A stretch of DNA of 64,000 nucleotides. Origin: Octopus vulgaris. Lineage: Eukaryota. Under the pieces are notes generated by a model. The model had not been told where the DNA came from. It did not search any database and saw only the letters and a program-made list of their open reading frames with translations. Each line of letters opens with the position of its first letter. Position 1 is the first letter of the stretch. The position numbers were made by a program, and so were the translations under genes. The stretch lies in the NCBI GenBank assembly GCA_951406725.2, contig OX597821.1, positions 89,032,001 to 89,096,000 of the forward strand. Reading direction: 5' to 3'. Shown piece after piece: positions 1 to 64,000 of the stretch.

Positions 1-421
1 GTTCTCTTTTAGAGAGACTTAGTTATTTTAATATTTCTATTATTGAAAACAAGTGGATGTATTCCACCGAAACTAGGTAAATAAAACCATCGAACAGAGA
101 TTGTCGGAAGCGACACCTACTGGCTGGCTACGCTGCATTGAAAAGGGGCAATACCCCGAAACGCGTCTGTAGCTGCCGGTCAAGTAGTGTGGAGCGACTG
201 ACCTCCCTTGTTCGAAGGTTATATGGATACAGTTTGTGTATCAAATAGCTAACTTAAGGCGATGGCCATTTTTTAATATTTCATGGGAGCTACCATAAGC
301 GGACAGCTTTTTCTTATTTTTATAAGAATGCCATATTAGTATGGCGATAACTGGCGATTATTTTCCGGGAACGCTGCCGCTGTTCTCTTTTAGAGAGACT
401 TAGTTATTTTAATATTTCTAT

Positions 422-424
<3 letters not shown>
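1..424 (+). mobile_element. Non-coding HHR-bearing element with 381-bp period (candidate retrozyme or PLE pseudo-LTR)
   Basis: Bases 1-43 (GTTCTCTTTTAGAGAGACTTAG...CTATTAT) are repeated exactly at 382-424. Contains an HHR at 126-177 and several hairpins, and ends in (TA)n. Left end is cut by the window. Confidence 0.7.
126..177 (+). ncRNA. Type I hammerhead ribozyme, U3-A8 core variant
   Basis: GGC TAC GCTGCA | TTGAAAA | GGGG CAATA CCCC | GAAAC GC GT C | TGTAGC T GCC: 6-bp stem I with 3x1 internal loop, 4-bp stem II, palindromic stem III ACGCGT. Confidence 0.85.
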
Positions 425-519
<95 letters not shown>

Positions 520-647
520 TGTATGTATGTATATGTATATATACAGAGGCATGACAAGTAAAAAGATACCCCATAAAACATAGTTTTATTTTAGCTTGAA
601 AAGGATTATATTTTTATGTTCCACGTTCTATATGAGACTGTTTAATA

Positions 648-1625
648 ATGCCACGTACAAACGAAACCTTGGAACTGTCTAAATTTCAAAGAGGCTGTAT
701 TGTGGGTCAATCTGGATGTGGAGCTAACGTAAAATCGCAGAAAATCTTGGGATCCCGCTTACTACAGTTAATAGGGTGATTATACAGTTCACCAGAGAGA
801 GCAATGAGTTCACATCACCGTGTCTATTTCGACCAGCGTCCTCTGACAGGACCCTTTGTCTGTTAAGTGAAGTGTGGAGGATGATCCTCATTGCAAGGCC
901 TCTGGCATAGCAGAACAAGTTGATGTCAGTCCCAGAGCAGCTGTCAAGTATCTCCACAAACTTGGTTACTATGGCAGAGGAGCAAGAAGCAACCACTTCT
1001 TCAACCAACCAATATCAAGTGGAAAAGCCAATGGGCCAGTGAGATGATGGAGTGGCCGCTAGCATTTTGGGACAATACCATATTCACGGATGAGTCCAGA
1101 TTTGTTGTATTTTCTGAAAGTAGTCAAGTGTGGATCTGGAAACTCTGTGATCAAGAATTTGACATGAAAACATTGCTGCCAAGAACGAAACAAGGTAGTT
1201 ATCCTGCGATGGCCTGGGAAGCAATGGCCAATCAGAGCTGGAGGAGCGTGATGGAAACATAAACTCAGATAAATGGGTCAACTTTGCGGAAAATACTCTT
1301 TTCAATCTTCTCTAGTGGTGAAATGGTTAAGGAGACTGTTTTTTATGGAAGATGGGGCACCTTGATACGCGGCTAAAAAGATTGCTTGGAAAATAATGGC
1401 ATTAATAACCTTCTATACCCAAGCCAGTTACCAGATCTGAAACATAATGAACCTCTCTGAGGTGTGATGGACAGAACACTTCGTAAATAGAATAAGAAAG
1501 CAACATCAAAGCCAGATCTTTTGAGATTACTGCATGAAACTTGGCAAGAAATTCTTCAAGAGAATATTTGTCATCTGACCAGTAGTATGCTTTATAGCAA
1601 AGGTTCCCAACGGGAGCCATATGCA
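648..1625 (+). pseudogene. Tc1-like DDE transposase remnant
   Basis: Frameshifted translation MPRTNETLELSKFQRGCIVG...IAENLGIPLTTVNRVI; WDNTIFTDESRF; EDGAP; PSQLPDLKHNE (cf. SPDLNPIE). Several stops. Confidence 0.85.
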
Positions 1626-2663
1626 CACTCAGGGTACATTTGGAGCTCGATGGAGGTGTTTTGGAGCAAAGGGGCACTAGGGGACGTTAAAAAAATTGGG
1701 GGCTCTATAGGGGCGCTGGAAGACCCTCAACTTTTATAAGTTTAATTTGAAATTAATGAGTAGTAGTCAATATTTTCACATGTCTGTGACAGTGGGTTAA
1801 AGAAAACCATTGTGTTTCAAATTTTCAAAAACTTAAAACACTTTCTCCACTTAAGCGACACCAGGCAAATTTCTGGTATCATGCGTAATTAGTGTCGCTA
1901 AAGTGAAACCCCCAAAGAAAAACTAAAAGTAGATGAATAGTGACGGACGACTAAATGAAAAAGAGGTAATGAGTAAGAGCGAAAAGCTGAATGAGTGTGA
2001 ATGGTGGTCAAAATTTTAGCACGAACAAACTGGGGTTTGGGAGTGGCTGATAGGTATGTATTTGTGGAAGTGTATGTATGGATACGTTTATATGTATATG
2101 ATTGCGTGTGTTGCCGGTTTGAATTCCTTTCTGCGATTGAACTTAAACTGACCCTTGGTTATTAACAACCCAACCACACACATGTACACATGTGTTTTAG
2201 ATTTTGTATCCATTTGAATTGCGACCAATATGGCGTGGTAAGTCTTATGTTCTGAAATTGAAATTGTGAATTTGTTTTAATTATAAGAACACGTAAGCTA
2301 AAAACACACCTCTTGGCTTTTGGAAAGCAGAACCTTTTCTTTCTCTTTTTATATTTTTTGCCAAGTTACAATTTCTCTCTTTGGTTCAGAATTTTTTAAT
2401 TTTCCTGTTACAAGCAATGGACGGAAGTATTTTTTAAAAAATAGTTTCATAGAGCCGAACAAAATCAATTATAGATCAATTTTAAATGCTGTTTGATTTT
2501 TCTCATAAGGTATTGGAATATTGCATTATACCATTATGCCTAAAAAAAATGGATTTACAACTTCAATGCCCATACATATCTTGCATCTATTTTCTTTCCT
2601 CCACCTCACTCACTATTTTGTATCCCATCCAAATGAATTATTACTTAACCATCCTCTCACACC

Positions 2664-2715
2664 GTCTCCGATGAAGGGATATAATTAATAAATATCCTGG
2701 AAACAGCTGTAAAAC
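2664..2715 (+). ncRNA. Degenerate minimal type I hammerhead (CCGATGA core) in a PLE-like fragment
   Basis: GTCT CCGATGA AGGGATAT-loop-ATATCCTG GAAAC AGCT GT A AAAC; palindromic stem III ACAGCTGT; stem I imperfect. Confidence 0.6.
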
Positions 2716-2801
2716 CTTCTATCTATATGTGTTCTAATATCTACACAGCCTTGGTTTTTTATCTCATTACGCAAAAAATTCTCCTATATATATTTATATA
2801 T

Positions 2802-3026
2802 AATTATTACATTATATAAAAGGGCTTAGTAAAATAATTACTTTGCCGCATACTGAACTCATTAGAAATAGCTGTGAGTTGAATTAAGCAAACACTATAT
2901 ATGAGAGAGATTTTCTTTAAGTATTAGAAATAGCTTTAAAAAGGTTTTTTGGCTGCTATTTCTAATGAGTTCAGTATGCGGCAAAGTAATTTATTTTACT
3001 AAACCCTTTTATATAATGTAATAATT
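2802..3026. repeat. Inverted repeat (~70-bp arms) from a PLE-like family also present at 17.4-17.7 kb
   Basis: 2802-2872 is the reverse complement of 2955-3026; 2874-3010 matches 17548-17683. Confidence 0.8.
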
Positions 3027-4198
3027 TGAATTCGCCTTAAATGGTCCCTTTGCATACTGAACACTTGGTGAAATTGATTAATAATTAATTAATTTTACCC
3101 TCAATTGTTGAAATTATATTTATATATATATATATACATATTTATTTATTTATTTATGTAGGTATGTATGTTTGTGTTCATGCATATATATATATATATA
3201 TATGCACACATCTCCATATATACACACATGCATGTATTTATGTATGTATATTTTAGTCTATCCATGTATGTATCTATCAGTCTATTTACTCTATCAAGTA
3301 TTTTTATGCGTATTAAAGTAGAACTTAGCATCTACATTTTACGCAACTTATCTGCATTGTTTTTATACTTCCTTTCATTTATGTCAGTTCTGTCACTTAT
3401 CAACCTACCAGTAATCATCTTTTTATTTGTCTTTCCTGTTGATATTTTCCTCTCTTTGTTTCTGTATCCTTATATCTTAGTATCTCTTGCTCATTCTCAA
3501 TATCTACAGCCTAGATAATATATACGGCGAACAAAACCAAATCAACAATAACGTTCATTTCTTACCTAACCAAAAAAAAAAAAATAGATATATCTTCACA
3601 CATATAGAGAGAAAGGAACTAAGATTATCTGATATTCAGGACTAGGAAGTAGGTTACGTTCTTAGTTTCACGATTTTTTCCCTTTTTACTTCACGACGCA
3701 ACAAATTTAATAATTTGAAGATAATTGAGTCGATTAATTCGGCAGCCAACAACACTGCTTTAAAGGAAAACAGCAATAATTAGATCAACAATAATAGAGC
3801 TTATATGCTGTCGTCGGATTTCAGTGAAGCATAGGTCAAATCGAAAAATATAATGCGTTTTTAAAAGGACATATGGATGTAGTCCTATTTACATTTTTGT
3901 CTGAAATATAGAGTAGGACAAGGCTGAAGTGTCTTGGATTATAGATCTAGTCTAATATATTTGATCATGATTGATTTGAAGTTAAATATCGACAACGGCA
4001 GCTATAGTCTTATCAACGATAATAACCTACCAAAATGCAAACAGTTGTATGCAGTACAGCGACAACAGCATGAATATTGCAGCAGCTTTAATAGAACCTC
4101 AGAAACACAACTGCATTTGAAACAGAAATGTCCATAACAGCAATTAGAGCAGTTATAGCATCAATGAGGATAATTACAAATGATACACCAGCTATATA

Positions 4199-4369
4199 GG
4201 CGCAGGAGTGGCTGTGTGGTAAGTAGCTTGCTAACCAACCACATGGTTCCGGGTTCAGTCCCACTGCGTGGCATCTTGGGCAAGTATCTTCTGTTATAGC
4301 CCCGGGCCGACCAATGCCTTGTGAGTGGATTTGGTAGACAGAAACTGAAAGAAGCCTGTCGTATATATG

Positions 4370-4404
<35 letters not shown>

Positions 4405-4600
4405 CTGTGTTTGTCCCCCTAGCATTGCTTTACAACCGATGCTGGTGTGTTTACGTCACCGTCACTTAGCGGTTCTGCAAAAGAGACCGATAGAATAAGC
4501 ACTGGGCTTACAAAGAATAAGTCCCGGGGTCGATTTGTTCGACTAAAGGCGGTTCTCCAGCATGGACGCAGTCAAAATGACTGAAACAAGTAAAAGAGTA
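4199..4600 (+). mobile_element. tRNA-derived SINE family 1, full length
   Basis: A-box-like GTGGCTGTGTGGTAA, B-box-like GGGTTCAGTCCC, internal (TA)/(TG) tract, CR1-like 3' tail; several homologous copies in the window. Confidence 0.9.
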
Positions 4601-4797
4601 GAGAGTATATAGCAATGATAAAACAGCAACGGTAATGAAAATAGAAAGAAGAGATTTAACATCAAGGAGGATACCAGTAATATAACAACTACAAAATGAA
4701 TGAGAGCAGAAAACGAAACAGAAACAACTGCTAAAAGAAGAACAGAAAATACAGCGGTAATAACAGCTATAATAACAATGAGATTATACACGATAGT

Positions 4798-5183
4798 GTG
4801 GAGGCGCAATGGCCCAGTGGTTAGGGCAGCGGACTCGCGGTCATAGGATCGCGGTTTCGATTCCCAGACCGGGCGTTGTGAGTGTTTATTGAGCGAAAAA
4901 CACCTAAAGCTCCACTAGGCTCCGGCAGGGGATGGTGGTGATCCCTGCTGTACTCTTTCACCACAACTTTCTCTCACTCTTACTTCCTGTTTCTGTTGTA
5001 CCTGTATTTCAAAGGGCCGGCCTTGTCACTCTCTGTGTCACGCTGAATATCCCCGAGAACTACGTTAAGGGTACACGTGTCTGTGGAGTGCTCAGCCACT
5101 TACACGTTAATTTCACGAGCAGGCTGTTCCGTTGATTCGGATCAACCGGAACCCTCGTCGTCGTAACCGACGGAGTGCTTCCA
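4798..5183 (+). mobile_element. tRNA(Arg)-like SINE family 2, full length, 10-bp TSD
   Basis: Head GGCGCAATGGCCCAGTGGTTAGGGCAGCGGACTCGCGGTC...GGTTTCGATTCCC; TSD ACACGATAGT at 4788-4797 and 5184-5193. Confidence 0.9.
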
Positions 5184-5421
5184 ACACGATAGTAATAACA
5201 GATATGGCAACAAAAACGTCAACAATAACAACAGTAAACACAACAGAAATAAGCACTATAACGACAGCAACAACAACAATAACCACAACAAAAGGAATGG
5301 CATTAACAAGAGTAGCAGTAAACATTACAAAAGTAATAGTTACGACGGTAATCACAACAGAAATGAAAAATGTTGTAAGAAAAACAATAGCTATAACAGC
5401 AACAGAAACAACATCTATGGT

Positions 5422-5973
5422 TACGACGATGAGGGTTCCGGTTGATCCGATCAACGGAACAGCCTGCTCGTGAAATTAACGTGTAAGTGGCTGAGCACTC
5501 CACAGACACATGTACCCTTAACGAGTACCTACTTATTTACCTATCTAACTAAAGGTATGTATGTACTTATGTGTATATGTATGTTGTTGGAAGCACTCCG
5601 TCGGTTACGACGATGAGGGTTCCGGTTGATCCGAATCAACGGAACAGCCTGCTCGTGAAATTAACGTGTAAGTGGCTGAGCACTCCACAGACACGTGTAC
5701 CCTTAACGTAGTTCTCGGGGATATTCAGCGTGACACAGAGAGTGACAAGGCCGGCCCTTTGAAATACAGGTACAACAGAAACAGGAAGTAAGAGTGAGAG
5801 AAAGTTGTGGTGAAAGAGTACAGCAGGGACCACCACCATCCCCTGCCGGAGCCTCGTGGATGTTTTAGGTGTTTTCGCTCAATAAACACTCACAACGCCC
5901 GGTCTGGGAATCGAAACCGCGATCCTATGACCGCGAGTCTGCTGCCCTAACCACTGGGCCATTGCGCCTCCAC
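5422..5973 (-). mobile_element. Composite SINE family 2 insertion: full copy (5585-5973) + ~60-bp foreign flank + 3' fragment (5422-5525)
   Basis: One TSD ACATCTATGGT (5411-5421 and 5974-5984) encloses all three parts. Confidence 0.85.
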
Positions 5974-7577
5974 ACATCTATGGTCACAACAGTTACAATA
6001 ACACAATAGCTTTATCAGAAATGATAACAACAACAGCTGTAGGGAATGCAGAAACAATAGCTATAACAACAACAGCAAGAACAACAACAACACGGTCAGC
6101 ATCTTTAACACAACATCGTCGTCGTCGTCAGTAAAGGCAAAAACAAATCAAAACCTAAAGTAATCACAGTAGATGATGCAGCAATAAGCATAACAGCCAT
6201 TACAGCTACAACAGGGATAAGAACAACAATAACTGCAACACTATCAAACAACCATATAATCATCATCAACAACAAAAACAACAATAACAATAACAACAAC
6301 AACAACAGCAACAACGACGCGAACGAGAACAACCGCAACATCAAAACACACACGTTTTCAGTGTCTAAAGGAGAGGGATGTAACATTAAGCGCAAATGAA
6401 AGAAGGAAAATAAAAAAGAATAGTTTCGAAAATCTTCGTGAGGTTAGACGTGTTCTAAAAGAGACAAATGTGGAGAATGGCATGTGTGTAAATGGGCAAT
6501 AGTGCATATTGCATGCACCTTTGTGCTGCAATGCAGTGTATTTATCTGGTTTTGGCATCGCATGCAACGTAGTATATTCACACGGAAAGCCATTTTAATC
6601 AGTTTTGTATCTGTGTATGTCGTTCAGTTTGCTTATTTATGTGTATGTGAATGTATGTGCCACGTATGTACAGTGAGTGTGTGTGTGTGTGTGTGTATGT
6701 GTGTGTGTGTAATCATATATATATGTGTATATGTATTTGTGTCTCTGACTTTATTTGTATATATATATATATATATATATGACTGTGAATCTATTCGCTT
6801 ATGTACAGAAATAAACATATATGCACACACACAAATAAATATATATACGTAATACGCAGCTGCACCTCACACACACACGAATATATGTATATACAGTGAT
6901 GGAAAGAGCAAGCAAGAGAAAATGACACTCACACGTAGATATACGTTATTTACAACGAAAAAGAGGAAAGTTATTCAATACATATTGTGAAGTATAATTA
7001 TATGTGTGCGGCTTATGTAGTTTACCGTTACATTAAGTTCCATTTTATTTCGAACAAGAAGGCACGTTGTACTGTAATGAAAATGTTTCTTTATCTAAGA
7101 TAATATCGGATTCTCACACTTTCATTTACACAGACCACATAAGACACTTGCAAACTTTGGTAATTTCTATCTACGGAAGAACATTTTCCTTAAGAAGACA
7201 CATCATACTTCTTAGTGACAATATTTTGGTAGCAGAAATAATTTTTGCTTGACTTAATAACCTTGATACCTCTAGTGGCGAATGGCGTATAGATAAAAAT
7301 GTTCTTTCAGAAGAGAAATGTGGCTTATTTATTCAAAGGTGGAACTAAATGTCAGATCTGGTCTTACGTAAGGTATCACTTGCTGGATATAGGAGGTGAC
7401 TGCTAGGTTATTTGCTCATCTGGTTTGCAGTTCGAAATCCATTGTCACAAGGTTAGTTTACAAACTGAAATATATGTATTTCTTTACTATAAGACGTGGC
7501 AAGAAAATATCTTCTCGCTTCTTCGGGAGTCCATGAAGTAAATTAACATATTCATATACATATATATGCATATAAAT

Positions 7578-7925
<348 letters not shown>

Positions 7926-7962
7926 TATATAGGCGTAGGAGTAGAAGTGAATATTATATATA

Positions 7963-8340
7963 AGCGTACGAGTGGCTGTGTGGTAATTAGCTTTCTTACG
8001 AATCAAATGGTTCCGGGTTTAGTCCCATTGCGTAGAACCTTGGACAACTGTCCTCTACTATAGCCTGGGGCCGACCAAAGCCTTGTGAGTGGATTTGGTA
8101 GACGGAAACTGAAAGAAGCCCGTTGTTTATATGTATATATATATGTGTGTGTATGTTTGTTTGTCTGTCTTTGCTCCCCCTCCCTACATCGTTTGACAAC
8201 CGATGCTAGAGTGTTTACGTCCCCGTAACTTAGCGGTTCGGCAAAGAATAAGTCCTGGGATTGATTTGTTCGACTAAAGGCGGTGCTCCAGCTTGACCAC
8301 AGTCAAATGACTGAAACAACTAAAAGAATAAAAAAGAGTA
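7963..8340 (+). mobile_element. SINE family 1 copy
   Basis: Colinear with 4199-4600. Confidence 0.88.
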
Positions 8341-8614
8341 GACGAGTATATATTACAGGCGGCGTGCTGGCAGAATCCTTACCGCACCGGTCAAAATGCA
8401 GCAGACTTGCACCCACCCCATCACTTGTTGGCCGTGCCCCAAAATTTGAAATAAATGTTATAATTATATCATATGCATGTATATAACTTGTTTTAGTAAT
8501 TAGACTGTGGCCATGTCTGTGCACCATCCTGAGGCATTTTAGTTGAACAAATCTATCCCAATAGTCATTTCTTTTTGTAAAGCTTATTATCTTTTATTAT
8601 TATTATTGTTGTTA

Positions 8615-9226
8615 TTTTTCTTCTTCTTTCAAATTTGCTTCCATTTCTTGCCGAGTGTCTTCCCGACTCATAGGACAAAGAAACTCATAGTATACCTTGG
8701 TAGGCCATTAAACTAAACTCACTAGTTCGTTCATTTTTTTTTTAAATAAAGTTAAATTAAAATACATGGGTAGTAATAGTTCTCACATCGACAATTTTTT
8801 TCTCAATACGTGTGATGTACCAGTTAAGACAATCTTTTGCACTTCTTGCAGGGATGGTAAGCCAGGGATCATTCCCATATAATTTTCGGTTCCCTTCTTG
8901 ATCATTCCTAGTGCTCCTACGATCACTGGTATTGTAACCGCCTTGACTTTTGCTTTATATTTGTACAAGTTGGCTCCAAGTCTCACCCAGAGACCTCAAG
9001 AGACAACAGATTGGAAGTTCATGTTGTTGTTATGCCTAGTCTGCCATATATTTGGCTGTTTTTTGGTGTTGTACTAGTGAATGTCCAAAAAAAAAGAAAA
9101 TTATGTTTGTTTTAAACTCTGAGATTACATAGAAAGTATTTTGCGTAGGATATGAGCAGTTGCCATGAGCACTATCTTTTGAATTACTGTCATTTTGGGG
9201 TTTCCTGGTATCTGAATTAGGTAGCA
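8615..9226 (-). mobile_element. Two abutting 3' ends of R4/Dong-like retrotransposons (family A 8615-8946, family B 8946-9226)
   Basis: Family A AVTIPVIVGALGMIKKGTENY...HVLRKKLSM is near-identical to 49840-50173; family B matches 48945-49205; (ATT)n-type tracts on both sides. Confidence 0.85.
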
Positions 9227-9227
9227 A

Positions 9228-9305
<78 letters not shown>

Positions 9306-9317
9306 CATTATTATTAC

Positions 9318-9371
<54 letters not shown>

Positions 9372-9376
9372 CATCA

Positions 9377-9428
<52 letters not shown>

Positions 9429-10989
9429 TATTATTATTATTATTATTATTATTCCGAACCGCAAGCTAGCTGTGACATAACGCACCAAAGAACACAGACC
9501 CAAAGACACACACATACATATGTATGCACACACACACACACACATCCACACATGCATAGAGACGCATGCACACACGTACACAATCATTTAAAATAACACG
9601 GTCGAGAAAGCATAGGGAGATATATTTAAAATATGAAATAAAACTGGGAGATGAATGGGTAAGACATAAACGCAGGCAAGGTAGAAGAAAAAAAGAAATT
9701 TGAAGTAAAATGAATAATAAATAACATTAATACAACTATTCAAAAGCGAAAATCTCACGTTAGCGGGAGATGGTGTGGTGGAACTCTGGATGAATCAGAA
9801 GTGGATGCAAAAATACGAAGAGTACGACATAAGTTCTCGAATTCTAAAGCATTCGTTAATTCAGAATACAATAGCGTAATTTTGCCCAAATATTACGTGT
9901 GCGTGTGTATATGTGTGTGGAAACAGGTGGATAATAGCAAATGAAATCGATTAACAAATATATAAACGCCAGACCTAGAATAGAGAAAAAGAAAAGGACG
10001 GAGAAAAAACAGGAAAGCAGCAGTTACGATGAGATAAGTGTATTGAGGCCTAGAGGATAAAAAAATTACAGACTCATATATCTTTATGCAAAAATTGAAG
10101 AAGGAAATGAATATAAATTTTCAAGAAGATGAAGAAAAATGGAAGGAAAATATGGCAGAGCGACACATTTAAAATAGTTCAAACATTAGAATAAATCTTA
10201 TGCTGCGAGGCATAAAATAACGAGACTTCTCTTCCTCGCGGCATAAAATGTATTTCCCTGTTTGAAATATTTTTTGTTAGATTTGCAGACGAAAGAGACG
10301 ACGGTTTCAATGTGTACTGATTGTACACAGAGATCGGTTTAACGGTACTTTAATCAAGTGTACTGGTGTAGAAAGTGAATAAACAAAGGAGATTCATGTT
10401 GCTTTCCAATTAGAGAGATTGTACAGCTTTCTTAGAGAAAGCATCGGAGTATATTTTGCACTCCTAGATGACTATGGTTGACAAATGTAAACTACGCGAA
10501 GAAATTTTCAAATTCACCATGGAAGAAATTGATATAATTGGACATACTTCTGTCATAGGTATCCATAAAGCATTTTGCATTTTGAAGGCATTTGGTATAT
10601 AAACATTCAACTTAACACAGCAAAATACATAACAATAGGATGAGATTGAAATAGGTAAAAACAAATCAAGGTAATGCAGGGTAAGATTAAGTAGATATAT
10701 TAAGGAATAGTGGATCAACGATCTTTTAAGTCAGTGAGATACTCGCCGAGTCTGCAGTGAATATTCTAAAGTAGTATTTTGTGTGAGAACCCTTATAACT
10801 GGAAACTTGGAAACTGTATTTTCAAAGAGGATGATTCAAAATTTGAAGCCAAGATCAGGATAGAGAATACATCAATATTCCAAAGCCTTTGTCCAATTTG
10901 AAAACGAAAGGACACCAGTAAGAAGATAACCCTGCAGCTATACTTATCTATTGTTAAACCAACAGCCGTTCACACACGTGAAAGCTGGA

Positions 10990-11385
10990 AGAAGATAGCG
11001 AAAATCTCTCCATTACTGGACTTGCTCCATCGACACTGCCTATATTCAATCCTGTACGTTACTTACTGGCACAGAGTGAGAAATGATGATGTAACGAGTG
11101 ACAAAGGAAGTTTGCAGAACATAGAGACTAAGCGGCGGGTACGGTTTACTGGCCACATGTTTCAATTACTGCAGAAGTGACAAGCTGTCATTGTAATGGA
11201 GTGGAAACCGGAGGGAGGGAAATGAACGAGGATGTAAAACCGAGGATGACGAAGCGCAGTAAGTTCCAGGACGATGTGACAGCAATGTGAATCAGCACGA
11301 GTAGACATAACAGGAAAGCAAATAATCGGGATGGTTGGAGAAGACTCGTTGCTCGTTATACAGACCGCACGGGAGAGTCACATAC
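10990..11385 (+). pseudogene. Degenerate RTE-clade LINE 3' end
   Basis: KRRVRFTGHM...MEWKPEGGK...ANNRDGWRRLVA resembles the RTE C-terminus; 9600-10990 may be more decayed element. Confidence 0.6.
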
Positions 11386-11766
11386 CTACGAGCTAACATG
11401 CATATGCGTAATTATATAGAGAACACAAAGCAATATAAAGGAATACGCGTATAGGTATACACGTTTATTCTTCTATATAGTTATTGTGACACAACTATAT
11501 TCCAGACAGTAGACATTGCAGAATTAAATGTATTATAGACGAGACGTTTTCCACGGGATTTTATAGAACAAGCATAAGAAGATGTATGCTAATAAAAAAT
11601 ATATTAAATATATAAATACGGAGTAGAAATATGTTTCTGGGAATATGGTGATGTGCAAAACATTATCCGCTGGGAAAAATTGAATTTGTTTTTGACAGCT
11701 ACAAAAACCTTAAAACACATTTAGAGACGATAATTCATCAAAACTTATTGTCCAGCAAAATATTAA

Positions 11767-11790
11767 CTAATAATGATAATGATGATGATG

Positions 11791-11864
<74 letters not shown>

Positions 11865-11920
11865 CACAAGAAGAAGAAGAAGAAGAAGAAGAAGAAGAAG
11901 AAGAAGAAGAAGAAGAAGAA

Positions 11921-11973
<53 letters not shown>
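11767..11973. repeat. Compound microsatellite (AAT)n(AAG)n(GAT)n
   Basis: Direct reading. Confidence 0.95.
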
Positions 11974-11974
<1 letters not shown>

Positions 11975-12297
11975 TTTATAGACATGGGAATGGAGAGAGA
12001 AAGGTACAATGAAAGAGTGGACAGAAAATGACAAAATAAAAGAATACATATTTGTAAAGTTTGCATACTAGAGTTGCTTTCGAACGATATTCTTGTTGAG
12101 TATGTATGTATGTATATATATATGTATGTGTGTGTGCGTGTGTGTGTATGTGTGCGCGCGACTGCATGTGTGTGTGTGTGTGTGTTTGTGTGTGTGTGTA
12201 TACATATAAGTATATATGTTTCAATGCATGCATATGTATATATATGTGGGGTATTAGGTTAACATTTATATGCGTATATCTTATTAAAGTTATTTAC

Positions 12298-12331
<34 letters not shown>

Positions 12332-12552
12332 ATAAAACGGTAAGATAACAAACGGAAGAAAGAGACCTCAATATTATGTAAATAGAGGATATTTACACAC
12401 ACATATATATATATATACATATATGTACATATGAATATACAAACATATTTACATGCAGAGGCACATAAATTCTCTCATACACAAATCTATGCATACACAC
12501 ACGCATATCAATATACATATGAATATATATGTATGTATGTATATACATATTA

Positions 12553-12657
<105 letters not shown>

Positions 12658-12722
12658 GGAGTAAACACATAAATGTGAAACAGGGTGGAAAAAAAGAGTA
12701 CTCAAATACCAGTGGTAGAGTA

Positions 12723-12864
12723 ATATGCTTTATTCAAAGCAGCAGAACATTCAACAAAACCTGTTACTCTGAATTTCACGTTGCTAGCAAAAACTGTCCT
12801 ACGAACAGCAACGTGAAACTCAGAGTAACAGGTTTTGTTGAATTTTCTGCTGCTTTAAATAAAG

Positions 12865-12869
<5 letters not shown>
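12723..12869. repeat. Fold-back (~60-bp arms) with a degenerate hammerhead at 12794-12831 (+)
   Basis: 12723-12785 is the reverse complement of 12807-12869; CTGT CCTACGA ... GAAACTCAGAGT A ACAG; the module lies between (TA)n tracts. Confidence 0.7.
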
Positions 12870-12895
<26 letters not shown>

Positions 12896-12926
12896 CCATG
12901 CGCACATATACACACACAGTGAAATA

Positions 12927-12961
<35 letters not shown>

Positions 12962-13566
12962 GCACATATATTTCAATATATAAACCAACGAGGTATGATT
13001 CCATAAATCTATATTATATTTGTACATCGGTATTTGTGTCGTTCGTTGAAAAGGCTTTATTTAACAATATATATTTTCTGCTTAGTATCTTTTTTCTTTT
13101 CCCTACCATTAACAACATATGTGATCTGGATTCAGAATTACATAGCAAAGCTCTTTCTTCATATTTCACTTCTTAACTTTCTTTCATTTCATTTCAATTC
13201 ATTTTTTTTTTTTCATTTGGTGTTGTTCAGTGTGATTCTTCTGCCATTGTTTGGTGTTAAGAAATACAGTTACTTTTTTTTTTTCTCTTTATATCTTTAT
13301 ATCCATTAGCAGACGTTTTAAAGGAGTCGTAAAGTACATGTATGTGTTTTATAAATATATGCGTATGTGGCATAAGGCATATATATCTATGCATGTATGT
13401 GCGTATATATACATGTATCAGTGTGTGTGAATATATATACACATATGTATATACATATACACACACACACACACAAATATATATATATATATATATATGC
13501 ATAACATATACGTATATATATATATGTATATATATACATACATATATCTATCTATCTATCTATCTA

Positions 13567-13654
<88 letters not shown>

Positions 13655-13951
13655 TGTATATGTATGTGGATTTTTACATGTATAATTATATGTATATACA
13701 TGTATAATATATATATATATATATATAAACACTCACACACCCATCGATATGTGAAAATACACACGCCTATGTAATCTTTTGTTCTTTTCCATGAATAGGA
13801 AACCATTATGAATCGGCCAACTACACACGAGAGTCTTGCTATTTCCACACATACGCACATATATACGAAGTGATTCGTGTACGAATGTATATATTTACTA
13901 ATATATGAACCAGTGTGGGAATCTGTGTTTTTATGCATCCATTTATGTGTG

Positions 13952-13983
<32 letters not shown>

Positions 13984-14089
13984 CATACACACATACAAAC
14001 ATATATATATAAACATATATTTATATATACGTATAAGTGTGTATATATGTAGGTTTGTAAGTGGCATAGAAGACACTAGATTAATAAAT

Positions 14090-14172
14090 TTCTTATTACT
14101 ATTATTATCATTATTATTATTATTATTATTATTATGATTATTATTATTATTATTATAATTATTATTGTTATG

Positions 14173-14226
<54 letters not shown>

Positions 14227-14249
14227 ATTATTATTATTACTATTATTAC

Positions 14250-14286
<37 letters not shown>

Positions 14287-14305
14287 GTTATTACTATTAT
14301 TATTA

Positions 14306-14363
<58 letters not shown>

Positions 14364-14398
14364 TTTATTATGATTATGATTATTGTTATTATTATTAC

Positions 14399-14448
<50 letters not shown>

Positions 14449-14450
14449 TG
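14090..14450. repeat. (ATT)n microsatellite
   Basis: Direct reading. Confidence 0.95.
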
Positions 14451-15476
14451 CAGTTGTTATTTACATTGTTGCTATTACTATTATTGTTTATAATTACGAT
14501 CATTTGCAGCAATGACAACAACAACAACAACAACAACGGCGATAATAATACCTTTGCAATACTAAAACACAGAATGCTAGACATAAAGAAAAGAAGAAAA
14601 TGAGGTTACGTAAAGTCTCCTTGAATGCTATAAGCTCCATTCCGTCTAAATAATACATGTAGCATTGATGCTAAATTCACTACTTTCAATTTTATGCTTT
14701 TTCTTCTGATAATTTTCTAGCATGCAAATCATTCAGCTTCTAGGATTAGAAAATAAATCGTACATCTCCACGCAGCCTATATATGCATTCGTATCCCACC
14801 ACACACACACACATGTGTATATTTACATATAAATATATATGTTTATGCTTATATGACAATATATTTACACACACAAATATTTACATATATTTACACACAC
14901 AAATATTTACATATATAAACAAACACATATGCGGGTATAGTCGTTTGTTCATTACTAACTAAAAAATACGTTTACTCACATACACTAATCTGTGTGTGTG
15001 CGTATACACTTATACTTCTACATATGCATGCAAACAGTCACACACACAAACACTGGGCGTTATGTCCATCTGTCTGTACCCTCTTCACGGTCAATCCGCT
15101 AGACCAATACTCACGATGCTTTTCAGAATTACCAAGGAGATAATCAGAAAGGTTTTTAGCAAAAACAAAATGTGAAAAAGCATGGTTATTTAGTGAATAT
15201 TGAGGATAATTTTTCAGTTTACGGGCGTAAAAATAAGTAAATAAAAATTAAGTGGGAGATATCTAATAAAAGAAGTAAAGGGAAGTAAGTCTACTTCTTA
15301 CTGTAATTGGCGTATGCCTGTCTGTGTGTCTGTTTCCTTTTCACAGTGAAATCGCCGGACCAATGGTGCGAAGTTTCTAGGAATTACGAAGAAGGTAATC
15401 AGGAGAAAATGTTAAAAGGTATTATTTAGTGGATACTGAATTTTGTATTAATAAGTCACCTTTGATTTTGTTTTTG

Positions 15477-15871
15477 TAGGAGTGCCTGTGTGGTAAGTAG
15501 CTTGCTTACGAACCACATGGTTCCGCGTTCAGGCCCACTACGTGGCACCTTGGGCAAGTATCTTCTACTGTAGCCTCGGGCCGACTAATGCCTTGTGAGT
15601 GGATTTGGTAGACGGAAACTGAAAGAAGCCCGTCGTATATATGTATATATATATATGTATCTTTGCGTGTATGTGTTTGTCCTCCAGACATCGCTTGACA
15701 ACCGACGCTGGTGTGTTTACATCCCCGTAACTTAGCGGTTCGGCAAAAGAGACTGATATAATAAGTACTAGGTTTACAAAGAATAAGTCCTGAGCTCCAT
15801 TTGTTCGACTAAAGGCGGTGCTCCAGCATGGCCTCAGTCAAATGACTGAAACAAGTAAAAGAGTAAAGAGT
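15477..15871 (+). mobile_element. SINE family 1 copy
   Basis: Colinear with 4199-4600. Confidence 0.88.
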
Positions 15872-15939
15872 ATTCCGGCGACGAGGATTAACTCTGGATT
15901 TCCCCACACCATCACCGTATAGTTCGTGAATTTAGAGTG

Positions 15940-16183
15940 TTTAAATTTGCGATACTATCCCTTTCTTTCTCATCATCGATGAGCAGATTCCGAAAGATGT
16001 CGCTCGTGCATTCACATCAAACAAGGCACAGAGCCAGACTGTGGATGGTGTTGGCGTATTTTTACCCACTCCGATGATTACACACGGCCAGCTGTACGTG
16101 CTATGAGTTGAGCGACGGACTACTGTAATTTGAAAATTAATTTCAACCAAACAGAAAATATTGCCTGCAAAGAAGTTTTGTAA
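15940..16183 (+). pseudogene. Helitron PIF1-like helicase C-terminal remnant
   Basis: QIPKDVARAFTSNKAQSQTVDGVGVFLPTPMITHGQLYV and terminal TENIACKEVL* match the Helitron pattern TINKAQGQT...HGQLYVA...YKEVL*. Confidence 0.8.
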
Positions 16184-16326
16184 TCATATTAATATGATTA
16201 GAAATAAAGGAATATGATTCATAGTCGAAAGGAATATGATTCGTAATTTAAATAAGGAACTTTGTGAACTTTGAATGTATAAGAGTATAAACAAGCGTAA
16301 AAAAGTGTAAGCAACTAAAATAAAAG

Positions 16327-16331
<5 letters not shown>

Positions 16332-16364
<33 letters not shown>

Positions 16365-16680
16365 TGTGTACAGTGCTCAGGTGCACTACAACTCATCTAA
16401 AGTGTATATATAATCAGGTGTAGTTTCGGCGGATTTCGGAAAGCATGAGGGCCTTAAAGGATGCAGTGTCATGGCAGTCAACAACTGACGCAGGCAGTTT
16501 ATTCCATGCTTCAGCAACTCTGAGCGTGAAAAAATGTTTCCGAAAGTCATGGGAGCTGTGTTGTTTTCTGACTTTGTAGGCATGTCCACGTGTGTTAGAC
16601 ACATGGAGATCAAAAAGGTGTTCAGTGTTGTTGTTGGTGAGGTGGTTGATAACTTTGTGGGTGTTATCAAATAACATTTT
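16332..16680 (-). mobile_element. 5'-truncated CR1 LINE 3' end with (ATT)n tail
   Basis: SNTRGHAYKV...RKHFFTLRVAEAWNKLPASVV...SFK is a typical CR1 ORF2 C-terminus. Confidence 0.85.
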
Positions 16681-17069
16681 TTTCTTGATGCTTTTTATGT
16701 AGTGGTTGAAAGGATGAAGTGGCTTCATTAGGAGAGCTCCACATAAACATATCGTCATCACATGTCACTTAGTCGCAAACATATGCCATATAGCTGCATT
16801 TGAATACTGCATCATCAACAATAAAGTGATTTCTCTAAGACATCACCCAGCAATCTATCAAGTCCATTAACACACTTCTCAATACATACTGGTGTTATGA
16901 CTTCCCTACCTCATTTTATGCTTTCATCGTAGATGAGTGTATTTGCTAGTATGAATAGTTGTATACTTACGTGAATATGCATGCGTAATTTCATAGATAT
17001 ATGTACACACACATACATACACACACGCACACGCACACACACATACACACACACACATATATATATATA

Positions 17070-17275
17070 TACTCATTTCTCATTTACTTGTTTCAGTCAT
17101 TTGACTGTGACCATGCTGGAGCACCGCCTTTAATCGAGCAAATCGACCCCAGGACTTATTCTTTGTAAGCCTAGTACTTATTCTATCGGTCTCTTTTACC
17201 GAACTGCTAAGTTACGGGGACGTAAACACACCAGCATCGGTTGTCAAGTGATGTTGGGGGGATAAACACAACACA
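17070..17275 (-). mobile_element. SINE family 1, 3' half
   Basis: Reverse complement of the 3' half of 4199-4600. Confidence 0.85.
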
Positions 17276-17295
17276 AACATACACACACACACACA

Positions 17296-17365
<70 letters not shown>

Positions 17366-17448
17366 CAACAATTGAGGGTTAGTAACGAGCGAATCTTCGA
17401 AAGGGTATGTTCTTACTTTCAGTGTTTCCAAACAAACCAAGGAATTTC

Positions 17449-17500
17449 TGAGCTGAAGATAGAAGTGTTGTTTTGACTAATCTTGAAACGTACGTACTCA
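17449..17500 (+). ncRNA. Minimal type I hammerhead in a PLE-like fragment (17361-17683)
   Basis: TGAG CTGAAGA ... GAAAC GTAC GT A CTCA; palindromic stem III ACGTACGT; stem II imperfect. Confidence 0.7.
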
Positions 17501-17678
17501 AATAACCTTAGCATTTGATTTTTTAATGTCCTTACCCCCAAACTTTTGTGAGTTGAATTAGGCAAACGCTATATATGAGAGAGATTTTCTTTAAGTATTA
17601 GAAATAGTTTTAAAAAGTTTTTTAGCTGCTATTTCTAATGAGTTCAGTATGCGGCGAAGTAATTTATTTTACTAAGCC

Positions 17679-17726
<48 letters not shown>

Positions 17727-17745
17727 CATACATACCATACATACC

Positions 17746-18500
17746 AGTGTTCTTTCCGAAATGCGTGCAAAGCGGTTGAGCAGTTTTTGCAAGCACCCAA
17801 TCAGTACATGGGTATTAATGATTTGCGGATATTCGTCGGACGTTTGTTGGGAGGATCGAGCTATCAACTGAATCCATCTTGAAAATCGCACTGATTCCTT
17901 CTTTTGATTGGAAAAGTTAGGCAGTTTTCCTCTACTTGAGGGTTATGGCTAAAGACATAGTTGTACGAGATGCAGGTTTGAAACAATTGTAAATAAAAAG
18001 AAAGGCCTTATACATGAATGAAATTGAATCAGAGCAAACAAAACATAACATCAACGGAATAAAAATATACACGAAAATATAAGCAAGTTGACAAAATTAT
18101 GTATCTGAATAAGAATTTATTGATTCATCGTTTCAGTTTGATATTCATCTACAACAGGACAAGACGAAACATTGATGATGAAAGGTAACAAACAACGTTA
18201 GAATTAGTTGTCATATCACATCGATGTTCTCTGCAAAGCCTTCTTCTATTTGACAAATATAGACAGTAATTAAAATAGTTGCCGAAATGGATTCAACGTA
18301 GTTCATCTCATCACAGCAGTGATCGGCGATGCTACTGACTTGACTTTGGCAATTTGACAACATAGAAAATCTTTGCAGAATTGTTCTGCCTCATCTACGC
18401 TTTCAGTTGTATTCTGATCGTAACTAATCTTATATATCCAATCTATAATCGCTACGTGGCCGAAACAATCAGGAAACGAAAACCCATTAAAAGCAGTACG
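17746..18500 (-). mobile_element. Possible decayed hAT-like DNA transposon
   Basis: Weak transposase-like peptide fragments on the minus strand and a CAGTGTT end; heavily degenerate. Confidence 0.3.
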
Positions 18501-18819
18501 GAATTATTTACTCATTCTGTATAAGCTGATGTACCCGTCGTCACCGTTGTTATCGCCGTTATCTTCATCGTGAACCGCATAGTCGTTGGTGGTGTTGATG
18601 GTTGTGGCGGGAACATCCCATCATCATCGTCATCATCATTATCGTCGTCGCCCATGTTATCATCTTTCACGTCGTCGTTTCTGACGCTATTATCAGCTTC
18701 ATGCTATCACATTCGTCGTTGTTTTGATCTCTGTCGTTCTTGCCAGGAACATCATTATCCCTCATCACTACCACCAACACCACTGCTACCTAAACCACTA
18801 CCCTCACCCCACTACCACC

Positions 18820-18936
18820 GTCGTCATCGTTATCGCCATCATCATCATAGTCATCCTCCTCATCATCATCATCTTCATTATCATCATCATTATCATCATC
18901 ATCATCATCATCATCATCATCTTCATCCTCATCATC

Positions 18937-18972
<36 letters not shown>

Positions 18973-18991
18973 TTCATCATCATCATCTTCG

Positions 18992-19025
<34 letters not shown>

Positions 19026-19132
19026 CATCATCATCATCATCATATTCATCCTCATCATCTTCATCCTCATCATCTTCATCATCATCATCTTCATCATCAT
19101 CATCATCATCATCATCTTCATCATCATCTTCG

Positions 19133-19163
<31 letters not shown>

Positions 19164-19248
19164 CCTCCTCCTCATCGTCATCGTCATCGTCATCATCCTC
19201 ATCCTCATCCTCATCATCATCATCATCCTCATCATCATCATCATCATC

Positions 19249-19291
<43 letters not shown>

Positions 19292-19360
19292 CCACCATCA
19301 TCATCATCATCATCAACATCACCAACATCATCATCCTCTTCAACCTCACCATCATCGTCA
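18820..19360. repeat. Imperfect (CAT)n tract
   Basis: Direct reading; source of the poly-H, poly-I and poly-M ORFs. Confidence 0.95.
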
Positions 19361-20594
19361 GTTCCTTCTGTTTCCTACACACAATCATCCCGCTCCTTTT
19401 CATCACAATCAACCACTACCATGTCCCTTAACTTTAATTATATTCGTTATTGACATTGCAGTCATTGTTCTACTCGTCGTCATATTTGTTATCACCAGTC
19501 TTTTTTAGAATCACCATCGTCATCAATTATATTCTTGTCGTCATCTTTGTCATCTTCGTTGTTATTGATGATGATATTGTTCAGCTCCGAGTGCTCCCAC
19601 ATTGAGCTGATCTATGATCAAAAGTTTTCCGTTCTTTAATTTAGGTTTTTCTAGATTATATAACGTATGCTTTCCTTATTATATAAAAGAACAAATTATT
19701 ACCTCAGAGCGGTTTCGCTGTTGTTTATTTCTTATCCTAGTAAACTCGTAGGGATTCCCATGTTAGTTCACTGTTATCGTCACCATATTTAATATAGCTG
19801 TTAAATTCAGTTACGCCGTAACAGAGAACAAAACCGATCAAAATTATTCAAGAAACGGCGATTCATTTTTTTTTCAGTAATTTCCACTTACATACATAAC
19901 CATCTTTCACCCTATTTACTAAATCAATTACAGCTGGCCACTTTGCACTCTCACCAACTTTTATCTATGGTCCGTCCATCAAGCTGGTTTTAATCTATAT
20001 GTTTAAATACACTACATCGTTTGCCTAAATATACACACTCACCACACAAAACAAGCTTCATACACCCAACAATCTCACACCAACACCACGAGACATTAGC
20101 AGTCATTCACTAAAGTGAGCACACAAACACACACAGCATAAACACGCACACATGCACACACAGACGTACGTGCGTGCACGCACACATACACTAGCACACA
20201 CCACACATCACAATATCTCAATGAACCATCGTCTCTTGTACCAATAGACAGATACCCACAAATCTGTCAACCTCTAACTTCTTGTATCACAAGCATTACT
20301 AACCATATATTTTTCTCAGAGAATACTCATTTTCATCGAGTCTGAACTCCTGGTACATCGAACAACCAAGCTATGCATGTGTTTGCCGAAGTAAATATCA
20401 AGCACTTCTTCATTCACACCATACACCTACTGCACATATGATAATGAATGTATCAATACTCACAAACACACAGATATATAACTATATAAAGTATGTATAT
20501 ATACCACACACGTATATATATAATATACCGCGTGTGTATCGTTGGCGATTTTCTTTCTCTGTCTTCCCTTCCTTGGACCTTTCCTTTTTCTATG

Positions 20595-20626
20595 TTCTGA
20601 CGAAGAGTTCTGCTCGAAACGTTAAA
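20595..20626 (+). ncRNA. Minimal hammerhead-like motif
   Basis: TT CTGACGA A GAG TTCTG CTC GAAAC GT T AAA; weak stem I, extra A after A9. Confidence 0.55.
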
Positions 20627-20721
20627 TCCTCTATCCTTCTTTCCTTTCCTGAGCATCCAATAACACTAGATTTGTTTCACGTCAACGCGTTGTTGTGTTT
20701 TCGCTTTGCTCATGTTTGGAG

Positions 20722-20752
<31 letters not shown>

Positions 20753-20822
20753 TTCGTTTTGGGATTTGGTTTGCAAGATTCTGTATATGAGTTCGTGTGT
20801 TGAAGCATATTCTGTTGTATCC

Positions 20823-21060
20823 GGGGAGAGTCATTTTCTTTTTGTGCCTTATAATTTAACACACGCGCCGGTAAAATTTTCACTTATTTCTTATTTTTAT
20901 TTTCCTAAAATTTTCGTTGTGTCTTGCAACCTTTTCAAGAGTCAAGACTATTGAAAAGCTTGCAAGACGCAGCAAAAATTTTAGGAAAATAAAAATAAGA
21001 AATAAGTGGAAATTTTACCGGTGTTAAATTATAAGGCACAAAAAGAAAATGACTCTCCCC
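20823..21060. repeat. Near-perfect fold-back (~118-bp arms) with head-to-head TTGAAAA-core hammerhead remnants at the centre
   Basis: 20823-20943 is the reverse complement of 20946-21060; minus arm reads TTGAAAA G GTTGC AAGAC ACAAC GAAA ATT T TAGG. Confidence 0.8.
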
Positions 21061-21277
21061 AGACACAATAGTACGCATATGCACACATACATACATATAT
21101 ATATATACACACACACACATAAATAGATAGATAGGTAGATAGATAGACTGATAGATAAGTAAGTGTATATATATATATAACGGGAAGCTTTATGAAAATA
21201 AACAAAAGACGAAGGCAGGTGGAATACAAACAAACAATTGTATTAGTATGGCGCTCAGGAATATAAATAAAACAAGT

Positions 21278-21313
21278 CTTTTACGTTTCGAGCCTACGCT
21301 CTTCAACAGAAAG
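21278..21313 (-). ncRNA. Minimal hammerhead variant (CTGTTGA core)
   Basis: Minus strand CTTT CTGTTGA A GAGC GTAG GCTC GAAAC GT A AAAG; perfect stems I and II; in a 210-bp module between (TA)n tracts. Confidence 0.65.
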
Positions 21314-21387
21314 ATACACGGAAAAGAAACACGGAGAGAAACAAGGAGAGAAAAAAAAATGCGTGCAGAGGCTAGCGAATCAACATG

Positions 21388-21441
<54 letters not shown>

Positions 21442-21479
21442 TGTGTATGTGCATGTGTTTGTATACATATATATATATG

Positions 21480-21516
<37 letters not shown>

Positions 21517-21724
21517 TTGCACACGCACCAATTAAGATTGTATGACTTTGCGTGAGACACAGCTCAAGTCGAAAGATGATTATCACAAACATCCTCCACA
21601 CACACATGTGTGTATGTGTGTGTATGTGTGTGTTATGCCATTGTATGCATATGTGCATTGGTTGTACGTTAAACCTATTACATATTCATTATTAGATCAA
21701 CAGATAATTATTATACTTTCTTAT

Positions 21725-21762
<38 letters not shown>

Positions 21763-21876
21763 TTATCTTTTTTTAATAATTTTGATATATATTTAAAATA
21801 ATATAAATTAATTAATCTTATGTATTGACTTAAGTTTTTCATTGTATAATTTGCCTAATAGTGGTTTTATCTCTAA

Positions 21877-21951
<75 letters not shown>

Positions 21952-22988
21952 TATATATATACATATACACATGTATATATATATGCATATATATATATAC
22001 ATAACTTATAAAGGCTTATAATATATTACATATATATATGCATATATGCATATGTATACATACAAGTCTATATATGTGCATATATGTATACATATATATA
22101 TATATGCGTGTATATATATCTGTGTGTGTGTGGATGAGTTGGTAAAATTATACACGTTTTCTAAATAAATGATCCATAAAATTCCAGCACAAACATCAAC
22201 GTGTTAAACCCCATTTTCTATACCACTGGAAAACTGATTCAGAAACACTAGTCCAATCAACAGAAAACAATGTACACATATTGACTTTGTTTCTATGTTC
22301 CCCATGTGTAACCAAATCAAATGGAACATAATTTCTCTTCCAGCTGTATACCACAACTTTGAAACATTTGATTTTGTTGTTGCGATTGGTGTAATCTATA
22401 TTTTTTTTTCGTTTCTACTATATATTGTTTTAGAGATATTGTGCGAATATATGAGTTATGTGTGAGTATGTGGCTTTTCATATATTTATATTTTTTCGTT
22501 GGAATATATTTCTTGTCTACTTTTATTTCATTTCAGATCTTACAAGCATGCACATACCAACATAAATCTGTTTCACTCTGAATATAGATGTATATATTTT
22601 GTATCTATCTTTCTCTACTTCCTGTCAAAACCTGTCTACATAGGTCTGTAAAAGTATATAGATATATATACATAGATACATGCACAGGTATGGAGAGAGC
22701 TTCTCACCTTCATATTTATTATGTGTATCTTTATACACTACACACTCCCACATAGAGCTATATAAATACACATGTACCTATATACACACATGTACCTATA
22801 TACACACAAAATTGTTCAGTGTGAGAGAGCATTGATCAAGTTTTAATACACCTATAACAGATATGTAAAGTAGGATGTCGATAGATAAACAGCTCAAAAT
22901 ATATGCAGAGCTAGATCCACATCTCTTCGTTCATCAGCCTTCTCTCTTATTCTATCTCTATCTCGCTCTCCCTCTCTGTATATAAATG

Positions 22989-23022
<34 letters not shown>

Positions 23023-23245
23023 CATATATACATATATGCATACATATATACACACACACATGTATATATACACATACATATATACTTATATATATTTATA
23101 TATATGTAAATATATATGTATATATAAATATATATATATAAATATATATATATGCATACATACATATATATATATATATACATATACACAAATATATCAA
23201 AAATATATATCTGACCACATACATGCATACAAGCATGTGGGTGTG

Positions 23246-23282
<37 letters not shown>

Positions 23283-23325
23283 GGGGTGTATGTAAAAATA
23301 GATATATACAAAGATAGATAGAAAG

Positions 23326-23381
23326 CTATATATATATATATATATATAGATAGATAGATAGATAGATAGACATATAGATAA

Positions 23382-23424
<43 letters not shown>

Positions 23425-23620
23425 GATAGATAAATAGATAGTTAGATAGATAGATAGATAGACAGAGCGGCAGGTATGTATGTAGCTAAGTAGGCAGGAA
23501 GGTAGATAGGTAGGTAGGTAGATAGGTAGGTCGTTAAGTAGGTAGGTAGGTAGGTAGGTAGGTAGGTAGGTAGGTAGGTAGGTAGGTAGGTAGGTAGGTT
23601 GGTAGGTAGGTAGGTAGGGA
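23326..23620. repeat. (TA)n-(GATA)n-(GGTA)n compound microsatellite
   Basis: Direct reading. Confidence 0.95.
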
Positions 23621-24383
23621 GCGGGATTCATATATATGTCAATACCAATAATTATGATATAAATTCAAATTATTGAACCACAGTTACAGAAAATTTATTC
23701 CTGGGGTATTTTCTAAAATGGTAAAGATGGGAGAAAAAATGTAATAAAATCTTAATCAAAGTTTCGCCATCTCAAGAGAAACCCCTGGAAAGGCAATAAA
23801 TGACATTGAATAAGGCACTTACATTACTTCAGCTGTCGTAGATGTTGCATAAAAAACACACCGAAATATCTTTTCCACACCACCACAACATTTAAGGTAA
23901 AAACTTACTTTTCCATACCTTGTTGCTGACAGAATCAATAAGGTAGCATGTATAAACGTCTAAAGCAGAAAAATTTTGAATTGAAGTAATAACACATGGG
24001 AATAAATAAACATGCTAGAAAATACTAGAAAATGCAATAAATTGTAAGGCATTATACAAAGTGCTGTATAAGTATATAAACACAAACTTGTACAATTGTA
24101 CAAATGTAGGCATAACTACAATACAAAATACGAGAGGAAACAATTTACTGGTGAGAGAAGAATAGGTAAAAATAGAAGAATTCACGTGTGAGAATACTGA
24201 ATTGTATTTTCTCGTGATTTTCAAATCAAGAGCATATGCATTGACACATCTCATTCAAAATGTCACCAAAAAGCAGGAACCTAGAAGTCATGTCGGTTTC
24301 TAAGATGTGTGTATATATATATATATATATACAAGCCTATATACATACATATATACATACATATACATACATACATACACACG

Positions 24384-24480
<97 letters not shown>

Positions 24481-24872
24481 GGATGCATATATTTGTATTT
24501 ATGGAACGCCAGAGATTTGCGAAGTAGCAATGTGCGTGTTGTCAAAGAACTTATGGACATTTTTTTTTATGCTATACGAGATGAACCCATATTGCAACAG
24601 AAAACACAAACAAAAGCAGATCTATCCAAGTCACAACTTTACCAGAAACAATTCCAGAAAGTAAGCTGTGAAGTGAATGTGTAATATAAACCAATGACAC
24701 TAAAAGCGATGCCACGGCAGGTACATTTATCACCCCCGCCTGTCTTTGTCTCTTTCTCTCTCTTCCTCTCACACATACATTCTATCTATCTATCTATCTA
24801 TCTATCTACATATTTATCTGTCTTTCTGTATATCTACCTATATGTATATGTATATGTATATATATATGTAGA

Positions 24873-24922
<50 letters not shown>

Positions 24923-24934
24923 GAAATGTGTGAG

Positions 24935-24971
<37 letters not shown>

Positions 24972-25298
24972 CAAAAAAATAAGCGTGAAAAAATTGGATA
25001 TTTACTTTAATGGCTGTGCTAATTCTCCTTGGAAACAACTTTTGGTGGTTGAGACCATAGCGGATCTATTTTTAGCGCAAGAGTCGACCACATAGTGGAT
25101 ACTCTCTTATATTTGTGTATATTTATATATATATATAGTTGAAATGTGTGAGTATTTATATATATATATATGTATAAAGGAATAGTTCGTATGAAGCATT
25201 ATGTGGAACATATTACATAGAATTCATGCGTAAGGCCGGAACAATGCGAAATAAATCCAAGGCAAGTCACAAGAAAGCAGGCATATGACTTTCCCAGC

Positions 25299-25336
25299 AT
25301 TCAATATTTCAGGTTTATGACCTCTTCTTCAGGAAT
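25299..25336 (-). ncRNA. Minimal hammerhead in a probable decayed PLE 3' end (25175-25960)
   Basis: Minus strand ATTC CTGAAGA AG AGGT CATAA ACCT GAAAT AT T GAAT. Confidence 0.6.
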
Positions 25337-27589
25337 TACCGATTGTTGCAGCTGTATATGTCCGTGAATTTGTGGAGAAGGTTGTTGTTATACCAACCAG
25401 CTAGTTTCATATAGCTGTCCTCTGATGTTGATAGCCGGCTTCTGTTGGTGTATTAATATGACTTCGGTGATTCTAGGGTTCTCTCCTTTCTCATCAATGT
25501 TTGAGGCAGCCTGGTCTGTGCTGGGATCAATCTGAAATTTACAGTTAAGTTTGTTTAATGTTGTAATTGTAAGTTCATCTTTTTATGTTATGCGTTTTAC
25601 TTAATTATTCATTGTGGGTTTTGCGTTTGCGACTGGTGTATGCATCGGATGCCTGTGCATTCCATTGTTTAATATCTGATTTATGTTATGAAAAATTCGT
25701 CTTCCGACTTTGAAAGTATCTCCCGAAGTTTGATAGACAAGTGCAGTAAGTTTCCGTTAGTTGTGTGACTTTTGGCTTCGAGTGTTGAAAGACTGCATAC
25801 TTGAGAATGCACTGGTCCTTGTAAACCAATGTCTTCAGACTGTGGTGAAAGTACTGTGCTGAGATTCAATGAACTGTGGTTTGTGTTCATTTTGTAGTAA
25901 AGAATTGCTGCAGAAATCATCTCTGGCATGTGTCGTCAGATTTTCATAGAATTAATTTCATAGCAAAATGTTTTCATAACATCCATTCTATCAACTATAA
26001 TGCACCAAAGAACATTCTTTGGGCTACAGTGATTTAGTTGAGTTTCCTTATTGAGAAATTCCTTCAACATAGACTGAATTGCTCCAGAATGTTTCGGATT
26101 TAGGTTTTATGAACAGAGACTCAACTCATCGATTTTTCTCTGGATTAATTGAAATTTAGCGTTGCACCCCATATCACTGTGCAACACTATTTCATTTACT
26201 GAAAATACGTCATGTCCACACACAGTCTGCATTATTTAGCTTCACCTAGAATGTTAATCTTATTCATAGAAGTAACGTTTCGCATTTGCATGGCCTGTAT
26301 GCTACTTTCCAATTACCAGTGATGCATATTCATACACAGAAAATGTTATCTCTAAACTATTTGCTTCCGTTTTGTTTTCGTACTGCTGACCATATTACTG
26401 CAGTTGTCAGCATCATGCTACAGTTCATATTCATAGTTATTTACCACTTCAACTATACAGACTGCAAACAGGAGTGCCCCAAATATTAAATTTTGTTAGA
26501 TTAAGAAAGCAGTGTGTTGACCTAAAATGGCGACCTTGCTGTATTGCCCATTAAAATAGTTTTGAAATTGCCTAGTCGTTGCCTGAGATATTTACTTGTG
26601 TTGTATATGCTGATTTGTTGTGTTAAACGTTGATATACAATGCTATGTTAAATATCTCCTGGCCTAGGCCAAGGTTGTTCTTCTATCTGTAGAAGATGTA
26701 AATCAGAATATCTGATGTATTGTCATTGGCTAAGACGAATTCAAGAACAGAGCTTGTCGTTTAGTTTATAGTTTTGCAGTTGTTTCTGGACTCCTTTTTC
26801 AATAATTGATAATGGAGTAAGTAAACAGGTCAACATATTATAAAGATTAAATCTAAAGTCTCTTATCTATATTTAGAAATCACAGGGTGCAACATCCTCT
26901 GGTGTGGAGATACAAAACAAATTATGCACAGATGATGAAGCGACACAGACTCTCTTCCTTTGCGCTTCCCTTGTGATGTATATTTCATACATGTGTATAT
27001 TGCCACAGGTGAATAGCAAACTGTTTGTTTCCTACAGTATTCACTTTGAAATTTGAACCGAAATATTTGAAATGACTGATATTAATATTTAGATTTCGTT
27101 ATATTTCAAAGATGTTGATAGTATTGCTATATATTGATTTTCGTCATTCATTAGTAGCAAAGCTTTGTAAATACAACGGTTTTCCTTTATCATTTGTATT
27201 TGATTGTTAAGTTATAGTGAAACGACCGATCGGTTACAAGATATCTACCGTGATTTATCGAAAATTGACGGTGATGGAAGAGTAGTTTTACAGAATAACT
27301 CGAAATATTTGGAGGAAAAGCAACCTAGGTTCTTTGCTGAAGGGTCTTACCTGGCATAATGAAATCCAAATGTTACCAGGTATTGTTCATATTGTAAATA
27401 TGTGTATCATGATATCGTATTTTTCAGCATACAAGTTGAACTTTACAGGCTAAAATACAAAGACAATAAAGGCTGATTAACTTATACACGAAAATGAATT
27501 TGGATTTCCAAGCATTCTATATACAATATTGCAGGATTGGAAAGATAGCAATAATGTTTAAATGTTTACATTATATACTACGTCGACTT

Positions 27590-28040
27590 GCATGCCCAAC
27601 CTACCACTTCCTTCCTTCAATCGCGCCCACAACCTGCATCACCTCCTAGTCCACAGTTTCTCCCTTAACCCCACCTCCCGGCCTGGCTATTTCCTCTGCT
27701 CCCGCCCACGCTTCCGTACTTGTCTCCACCTCTCCAACACCATCATCCTCGCTGGGACCAATCATCATACCTATCACATCACCGACTCCTTTATTTGCAC
27801 TTCCAGCAACGTCATTTACTGCATCTCCTGCTCTTTCTGCTCTGCCATGTACATCGCGAGCACCGCTTGGCTGATCGGTTCGCGGAGCACCGCTGAGACA
27901 TCAGACTCGGCAATTACACCTCGGTCTCACACCATTTCCGCTCTACCGGTCATTCACCAAAGCATCTGTCTGTGTTCGGACTGTCTTTGCACAGGCTCCA
28001 TCCAGACTCACACCTTCGCCGTGAACAGGGACTAATCTTC
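27590..28040 (+). pseudogene. Penelope-like element GIY-YIG endonuclease fragment (Neptune-type Cys linker)
   Basis: CSRPRFRTCLHL...FICTSSNVIYCISCSFCSAMYI, then after a frameshift RLADRFAEHR*DI...VSHHF...RREQGLIF. Confidence 0.85.
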
Positions 28041-28389
28041 ATATATATAATAGACTCTCCCTTCGGTTTCCACCTACGTGCTCTTTCTTTGTCAGTCATA
28101 ATGCTTATGTTGACAATTAAGTGATTGCATAAGGAAGCTCTCAATTCTACCAATCTCATACTTGTTAAACAATTTCACTCGTGTAATGTTAAAGTACCTA
28201 ATATCTCGTTTCTTAGGGATAACATAGTCTATCAGATACGTCCAGGTTATCTTGCAACAATTTCGCTGTTGTAAAAAGGTATTTGTGATGCTTAGACTGA
28301 ATATACCCTGCATATGGAGAGTACACGCTGACCGCTGGAGTTCATTCGACCTACACCATGACGATCAAGTACATCCTCGCTTGCCTGAT

Positions 28390-29570
28390 AGTCAATACCA
28401 ATATGAGTATTAAAATTACCCATAAGGATTAGCTTATCCCTTTAGTGATAACTGGAAATGACATCACGATGTTGGTTGTTAAAATCATTTTTTCATGCAC
28501 GTTGCTGACCATGCTTGGGGCAAAACAACTCACAAGCGTAGCACAAGTGTTGTGATCAAGTTCCAAAGTTTGTGTGATGGTGCAGTCAGAAATACCCTTG
28601 GGTAGAGAAACAAGGGATCTAGCTATTTCTGTTTTGATGGGAAAACCAACACCAGAGTGGCGTGTCTCATCCACATTTCTTCCATACTAAAAAAATATGA
28701 AACCACCCTTACTTTCTTCTAACTATGCCGATCCTGCAAGACGAGTTTCATTGAGTGCGGCTTTGTCAGTTTTGTATTTCTTTAGTTCAAAGATAACCAG
28801 TGCTGCTTATCGTACTGGTGGTGAGTGACTGTCTTGGAAGAGCACACATACCAAGAACCAATGTTAATATTCTTAGATTTGATCATAATACGACTGCGTT
28901 ACTGAATAACCAGAGAGCTGCAGCGGACTGCCATGTTTAAGGTGAGTAAGTAACGTTTGGGGCTCCTTTTCTCACCCCTTCTCCTGTTGAGAAAAACAGT
29001 GCTGTGTCTAAATAGACCTATTTTGTCACCACTGGAGGACACAGACAGCACAGTTACTCACAAGTTCTGTGCTGGAACAGCCATCACTCATTGGTCTCCG
29101 ACTATGTAGACATCCAGCAAGAGACTTCCAATAATATCCTTTACTTATCCCTTCCGCTTTCACTCTCTCCCCAGAGGTCTTTTTGATTCTTGCAAGTTGA
29201 AGGTGTGTCGTATTGAATGAATAAATGTGTCAGAAGACCCACTCATATGATTTGATTTGAGTGTTGAAGGCTTGTGTAAAACCAGCCACACTTTTCGGAA
29301 GTGATGATAGCAAGAATATGGTGCACATATGTGCCACAATACCAAGAACAATACGCTTCAGGCTTTTCTTCAGAGGTTTCCATCTCACAGACACGCCGCT
29401 ATAAAGAAGCAGGAGAGTCTAGTCTACAGTATGAGTTTGTTGATAGTACAGCACTGTTAAGGAGACCGTCACCAACCAAAGATCAGGTTTTACATCAGAG
29501 TTTCTTTTATATAAAAGTTTCCCTTTCCTAGATGGGACGCTTTCACCACTGTTAAGGCTTCCTCTGTCCC
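28390..29570 (-). pseudogene. RTE-clade LINE 5' part (5' UTR + APE endonuclease), decayed
   Basis: NINIGSW..., ETRLAGS, RHSGVGFPIK, LPKGISDC, ATLVSCFAP; RTE-like 5' motif CCCATCTAGGAAAGGGAAACT. Confidence 0.75.
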
Positions 29571-30695
29571 CTAATATATGGAATTATGGAATTAAATGCA
29601 TCAAATTTACATTATAATGACTCTAAGTCTTTCCTTTTTGGGATTTTCTTTTCTGAAGTCTCTCGAATTGGAAGATAAGGTCATACATTCTAAGAAACAA
29701 ACAAGTAAGTCCTAATCTACTTCAGGCTCACACAAAAAAGGGAATTTCTAGAATGTATGTACGTAATCTTGTATATAAATTTATGTGCATATAAGGTATG
29801 TACATGAGAACGAATTGTAACGAATAAATACCTTAACGGAATCAGAACAACGCTTCTAAAAGTGTTGAACTACATTTCATGGCCACTATCAGTATCCTTT
29901 TGTATTTTGACTTGTTGAAACAGCATAGGGCAGTTACTTTTCTCTTTCTGTTAATTTCTCTTCTGCATATCTTAGGAAGGAGCGTCTGAAAGAAATATTG
30001 ACAGGATTTTATTTTCCACAATACAAATAAATCGGGCTTTACTTTAATTTAAATATTTTTGATTGAATCGCTCTCCGTAAAGCGGAGTGTGAAATGGATT
30101 CGAGAGATTTCGGATTTTATATTAAAAAAGGAGACTTTTTCAGTTACCGTTTGTATACTTGTTACAAACCTAGTAAAATATTATAGGTTTCAGTATTTCT
30201 ATGCTCTTCAGGAATATATGTCTGTACACCTGTATAAATGTTGGAAAAATCGCAAAAAACAACATGCGTACAGAGATGGATACACATGCATCACGCATGC
30301 GTACACACACATGTATATATTTATATGCACATGCATATATTTATATGCACACCCGTACGTAAGTTTTTTTCTTTATATTTCATATATTATAATGTCATTT
30401 TATATTTAGTTTTCACGACAGTTACGATTGAAAACGGAGTTTTGTATGGCTAAATCCAATCAGTGCTATACTTAATAAACCAGTTAACAATATTCCTGTT
30501 CTGAAACTCTAGTGAAAGGCACAAGGTGAGTCCGGTGAAAGGTTTTATCAATACAGTTTGTTTCTGTATGGTTACATGAAATTTCATTTGAATACATTCT
30601 GAATAAATTCTATGTCAAAAGGTTTTGTCTATTTTACAATGATTTATATGGCAATGCGTCGAAATCAATATGTACGCTTGATAAGTATACAATAG

Positions 30696-30763
<68 letters not shown>

Positions 30764-30947
30764 AAAGTCCGTGTATGCGTGTATCAGCGCACGCGCGTAT
30801 GTATGTCTGTGTGTGTTTGTGTGTGTGTATGTGTGTTTGTGTATGTGCGCAAACTTAATTGCAATCTTATAGCTGTACAAACCTCATTTCCACATCAAAG
30901 ACTCCCCACTTCTATTCTTTGAATTCAAAGAACTGTTTCACATATGT

Positions 30948-30990
<43 letters not shown>

Positions 30991-31654
30991 CATACATACA
31001 TACATACATACATACATACATACATACATACATAAATATATATATATACACTATATATATATATATGTGTGTATGTTTGTTATATATGTATGTATATGTA
31101 TATATGTATATAGACACACACACACATATAAATACATGCATACATATATTTGCATATATATATATACATACATAAATGTATACCTACGTACATAGACATA
31201 TGTTTCTATGCATGCAAGTGTGCCAGTTCAAATATATGATTATGTGTTTAAGTAATTATCACCTCCGTGTGGATTCGTGTAACAAATGTATGCCCTGTTG
31301 ATTTTCACTCGGTTTCTACTCGACGTAGCTAAAATATCTGTCTTTCCTTTTAGTTCATGTTTAGTATTACTATTTTACGTTGCAACTCAAAGAATATTCC
31401 GCTTTTTGTTTGTTCCCTGCACATAAAATGTGTTATTTGGGGCATTTTCAGCTTGCATCTTGGAGGCGAGTCTTTTTTTTTTTCTTAAAATCTCTATTTT
31501 GACAATTAGACGCCTTATTTTTCAACAGCCCGTTGTAAAGAAAATATTACATGAGTCCGTAGTGAATAAACAAAGAATGGTGGTGGTGGTGTTCATGACA
31601 ATATTATTATCATGAAGATCATGACAATAATAAAAATGATGGTTTCAAATTCTG

Positions 31655-31985
31655 GCAGAAGGTCAGCAGCTTCAGACAAGCGTGAAAGTTGATTACATAG
31701 AAAGGAAAAGTCGACTACAGCAGATTTGAACTTAAAACGTAAAGAGGAACGAAATGCCACTAAGCATTTTGATCGACGCGCCTACGCCTCTACCAGCCCG
31801 CCCCCAATAATGTTATTAGTAAATTATAATGTTCTGAGTTCAAATTCCGCCGAGGTTGACTTTGCCTTTCATCCTTTCGTAGTCGATAAATAAAGTACCA
31901 GTTTCGCACTGGGGTCGATGTAATCGACTTAATCCCTTTGTTTGTCCCCTCTGTGTTTAGCCCCTTGTAGGCAATAAAAAAATAT
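31655..31985. mobile_element. Two SINE family 3 pieces in opposite orientation
   Basis: 31828-31985 (+) has GACTTTGCCTTTCATCCTTTCG...GATAAATAAAGTACC; 31655-31810 is a decayed reverse copy. Confidence 0.65.
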
Positions 31986-32024
31986 ATAATAGCTTTAATA
32001 ACACTGATTATTATCATTATTATT

Positions 32025-32655
32025 GAGTGAGAGAGCAATGCATACCATCAGAATGATACTAGGTTACAAATACATGAAATACAATATACTCATCAAAGCT
32101 ACCCGCCTGATAAGGGTACAGGAGGCACATGCATCACAACCATATGTGTGCGACATGGTTATCTGATATCAAGATAAGAAGCACATTGCCTTACAGGTGG
32201 GTCCCAGTATGAATTTTCTTCAGGTTGAGTAACCCATCCCACTCAAGAGGTACCTGAATAAGGGTTGTTTAAGGATGTTGAACGAAACATCCATGTTGCC
32301 AGAGGTGACTTATTCAAACTCTAAAGTATTTTTTCTCAACACATGGTTACGATACTCCTCCAACTTTTGCTTGTGATCAGAGATGCACATATCGTCAGCC
32401 ACCAAAGGACATGCTCAATTGTTTTTTCTTCGCGACACCTCGAGCAAAGAACTCACTATAGTCAATGACAGGCAGTAAAACAAACACACCAATTTACAAA
32501 ATCCAAGGTATGTAGGAAATAAAATGGTTTAGATAGGTGGTAACCGTTCTCAGAGTGACAATGCTCTTCCCCAAACGTGTGACGCACTAGTTAAAGCAAT
32601 ACTTTGCACATCTTGCAGGAATGGCAAGCCAGAAATCATTGTCAAATAATTTCAC
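32025..32655 (-). mobile_element. (TAA)n-associated repeat (32025-32420) fused to a decayed R4/Dong 3' end (32420-32655)
   Basis: First part homologous to 51410-51800; second part homologous to 49860-50115. Confidence 0.7.
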
Positions 32656-34944
32656 GAGTCAAAGTAGTAATAAGCATATTTTGACCTTTGTTAACCACAC
32701 GAGTGCAAACAGCCCCTTATTGGTTCCCTGTCGATATCTATTGAATTTCTTTATAGATTAAGGATATCTGATTGTAAGTCAGTCAAACTATGTCTCTTCC
32801 TCCTACTATCCACCAGCTTTCATTTACTTATTATTATTATCATCATTTCCATTAGCTACGAGGGTCCAAAAAATGAGGGCAATATAAAGGCAAAATACTT
32901 CACTCAGATAATAATCTTAACAAGCAAAAGATATAGCAATAAAGTTTCAACACAATATTCATTCACCAGGTTTTTGCAAGATTACCGAGAATGAAATCCC
33001 CCACAGAATGCTTTATTACGGTGCCACTTCCAAGTCATAAAAATAGGCTAATGGTTACGTATTTTGTTTCGTTTATTTTATGTATTGCACAAGGCCATAA
33101 ATCTTGCCTCAAGGATTTAGTCGATTAGTTAGACCCCGATAGAAAAGATCCCTGGTTTGAATTTTTTTTGTAAAGGATCATCATAATGTCAATCCCGACA
33201 TAATTAGGAATCTACTATAAATGCACAGAAGGCGCCTATAAATGCATAACCTATCTGAAATGTATATATATATATACGGCTAAACGTTTCACGGTATTAT
33301 ATTTTTGAGGAGGACCTGTATGAAGTGTTCTTTGTGAAACCGTAGAAGCAGTCGAAACATTAAAGAGAGTAACACAGAAGAGTAAGGCATTTTGCCACTC
33401 ATTTCCGAACGACAACAACAACAACAACAATAATGGTAACGGCAGAATCTTTTTGTTATGAATGAGGATGTTTCAAAAATTAATGTGATTTAAAAACAAA
33501 AATTGTATTTCATTTTTCATATTTGATTTGAAATCTTATGACTATTACATTACTACTGCATTGTTAAATTAGGTTCTTCTACCTATTTCACTCGCTTTTT
33601 ATCATTTCTTTATTCTTTTATTTATTTATTGGTTCCTTCATTCGTTCATTTTGTTCAATAGCACCAGTCAGCTCTGCTTGAATAAATCTATGGCACAAAG
33701 TTATCTGATCAAAACGTCATTTAGTCTAACTGTGACCATTTAGATTTCATTGTGGGAAATGGCTTTTGAAATGTAAACCCAGATTTTGTAACGCAATCTT
33801 GTCGATGTGAAAAATGTGTGGTCACTGTAAAAGGTTATTGGTGATTGTAATGGCAAACCTTTGCAAAGTTTGTGATGATTTTAACTGGGTATTATTCATG
33901 ATTATTGAGGGATTCGGTATTGTTGATTTCTATTTTTTATCAGATATGTGGCGATTCAATCGTTTTGATTGTATTCAATGCGATTAGGTTGTATAGTCAA
34001 CCCTTTAAGAAGTTTTAAAGGATTCACTTTATTGATCCGATTGCCTAGAAGCCGATGTCGGTTGCATGCCTATAACATTTGTATATAACGGGTAAAGAAA
34101 ACGTGCAATAGGAGAGTTTAATTCGTATAGGTAGGTGCAAGTGATGACTTTCACGTAACATAGACAGGGGAAGGTACATACACTCATGTACACACACAAC
34201 ATACACACATATCCACACACACGTAAATAAGCATTTATATATATATGTATATATGAATCACTCATTCTGTATCGCTCATACATTCATACATACATACATA
34301 CATAGATATATACATACATACATACATACATAAAAATATACATACATACATACGTGCATACACACATATATATAAATATAATTATATGCACGTACACATA
34401 TATATACTTATTTACATATGTAAATACTCACTCACACACACACACACACACACACACCGCATATATATTACATTATATGTATACCTACAGGGTGAAGCAC
34501 ACACACACACACACCTCTACGCCTGATAACTTGCTCGCATAAAGACGTGTCTTTGTTGTGAAATACACTCACAATTACTTTTCGACTAAAGTTTGAAGCA
34601 AACACATTTAAGTCTTGATGACATTCCATACTTCCATTATAGTTGCTACTCACTTTATTTAACCAACAGGAAAATGTAATATCGTCGTGCCTTCACCGAA
34701 TTCCTTTTAAATTGAATTCTTGGAGAAAAGCATAGATCTGAATAAAGAACTATTCTCAGCATGCCACCAAATTTCGATGGCTTTCTCCAGTCGTCATTGT
34801 TTCTTTTTTTCTTTCTTTTTTTTCTTTCTTTCTTATTAATATCATTGCATCAAACTCTTTAATCATTCACTCAAAAATCTCTTCCGAACATGCAATGCTT
34901 TAACTCCTCCAAAAGACAGCACAACAAAATAGCTACCCTTACCA

Positions 34945-34948
34945 TACA

Positions 34949-35013
<65 letters not shown>

Positions 35014-35066
35014 CAAAGTGGAGTATATATGTATATATATATATGTACATATATATATATATATAC

Positions 35067-35106
<40 letters not shown>

Positions 35107-35181
35107 GTATATATATGTATATATATATGTATATATGTATATATATGTATATATATATGTATATATATATATATAAATATG

Positions 35182-35212
<31 letters not shown>

Positions 35213-35256
35213 GCATATATACATATATGTATATATATACGTATATATATATACAT

Positions 35257-35346
<90 letters not shown>

Positions 35347-35717
35347 TGTGTGTGTGTAAAAGAAAAGAAACACCCTCTCCACTTTCATTAATTCCAACGT
35401 CAGTTTCCTTGCACGATATTAGCCATCTTGGAAACAGTTTGCAATAGTGTTCCCATTCGTGTCGTTTTATGCACATCCCGTTTAAGTAGTTTATCACTGT
35501 TCGTCATTGATAGATAACTTAATGAAATCGAGAAACAAAACAAATGTATTCATAAGAAGAAAAGTGAAATAAATAACACAAGCAAACCCGGCTAATATAC
35601 AAAACTTATATTTACATATTCGAGCACTGTGTTTACTCAGATCTTTCTAGTTGTTGCTGTTGTTGTTGATGATATTGTTGCTATTGTTGTTGTTGTTGTT
35701 GTTGTTGTTGTTCTTCT

Positions 35718-35752
<35 letters not shown>

Positions 35753-35864
35753 TTCTTCTTTACATTATTATTATTATTATTATTATTATTAGTAGTAGTA
35801 GTCGTCGTAGTAGCAGTAGTAGTTGTAGCAGTAGTAGTTGTAGCAGTAGTGTAGTAGTAGTAGT

Positions 35865-35919
<55 letters not shown>

Positions 35920-36024
35920 ATAGTAGTAGTAGTAGAAGCAGTCGTATTATGAATGTGTGATTGTTATGAATATTAAATGGAACGAACTAATTTCCTGTGC
36001 TTATATGTCTGTATAAATAAATCC

Positions 36025-36055
<31 letters not shown>

Positions 36056-36059
36056 ATAA

Positions 36060-36091
<32 letters not shown>

Positions 36092-36368
36092 ATATACGTA
36101 TACATATACATATACATATGTAAATATACATATACATATACATATATACATATACATATATATATATACATATATATAAATACATGTACATATAAATATA
36201 CACATACATATACATGTATTATATACACATATATATACATATACGTATACACATACATATACATTTATACATAAATATATATACATATATATACATATAC
36301 ATATATGTGTATGAATATATATATATATATGTATACACGTATATATATATATACATATATATGTGCGG

Positions 36369-36420
<52 letters not shown>
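34945..36420. repeat. Microsatellite cluster: (TA)n/(TG)n and (GTT)(CTT)(ATT)(AGT)n
   Basis: Direct reading; short unique spacers between tracts. Confidence 0.9.
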
Positions 36421-36422
<2 letters not shown>

Positions 36423-36510
36423 ACATTCAGATCCAGTTGAAATTACGTACCTAAGTTGAAGCAGCAAAATTAGTGCGGTATTAACTGTACAACTGAAAGT
36501 AAGGTGAAAA

Positions 36511-38076
36511 AAATCAAAATAAGCAACAGGATATCCAGAATTGATGCAGTACGACCGTTTCAAGCGGCTTCATTTAATTATTACATCAATTTTAATGCAG
36601 GGCTATTCACAGATGCATAAATAGAATTTTTTAATCAGTCGGATACATTAATATGCTTTTACTTAAATACTCCAATAGAGCAAGAATATAGACAAAGTTC
36701 ATGATGCCACAGCTGTAGCCTAGAATATACAAGACTTCAAGAAAAGTATGAGAGTTTGTTGGGGTCATAAGTTTTAATTTATTAGTCTTGTTTATCAGTT
36801 ACCAAATCTAAGGCTAGAGAACTATGACTGTTTAGAATGCAGGGCAGGAGTGAGTTGACAGTACATAGTTGGGTATGGTCATAAATATTGTCAAGAATCT
36901 TTTTGAATTAGTATAAAGTAACTGTCTATAAAGGAGGCTAGGTAGTGGAAGATCCCAAATCAAGATGTTAATTACCAGTTAAAGGGGCAAGACGCTAATA
37001 AAACCAATGCTGTTAATACAGAGTAAATTTTATCATGGAGTACTGTAAGTGATTGCTAATAAACAATATTGTTATGTTGTATAAAGATAAAGTTTAGGAT
37101 TATCAAAATGATTTCGTAACCAAACAAATAACATTTGTATATATACAAAATTTTCAACAATATATAAAGGAAGATTACATAGAATTAGTTTAATATTCCT
37201 TCATATAATTAATTATTTACTTATTAGGTGGTTTCTATAAAGATTGCTCCGAGTATTTAGTAATAGAATACTGGGGCGATAAACTATTCTACCTATATAT
37301 TAATTATAAGCCAAGAATCAGAAAAAAAAATCTGGAAAAATAAAAGCTATGTAAAGAAACACACATATTTATCTATGTGTGTACATGCAAATGTACACAA
37401 ATATTTATATATTTTATGGATATAATATAATTAACTCTTTTAAACTTAATTAACTAGAAATATATATTAATACAACGTAACAATAATGTTTATTATCAAT
37501 CACCTATAGTACCCCATGATAAAATTTCCTCTGTATTAACAGCATTGGTTTTATTAGCGTCTTGCCCCTTTAACTGGTAATTAACATCTTGATTCGGTGT
37601 CTTCCACTACCCATCCTCCTTTATTGACAGTTACTTTATACTACTTCAAAAAAATCTTGACAATATTTATTATCATACCCAAATATATACTGTCAACTTA
37701 CTCATGCCTCTATTCCAAGCAGACATAGTCCTCTAGTCTTCGGATTGGTAATTGATAAACAAGACTAATAAATTAAAACTTGACCAAAATCCCTTACAAG
37801 TTATGACCCCAACAAACTCTCATACTTTTCTTGAAGTCTTTTATATTCTAAGCTACCGCAGTTGCAGCATGGTCTTTGTCTATCTTCTTGCTCTATTGGA
37901 GTATTTAAGTAAAATTATATTAATGCGTCAGAATGATTAAAAAATTCTATTTATTTATGCATCTGACAACAGCCCTGCATTTAAATTGATGTAATGATTG
38001 CATTGTTCAAAGAAATAGAGTCGCTCGAAACGGTCGTACTGCATCAATTCTGGATATCCTGTTGCTTATTTTGATT
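36511..38076. mobile_element. Large inverted repeat (~570-600-bp arms), probable PLE with inverted pseudo-LTR
   Basis: 36511-37082 is a diverged reverse complement of 37470-38076; arms carry a decayed HHR (ATGCAT CTGACAA ... GAAACGGTCGT A CTGCAT, 37957-38044). Confidence 0.75.
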
Positions 38077-38826
38077 ATATATAAATACGGATACATAGAT
38101 ATAAATACTAATATAATTACCGATGCAAGACCACATGTGTACGTGTGTGCGCGCGTGTTCGTATACGAAATTGATTAGTAGTTTCTTCTGTATAATATTT
38201 ATCAGAATCACACACAGTACAAACACACACACACAACTACACATGAGTGTCTCTACATGTACCCTTGTTTGGTTACTTGACATATCAAAAATGGCGTCAG
38301 TTAACTCTCCTTGAAACTAGTGAGCTCTACGATTCTAGAACAGCATTCGTGAAAAGAAAGTACGGTAACCCTACCTGGAATACGATTCTAATACCAGATA
38401 ATTCAACATATACCACAAAGAGTGTCTCTAAGCAGTTCCTTGATATGCTAGAAATAAAAGGCATTCGAACCTCCACTCAAATTGCTCACGGTGTTTAACA
38501 AAGAACGAATCCCCGATATCACTATTAAAGGGATCATCATGCGTAGAAGATTTCTGACCATGGGCCTTTAACTGGCTCTAAAAGTACGGCAACGCGGTAG
38601 ACATGTACCGCTTCAACAAGGTATAATGGCAGAGAATATAGAGTGTACTACTATTATACCTAGTTCTTTGACAAGCTACGTGACCTAGATCGGCTTGAGG
38701 ATGCAGACGAAGGATTAAATATATATACATGGAAAATCTAGATAACTTAGACATATTTCGACCAAAGATTGGCCCAGGCCATGTCTAACTTAATAGCATC
38801 ACCTGATAGGATTAGCTAATTCCTTT

Positions 38827-39650
38827 TTAAATCAAGTTTTGTGGTATCATGGCCCATTCCAGTAGGGAGATCTTGTTGAGTGAGCTGCATCCAGGTATAG
38901 GTGACTGACCTGGTACCCTTTGAAAAAAATTGTCCATACACCGTTTAAAGGTGATGGGATCCGTTTGATCTGTTTTGGGACAATGTTGAATAGGGCAGGG
39001 CCTGTTGAGGAAAAGAAATTGTATTGCAGTATTTATGTGTTGCGATCCTGAATTAGGTAGGGGACGTATGATACGTGGTCTTAGCCTTGGATGAATTCTG
39101 AAACTAATGTTGAGGTCGTTTAGGCAACGTTCGTGGTATATTCTCCACATTGTGAAAATGATGTGTCACTCATGGCGGCGCGTGAGAGAATGCGGTTTCA
39201 ATGCTTTAAGGCGCTTCCAATAATCAAGATCAGTCATGCCCTTAATTCTTTGAATGAAGGCCCTCTAGGGTGATTCAATTTTCGTAATGTTTTGTTTTGT
39301 GTGGGAAGACCACAGGAGGCAGCAGTATTTGAGGTGTGGCGGTACAGAGGAGAGGAAAAGGGGAATGTTGTTACCTTGTTCTCTAGACCGAAAAGTTCTT
39401 ATAAACCAGGAGCTTATCCTACCAGCAATATCGACTTTATTGCTGATGTGGGCACTCCAGCTGTTATTGTTGTCAACAATTACTCCTAGATCTCTGGTAT
39501 TATTAGATGCTGTGCGTGGTTCGTCTGAAGGAAGAGAATATGGTTGTTTTAGCACAGTTTTTTCCCAAAATGCTTCAGTTCAAATTTTCTCTCGTTCAAT
39601 CGCATTGGAAGACGCTCAATGTAAGTCTGTGGAAGTGATGCAAGTCTGAT
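38827..39650 (-). pseudogene. Decayed CR1 LINE ORF2 3' fragment
   Basis: RDLGVIVDNNNSWSAHI, RTFRSR, PHLKYCCLLWS, TFKRCMDNFFQRVP. Confidence 0.85.
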
Positions 39651-40562
39651 GAAGTGTTACTATAATGTCTAAGACCGGAAATATTATGTAAGTTTTCACT
39701 TCGAATTTTTGCATAAACTGGCGTTGCAAGCAGAGTTGGTACAGAAACAATTGTAACGAATCATTAAAGATGTGTTGCCAGTAGAGACTACCAATACCCT
39801 CCTGGTAATATTGGCTTTACAGTTATAGTCAGTGTTTCATCGAGGAAGTCATGTAACCAAGAGGTTGCACATACACCTAGAAATCTCTCTCAAACTTAAT
39901 TATCAGAAACGATCCAATGGTTAATGGAGTCTTGGATTTTGATAACCATTTTAACTAATTATTCAGTTTCGGTTTAAAACTGATCAAGATATTTACACGG
40001 TTTCACTTAAGGCAAATTCTAAATCCACTTTCACATTAGCTCACCTTTGTGACTAGTCATATTTTAAATTGTTTTTAGGGACCGGTCATATTTGATAGGA
40101 TTGACATGATCCATCTTATTTTTTGAGTCACTATCACTCTTATCTTTGACAAGCTATTTCGCTAACATCAGTTTTGCACTAATCAGTAACTAGTCTAGGG
40201 ACTCCTAAGCTGTAAACCATAAATTTCAGTAGGCCAATTTAATTTGAAATCTTTACATTTCCAACATACACACACACATATATATGAAGATTTGTGCGTA
40301 TGAATGTCTTCTTGTTTGTTGGACAAGAGACCTTGCGAATTATAGAAACTATGCAAAACATTTGATTCCGAGAGTACCGTGTAATGAGTTATTTCAAATG
40401 TCTGCTTCCGATCTGAAGGATGCATGATATTACAGCCTAACGAATATGGATACAACGATAATTTTTCTCCAGATGAAACATCTTTTGAGTTGAAATGAAT
40501 CATTGCAATCATATATATATATACATATGCATATATACATATACATACATATATATACATAC

Positions 40563-40603
<41 letters not shown>

Positions 40604-40718
40604 CATACATAAATATATATATATATATACGTTGATGTATAAAATCCTTAAAATCCTTAAAAATGTTTTAGCCCGAAGGCCGCGGCCATGCTGGGGCACC
40701 ACCGCTGAATGAGCTACA

Positions 40719-43700
40719 CTAGTTTGTGAATCCACCTCTGATACGTGGCACTTGATCAACAAGGGAGTTCGATGCTGCTGCCCGCATCCGTGTCTCCTGT
40801 CGTGAGGTAGGTTCATCTGGGACTCCCAACAAGAAGAGATCCAGTTTAGTTTTAAAGAAACCCACATCCACACCATGTAAGTCTCTCAGGCATTTAGGGA
40901 GGATGTTAAAGAGCTGTGGTCCTCTGAAACCCAAGCTGTTGCAGTATCTGGACCTGTATTTTGATGGTGATGTTGGAATCCTTGGCACCACGCAGCGGCG
41001 CCCCGTTCTGCGGTTGGAGTAACTTTGAATGCCAAAGTTTGGGACAAGACCCTCCAGGATTTTCCAGATGTATATCACTGCATATCTCTCCCGCCTCCGC
41101 TCCAGGGAGAAGAGGTTTAATACCTTCAGTCTTTCCCAGTAGCTGACATTTTGCATTGAGACGATTTTCTTTGTGTAGCTTCTCTGAGTTGCTTCGAGTT
41201 CTGCTGTTTGTTTTATATTGTGTGGTGACCAAAGTTGGGAGCAGTAGTCCAAGCGGCTGAGGACAAATGTTTTCCATAGGACCATCAGTGTCTCCTTCTC
41301 TCTTGTTCTGAAAGTTCGGAGAATCCATCCAGCTAGCCGTCTGCATTTTATCACCAGATTAGCAATATGCATTTGGAAAGATGCATCATTGCTCATGTCA
41401 ATGCCCAGGTCACGCACTGATTTTGACTCAGGGATTGCAATTCTTCCTGGGCCAGTGTATCCAGTCTTCACGTCATTTACCTTTGTGTGCCAGTAGCGCA
41501 GGGCCTGGAACTTACCTGCATTAAACTGCATGTTGTTGTCCGCAGCCCACCTGTATATTGTGTCCAGCTCATGTTGCAGATGCGCAATATTTTCAGGGTT
41601 TTGTATTGCGTGGGAGACTTTTGTGTCATCTGCATAGCTAGCAAGGGTGGTCATCGTAGCAACTGAAGGCATGTCTGAAAGGGCCACTATGAACATCAGT
41701 GGCCCCAAGACAGTGCCCTGTGGGACACCGCTTGTTATTTGCGTTTCCCTGGAGGTGGCTCCATTGCTCACAACTGCCTGTTTTCTGTCTTTTAGGAAGT
41801 TGTGCAGCCACTCTCCAAGTTTCCCGCCTATGCCGAGACCACGCAGTTTGTGACAGATCATACCATGGTCGACTTTATCAAAGGCTTTTGCAAAGTCAAG
41901 ATATATTACATCCACATTTGAGCCATTTAGTAGCTGTTTCAACACCCAGTCATAGTGTTGCAGGAGCTGTGTTAGGCAGCCTCTACCTGGTCGAAATCCA
42001 TGCTGGGTGTCAGACAGTAAGTCATTTTCTTCAAGGAACATGATTAGTTTCTTACGGACTATTCGTTCCATGACTTTGCTGATGTGTGAGGTCAGAGAGA
42101 TAGGCCTATAATTTTTAGCATCTGCTCTGCTACCTCCCTTATGGATAGGGCATATTACCCCCTCTTTCAGTTTGACTGGGAGCTTACCACTTGCAAGAAA
42201 GCTCTGAAAAAGAAGCTGTAGCGGTTTTGCAAGGGCTCGTTTGCACGATTTGAGAAGGATCGCTGGGAATCCATCAGGTCCAGCAGCTGAGTTTGTGTCA
42301 ATCTCATCAATGGCTAGTGTGATATCATCTTCTTCGATGTTGATGTACTCAATTTTTGTCTCTTTGGCCGCTGGTAAAGTGGCAAAGAATTCTTCTGGGT
42401 TGTTTACTTGCCTGTGTCCTAGAGGTGTAGTGAACACACTTTGGAACTGTTCGTTCAGTATTTCACTTATCCTCGTGGGATTTCCTGTGAGAGAGCCATC
42501 TTTTTGGAAGAGAGGTCCTATTCTCTGGTGCACTGTGGCTGTCTCTTTGGCAAACTTAAAGAAAGCTTTAGGGTTTGATTTTATATTTTCTATTACCCAA
42601 GCTTCTTTATCTGCTCTCTCCTTTTCATGGGACTGATGTAGACTTTTCTCAGTTTCCATTAGCATTCTTTCGAGCCGAGACTTCTCACCACTTTTGGTGT
42701 GCTTGCTCAGGCGGTTTGCAATCCTTGTCCGTCGTCTCATAAGAATCCTCCTTTCTCTAGGGATCCTGTTTTTATTCTTGTGTGTGCTGGCCCTGCACAT
42801 TGGGACATATTTGTCACATATGGCTTGTATTATGGACATGAAGTGTTTGTGTTTCATGTTTATGTCCGGTGTGGAGAGACATTCAGGCCAATCCTGTTTG
42901 AGGATCTCTTTCTCAATCGACTTCCAGTTGGCTTTATGAAAGTTTAAGTTGGAGAGATGGTGGGTGCTTCGTATAGGCTGTGTGTCTGCGGGGGCTTTTG
43001 TTCCATACATAGACAGCTCTATTATGTTGTGATCCGAGATCATTGTCGGCATCACATTAACATTATGGATAATATCCATATTGTTTGTAAAGCAGAGATC
43101 CAGTATATTATCTGCCCTTGTTGGTTGCAGAACTATTTGCTCCATGAAAGAGGTATTTGTGAGATGGAGCAGGGACTCCACCTGTGCCTGCTGATGGTGT
43201 GTCATCCCTGGGAGCATCTGCCCCCCAGGCCATTCCACATTGGGGAGGTTAAAGTCACCCATGAAGAATACACTGTTGTGCTGTTCAAGGTTGGTGAGGA
43301 CTTCTCCTATTTTTGTTAGGCAGTCTTCAAACATGCCTGAGTGTTTTGGGGCGTCTGGTGGGCGATATGTAGTGCATATGACGATATTCAGTTGTCTTAT
43401 GTGTACAATTTGAGTTTCACATACTGAGTTTGAATATGACAGCAGGACCTGGGGCGTGAGGTCATCTCGGATGTACATTGCAACTCCACCATGGCTCCTC
43501 CCTTTTCTATCTGTGCGTATGACTGCATATTGCGGCATGTGTATTTCTGCATCACCTATATCGGGTTCAAGATGCGTTTCTGTGAGTGCCATGCATATAG
43601 CTTGATTGCATGTCACAAGGTCTCTCAGGAATGAAATTTTCTTTTTACAGTTTCCGCGCAGCAGCCCTCCTACATTCAGTAGAAATATTTTTGTGGTGTG

Positions 43701-43823
43701 TGTGTTGGTGTTGGTGTCTGTGGTGGCCATCCTGCATCTGTTGGAGGTGGCCTTATGTGGTGGTAGTTCCAGCTTTGTGCTTGTAGCCAGGTCAGCTGCT
43801 GAACAATTTTTTGTGCCATGCAC
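40719..43823 (-). CDS. LINE ORF2: APE endonuclease + reverse transcriptase (1034 aa; alternative start at 43730)
   Basis: APE motifs LNVGG, TETHL, YRPP, GDFN, LDL, SDH; RT motifs NYRPISLTS, QHGF, DFAKAFD, GVPQGTVLGP, YADD; CR1-type SLERRR. Confidence 0.95.
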   Translation of the reverse strand: MHGTKNCSAADLATSTKLELPPHKATSNRCRMATTDTNTNTHTTKIFLLNVGGLLRGNCKKKISFLRDLVTCNQAICMALTETHLEPDIGDAEIHMPQYAVIRTDRKGRSHGGVAMYIRDDLTPQVLLSYSNSVCETQIVHIRQLNIVICTTYRPPDAPKHSGMFEDCLTKIGEVLTNLEQHNSVFFMGDFNLPNVEWPGGQMLPGMTHHQQAQVESLLHLTNTSFMEQIVLQPTRADNILDLCFTNNMDIIHNVNVMPTMISDHNIIELSMYGTKAPADTQPIRSTHHLSNLNFHKANWKSIEKEILKQDWPECLSTPDINMKHKHFMSIIQAICDKYVPMCRASTHKNKNRIPRERRILMRRRTRIANRLSKHTKSGEKSRLERMLMETEKSLHQSHEKERADKEAWVIENIKSNPKAFFKFAKETATVHQRIGPLFQKDGSLTGNPTRISEILNEQFQSVFTTPLGHRQVNNPEEFFATLPAAKETKIEYINIEEDDITLAIDEIDTNSAAGPDGFPAILLKSCKRALAKPLQLLFQSFLASGKLPVKLKEGVICPIHKGGSRADAKNYRPISLTSHISKVMERIVRKKLIMFLEENDLLSDTQHGFRPGRGCLTQLLQHYDWVLKQLLNGSNVDVIYLDFAKAFDKVDHGMICHKLRGLGIGGKLGEWLHNFLKDRKQAVVSNGATSRETQITSGVPQGTVLGPLMFIVALSDMPSVATMTTLASYADDTKVSHAIQNPENIAHLQHELDTIYRWAADNNMQFNAGKFQALRYWHTKVNDVKTGYTGPGRIAIPESKSVRDLGIDMSNDASFQMHIANLVIKCRRLAGWILRTFRTREKETLMVLWKTFVLSRLDYCSQLWSPHNIKQTAELEATQRSYTKKIVSMQNVSYWERLKVLNLFSLERRRERYAVIYIWKILEGLVPNFGIQSYSNRRTGRRCVVPRIPTSPSKYRSRYCNSLGFRGPQLFNILPKCLRDLHGVDVGFFKTKLDLFLLGVPDEPTSRQETRMRAAASNSLVDQVPRIRGGFTN

Positions 43824-44577
43824 AAAAAGACTGCTGTTCAGCTGCCGCCCTTCTCACATCTGGGTGAAGCTGGCCACCTGTTGGGTTTCCGCGCACCACA
43901 TCTGCATACCGTCTTTCAGTAGTGGTCAGTGCGCTTTTTTCCCTTCTTTTAACTTTTTGTTTTTGTTTTTGTTCTCCCTGAGGGAGGGACCTCTGTCTCG
44001 CGTCCGTGCGGTTTTGGTAGGGCCTCCGATGTGCAAAGCGACAGTTTGCACCTTCAACGCCGTACCAGCAGTCCCCCCTCAGGTAGAATTTGCAGGTGTT
44101 TCTTTCCCTGCCCTTACAGTTTTTGCTGGGGTCCCTCTGCTTTCTCTGGACAGGGCTTCCTTTAGCCTTGATTCTGTCACCCTTTACCTCCTGCTTCCCA
44201 TCAATTCCAGGGTGCCTTTCCTTTCTTGCGGCCATCGCACCTCTTTGGTCTTCAGTTGTGGTGTTGGAAGCTGGACATGTGTCATCGTTTCCCTGTGTTC
44301 CAGGCTTCTCCATTTGGCTCTGGATGCTTTCCTCATCCTTTTGGCCCTCCCTGCTGCCGTCACCTCCCAGGATGATGTCCAGGGTGTCCACATGTTGCCT
44401 GATTAGAGCGTACGAACGGATAACTTCTCTCTTCTTTCGCTCTATCTGGGCGGTGGTTCTCGAAAAATTGTTGCTTTTCAGCGCCGCAGCAATAATGTCG
44501 TTCGGCGAGTCGTCCTCAGCGATCTTCCAAGCGCGGACGAACAATTGCACCTCTCTCGCAGACCAGTTTCTTGCCAT
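43792..44577 (-). CDS. LINE ORF1 (261 aa), Myb/SANT-trihelix-like N-terminus and CCCH zinc finger
   Basis: Directly upstream of ORF2; [13 protein letters not shown]...IAAAL...[11 protein letters not shown]...Y; [22 protein letters not shown]. Confidence 0.8.
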
Positions 44578-45239
44578 TTTCTTCTAGTGAAATATAGGAA
44601 CAGAGAGAGAGATAGAGAAGGAGAGATATGGAGAGGGAGAAGAGAAAGGAGAAAAGCCAGGGGGGATAGAGAGAGAGACGAGGGGATTTTCCTGAGAGAA
44701 GAGAGAAAGAGAGAAAATAAGAGGGAAAAAAGAGAAAGGTGAGAGAATGGCAGGTCAGCAGGGGGAGAGTGAGCGGGATAGAGGTGTAGTAGAAAGGGAC
44801 AGGGTGGAAAAGTGAGACAAGAGGGTGGACCCTAGGGGGGCAGGGAGAAGAAAGGCGGAGAGATAAAATGGAGAGGAAGAGAGAGATGAAATGGAGAGGG
44901 AGAGAGAGAGAGGGCAGGATAGAGGTACCAGGGAGTGAAGTAAAGGGACAGAGAGGGTGGTGTGGAGGAAGGAGACAGAGAGAGGAAAAAAGAGACAGGG
45001 GGGTGGTGAGCCTTAGAGGGAACAGGGAGAGGAAAGGTAGGAAGAAAAAAGGGGGAAGAGGAAGAGAGGGGGCGCAACAAAGTGTAGTAAAGAGACAGGG
45101 AGGGTGGTGTAGAGAAAGAAATAAGGGGACAGAAGGGGAAGAGGAAAAGGGGTTTGACCTGTGAAGGAGCGGAGAGGAAAGAGGCAGAGAGAGGGAGGGG
45201 GAGTAACAGAGAGAGAGAGAGAGAGAAAGAGGGCGGTAT

Positions 45240-45290
<51 letters not shown>

Positions 45291-45301
45291 TAAATATATA
45301 C

Positions 45302-45334
<33 letters not shown>

Positions 45335-45508
45335 CATATATACATATATACATATATATATATATACATATATATATATAGATATATAGATATATAGATA
45401 TATATATATATATACATATATACATATATAGATACATATATATATATACATATATACATATATATATATATACGTATATACATATATATATACATATACA
45501 TATATATA

Positions 45509-45591
<83 letters not shown>

Positions 45592-46179
45592 TTCCTTTGA
45601 CGCCTGTGCAGAAATTTATTTGTTTTCAAAGAGTGTGCAGTGTGAGAGTTGCATTACATGTATGTGCGCGTATGTGTGCGTGTGTATACGTATATATATA
45701 TATTTAGATTGATAGATTGCTAAATATTGATATTAATATAGATTTATTGTACGTAAGTGAATAAATTCATTAGTATCATACTAAGAATCATTCTTCATGA
45801 CAGATAGACTGCTTAATAAAAATGAAAAATATCAAATCTAGATCGATTATTTCACTAAAATGGATTGCTTCTGAAAAAGAATGTTCTTAAAATATTTGCT
45901 GTCGTACCGAGTCACCTAATATGTTTACTAGTCAAATACACGTTAGTGAATGGTGACATGATGGCTTCATCATCAGTGTTAAAAAAGTTTTATCAGATGA
46001 GAGAAGCTGTGCAATGTCTATAAAGAACGAATATACAGTTGAAGTAATCGAATGCTTGTTTACAAACTGTTTGCAAACCAAGACTTTTTCGATGACTGTG
46101 TAACAGTTATGGAGATTTCAATTCAATGCAGCAAAACTCGTCTTGAATGCCTCATGTTTACATAAATACATACATATAC

Positions 46180-46566
46180 GGAGGCGCAATGGCCCAGTGG
46201 TTAGGGCAGCGGACTCTCGGTCATAGGATCGCCGTTTCGATTCCCAAACCGGGCATTGTGAGTGTTTATTGAGCGAAAACACCTAAAAGCTCCACGAGGC
46301 TCCGGCAGGGGATGGTGGTGATCCCTGCTGTACTCTTTCACCACAACTCTCTCTCACTCTTACTTCCTGTTTCTGTGGTACCTGTATTTCAAAGGGCCGG
46401 CCTTGTCACTCTCTGTGTCACGCTGAATATCCCCGAGAACTACGTTAAGGGTACACGTGTCTGTGGAGTGCTCAGCCACTTACACGTTAATTTCACGAGC
46501 AGGCTGTTCCGTTGATTCGGATCAACCGGAACCCTCATCGTCGTAACCGACGGAGTGCTTCCAACA
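46180..46566 (+). mobile_element. SINE family 2 full copy, 12-bp TSD
   Basis: TSD ACATACATATAC at 46168-46179 and 46567-46578. Confidence 0.9.
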
Positions 46567-46654
46567 ACATACATATACACATAACTACATACATACCTTT
46601 AGTTAGATAGGTAAATAAGTAGGTAGATATTATATATGTATATATGATTGTGCT

Positions 46655-46690
<36 letters not shown>

Positions 46691-46739
46691 AGTGCATTGA
46701 AGAGCAGAGCTTTCCTCCAAGCATTTTATATGGATGGTA

Positions 46740-48150
46740 CAAGTTATATAATTGTGTTAATATAAAATACCATGTTTCACTCCTTTTTATTGATTAAGTT
46801 TTATACTTCCTTATTAACCAGTCATGTTTAGTATGTAAGTATAGCATCTCTAAGTCTATTAGAGTTCCAAGAGCTTTCTTACTCGTCCCAATTTTCTGAA
46901 TATAGTAACGATAGTGGCTCGCTGTTGCCGGGTTTGTATAATAAATACGCTGTAATGCATCATGTGAATGATGTTGTAACTGATAATATCACTATCCTTG
47001 AGTTTAAAGTTCTGAAACCGTTAACCCCATCTTACTTCTATACTTTATTCTACGCATGTTGTATTCTTCTGTTTGTATTTTGCTATTAATAAAGATTCTA
47101 AAGCTAATCTAGTTTATTGAGGAATTCTATACGGGATGGTAATGTTATCAACTAATGTTTTTCAATCTAGTTTTGCTTCGTGTTCTGCATTGCAATGTGC
47201 TATAATAGTTTCTTGTTGTTAATGCATGGTCAACCGAAAATAGATATTCGTGATAACGTAGAACATAAATACGGTATTCAGGCTAGTAGAAACATATTTT
47301 ATTCTGTAGAAAATACCGAATGGAATTTGTTTTGTACTCACTAGTATTACTGATTGTAACCATTTTCAGAAGCGAAAAGAATGTTCTAGATGGTAAAAAA
47401 AGGCTTCTTTGCTAAGTTACTAAATGTTAGTTGAGGCTAAAAGATTATTCTGGTTAAGTAAGTCATTTAATCAGAAAGGGTGTTTCAGTGTTTATGAAGT
47501 GACTAGAAGCAGGCGATCTGGTGAAGTGGGCGTTTTTAACATAGTACTGCTTTGTCGGAACAGTATATACAGTTATAATAAAAAATGTACGCAAGAGAAT
47601 TTTACCGATGCATTTTCAAACTGAACGTTTTATGGTCTGAAAAAGGTTAAATTATCTATTCTCGGGGTATTTACTGATTCAGTAAAAACTTCATGTTAGC
47701 TTACTCTGTAGTCAATATTATATGTTTCTTGCTTATTATTAATGTGAATTAGATTCAATGTGAAACGTAGAATCTCGTTGGCTATTTATTTGCTGTTATC
47801 ATTATATATTCTTGGTAAATTCTGAACGAAAAGAATTATGAGATATTGACAATCGGGCCAATGACGATACAGATTAATAAGTTCGTAGTTATGATGTAAT
47901 TGTACTTCATAAAAACAGTTCTAATTCCAACATGGCGCTAAAGTTTCCTCTCTACTCATCTAGCCTTATTAAGCCCTTTATAGTTTAAACCGGGCCAGTC
48001 CAAATATGACTAAAAAAAGCTTTCATCAAACGTGTTCTGACTTTGGCTATTTTGTATTTCACTGTATTCAGACATCGTTATCCAATGCGCCACCTACTCT
48101 TTCGAATAGATATTTGGGTGCATTTTCTTGTAAGTCATAGTAGATTAAGA
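46740..48150 (-). pseudogene. Possible highly decayed I/Nimb-type LINE
   Basis: Only weak peptide echoes such as RSPASSHFINTETPFL; similarly decayed sequence at ~26000-27560. Confidence 0.3.
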
Positions 48151-48238
48151 GAGTTTCTTCGAGACGTTTATTTTATTTGCTTTTAACCCAAAGCAAGTCT
48201 TGTACTTTCGTCACTGGAAAAAGGATATATATATATAT

Positions 48239-48566
48239 GCAACGGGAACCTACTTTTCATCGACGACCGGTGATTGTCACACACTGATGACGGGTCAATA
48301 CCCAGAAACTCGAGTTCGTGTGTATCATACAGGTTTAAGATGGGAAGGATGGCTTCCCTTTGCAAATACTGATACAGCACACAAAGTTTGTCAATAACCA
48401 GCTGGAAGAGGTGTCCTCCTGGGGCTACAAGCTACAGTAGCATCCACCCTTAAGGGTTAGCCACATTTAAGTGGCAATTATACTTCGCGATGTCGTGCAG
48501 CTACTGTTTATACCTCGCTCAGAGATTTATTATAGTCTCGGAAATATTGTTAAAAATACTGCGAAT
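48239..48566 (+). mobile_element. ~330-bp structured HHR element between (TA)n tracts (candidate retrozyme)
   Basis: Rod 48239-48363 encloses the HHR, followed by hairpins GCTAC/GTAGC, ACCCTT/AAGGGT, GCCAC/GTGGC, GAGAT/GTCTC. Confidence 0.7.
48271..48327 (+). ncRNA. Type I hammerhead ribozyme, canonical core
   Basis: TGAT TGT CACACA CTGATGA C GGG TCAATA CCC A GAAAC TCGA GT T CGTGTG T ATCA; mismatches at the base of stems I and II. Confidence 0.8.
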
Positions 48567-48836
48567 TATATATATATATATATATCAGCAAAATTTAGAT
48601 TAGTTAAAATATGTTTGTGACATATTTCAACTGCTAAAAGGCAAATTTGCTGCAGTTACCGTGGAAAAATATCTCTCTTATGGTAAAAATTTGTGAAGAC
48701 ACAAATTTCTTTCAATGTCGACATCTTTCAAGAATCCCAGACATCGTTGTTTCGAATTTTTTAACTCTTGTCAATGGGATGTACCCAAGAGAGGCAACTC
48801 TGAACAAACTGTTATGTAATAATAATAATAATAATG

Positions 48837-48902
<66 letters not shown>

Positions 48903-48944
48903 TTAATAATAATGATGATGATGATGATGACAATAATAAAAATA

Positions 48945-49205
48945 ATATATCAGCATACCTCAAATGGTAGAAATTAGTGCTCATGGGAACTGCCCATATC
49001 CTACGCAAAATACTTTCTATGTAATCTCAAATTTTAAAACAAACATAATTTTCTTATGGTTTATTAAACATTCTCTAGAACAACACTATGTACAAAACTA
49101 AATACATGACACCCTAAGCGTACCACCAACATGAACTTCTAACTTGTTGTCTCTTGAGGTCTCTGGGCGAGACTTGTTCAAATGTAAAGCAAAAGTCAAA
49201 CATAA
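48945..49205 (+). mobile_element. R4/Dong-like family B 3' end following (AAT)n
   Basis: LVLMGTAHILRKILSM*; homologous to 8946-9226. Confidence 0.75.
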
Positions 49206-49321
49206 AACAATAACGATGAAGATGAAATTGTAACAACAAAAGAACGAGACCTCGATATTAGATAAATACAAAAATGTTTATATGTATTATAAATTAGAAC
49301 AAACAGCAAAAAGTTGTCATT

Positions 49322-49380
49322 ATAGTAATCGGAGTTTCGAATGTCGGAGCAAAGAGCTACGATGCATTCTTGTCGGCTAT
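49322..49380 (-). ncRNA. Degenerate hammerhead (CCGACAA core)
   Basis: Minus strand ATAG CCGACAA GAATG...CATTC GAAACTCCGATT A CTAT. Confidence 0.5.
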
Positions 49381-49495
49381 TAATAGCAAGAGGCGCTATG
49401 AAAAACTGTTGAATAAAAGGGAAGTTACGCTAATAGATAGAAACAGAAAATACGGTAAAAAGATGAAAAAAAATACACACAACCATACACATACA

Positions 49496-49705
49496 CGAAG
49501 GGGTACTGAAAAGTTCCTGACTTTGCGTAAAAGAAAATCATGGAGGATCAATTCATTATGATTCTATTCAACATATTCCCCTCTCAGATTCCCACACTTA
49601 TTGAGGTGGTCCTTCAGATTTTCTATGCTCTGGAAAAGAACTGGGATGGTTGGGCCTCCAGCAAGGCCTTTCACGATACCCTTAATGCCTTAAAGCACAC
49701 CCTCG
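49496..49705. mobile_element. Mariner-derived non-autonomous element (MITE)
   Basis: Imperfect TIRs CGAAGGGGTACTGAAAAG / TAAAGCACACCCTCG followed by TA. Confidence 0.6.
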
Positions 49706-49733
49706 TATATTATTATTATTATTGTTATTATTA

Positions 49734-49800
<67 letters not shown>

Positions 49801-49802
49801 CA

Positions 49803-49839
<37 letters not shown>

Positions 49840-51187
49840 TTTTTTTTTCTTCTTTCAAATTTGCTTCCATTTCTTGCCTAGTGTCTTCCCGACTCCTAAG
49901 GCAAAGAAACTCATAGTATACATTGGTAGGCCATTAAACCAAACTCAATAGTTCGTTCATTTTTTTTTTTTTTTTAAGTTAAATTAAAATACATGAGCAG
50001 CAACAGTTCTCACATCGACAATGCTCTTCTCAATACGTGTGATGTACCAGTTAAGACAAGCTTTTGCACTTCTTGCAGGGATGGTAAGCCAGGGATCATT
50101 CTCATATAATTTTCGGTTCCCTTCTTGATCATTCCTAGTGCTCCTACGATCACTGGTATTGTAACCGCCTTGAGATGCCACATTTTCTCAATTTCAATGA
50201 GTAGGTCTTTATATTTTCTGAGCTTGTCAAACTCTTTCGCTGAGATATTATAATCACAGGGGATGCTCATGTCGATCAATAAGCAAACTTTATTGTTTTG
50301 GTCTTTCACAACAATATCTGGTTTATTGGCCTTGATGGTTCGGTCTGTATGTACTGGAAAGTCCCACAGAATGGTTACATTTTCTCCTTCAGTTACAGCC
50401 TCAGGGTGGTGATTATACCACTTGTCGGCAGTTTTGATATTGTAATGCCGACTTATTAGCCAGTGGAGATATTGGCCAACTCTGTCATGTCTTAATTTAT
50501 ACTCCACTGGTGCTAAGACTTTACATCCAGAGATTAGGTGGTCCACTGTTTCAATCATGTCGTTGCAGAATCGGCATTTTGGGTCTGCTCCATTTTTCAT
50601 CACATTGGCCTGGTAGTTCCGGGTTAATAGGCTTTGATCTTGAGCAGCCAGGATGAAACCTTCGCTCTCTGCTTTTAGCCCTGAGCTCCGTAGCCACTGA
50701 TGGGTTTGCTTCTGGTCAACATCAGCTTGTTTGCTGTGGGTCACATATTTGCCGTGCAGAGGTTTCTCCTCCCACCTATCAGCCAATTGCTCGTGCGTTT
50801 TTTTTCGTTGCCATCATTTTCACCTTCTTTGCAACAATAGTTGCCGTACTTCCCTCGGGTTGTTCAGTTTGGGTATCCTGCACGAGATCAATAGCAAATT
50901 TTTTGCTTTCCTTTATAATAGAATGAAGCTTCTTTCGTCTCTCGTGATTTTCCACGAGCTTTAGCATCCAGTCATTCGATATTTCGAGATATTTGGCCAG
51001 TCCAATTGTGGTTGTTTTGTAAGCTAGTTCAAATTGGATCAGGCCTCGACCTCCTTGGGCTCTGGGAAGGTAAAGGCGATCTACGTCTGCCTTTGGGTGG
51101 TGCATCCTATTACAACTCAGCAGCTTGCGTATTTTCCTATCTATATTCTTTACTTCACTCATATTCCAGTTCAGTTCACTCATATTC
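49840..51187 (-). mobile_element. 5'-truncated R4/Dong-clade non-LTR retrotransposon (RT C-terminus, CCHC finger, restriction-like endonuclease) in (TAA)n
   Basis: ORFs 50779-51183 and 50010-50786: RLYLPRAQGGRGL, KPLHGKY, CRFC...HLISGC, RHD, KPDIVV...LIDMSIP...K..KY; one frameshift at a T-run near 50800; (ATT)n on both sides. Confidence 0.92.
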
Positions 51188-51287
<100 letters not shown>

Positions 51288-51318
51288 GTTATCATTATTA
51301 TTGTTATTATTATTATTA

Positions 51319-51388
<70 letters not shown>

Positions 51389-51398
51389 CATTATTATT

Positions 51399-51948
51399 GA
51401 GAGAGAGAGAGAGAGAGCAGTGCATGCCATCAAAGTGATACTGGGGTACAAAAATTCAAAGCCCAATATATCAATCATGACTACTTGTCTGATAGGAGTA
51501 TACGAGGCACTTGCATCACAGCCATGTGTGCATGATATCGTGACTTCCTATGAAGATAAACAGCGCATGACTTTGCAGATGGGGCCCAGTTAGAATTTTC
51601 TTCAGGTCAAGTAGCCCATCCCACTCAAAAAGTCCCTGAGTAAGGGTTGTTTAAGGATGATGAACGAAACACCCATGTTTCCAGAGGTGAATTAGTCAAA
51701 ACCCAAAGAATTCTTCTCAACACATGGCTATGATGCTCTCCCACTACTTCTGCTCGTGATCAGAGATGCACATTTTGTCAGTCACAAAACCATAACCAGA
51801 CGTGGTTATGGTCAAGCAACTGACGAGCAAATCTGTGGCATTGAGCAGAATATTTGCTGTAACCCAATATTTATACAAAGACAAAATATGGACATGATAA
51901 CACTTTCAATCGGTTTTGATCAAAAGCTATGTGAGCCGGTGACTGGCA
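51399..51948 (-). mobile_element. (TAA)n-flanked non-coding repeat, possibly the 3' UTR of another Dong-like family
   Basis: Homologous to 32025-32420; bounded by (ATT)n on both sides. Confidence 0.6.
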
Positions 51949-52600
51949 TTATTATTATTACGTTATGACGGTCGTTTGTGATTTGAGAGGATGCGGTGAA
52001 TAACTCTACTACATAGAATAACGTTATAAAACATACCTAACAGATTCAGTTACTGATCACTATAAAGCAGGCTGAAAGAGGCGGTCCATAAGTAGAAGCT
52101 ACTTCTCCTTTAGACTTATCTAAATAATCAGTACAGTTCTAAGCAGGAAGGATAAGAACTAGATGTTGAGAATACTTTGAAGGTTGAAGTTGAACACTTT
52201 GCGAAACAGAGGTTATTAGCTGAAGGCAACAATAATACAAGAGAATAGAAACAAATAAAAACAAATAAATATGAATTTCAAGAATAGAAAAAATATAAAT
52301 CTGTTTTATCATTATTGCTGTCTGGCAATAAATTATAAATTTATTAATACTTATTATTTTCGTTTTTTTAGACTACTTTGAAGAAATATATTACCAATAC
52401 CATCATAATGAACATAACTATCATTAGACCTACTAACAAGATTATCATGAACATCACAAAAATATACTCTATCTACCATTCTCCCCCACCATCGTCGCTA
52501 TCAATGCTAACTTTATCACCATAAGAGTAATACAAATCTACTGATTATAGTGGTGGTAGGCGGTGACGTTAGGCAGTTCTACTGATTATGATGGCAGTGG

Positions 52601-52634
<34 letters not shown>

Positions 52635-52879
52635 AATGAGGATGATGATGATGATGATGAGGAGGAGGAGGAGGAGGAGATGGAGGAAGAGGCGGACGTG
52701 GTGTGGTGAGAGAAAGATGCACACTATTTTGCACAGTTCAAACTACTGATTTATTTTCCATGTTCAGATAACATCAGGATTTAGGTATACTAACTAACCA
52801 CATAAGTATTTATCAATGCTGAAAAAAGTCTGAGTTGTTGATATGCATACACACACAAATACACAAACGCGCGCAGAGT

Positions 52880-53070
52880 ACCAAAAGCACAAGTTCCGCG
52901 GGATCAGACAACAGGTGGAACCGTGAAATTGCCAAGTGGTATCCAAGAGAACGTAGAAGGCTCCTTAGAAAGCCTCTACAACGATAGGAAGACGAGTTAG
53001 TCAAGCAATTTGGGTCGAGATGGAAAAGAATGACACAATTAATACAGGAACGGAAGCGCAGTATAACCAG
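52880..53070 (+). pseudogene. RTE-clade LINE 3' fragment
   Basis: DNRWNREIAKWYPRERRR...R*EDELVKQFGSRWKRM. Confidence 0.7.
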
Positions 53071-53119
53071 CTGTTTCTAAGAGCATCTGATGCGATAGTG
53101 ATATATATATATACATACA

Positions 53120-53164
<45 letters not shown>

Positions 53165-53171
53165 ACAACAG

Positions 53172-53219
<48 letters not shown>

Positions 53220-53226
53220 TTATATA

Positions 53227-53385
53227 TGTGCAGGAGTGGCTGTGTGGTAAAAACTTGCTTCCCAATCACATGGTTCTGGGTTCAGTCCCACTGCGTGGCA
53301 CCTTGAGCAAGTGTCCACTACTATAGCCTCGGGCTGACCAACGCCTTGTGAGTGGATTTGGTAGACGGAAACAGAAAGAAGCCCG

Positions 53386-53388
<3 letters not shown>
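53227..53388 (+). mobile_element. SINE family 1 5' half; its 3' half may resume at ~55760-55840 after the PLE
   Basis: Head colinear with the 4199 copy; TTTGTCCCCCACCGTCACTTGACAACC at 55814-55840 continues the consensus. Confidence 0.75.
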
Positions 53389-53430
<42 letters not shown>

Positions 53431-53573
53431 TGCATTTTTACCTTGTTAACAATAAACACGGAAAAAATAAATAAATAGTTACCAGTGTAGCAAAAAATCT
53501 CACAAGTAAAGAGGTTGTAACTCCTTGTTTATAAAGGTAGAAACTTCGTGTTTACGTGGAATTTTTTTGTATA

Positions 53574-55749
53574 ATATATGAATAAATAAATGGAGTTTAA
53601 AGCAGGTATAAATCAAATATTTTTACTTTCGACACATGTTTCGAAAATTCCACTGATATCATTCAAAAGAATAAATGGTATAAACAACGCAATCTTCTCT
53701 TAAGGAAAGTGAAAAAACGAAACTCGTCAATAAGACATTTTAGCCAAAAATGATGGATTTGTATAACGATTAACTGAACGCTATTAATAGAGTTTAAAAA
53801 AATATTTATGTGATGTAAGGTCAGAAGTAACTTACAGAAAGAGTAGGGATATTAATAGTGAATGTTAAATATAAAGGAAATTAAAGTTTAAATTCTATAT
53901 AATGATAGAGATTACTTATATGCACTAAAGGTCTGTCTTTGACAATGTTTACATCTGTATGCTCACTCTATAATTGTGTTTACTAGGGGATTTTTAGAAA
54001 AAATAATGGAAAATAGCTCAGAATTACAGAGAATACAGAATTCCTTGCCTTTGTCATAACGTATCGAGATTGAGAGAATCAACCGTTCTAAATGAAATTG
54101 TTCATTGTGGTCTTTTAGATCCCAAATTAGTTTGCTGAGACCAGTACTATTACGTTTATTTCTATCTCTAAATGTTGAGTAATGGATAGAAATTCTTTTA
54201 GATAACTCTAACGATGTGCTTCCAATGTAAAATCGTACTTTATTACGAGTACTGATTATACACAGGTATATAGAATTTTTTATCTTAGAGTTACTTGACG
54301 TAAACTTAATTCTATTGAAATTGACTTCAGATACAATAACCTTGTTATTAATATTTCTAGAGGGCTGGATGGTATTAGCAAAATTAATGTTAGTATTAGT
54401 AAATGTATTAATAGTTAACAGTTTGTTATTATGTAAGGAGATAATTTGTAAGAGATTCTTTGTGTTGGAAAAACCGATCCTAACCGTATGTGAATTGATA
54501 ATAGAGTAATACCTAGAATTCTTTGGAAAATTCTTAACAATAGCTTCACGAAAGAGCAGTGGGACATTAGATTTACTTTGTCTCTTGTATGGAACTATTA
54601 ACCAAATATTTTTACTAGTATTGATAGCGTAATTATTTTTGAAATTGTTATATTTACTTTTAGAACGATAATACGGGATTAAATAAGGGTTAACTCCCTT
54701 CATTCGCTTTGTATCGGTGCATAAGTTACGTTTGTTATCAATAATTCTTTTACAACTAGAAATCATATCTACATTATTGAATTTACAATTAGACTGAGTA
54801 GAATCAATGTAGAAGATTTTCTCTGTATAACCTGCTTTAATTAAGGCAGAGTTATAAAATTCAGCGTTATCATTGAAAATATCAACATTAGCAGATAATT
54901 TAGATAATCTAAATGAAATATTCTTAACTAAGTTCTTAGTAATTGCCCTACGATGATTACTAAATTTGCTAATGTACTTAAGATTGGTCAACGGTTTACG
55001 ATATGGGAAGTAAGAGTCACTGTGTAAATCAAGCGTAATATCTAAAAAGTTGGCCTTCGTCATATTGTCATCAAAAACGATTTTTAAGCCGAATCTACTG
55101 ACAAATTTAACTAAACTATTCTTAACTTTTTGTACCTTTTGGTTGGAAACATTTTGGAGGTAAAGTAAACAATCATCACGATATAGACCTCCGTAAATGT
55201 TAGGGAACTCTTCTGCCATTTCAAAAAGAATATATATACAGACCAAATCAGCTATTTGTGCTGAATGAGAACTTCCCATTGGTATATCGAAACTATCTGG
55301 TGTGTCTTTACGGACCCACAACAAATCAAATTTAATAATAGATCTTCTGGCTGCCAACACAACATTAATTTCTTCTCGGGTGAGACCAGCTGTGTTATGA
55401 GCGAGCCAAAGTGCCTTATTAAGTACTATTGGATTGATAGATGAATACAAATTTGAAATATCAAACTGAATAAACTTAGTATTCCACTTATTAATAATAG
55501 AACGAAACCAGTCAACTGACGTTATATAATATAACGTTTTTTTAAAACAATATTAATAGCGTTCAGTTAATCGCTATACAAATCCATCATTTTTTACTAA
55601 AATGTCTTATTGACGAGTTTCGTTTTTTCACTTTCCTGAATAGAAGATAGCATTGTTTATAGCATTTATTCTTTTGAATAATATCAGTGGAAACATGTGT
55701 CGAAAGTAAAAATATTTGATTTATACCTGCGTTAAGCTCCATTTATTTA

Positions 55750-55759
<10 letters not shown>
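53574..55759 (-). mobile_element. 5'-truncated Penelope-like element (Naiad-like) with inverted pseudo-LTR
   Basis: 53574-53789 is a reverse complement of 55551-55759; both carry HHR remnants (53626-53709 minus, 55631-55706 plus). Confidence 0.9.
53912..55520 (-). pseudogene. PLE reverse transcriptase + GIY-YIG endonuclease (5'-truncated, in-frame TGA at 53963-53965)
   Basis: FIQFDISNLYSSI, FDIPMGS, GLYRDD, FLDITL, SNH, SIYLC...FYIGST, CILCNSE, then E*AYRCKH...AYK*. Confidence 0.9.
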
Positions 55760-55791
<32 letters not shown>

Positions 55792-56241
55792 GGGGGGTCT
55801 GTGTGTTTCTGCGTTTGTCCCCCACCGTCACTTGACAACCTATATTGTATTTAGATCCTGGTAATAAGAAGGACGGCCATTGGTCTCTTTCCCTTGGTCT
55901 CCATAGCCTTGTGGAACGAAACACTTAGTGGCAGTCGATCGCGTGACAAACCATGTGTTCAAGGGCCTCCACCAGATATATCGTATACACAAATATATAA
56001 TACAAACACATGCATATATGAAACACAATCACACATGCCCAGAGATTCATACATGTATCGACATATGCATACATACATACGTACATGCATACATAATACA
56101 TACATACATACATATATATATATATATATTGGTTCTTCTGTTGATCCGGTTTCTTTTATCCTTATTCTTATAGGTATCGTTTTTACTTTGCATTAGTTTT
56201 CCATTGTGATGCAAAAAAAATGAACCAAACATCTATTATAT

Positions 56242-56406
56242 AATCAGAAATATTAAATTTCTAAATATCTCATAGAGATATGTACGGTAGTGGATCGATA
56301 TATAGTGGAAGCATCGACGCTTCCTGTCGGCCTTGACACACCCACTCTATCGCTCCACCACCGTATATATCTCTATGAGATATTTAGAAATTTAATATTT
56401 CTGATT
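56242..56406. repeat. Fold-back (~65-bp arms) whose loop is an inverted copy of 56609-56642
   Basis: 56242-56308 is the reverse complement of 56342-56406. Confidence 0.85.
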
Positions 56407-56455
56407 TTGGTCATCAGTGAATAAACTTCACTGAAAAATATATATATATATATAT

Positions 56456-56588
56456 TTACGAAGTCTAGACAGATATCTTCAGCTAGCAGGCCTCTGCTAC
56501 TCTAGACCGATGATGGGTAAAGACCCTGAAACATGCGTGTCTCTAGATGCAGACCTAGCTGTTGGAGGTATTTGTCTCCCCTTCGTAA
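56456..56588 (+). ncRNA. Type I hammerhead ribozyme with long extended stem I (CCGATGA core)
   Basis: TGC TAC TCTAGA CCGATGA T GGG TAAAGA CCC T GAAAC ATGCGT GT C TCTAGA T GCA; outer pairing GACAGATATCTTCAGC/GTTGGAGGTATTTGTC and TTACGAAG/CTTCGTAA. Confidence 0.85.
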
Positions 56589-56834
56589 ATATATAAGGAC
56601 ACAGGAAATGTGTCAAGGCCGACAGGAAGCGTCGATGCTTCCTAGGGCTAAACAGCGGTGATGCAATTCCCTTACAGGACTGTCACGTTAAGTTGATAGT
56701 AGGCAACCACTTTATCTATTGTATATTTCTATAATAAGTTTAGTCGAATGAATCGATCCCAGCTCATTGATTTTTTTTTTTCTTAAGCCTGGATGTGTAT
56801 ATATAATATATACACATGTATATTATATATATAT

Positions 56835-56985
56835 GGGATTAGCTTCTTTCACTTTTCGTCTACAATAAGTCCACTGAGAAGGTTTTGGTCAGTCCTAGGC
56901 GATGGACACTTGCCGAAGTTGCCACGCAGTGGAACTGAGCCCAGAACCATGAGATTGGGAAGGTTCTTACTACATCAGACGCTCT
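56835..56985 (-). mobile_element. Decayed SINE family 1 head
   Basis: Reverse complement of the family 1 5' part. Confidence 0.65.
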
Positions 56986-57513
56986 AGCACTTTTGAAAAC
57001 TCCAAAGCCTTTATACTATTTTACTTCTAGAAATGTAGAACAATAAAAATAGGAATCACATGACTAGAACACATGTCTATATCAGAAGCAGAAAAGACGA
57101 TAATAATAAGAAAAATGTGGGAAATTTCACAGAAATAAGAAAGCATAAAATAAATATAGGTTTAATTTTATTGACATTAATGCAATGTCAGATACGCTGA
57201 TTGTTTAGGATTTCCATACGTAAAATATTGTGGCACTTTGGCGGCAAAGGCAATCACTGAAATGGTTCCTGGTATAAGCATTTTATTGCTGTTCAACCCA
57301 TCTGCAGCCTAAACATTTTTTTTCCCTTAATATTCCTTAGGGATATATATCATTTTATCTGATTCTGCAACAAGATTAACCTTAATTTCTTAAAATGGGT
57401 TTTGCTTTTTTCTTGTTTTTAACAATGTTTTTTAGTTCATTTGAGAGTGTATGTATGTATATGCGTGCATTTGTGTATGAGTGTGTGCGTGTGTGCATAT
57501 ATATGTATATGTA

Positions 57514-57578
<65 letters not shown>

Positions 57579-57725
57579 CTCATATACATATATAAATATA
57601 TATACGCACATACGTATATATGTTTATGAATGTGTACAAAAAGTTATATATATATATGTACATATATATATATATATATAAATATACATATATATATATA
57701 TATAAGAATATATATACACACACAC

Positions 57726-57989
<264 letters not shown>

Positions 57990-58128
57990 TATGAATTAAA
58001 CTACGGTTACCCGATAAATTACCTGCTGCCGTATACCTTTTACCAAGGAATGTACTTACTGAGGTAATTACCAGAAGTGCCTTAGGATACATCTATCCAT
58101 TAGAGGCTTTAAACACCTCTAACTTATA

Positions 58129-58185
<57 letters not shown>

Positions 58186-58189
<4 letters not shown>

Positions 58190-58278
58190 GAAGACACTTG
58201 CCCAAGGTGTTACGCAGCGGTGCAGAACCAGAAAGCATGTGGTTGAGAAGCAAGCGTCTTACTACAAAGCCACGCCTG
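58186..58278 (-). mobile_element. SINE family 1 head fragment
   Basis: GAAGACACTTGCCCAAGG...CCACGCCTG is the reverse complement of the head. Confidence 0.7.
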
Positions 58279-58550
58279 TATATATACGTATAACTGCTGT
58301 GGTTTGTTTAGCAATACTATCGACCTTGACATCACGTGACATACCTTGACAAATTGCAGCCTAACTACCGGTAGCCATTTCTTTTACTTCTTACATCTCT
58401 CCGGCCATATGAATTATTACCACTCTGGCGAGAAAGGGTCCGTTAGGGCCCTCGAAACTTAGTAGCATGGAATTTCACTCAAACTGTTTCAAATAATACA
58501 TGTAACTCCCTATAAATGTATTGAGTGCTATTTCTTTCCTTTGTCACTCA

Positions 58551-58611
<61 letters not shown>

Positions 58612-58742
58612 GTAAACATAAGAGAGTTATATTTACGTATAAATTTGTATTGTCTCCCTGGTTTTTATGTGCTAGGCCACTTGGTGTTAAACTGATGGTA
58701 TTATTAAATTAATATCTAATTTTTCACCCTCATTTATGAATT

Positions 58743-58816
<74 letters not shown>

Positions 58817-60679
58817 TGTGTTTGTGTGTGTGTGCCTCTCTACTAAGCTTTTTCTTTGTCTTTCACTCTCTCGTTCTCGCCCTTTCTCTCTCTCTCTCTC
58901 TCTCTGCCTATCTCTCCACATATTCTGTCTTATTTCGTATTCCCCCTATGCAGAATTTAATCATGACTTACTTTTACATATAAATGCATATTATTCTCTC
59001 CAACGTATCTCAGAGTTCCTCGATTTCTGTGTTCATTCGGGCAACAAGAAGTGTATCATGTCGGCGTTGATATATACACTCATACTCAGAGACATACACA
59101 CACAGACACACGCACAGACACATAAACACAAAATACACAAACACGCGCAAACACATGCATACGCACACACACTAACACACACACACCATAACAGACATGC
59201 AAATACACAATTTCTACACTTAACAGAACTGAAAGAATTTGCCATTTGTTGCATGCTTTAATTGTTGAATGTCAAACACTCGTTATATTTGCAAAATCAA
59301 CTTTAAGTACGAGACAGAAGCAGGTGGTGTAGTCATTTCTTACTCATTGAGAAAATTGTCGACATCGTCTTCTTATTGAGTATTATTTTTATCGGTACAA
59401 GTATTATTTATATAAATTAGTTATTCCTGTCTGAGAATCATTGTTGCATTGTGACATTTCACTGTTTTCCACTCATAGCAAAGACATGATCAGGTTTTTT
59501 TTTCGTATTTTTATTTCGGGGGAAATAAAAAGGTCATCATCAGATAGAAGTAAATATATACAAATTGATAAGTCACTTCTTTGCATGCTGTGCTGCGAAT
59601 ATCCTACATTATTTTAGTCTACATATTAGTGAAGTTAGTAACATCAGCGAAGTTAGGTTCTTCTCTCCCTTCTTAGATATACGTATTCAGTTACGTTTCT
59701 AATTAGCCATTATTATGTTACTTAGCTCTAATTAAATAAAAGCTATAGTGAGGAAGATATAGCTAATTATAATGTAACTGTTTTCAAAAAGGTTGTTTTA
59801 GTTATTCTAGGTGTCTCCTACTCTGGTCACACCTGTTTTGCTCTTTAGTTGGGGGTCTTAGATTATATTCGGTGTCTTTGGGAACCACCTGAATTCCTTT
59901 GGTATCTGGACTCATCACAGGATTATGAGTTACCATTGGGCGAATTTTGTATGCAACCAAAGATTATACTGAGAAACTAGGATGCATCCAGTTACTTGTA
60001 TAATTCAGGAGTATCAGCTCAGACTCTTTTGTTACTCTGATCGATTTCCTGCGTTAGAACATGTGTACCACATCCTCTTCCTTTAGGATCCGGCTTGGGT
60101 GAGGGCTCGTGTTGATCGACTAAATGTCCCATGGTCACGGCGATCAGGAAGTATCTCGCAAAGATGAGAACTGATTGGGATATTATTCCGATGTTTGCCC
60201 GGGACGATCCGAGCAAACGCCGACAAATGGTGGATGCATTGCCAGCAATGGCGCATACCCCCATCACCAACCTTATCTCTTACCATACTTCTTCCAAATA
60301 TGTGTCAATGTACTTTCATTAGGTGGGATGTTTTACAATACATCGTCTAACTGTTCTTTATAGCTATCAAAACGCCAACAATGTTTTATGTGATCAGATT
60401 ACTCTTACTAGATTTTTGTTTTTCTAAGAAAATCTTCAATTAACAGAAGAGTGTCCTCGTAATTCATTGTGTATCTCACCTCCGGGAAATATTTGTAAAA
60501 TACTGAAGCTTTACACAGCCCAAGTAATTCGGCTAGAGTAGGAGAATAATATGCTTTGAATGTTTCATATATATATATATATATATACACATATAAAATA
60601 TAAATAGAGAGAAAGAGAGACAGAGACAGACAGACAGACAGGGACAGAGAGAAAAAAGATAGATTGATACATACATACA

Positions 60680-60732
<53 letters not shown>

Positions 60733-61058
60733 TTCTACATTAAGACGATTGCTTCTCCTCATATATAAAATTAGTGATGCCAAGCAGTCAAACTTGTACC
60801 ATTATATAAAAGAGATGTGCTATCCTTAATCTTGTTTACATTTTCAATAACTAATTCCTCGGAATTTTTTCTTGCTTTGGAAGATGTGATAAAAGATATG
60901 TTTTAACAAAGACAAATTTAATCGGTTTCATTATCACTCCTGCATCCTCTCTCTTTACAGCAGCATTCAAATATATACTTAAAAACATACATAAAATGCC
61001 GTTGTTTATTTATCCACTGTCTTCTAAGTGTGAGCCATATATGTATATGCATGCTTAT

Positions 61059-61105
<47 letters not shown>

Positions 61106-61327
61106 TGTTTGATGTCATAAAATTTACAAACGTTTGAGTGGACCAGTAAAAATACTTTGTGGAGCAGTTGATCTCGAAGCACATAATGTTATAAATAATA
61201 GCATGCACAACACTTTTGCATAGAGGTGCAACCTCCGACTATTTGCTATGCAAAGGGCTTTCCTACCTAATATTTATATTCGATTGCTTTTTAGCTTTAT
61301 GTGCTTCGAATTCAGTTTACTCAAAAG

Positions 61328-61426
<99 letters not shown>

Positions 61427-62356
61427 AATGCACCCAAGCGCGGTTGCGTGAGTACATGTATCTGTATTGAATTGCATCGACCGATTGTTAGAGAAATCCT
61501 CATTGCATGTAATATATATGGTTTATGGAAAGTTACTGTTTATCTCGTACTCATGTTTCACACTGCAGCATTCGTCAAGCGACTCTTGTTTTCACTCAAT
61601 TTTCGTTGGGTATGTACATTTATTGGTGTGCCATCGTCACATCCTTTTGTTTCTTAAAGTGGTGCGAATTTTCAGTTTGTTCATTCATTCTAGATTTATC
61701 GCTTAATCTGTTTTAGGCTGTTCTTTTGTAAAAATTGTTTTGGTATGATAGTGGTCCAGTGTATTTGGATACGTTTTCTCTTTTCTCCCAGAGACTGGGT
61801 ATAGTTGATTTGGTGCATTTGTCTTGGTTTTATCGGTGTTTGGGTATGTATACAATTTATGTATCACTTATTTATCGCACTATAAGAAGTAAGATAAATT
61901 CATCTTCTACAAAGAGAATAGAATATATGCTACAAACAGAGGTACCAATTTCAAACGAGCCCCAAACAGCCGTCGCAGATTGAACATACTGTAATTAACA
62001 ATTATGCATACACAAAGACAAATTTAAGCAATGTTTTACCAAATCACTAAGCAATAAATATATACCCAGCCACAGTGAACCTAACATAAAAATGACATTA
62101 CGTAAACTAACTTGAGTAAGGAACATTCTGAACTAAATTAAAAGATAAATCTTGAGTAAATAAATAAAATTTAATACACATTCTCATAAAAAAAATATGC
62201 AAAATATAATAACCACTTCACAGCTAAATAGACAGTGAAGAGGTAGGAAAGTCATTGCCAATAATCAAATGCAAAATAGAAGCCAATAAACAAACACAAA
62301 GATTGCAATTGCATGAAGTACGAACCGCGAAATAAAGATTCACTTTCAATAAAAAG

Positions 62357-64000
<1,644 letters not shown>

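Follow-up and report, generated by a model that had tools for sequence, protein, structure and literature searches.

A decayed copy of a tandem-forming hammerhead repeat in Octopus vulgaris and its probable link to Penelope-type copying

Does an isolated hammerhead-like module in an octopus genome belong to a mobile repeat and, if so, by which route has this repeat spread? The question is raised by a window of 64,000 nucleotides from Octopus vulgaris (contig OX597821.1 of assembly GCA_951406725.2, positions 89,032,001 to 89,096,000, forward strand). A prediction made from the letters alone had proposed a folded module of about 330 bp at 48239–48566 of this window, regarded as a second candidate retrozyme family besides an element at 1–424. 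We consider it probable that the module is what remains, after decay and 5' truncation, of a hammerhead repeat able to form tandem arrays, whose RNA is predicted to cut itself, to close into a circle and to be copied into TA-rich DNA by the reverse transcriptase (RT) and endonuclease of a Penelope element.

Limits and hammerhead motif of the window copy

Alignment to the family majority identified a 5'-truncated, single-armed copy at 48206–48533 (plus strand), which covers unit positions 34–357 and ends at the "long" 3' end of the family (see below). The proposed boundaries 48239–48566 were thus off at both ends. A unit segment at 48206–48238 (plus strand), recognized from the flanks of 30 loci and from the alignment, had been omitted; it includes an internal TA run with 4 extra nt. 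The last 33 bp (48534–48566) are single-copy flank according to the genome match count, as 48535–48563 has one match only in the genome with up to two mismatches allowed. Nor is the element embedded in a (TA)n tract, as had been supposed: the left run is the internal unit segment, and the right run (48567–48585), read directly from the sequence, begins 33 bp past the element end.

The type I hammerhead motif, delineated from the sequence, a pair list and column counts, occupies 48269–48328 (plus strand) and consists of a distal stem, a 3x1 loop, stem I, the core, stem II with loop 2 and a short palindromic stem III. Its originally described core, 3x1 loop, loop 2 and palindrome were all recovered in the plus-strand letters: CUGAUGA at 48284–48290 and GAAA at 48305–48308, stem II (GGG/CCC) with the loop UCAAUA at 48292–48303, the palindrome ACUCGAGU as stem/loop III at 48308–48315, and the loop UGU/U followed by a distal stem of 5 bp. 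The "6-bp" stem I (48278–48283/48317–48322) does have six positions, but in the window copy these amount to five pairs and one A·C mismatch. The predicted cut site lies between 48316 and 48317. A minimal hammerhead-like motif is also present at 20597–20635 of the window. With a loose hammerhead pattern, 20 overlapping matches were obtained where 4.6 were expected; we set this count aside as evidence. Rfam searches yielded no hammerhead match for the element alone even at an E-value of 10 (one chance snoRNA match), and just microsatellite-driven miRNA-type matches for the whole window among the 150 of 240 matches listed.

That the copy is decaying, as had been proposed, is borne out by 15 substitutions relative to the family majority in 324 aligned bases, besides the 4-nt TA insertion. 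Two of the substitutions affect the ribozyme and are private to this copy: G2.1>A at 48283 (plus strand), a CpG-type change that breaks the pair beside the cut site (G in 36/40 covering copies), and C17>U at 48316 (plus strand; C in 37/41 copies), which turns the GUC of the family majority into GUU. The original prediction had instead taken two junction mismatches as signs of decay, of which G2.1>A qualifies. The other, a C10.1·A11.1 mismatch that closes stem II (48291–48304, plus strand) in place of G-C, is the family-wide state according to column counts: A11.1 occurs in 41/41 and C10.1 in 35/41 copies of subfamily A, and in 28/30 and 24/30 copies, respectively, of subfamily B. The C·A mismatch is therefore a family trait and not decay. 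As judged from these letters, the window copy is probably a passive remnant predicted to cut poorly or not at all, and such a dead remnant is of slight interest by itself.

G10.1-C11.1 has been termed highly conserved (PMC4209133) and is lacking here, so that ribozyme activity could be low. The axolotl HHR_Amex2 is likewise mismatched where helix II begins, with U·U instead of C·A; on its own that ribozyme shows weak cleavage, but its dimer cleaves well (Cervera and de la Pena 2020, PMC7229834). In published work, dimer-dependent cleavage of this kind is marked by a short palindromic helix III. In subfamily A2, an A-U pair of stem I has become G-C and the loop III palindrome has changed from UCGA to CCGG, each in one event. 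Where the first of the two bases flanking the loop of stem III is changed, the second is changed as well in 7/8 copies, so that the palindrome is kept (one subfamily event). The core, the GUC and the stem geometry are retained across subfamilies that are 75% identical, with compensation in stem I and in the stem III palindrome.

Unit family, fold and relatives

The genome comprises 2.8 Gb and is rich in microsatellites. A DNA search with the window copy returned 4027 first-look candidates, of which the best 40 were scored. The 39 other loci among these are 89–93% identical and match only query positions ~1–296, and according to their flanks the unit starts further upstream than the query, in head-to-tail permutation. 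A 29-mer has 516 exact genome matches and is carried exactly by 17 of 50 independently chosen loci, which implies roughly 1,500 or more unit segments; the family size is estimated at 1,500–4,000 copies. Exact matches of the 33-mer ribozyme core number 61, a lower count explained by truncation and by the existence of subfamilies. Median identities among 81 copies of 93% to the majority and 88% between copies indicate that the family is not young.

Units measure 352–358 bp; some are dispersed, and others form head-to-tail arrays with nine units at most. The 23 matches of a two-unit pattern search represent a nine-unit array, a five-unit array, three dimers (353–359 bp) and a 50-bp minisatellite. 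Both arrays have a 352-bp period and end at the short 3' site (see below), and the nine units of the larger one are 98.2–99.7% alike. Subfamily B, which is 75% identical to subfamily A and has 3266 candidates, includes two of the three dimers. The minisatellite (L092–L099, G000:C23:42842893–42843704) derives from the 5' half of the hammerhead and adjoins two diverged full units. No ORF was found between units, and every extended copy examined continues into another unit. An autonomous Penelope-like element was rejected as an identification of the repeat, as units abut units with no ORF for RT and GIY-YIG endonuclease between them. By its sequence, the 356-bp unit family is a non-coding, non-autonomous and protein-free repeat with a predicted self-cutting motif.

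Folding predicts an enclosing rod at unit positions 58–197 (about 48234–48373, plus strand), at whose 3' foot many family copies are cut off, and a string of small hairpins (48374–48533, plus strand) that holds both family 3' ends. The rod of ~125 nt (about 48239–48363) and small hairpins described originally are recovered in such predictions, and the plus strand of the 328-nt stretch folds better than shuffled sequences (z = -3.04, as against -0.99 for the minus strand), but the minimum-energy fold lacks a hammerhead-shaped core: the hammerhead shape reaches -10.6 kcal/mol versus -16.5 kcal/mol for the optimum. Folded as circles, the majorities of A and B adopt the same rod and hairpins, with z-scores against shuffles of -8.7 and -7.3 (reverse strands -5.2 and -6.4). 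Twenty-six of the 97 confident pairs predicted from A alone vary in B. Eleven of them have changed on both sides, and nine of these still pair (null mean 2.2, P 0.0002), in what is one comparison between two lineages; of all 26 varying pairs, 11 break in B, mostly at the misregistered rod base. Compared with subfamily A2 (9 loci), five of 12 varying pairs are kept and seven broken, partly owing to an indel register problem. Pairing is thus kept across copies between A and B and more weakly towards A2. With its many copies, tandem arrays and covarying fold, the proposed retrozyme family is upheld.

The element at 1–424 corresponds to a related, much younger family with a 362-bp unit at 23–422 (plus strand), homologous along the whole unit and with the same two 3' end sites. 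This family has 1120 candidates, and all 20 copies compared are 99.2–100% identical to their majority. The two families had been called independent, with no evident similarity outside the hammerhead. Global alignment with the hammerhead removed contradicts this: the 1–424 unit aligns to A and B with z-scores of 7.1 and 7.7, which none of 1000 shuffles reached, and is 51–52% identical to them end to end with a matching hairpin order. Unit lengths are 356 (A), 358 (B) and 362 bp, and insertions of the 1–424 family end at sites homologous to those of the window-copy family. The two are distinct families of one lineage, with an ancestry in common. The 1–424 element itself (window 23–422; G000:C8:89030681–89032422) shows multi-unit two-armed insertions in (TA)n. 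Its family majority carries extra bases between CUG and UGA, which indicates that a variant core has become fixed and does not reflect decay.

Insertion anatomy and Penelope-type elements

Insertions of the family have two fixed 3' ends, a short one at unit positions 305–317 (about 48481–48493 in the window) and a long one at 355–356 plus a few bases (48533 and a few bases beyond), and 44/50 loci picked by the ribozyme core end at one of them. Both lie 170–225 nt past the predicted cut. Among 30 loci chosen by 3' pattern, of which three represent the second arm of an insertion already counted, unit positions 114–151 contain no 5' end, so that copying was not halted by the cut site; 13 of the 5' ends fall at 190–215, the rod foot. 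(TA)3 follows 63/133 fixed ends versus 2/16 other ends. Back-to-back arms occur in 42/105 subfamily-A loci, two further two-piece loci having failed the adjacency rule. Thirty of these 42 pair a long with a short end, none combines long with long or short with short, and 12 have one or both ends elsewhere; 30 of the 105 loci were selected for their likeness to the window copy, a choice that biases the main arm towards the long end but does not constrain the other arm. In subfamily B, the corresponding count is 5 long+short of 12, with no like ends.

The two arms of one locus share variants at 0.025 per base, as against 0.007 between loci, and rare variants at 0.0032 per base (null mean 0.0005, maximum 0.0017); both values exceed all 500 permutations. 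Most variants are unshared, including 260 rare ones, and the shared ones could stem from gene conversion. Target-site duplications are not above chance (6/61 loci; null mean 2.8, maximum 9), and microsatellite flanks hide them. A copy within a LINE fragment (L028:1490–1810) has a possible duplication of 9–10 bp with one mismatch, noted by eye. Other mobile elements in the window include an apparently intact LINE at 40719–43853 (minus strand), with an open 1044-aa endonuclease and RT frame (Pfam RVT_1, Exo_endo_phos) and a 263-aa frame upstream, and, at 50010–51186 (minus strand) beside a long (TAT)n run, a broken RT element in which Pfam weakly matches a zf-RVT-like domain.

The polar end pattern of the family largely refutes a satellite that spreads at the DNA level by recombination or extrachromosomal DNA circles and contains the hammerhead incidentally. 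The homogeneous arrays and the 50-bp minisatellite derived from a portion of the hammerhead would suit such a satellite. Evidence against it comes from 3' ends that are fixed while 5' ends are ragged, from the long/short arm rule and from the RNA-type covariation, and we regard it as scarcely credible. The inverted 5' arm, the one-ended tail, the 5' truncation and the (TA)n bias of the family are Penelope-type features; the first two and the (TA)n bias have been reported as characteristic of Penelope elements (PMC8557442). The insertion shapes match the Penelope type, and the family likely works like a Penelope-mobilised element.

Penelope elements are indeed present. One with approximate ends lies at 53425–55755 (minus strand), with an ORF for RT and a GIY-YIG-type endonuclease (EN) at 53963–55552 and an inverted arm; a degenerate hammerhead-like core was also noted in this element. 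Its family has 23,595 candidates, a 775-aa ORF and ends in (TA)n. We term it Hydra-like on the basis of motifs (DKT, CxxC and CxH around E and N, a C-terminal EN, and a length under 3 kb), as set out for the Hydra clade (PMC8557442), which is reported there from cnidarians and a sea cucumber; searches with the ORF gave no Pfam match and no meaningful PDB match. Of 30 loci, 16 are two-armed: 12 long+short, one short+short and three other, with arm ends binned by eye (323–345, 476–486); the family thus follows the arm rule seen in the retrozyme. The tail of this family measures ~140–150 nt versus 45–50 nt in the retrozyme, and its terminal repeat has barely or no similarity to the unit (P 0.044, 0.94, 0.19). 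Owing to the differing tail and the lack of a clear terminal-repeat likeness, the family exemplifies the class of mechanism and not the partner itself; Hydra-like Penelope elements are a candidate class for that partner. At 27562–28035 (plus strand), the window also contains part of another Penelope-type endonuclease group, a diverse one with 13,824 candidates.

An autonomous Penelope element could in principle carry the unit as its terminal repeat (pLTR), with 5'-truncated copies dominating. All insertion scars are of Penelope type, and retrozymes and pLTRs of Xenopus are related (Li, Clavereau, Pollet, bioRxiv 10.64898/2026.07.22.740005). Every extended copy examined, however, leads into another unit and not into an ORF. 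Penelope protein fragments occur in 3/160 loci, none of them sense-joined to the unit 5' end, and a parent terminal repeat is absent from the two Penelope-type groups tested, the second represented by 15 loci. This derivation therefore appears very improbable.

Known retrozymes and the predicted circle

The kind of element, a retrozyme, is already known, and by genomic criteria the octopus family fits the metazoan non-LTR retrozymes, its cleavage and circles being predicted from sequence. As described for these (PMC7229834), it has a type I hammerhead, a non-coding tandem unit within 150–450 bp (350–390 bp in mussel, 330/350 bp in axolotl), a GC content <50%, no LTR features, a self-paired fold, a palindromic short helix III and co-existing Penelope elements. 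Unlike them, its copies are mostly dispersed, truncated or two-armed instead of forming long arrays, its duplications are not above chance, and it is known from the genome only. With Hydra-clade Penelope-like elements it shares 5' truncation, partial tandems and an inverted 5' arm (Craig et al. 2021, PMC8557442), as well as a one-ended extension, TA-rich targets and a hammerhead upstream of the 3' end (PMC8557442, PMC4209133). It differs from them by a unit without ORF, by the short tail of 45–50 nt, and by a canonical extended hammerhead with loops 1 and 2 where Penelope hammerheads are minimal (PMC4209133); no clear sequence kinship links the unit to either Penelope group tested. Vertebrate retrozymes, viewed as pLTR derivatives, likewise form dispersed monomers and few multimers and co-occur with Penelope (bioRxiv 10.64898/2026.07.22.740005). 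That case is built on co-occurrence and pLTR trees, whereas the link in octopus is the insertion footprint, with no parent pLTR found. Plant LTR retrozymes are unlike the family, as their hammerheads are of type III and lie in LTRs accompanied by PBS and PPT; the octopus units are of type I, arranged head to tail and free of an internal region.

The octopus family itself appears undescribed. The literature consulted on octopus and cephalopod retrozymes and on Penelope twin priming holds no description of the family or of a retrozyme arm rule; this coverage took in part of PMC7229834, where no long/short rule was found for retrozymes and whose supplement may contain mollusc examples. The squid genome paper, in the part consulted, only counts 235 hammerhead matches (PMC6962438).

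According to the sequence of events that we favour, multimeric array transcripts would cleave themselves after GUC, probably as a double hammerhead via the palindromic stem III, and a host ligase would close the monomer RNA into a circle, as in PMC7229834. A Penelope enzyme would then nick both target strands, and priming would start from two fixed points ~45–50 nt apart, 170–225 nt downstream of the cut site. Copying would pass the cut site and circle the unit more than once, or stall at the rod foot, and the two cDNA ends would join head to head. We consider it likely that Penelope-type elements copied the unit from a small RNA circle.

A non-autonomous Penelope derivative copied from linear multimeric array transcripts, with no circle and a hammerhead that is slow or vestigial through C10.1·A11.1, seems an unlikely substitute for this scheme. 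Linear multimers would likewise account for copies longer than one unit and for copying past the cut site, the 10.1-11.1 pair is non-canonical, 8/9 Xenopus dimers assayed failed to cleave (bioRxiv 10.64898/2026.07.22.740005), and read ends from another species do not accumulate at the cut site. Three RNA-seq runs of that species contain 720, 708 and 493 reads, of 11.5–12.9 million, that are mostly partial, are about equal in orientation and come from a related family. The expressed variant has no match in the octopus genome, so that these reads do not speak for the octopus family, and some span the inverted-arm junction or enter the flank, which indicates a contribution from read-through of genomic insertions. 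In another species, runs X21–X23 on L065:500–1000 show transcription of a related, fairly homogeneous family with the A-to-G change of A2 in loop III. Among sequencing runs that contain the octopus stretch, none is recorded as RNA; 14 may be RNA by guess alone, one of which (X1) covers it at high summed depth. A vestigial hammerhead is difficult to reconcile with the compensated retention of core, GUC and stem geometry at 75% identity, with a constant unit length of 356–362 bp across families that are 51% identical, and with the axolotl U·U hammerhead, which still cleaves and does so better as a dimer.

A more specific version of the circle scheme is plausible, although we lean somewhat against it. 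It posits an old lineage of circles, represented by families 51–75% identical, that carry two homologous priming points. A Penelope enzyme would write each two-armed insertion by priming once per cut strand, one at each point of a single circle, with frequent stalling at the rod foot, and the C10.1·A11.1 ribozyme would act as an obligate dimer. If true, such a ribozyme would permit cleavage of multimers but leave monomer circles intact. The family-wide C·A closure of stem II together with the co-varying palindrome provides a natural test of dimer-dependent cleavage. Mobilisation of animal retrozymes by Penelope elements has been proposed, not shown, in PMC7229834. If our specific version holds, the octopus family would supply genomic evidence for this route, and the one-ended Penelope "tail" would represent two priming sites. 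The strict long/short arm rule, common to a coding Penelope family and three related retrozyme families, leads to testable predictions on where priming starts.

Follow-up and report, generated by a model that had tools for sequence, protein, structure and literature searches.

The window analysed here comprises 64,000 nt of the Octopus vulgaris genome (GenBank assembly GCA_951406725.2, contig OX597821.1, positions 89,032,001 to 89,096,000 of the forward strand), and all coordinates given below refer to it. The segment 56456-56720 contains a type I hammerhead ribozyme with three stems round a core, an open stem I and an NUH cleavage triplet (GUC, 56539-56541); the hammerhead itself occupies positions 56493-56553 on the plus strand, was recognised both by a strict descriptor and by direct reading, and has its predicted cut after C56541. 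Stem Ib (56493-56497 paired with 56549-56553) is separated from stem Ia (UCUAGA 56501-56506 / UCUAGA 56542-56547) by an internal loop in which a UAC bulge, 56498-56500, faces the single U56548. The core CCGAUGA (56507-56513; the U4C variant) is followed by stem II at 56515-56526 with a U-U apposition, U10.1-U11.1, at its base, by GAAAC at 56528-56532, and by a stem III of three pairs; the ribozyme thus has CCGAUGA where the consensus reads CUGANGA, and U-U where positions 10.1 and 11.1 would normally pair. In loop II, position 56518 departs from the majority of its lineage. The initial annotation had called a type I hammerhead with a UAC/U internal loop, and this is real, as stems, core and GUC can all be read directly; its label "Schistosoma-type" agrees with what we take to be the stem I loop of the Schistosoma ribozyme.

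A long interrupted stem spanning 56456-56588 extends hammerhead stem I in the predicted fold, and a hairpin-rich 3' half (56591-56711), delimited by folding, by alignment and by the joining of other 5' arms at 56591-56594, is common to sister families. The 265 nt of 56456-56720 fold at -96.7 kcal/mol (z -5.6), a value equalled by none of 200 shuffles, so that the extended pairing across 56456-56588 and the further hairpins downstream (at 56598 and 56625-56642), both noted at the outset, are borne out. At minimum energy the ribozyme is predicted to adopt an inactive hairpin, 4.5 kcal/mol below the active fold (2.3 in the canonical lineage), so that cleavage by the U4C-lineage ribozyme is likely to be weak. 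With the strict type I descriptor, the 64 kb yield 3 sites; the looser descriptor with a 3x1 loop, which had been proposed as a search tool, gives 5 sites against 0-6 in ten shuffles and proves nothing alone. In Rfam, no hammerhead was matched by 56456-56720 and none was among the best 150 of 376 matches for the whole window; since the core is variant, this silence was not counted against the hammerhead.

The ribozyme belongs to a larger insertion at 56243-56713, consisting of an inverted arm and a forward arm of 1.06 units and flanked by a 12-bp target-site duplication with one mismatch (left copy 56231-56242, right copy 56714-56725, 11 of 12 bases identical on direct comparison). The inverted arm (56243-56340, minus strand), delimited by the inverted repeats I1 and I2 and by mapping to the repeat unit, is 5'-truncated: it covers unit positions 154-187, jumps over about 65 nt and continues with a 59-nt tail to a distal fixed end, E2, at 56243. 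The forward arm, mapped to 56336-56713 on the plus strand, ends at a proximal fixed end, E1, at 56711, and the two arms overlap by about 5 bp at 56336-56340. The boundaries 56456 and 56720 proposed initially were therefore wrong. No frame of at least 90 aa overlaps 56243-56713, and the element has no ORF for a reverse transcriptase plus GIY-YIG endonuclease. This copy differs from the majority of its lineage at 10 of about 256 positions, which equals the family average (3.6%), and it carries a single hammerhead and so cannot release unit-length RNA by itself. It is probably a dead-end offspring and, taken singly, an ordinary and unremarkable member of its family.

Mapping of 90 loci defined a self-closing unit of 357-362 bp, in the order body, 59-nt tail, 33-nt spacer with a hairpin, (TA)n tract and body again. 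The (TA)n tract, found at 56438-56455 in the window copy and variable in length between copies, is consequently internal to the unit of about 360 bp and does not mark the start of the module, as had been supposed; at three loci (L042, L049 and L052) other repeats are inserted in it. A search of the 2.8-Gb genome with the 265-bp query returned 2771 first-look candidates, 40 of which were scored, and the best 30 of these 40 have 92-96% identity, the window copy itself aside. Exact patterns retrieved 79 copies with a CCGA core and 31 with the canonical core, and a degenerate core pattern gave 172 exact matches against 0 in the reversed control. Family divergence is about 3-4%, and the 172 matches, taken at about 3.5% divergence, suggest an estimated 450 or so hammerhead-bearing copies; the larger number of candidates probably takes in sister families as well, with which the 3' half alone is shared. 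The high genome-wide abundance first surmised from the window is supported by these counts and by the four hammerhead modules of the window, and the related copies whose absence would have counted against the original reading exist in the hundreds and are dispersed. Several characters of metazoan non-LTR retrozymes are present: the unit is non-coding, falls within 150-450 bp and holds a type I hammerhead, and it is multicopy and mobile, with target duplications longer than 4 bp.

Within the family, two lineages can be told apart by core and loop II. A hand count of the 100 matches listed of the 172 gave 61 copies with CC and a 6-nt loop, 1 with CC and a 5-nt loop, 7 with CT and a 6-nt loop, and 31 with CT and a 5-nt loop, so that among these U4C is associated with a loop II of 6 nt (p 5e-18). 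This association identifies U4C as the master state of the larger lineage and not as decay of one copy; CCGAUGA is inherited, and the proposal that the core would have to be "restored" to CUGAUGA presumed a lesion that this copy does not have. According to PMC3088659, U4C has lower activity in vitro, yet supported viroid infectivity, and U10.1-U11.1 is the best tolerated mismatch, both being natural variants with lowered activity; a U-U at the base of helix II is also reported for the axolotl retrozyme (PMC7229834). The U4C core probably weakens cleavage without blocking spread. An apparently lower mutation rate in the core (6/484 versus 3.5%) was dropped as an argument because many loci had been chosen by exact core patterns.

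Four full hammerheads lie in the window, at 126-177, 48268-48330, 48729-48783 (minus strand) and 56493-56553. Stem Ia differs in all four modules and is paired in each, with one mismatch at 48268, so the earlier observation that structure is kept as stem Ia changes is upheld by direct reading. The modules at 126-177 and 48729-48783 show covariation at U3-A8, which is known to be functional (PMC3088659). As the stems covary across the four modules, the fold has been under selection. The modules had been described as unrelated. On alignment to the unit, 126-177 scores at z 10.8 and 48240-48570 at z 17.2, and the hammerhead-free 3' half alone still scores at z 5.0 and 6.7, respectively, none of 300 shuffles reaching any of these values; both are therefore distant relatives of the unit. 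The module at 48729-48783 has no detectable homology to the unit, its alignment not exceeding chance (z 1.7).

The surroundings of these modules vary. In window 1-420, a two-armed insertion has the hammerhead at 126-177 as its forward arm, its inverted arm being a tandem array of three units with a 362-bp period. The unit at 48238-48570 belongs to a sister family, lies between two TA tracts, and has a canonical core, a UGU/U loop and, next to the cut site, a mismatch; the module at 48729-48783, with a UAC/U loop, stands tail-to-tail with it across one TA tract. Elsewhere, at 20590-20630, a CUGACGA...GAAACGUU motif resembles the minimal hammerhead of Penelope-type elements and is unrelated to the unit.

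To characterise the insertions, 13 of the 90 loci were removed as repeats of the same place, leaving 77. Of the 13, L066 was removed wrongly, owing to a LINE that it shares with L041; of the 77, L058-L060 probably stand for a single insertion that was duplicated and so counted three times. The two-armed counts are unaffected in both cases. The forward arm ends at E1 in 43 loci, at E2 in 30 and elsewhere in 4, so that 73 of 77 loci use either of two fixed points separated by 59 nt. The loci were picked for holding a hammerhead, a choice that hides short truncated copies, and the ranking of the first 30 on a query stopping at E1 favours that end among them. The 23 two-armed loci include 18 with one arm at each end, 1 with both arms at E2 and 4 that are unclassifiable, a LINE interrupting an arm in at least 2 of these. 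One end per arm is accordingly found in 18 of the 19 classifiable loci (p 4e-5 against 50:50). Snap-back copying as the source of the inverted arms was set aside, given that the two arms end at different points. Duplications of 10-18 bp flank 15 of the 23 two-armed loci, whereas duplications of at least 10 bp occur in 3.8% of 506 mismatched pairs; among the 54 single-armed loci (of 77), a duplication is present in 10 versus a control of 6.4%, mostly as TA runs. The first 10 nt past the ends are 86% AT against a background of 62%, and ATAT or TATA occurs in 50 of 93 against 9%.

This footprint has the features of Penelope-type insertions: two fixed 3' ends, a tail on one end only, partial tandems, an inverted 5'-truncated arm and an AT-rich target. 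Penelope insertions are described as partial tandems with an inverted 5' copy, a tail on one end and an 8-10-bp duplication, most of them being 5'-truncated (PMC8557442, PMC3846280). For an anole Penelope element, the enzyme is reported to start at two internal sites, the tail corresponding to the distance between both reverse-transcription starts, and to cut and extend both strands in AT-rich DNA, and hammerhead mutants of the element insert normally (PMC11167929).

A 5'-truncated Penelope-type element is found close to the insertion, at 53430-55745 on the minus strand (53963-55552 in the footprint comparison), with an open frame of 529 aa, inverted terminal repeats and TA tracts on both sides. 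Its family is young, with several open frames of 778 aa elsewhere in the genome (one at L120). In this family, 25 of 30 forward ends fall at two fixed points 153 nt apart, 11 of 12 classifiable two-armed copies have one of each end, the tail measures 153 nt and the targets are almost pure (TA)n. Comparison with Pfam and PDB did not recognise the ORF. Read by eye, it has DKT and RW-type motifs and no CCHH between the GIY and YIG halves; since the Hydra clade is characterised by DKT, RW-type motifs, absence of CCHH and (TA)n targeting (PMC8557442), these motifs and the end structure suggest a Penelope/Hydra-like protein. In 30 loci of this family, the ends have no similarity to the unit, the end-to-end score being reached by 66 of 1000 shuffles, and one decayed copy (L146) shares no ends with the unit either. 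The neighbouring family is probably not the direct partner of the unit, because it shares no ends with it, has a longer tail and targets TA more strictly. A tblastn search with P0001 on the 90 loci matched only the window locus and one unrelated neighbour, and thus detected no shared Penelope ORF upstream of the unit.

The copies also bear on the template. The forward arm exceeds 1.02 units in 17 of 77 loci, and of 30 copies selected with a pattern that lies downstream of the cut, none begins at the cut, the nearest beginning about 5 nt before it. The RNA that was copied had therefore escaped cutting or been re-ligated, and it exceeded one unit in length, which means a circle or a tandem transcript. 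The natural monomer of 362 nt, from cut to cut, folds as a circle at z -8.5 (60 shuffles) with 63% of its positions paired. Two hammerheads of the family in direct orientation are found at only 1 of the 77 loci (L009), so that no clear source array was seen; a sister family, that of 126-177, has a three-unit array with a 362-bp unit just left of the window (L147, 8681-10000). Contigs of four sequencing runs, guessed to be RNA, cover the family, three of the four lacking the unique flank that a DNA-like run covers; such contigs show neither strand, ends, level nor circles, and no inference on expression was drawn from them. The joint of 56702 to 56338 is also present in genomic copies.

A candidate snRNA-type promoter may be located inside the unit, as judged by a motif and its spacing. 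An ATCAGT-type motif at 56413-56419 (plus strand) stands 62 bp before unit position 20; it is kept in 31 of 77 copies, 45-84 bp before that position and in 21 of the 31 within 53-61 bp, and the same motif occurs 57-61 bp before U2 +1 in 12 of 15 U2 loci. The putative transcription start, at 56475-56493 (plus strand), coincides with a site that is empty in the window copy and is used for insertion by LINEs in other copies, with 14-19 bp duplicated at the fetched junctions. A LINE-type 3' end lies directly before unit position 19-20 in 4 of 90 loci and in 3 of 30 loci of a later set. Ten fetched regions yielded 5 insertions with both junctions, each with a 14-19-bp duplication from position 20-21, three being LINEs bearing a reverse transcriptase and two being shorter elements with a zinc-knuckle ORF; the loci with insertions at position 20 are L091, L093, L095 and L096, as well as L092, L094, L156, L161 and L170. 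Since both junctions were found with duplications, the idea that LINE and unit form one composite element was rejected. A similar LINE 3' end adjoins U2 +1 in 2 of 15 U2 loci (L106 and L113). The layout of their ORFs, and not a tree, suggests that the inserting LINEs are of the Tx1 type.

Two parallels are pertinent here. Newt satellite 2, as cited in PMC2220036, is a repeat that carries both a hammerhead and an snRNA-type promoter, and the octopus unit resembles it to the extent that motif and spacing are a guide. Target-specific Tx1 LINEs include Keno in U2, Tx1L in Tx1D, and Tx1-Mar (PMC4494074); the octopus LINEs are similar in having a single insertion site within a multicopy element or U2, although a LINE targeting a hammerhead repeat, as seen here, is not among the Tx1 targets described in the available part of that source.

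Taken together, the locus carries not a free-standing ribozyme module, as initially proposed, but one copy of a dispersed, non-coding, retrozyme-type repeat of about 360 bp with a type I hammerhead and a Penelope-type footprint, which we consider, with good confidence, to be most likely a non-LTR retrozyme pasted by Penelope-like enzymes. Starting from the directly observed unit, copy number, two fixed 3' ends, inverted arms, target duplications and AT-rich targets, the following route may be envisaged. Source loci would be transcribed from the internal snRNA-type promoter with a start near unit position 20, and multi-unit transcripts would be cut at GUC and probably closed into circles of about 360 nt. 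A Penelope-type endonuclease would cut AT-rich DNA with a stagger of about 12 nt, and the two DNA 3' ends would each prime reverse transcription, one at each of the fixed sites 59 nt apart. The two cDNAs would run through the hammerhead site of an uncut or re-ligated template and be joined at short microhomologies.

Several other readings of the same data were weighed. If the unit were the solo pseudo-LTR, i.e., the 5'-truncated end of an autonomous Penelope element, all features of its ends would be as observed, as they match those of pseudo-LTRs (PMC8557442, PMC3846280), Xenopus retrozymes are reported to be homologous to pseudo-LTRs (10.64898/2026.07.22.740005), and 5' truncation is usual for Penelope insertions. 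However, the tail runs via the spacer and the TA tract into the next unit, leaving no room for an ORF, the tblastn search of the 90 loci disclosed no shared Penelope ORF upstream, and the hammerhead is full and canonical, not of the minimal type of most animal Penelope elements (PMC4209133), which makes this origin improbable. A SINE-like element moved by an AP-endonuclease LINE is more improbable still. LINEs make 10-19-bp duplications and 5' inversions, and the LINE 3' ends that adjoin unit position 19-20 (4/90 and 3/30 loci) might be taken for those of such a mover; but in 5 insertions the LINE lies inside the unit with its own 14-19-bp duplication and is therefore a later parasite of the unit, and neither two fixed 3' ends nor tail-out inverted arms both ending at 3' ends are LINE features. 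As to a host-domesticated regulatory ribozyme at this locus, the intact fold and nothing further speaks for it, and the copy is one of hundreds, with 10 differences in about 256 positions (3.6%, the family average), one of them in loop II, so that we give this reading hardly any credence.

The role of the ribozyme is a separate question. The Penelope step could be kept and the template be a linear multi-unit or read-through RNA, with no circle and with the ribozyme largely a passenger. The normal insertion of hammerhead mutants of the anole element (PMC11167929), the U4C core of the larger lineage, and 7 of 54 single-arm copies that begin at 17-20 like a capped transcript (3 of the 7 being LINE junctions) are in line with this possibility. 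Against it, many copies continue 5' of the predicted start, across the promoter motif and into the tail of the previous unit, so a circle or a tandem source is needed, and tandem sources are rare in the sample; the covariation of stems across the four window modules, a mark of selection on the fold, also counts against it. A linear template is therefore possible, if on the whole rather unlikely, and a retrozyme copied from a circle by a Penelope-like enzyme remains the preferred reading. An extension of the latter is offered more tentatively, as a speculation that we expect to be wrong more readily than right: the weakened ribozyme, with U4C, U-U and a 6-nt loop II, might have out-spread its canonical sister, slow cleavage keeping the RNA intact or closed until the Penelope enzyme copies one circle from both cut strands at two fixed sites. 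The unit would borrow an snRNA-type promoter and be parasitised there by site-specific LINEs, so that Penelope helper, ribozyme circle and promoter-capturing LINE would form a system of three tiers.

That repeats with type I hammerheads abound in animals, including molluscs, has already been described (PMC7229834), among them the non-LTR retrozymes of mussel (350-390 bp) and axolotl (330/350 bp, with HHR_Amex2), for which cleavage and circles were demonstrated (Cervera and de la Pena 2020, PMC7229834). The octopus family resembles these in its canonical-size type I hammerhead within a non-coding, highly self-paired unit of about 360 bp, in duplications longer than 4 bp and in the U-U that HHR_Amex2 likewise has at the base of helix II, and Penelope elements were proposed in PMC7229834 as mobilisers. 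It differs in that the sampled copies are mostly dispersed and of 0.7-1.7 units, not long arrays, in the U4C core of its larger lineage and in being known here from sequence alone; two fixed ends and two-armed insertions are not among the features described in the available part of PMC7229834. Li, Clavereau and Pollet (2026) regard retrozymes as non-autonomous Penelope derivatives on the grounds of co-occurrence and pseudo-LTR homology, mainly in vertebrates, and found no cleavage in vitro for 8 of 9 predicted Xenopus retrozymes (10.64898/2026.07.22.740005). The partner class is the same and monomeric offspring copies are likewise described in that work, whereas the octopus evidence is an insertion footprint, with no pseudo-LTR homologue in the one family tested. 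With GIY-YIG Penelope-like elements the octopus unit has in common partial tandems, an inverted 5' arm, a tail on one end, AT-rich or (TA)n targets and two internal start sites, one of them in an AC-rich stretch; it differs from them in lacking an ORF, in a tail of 59 versus 30-40 nt, and in a full hammerhead in place of the minimal ones described for Penelope elements (PMC4209133).

The family is thus a known kind of element, an animal retrozyme, distinguished by a lineage whose core is variant and by a Penelope footprint of unusual clarity. In the literature on octopus and cephalopod hammerheads, mollusc Tx1 targets and Penelope priming, among the matches listed and outside subscription papers and Repbase, neither the family nor such a retrozyme footprint is described. 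The Penelope route for animal retrozymes has so far been argued from co-occurrence and homology; two fixed ends, each belonging to one arm, and a duplication of about 12 bp predict the exact RNA positions at which a Penelope enzyme should start, which could be tested in vitro on a 360-nt template. With its paired canonical and U4C lineages, the family also offers a natural experiment on the need for cleavage in spreading.

Other repeats were observed in the window. A LINE ORF2 of 1044 aa, with endonuclease and reverse transcriptase domains by Pfam, occupies 40719-43853 and is accompanied by a zinc-finger frame at 43792-44583; a partial relative, with 74% identity, is found at 62760-63998, at the end of the window. 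An inverted-repeat structure at 4796-5982 has two arms of about 390 bp that are 98% alike, and a further copy is present at 46159-46625.
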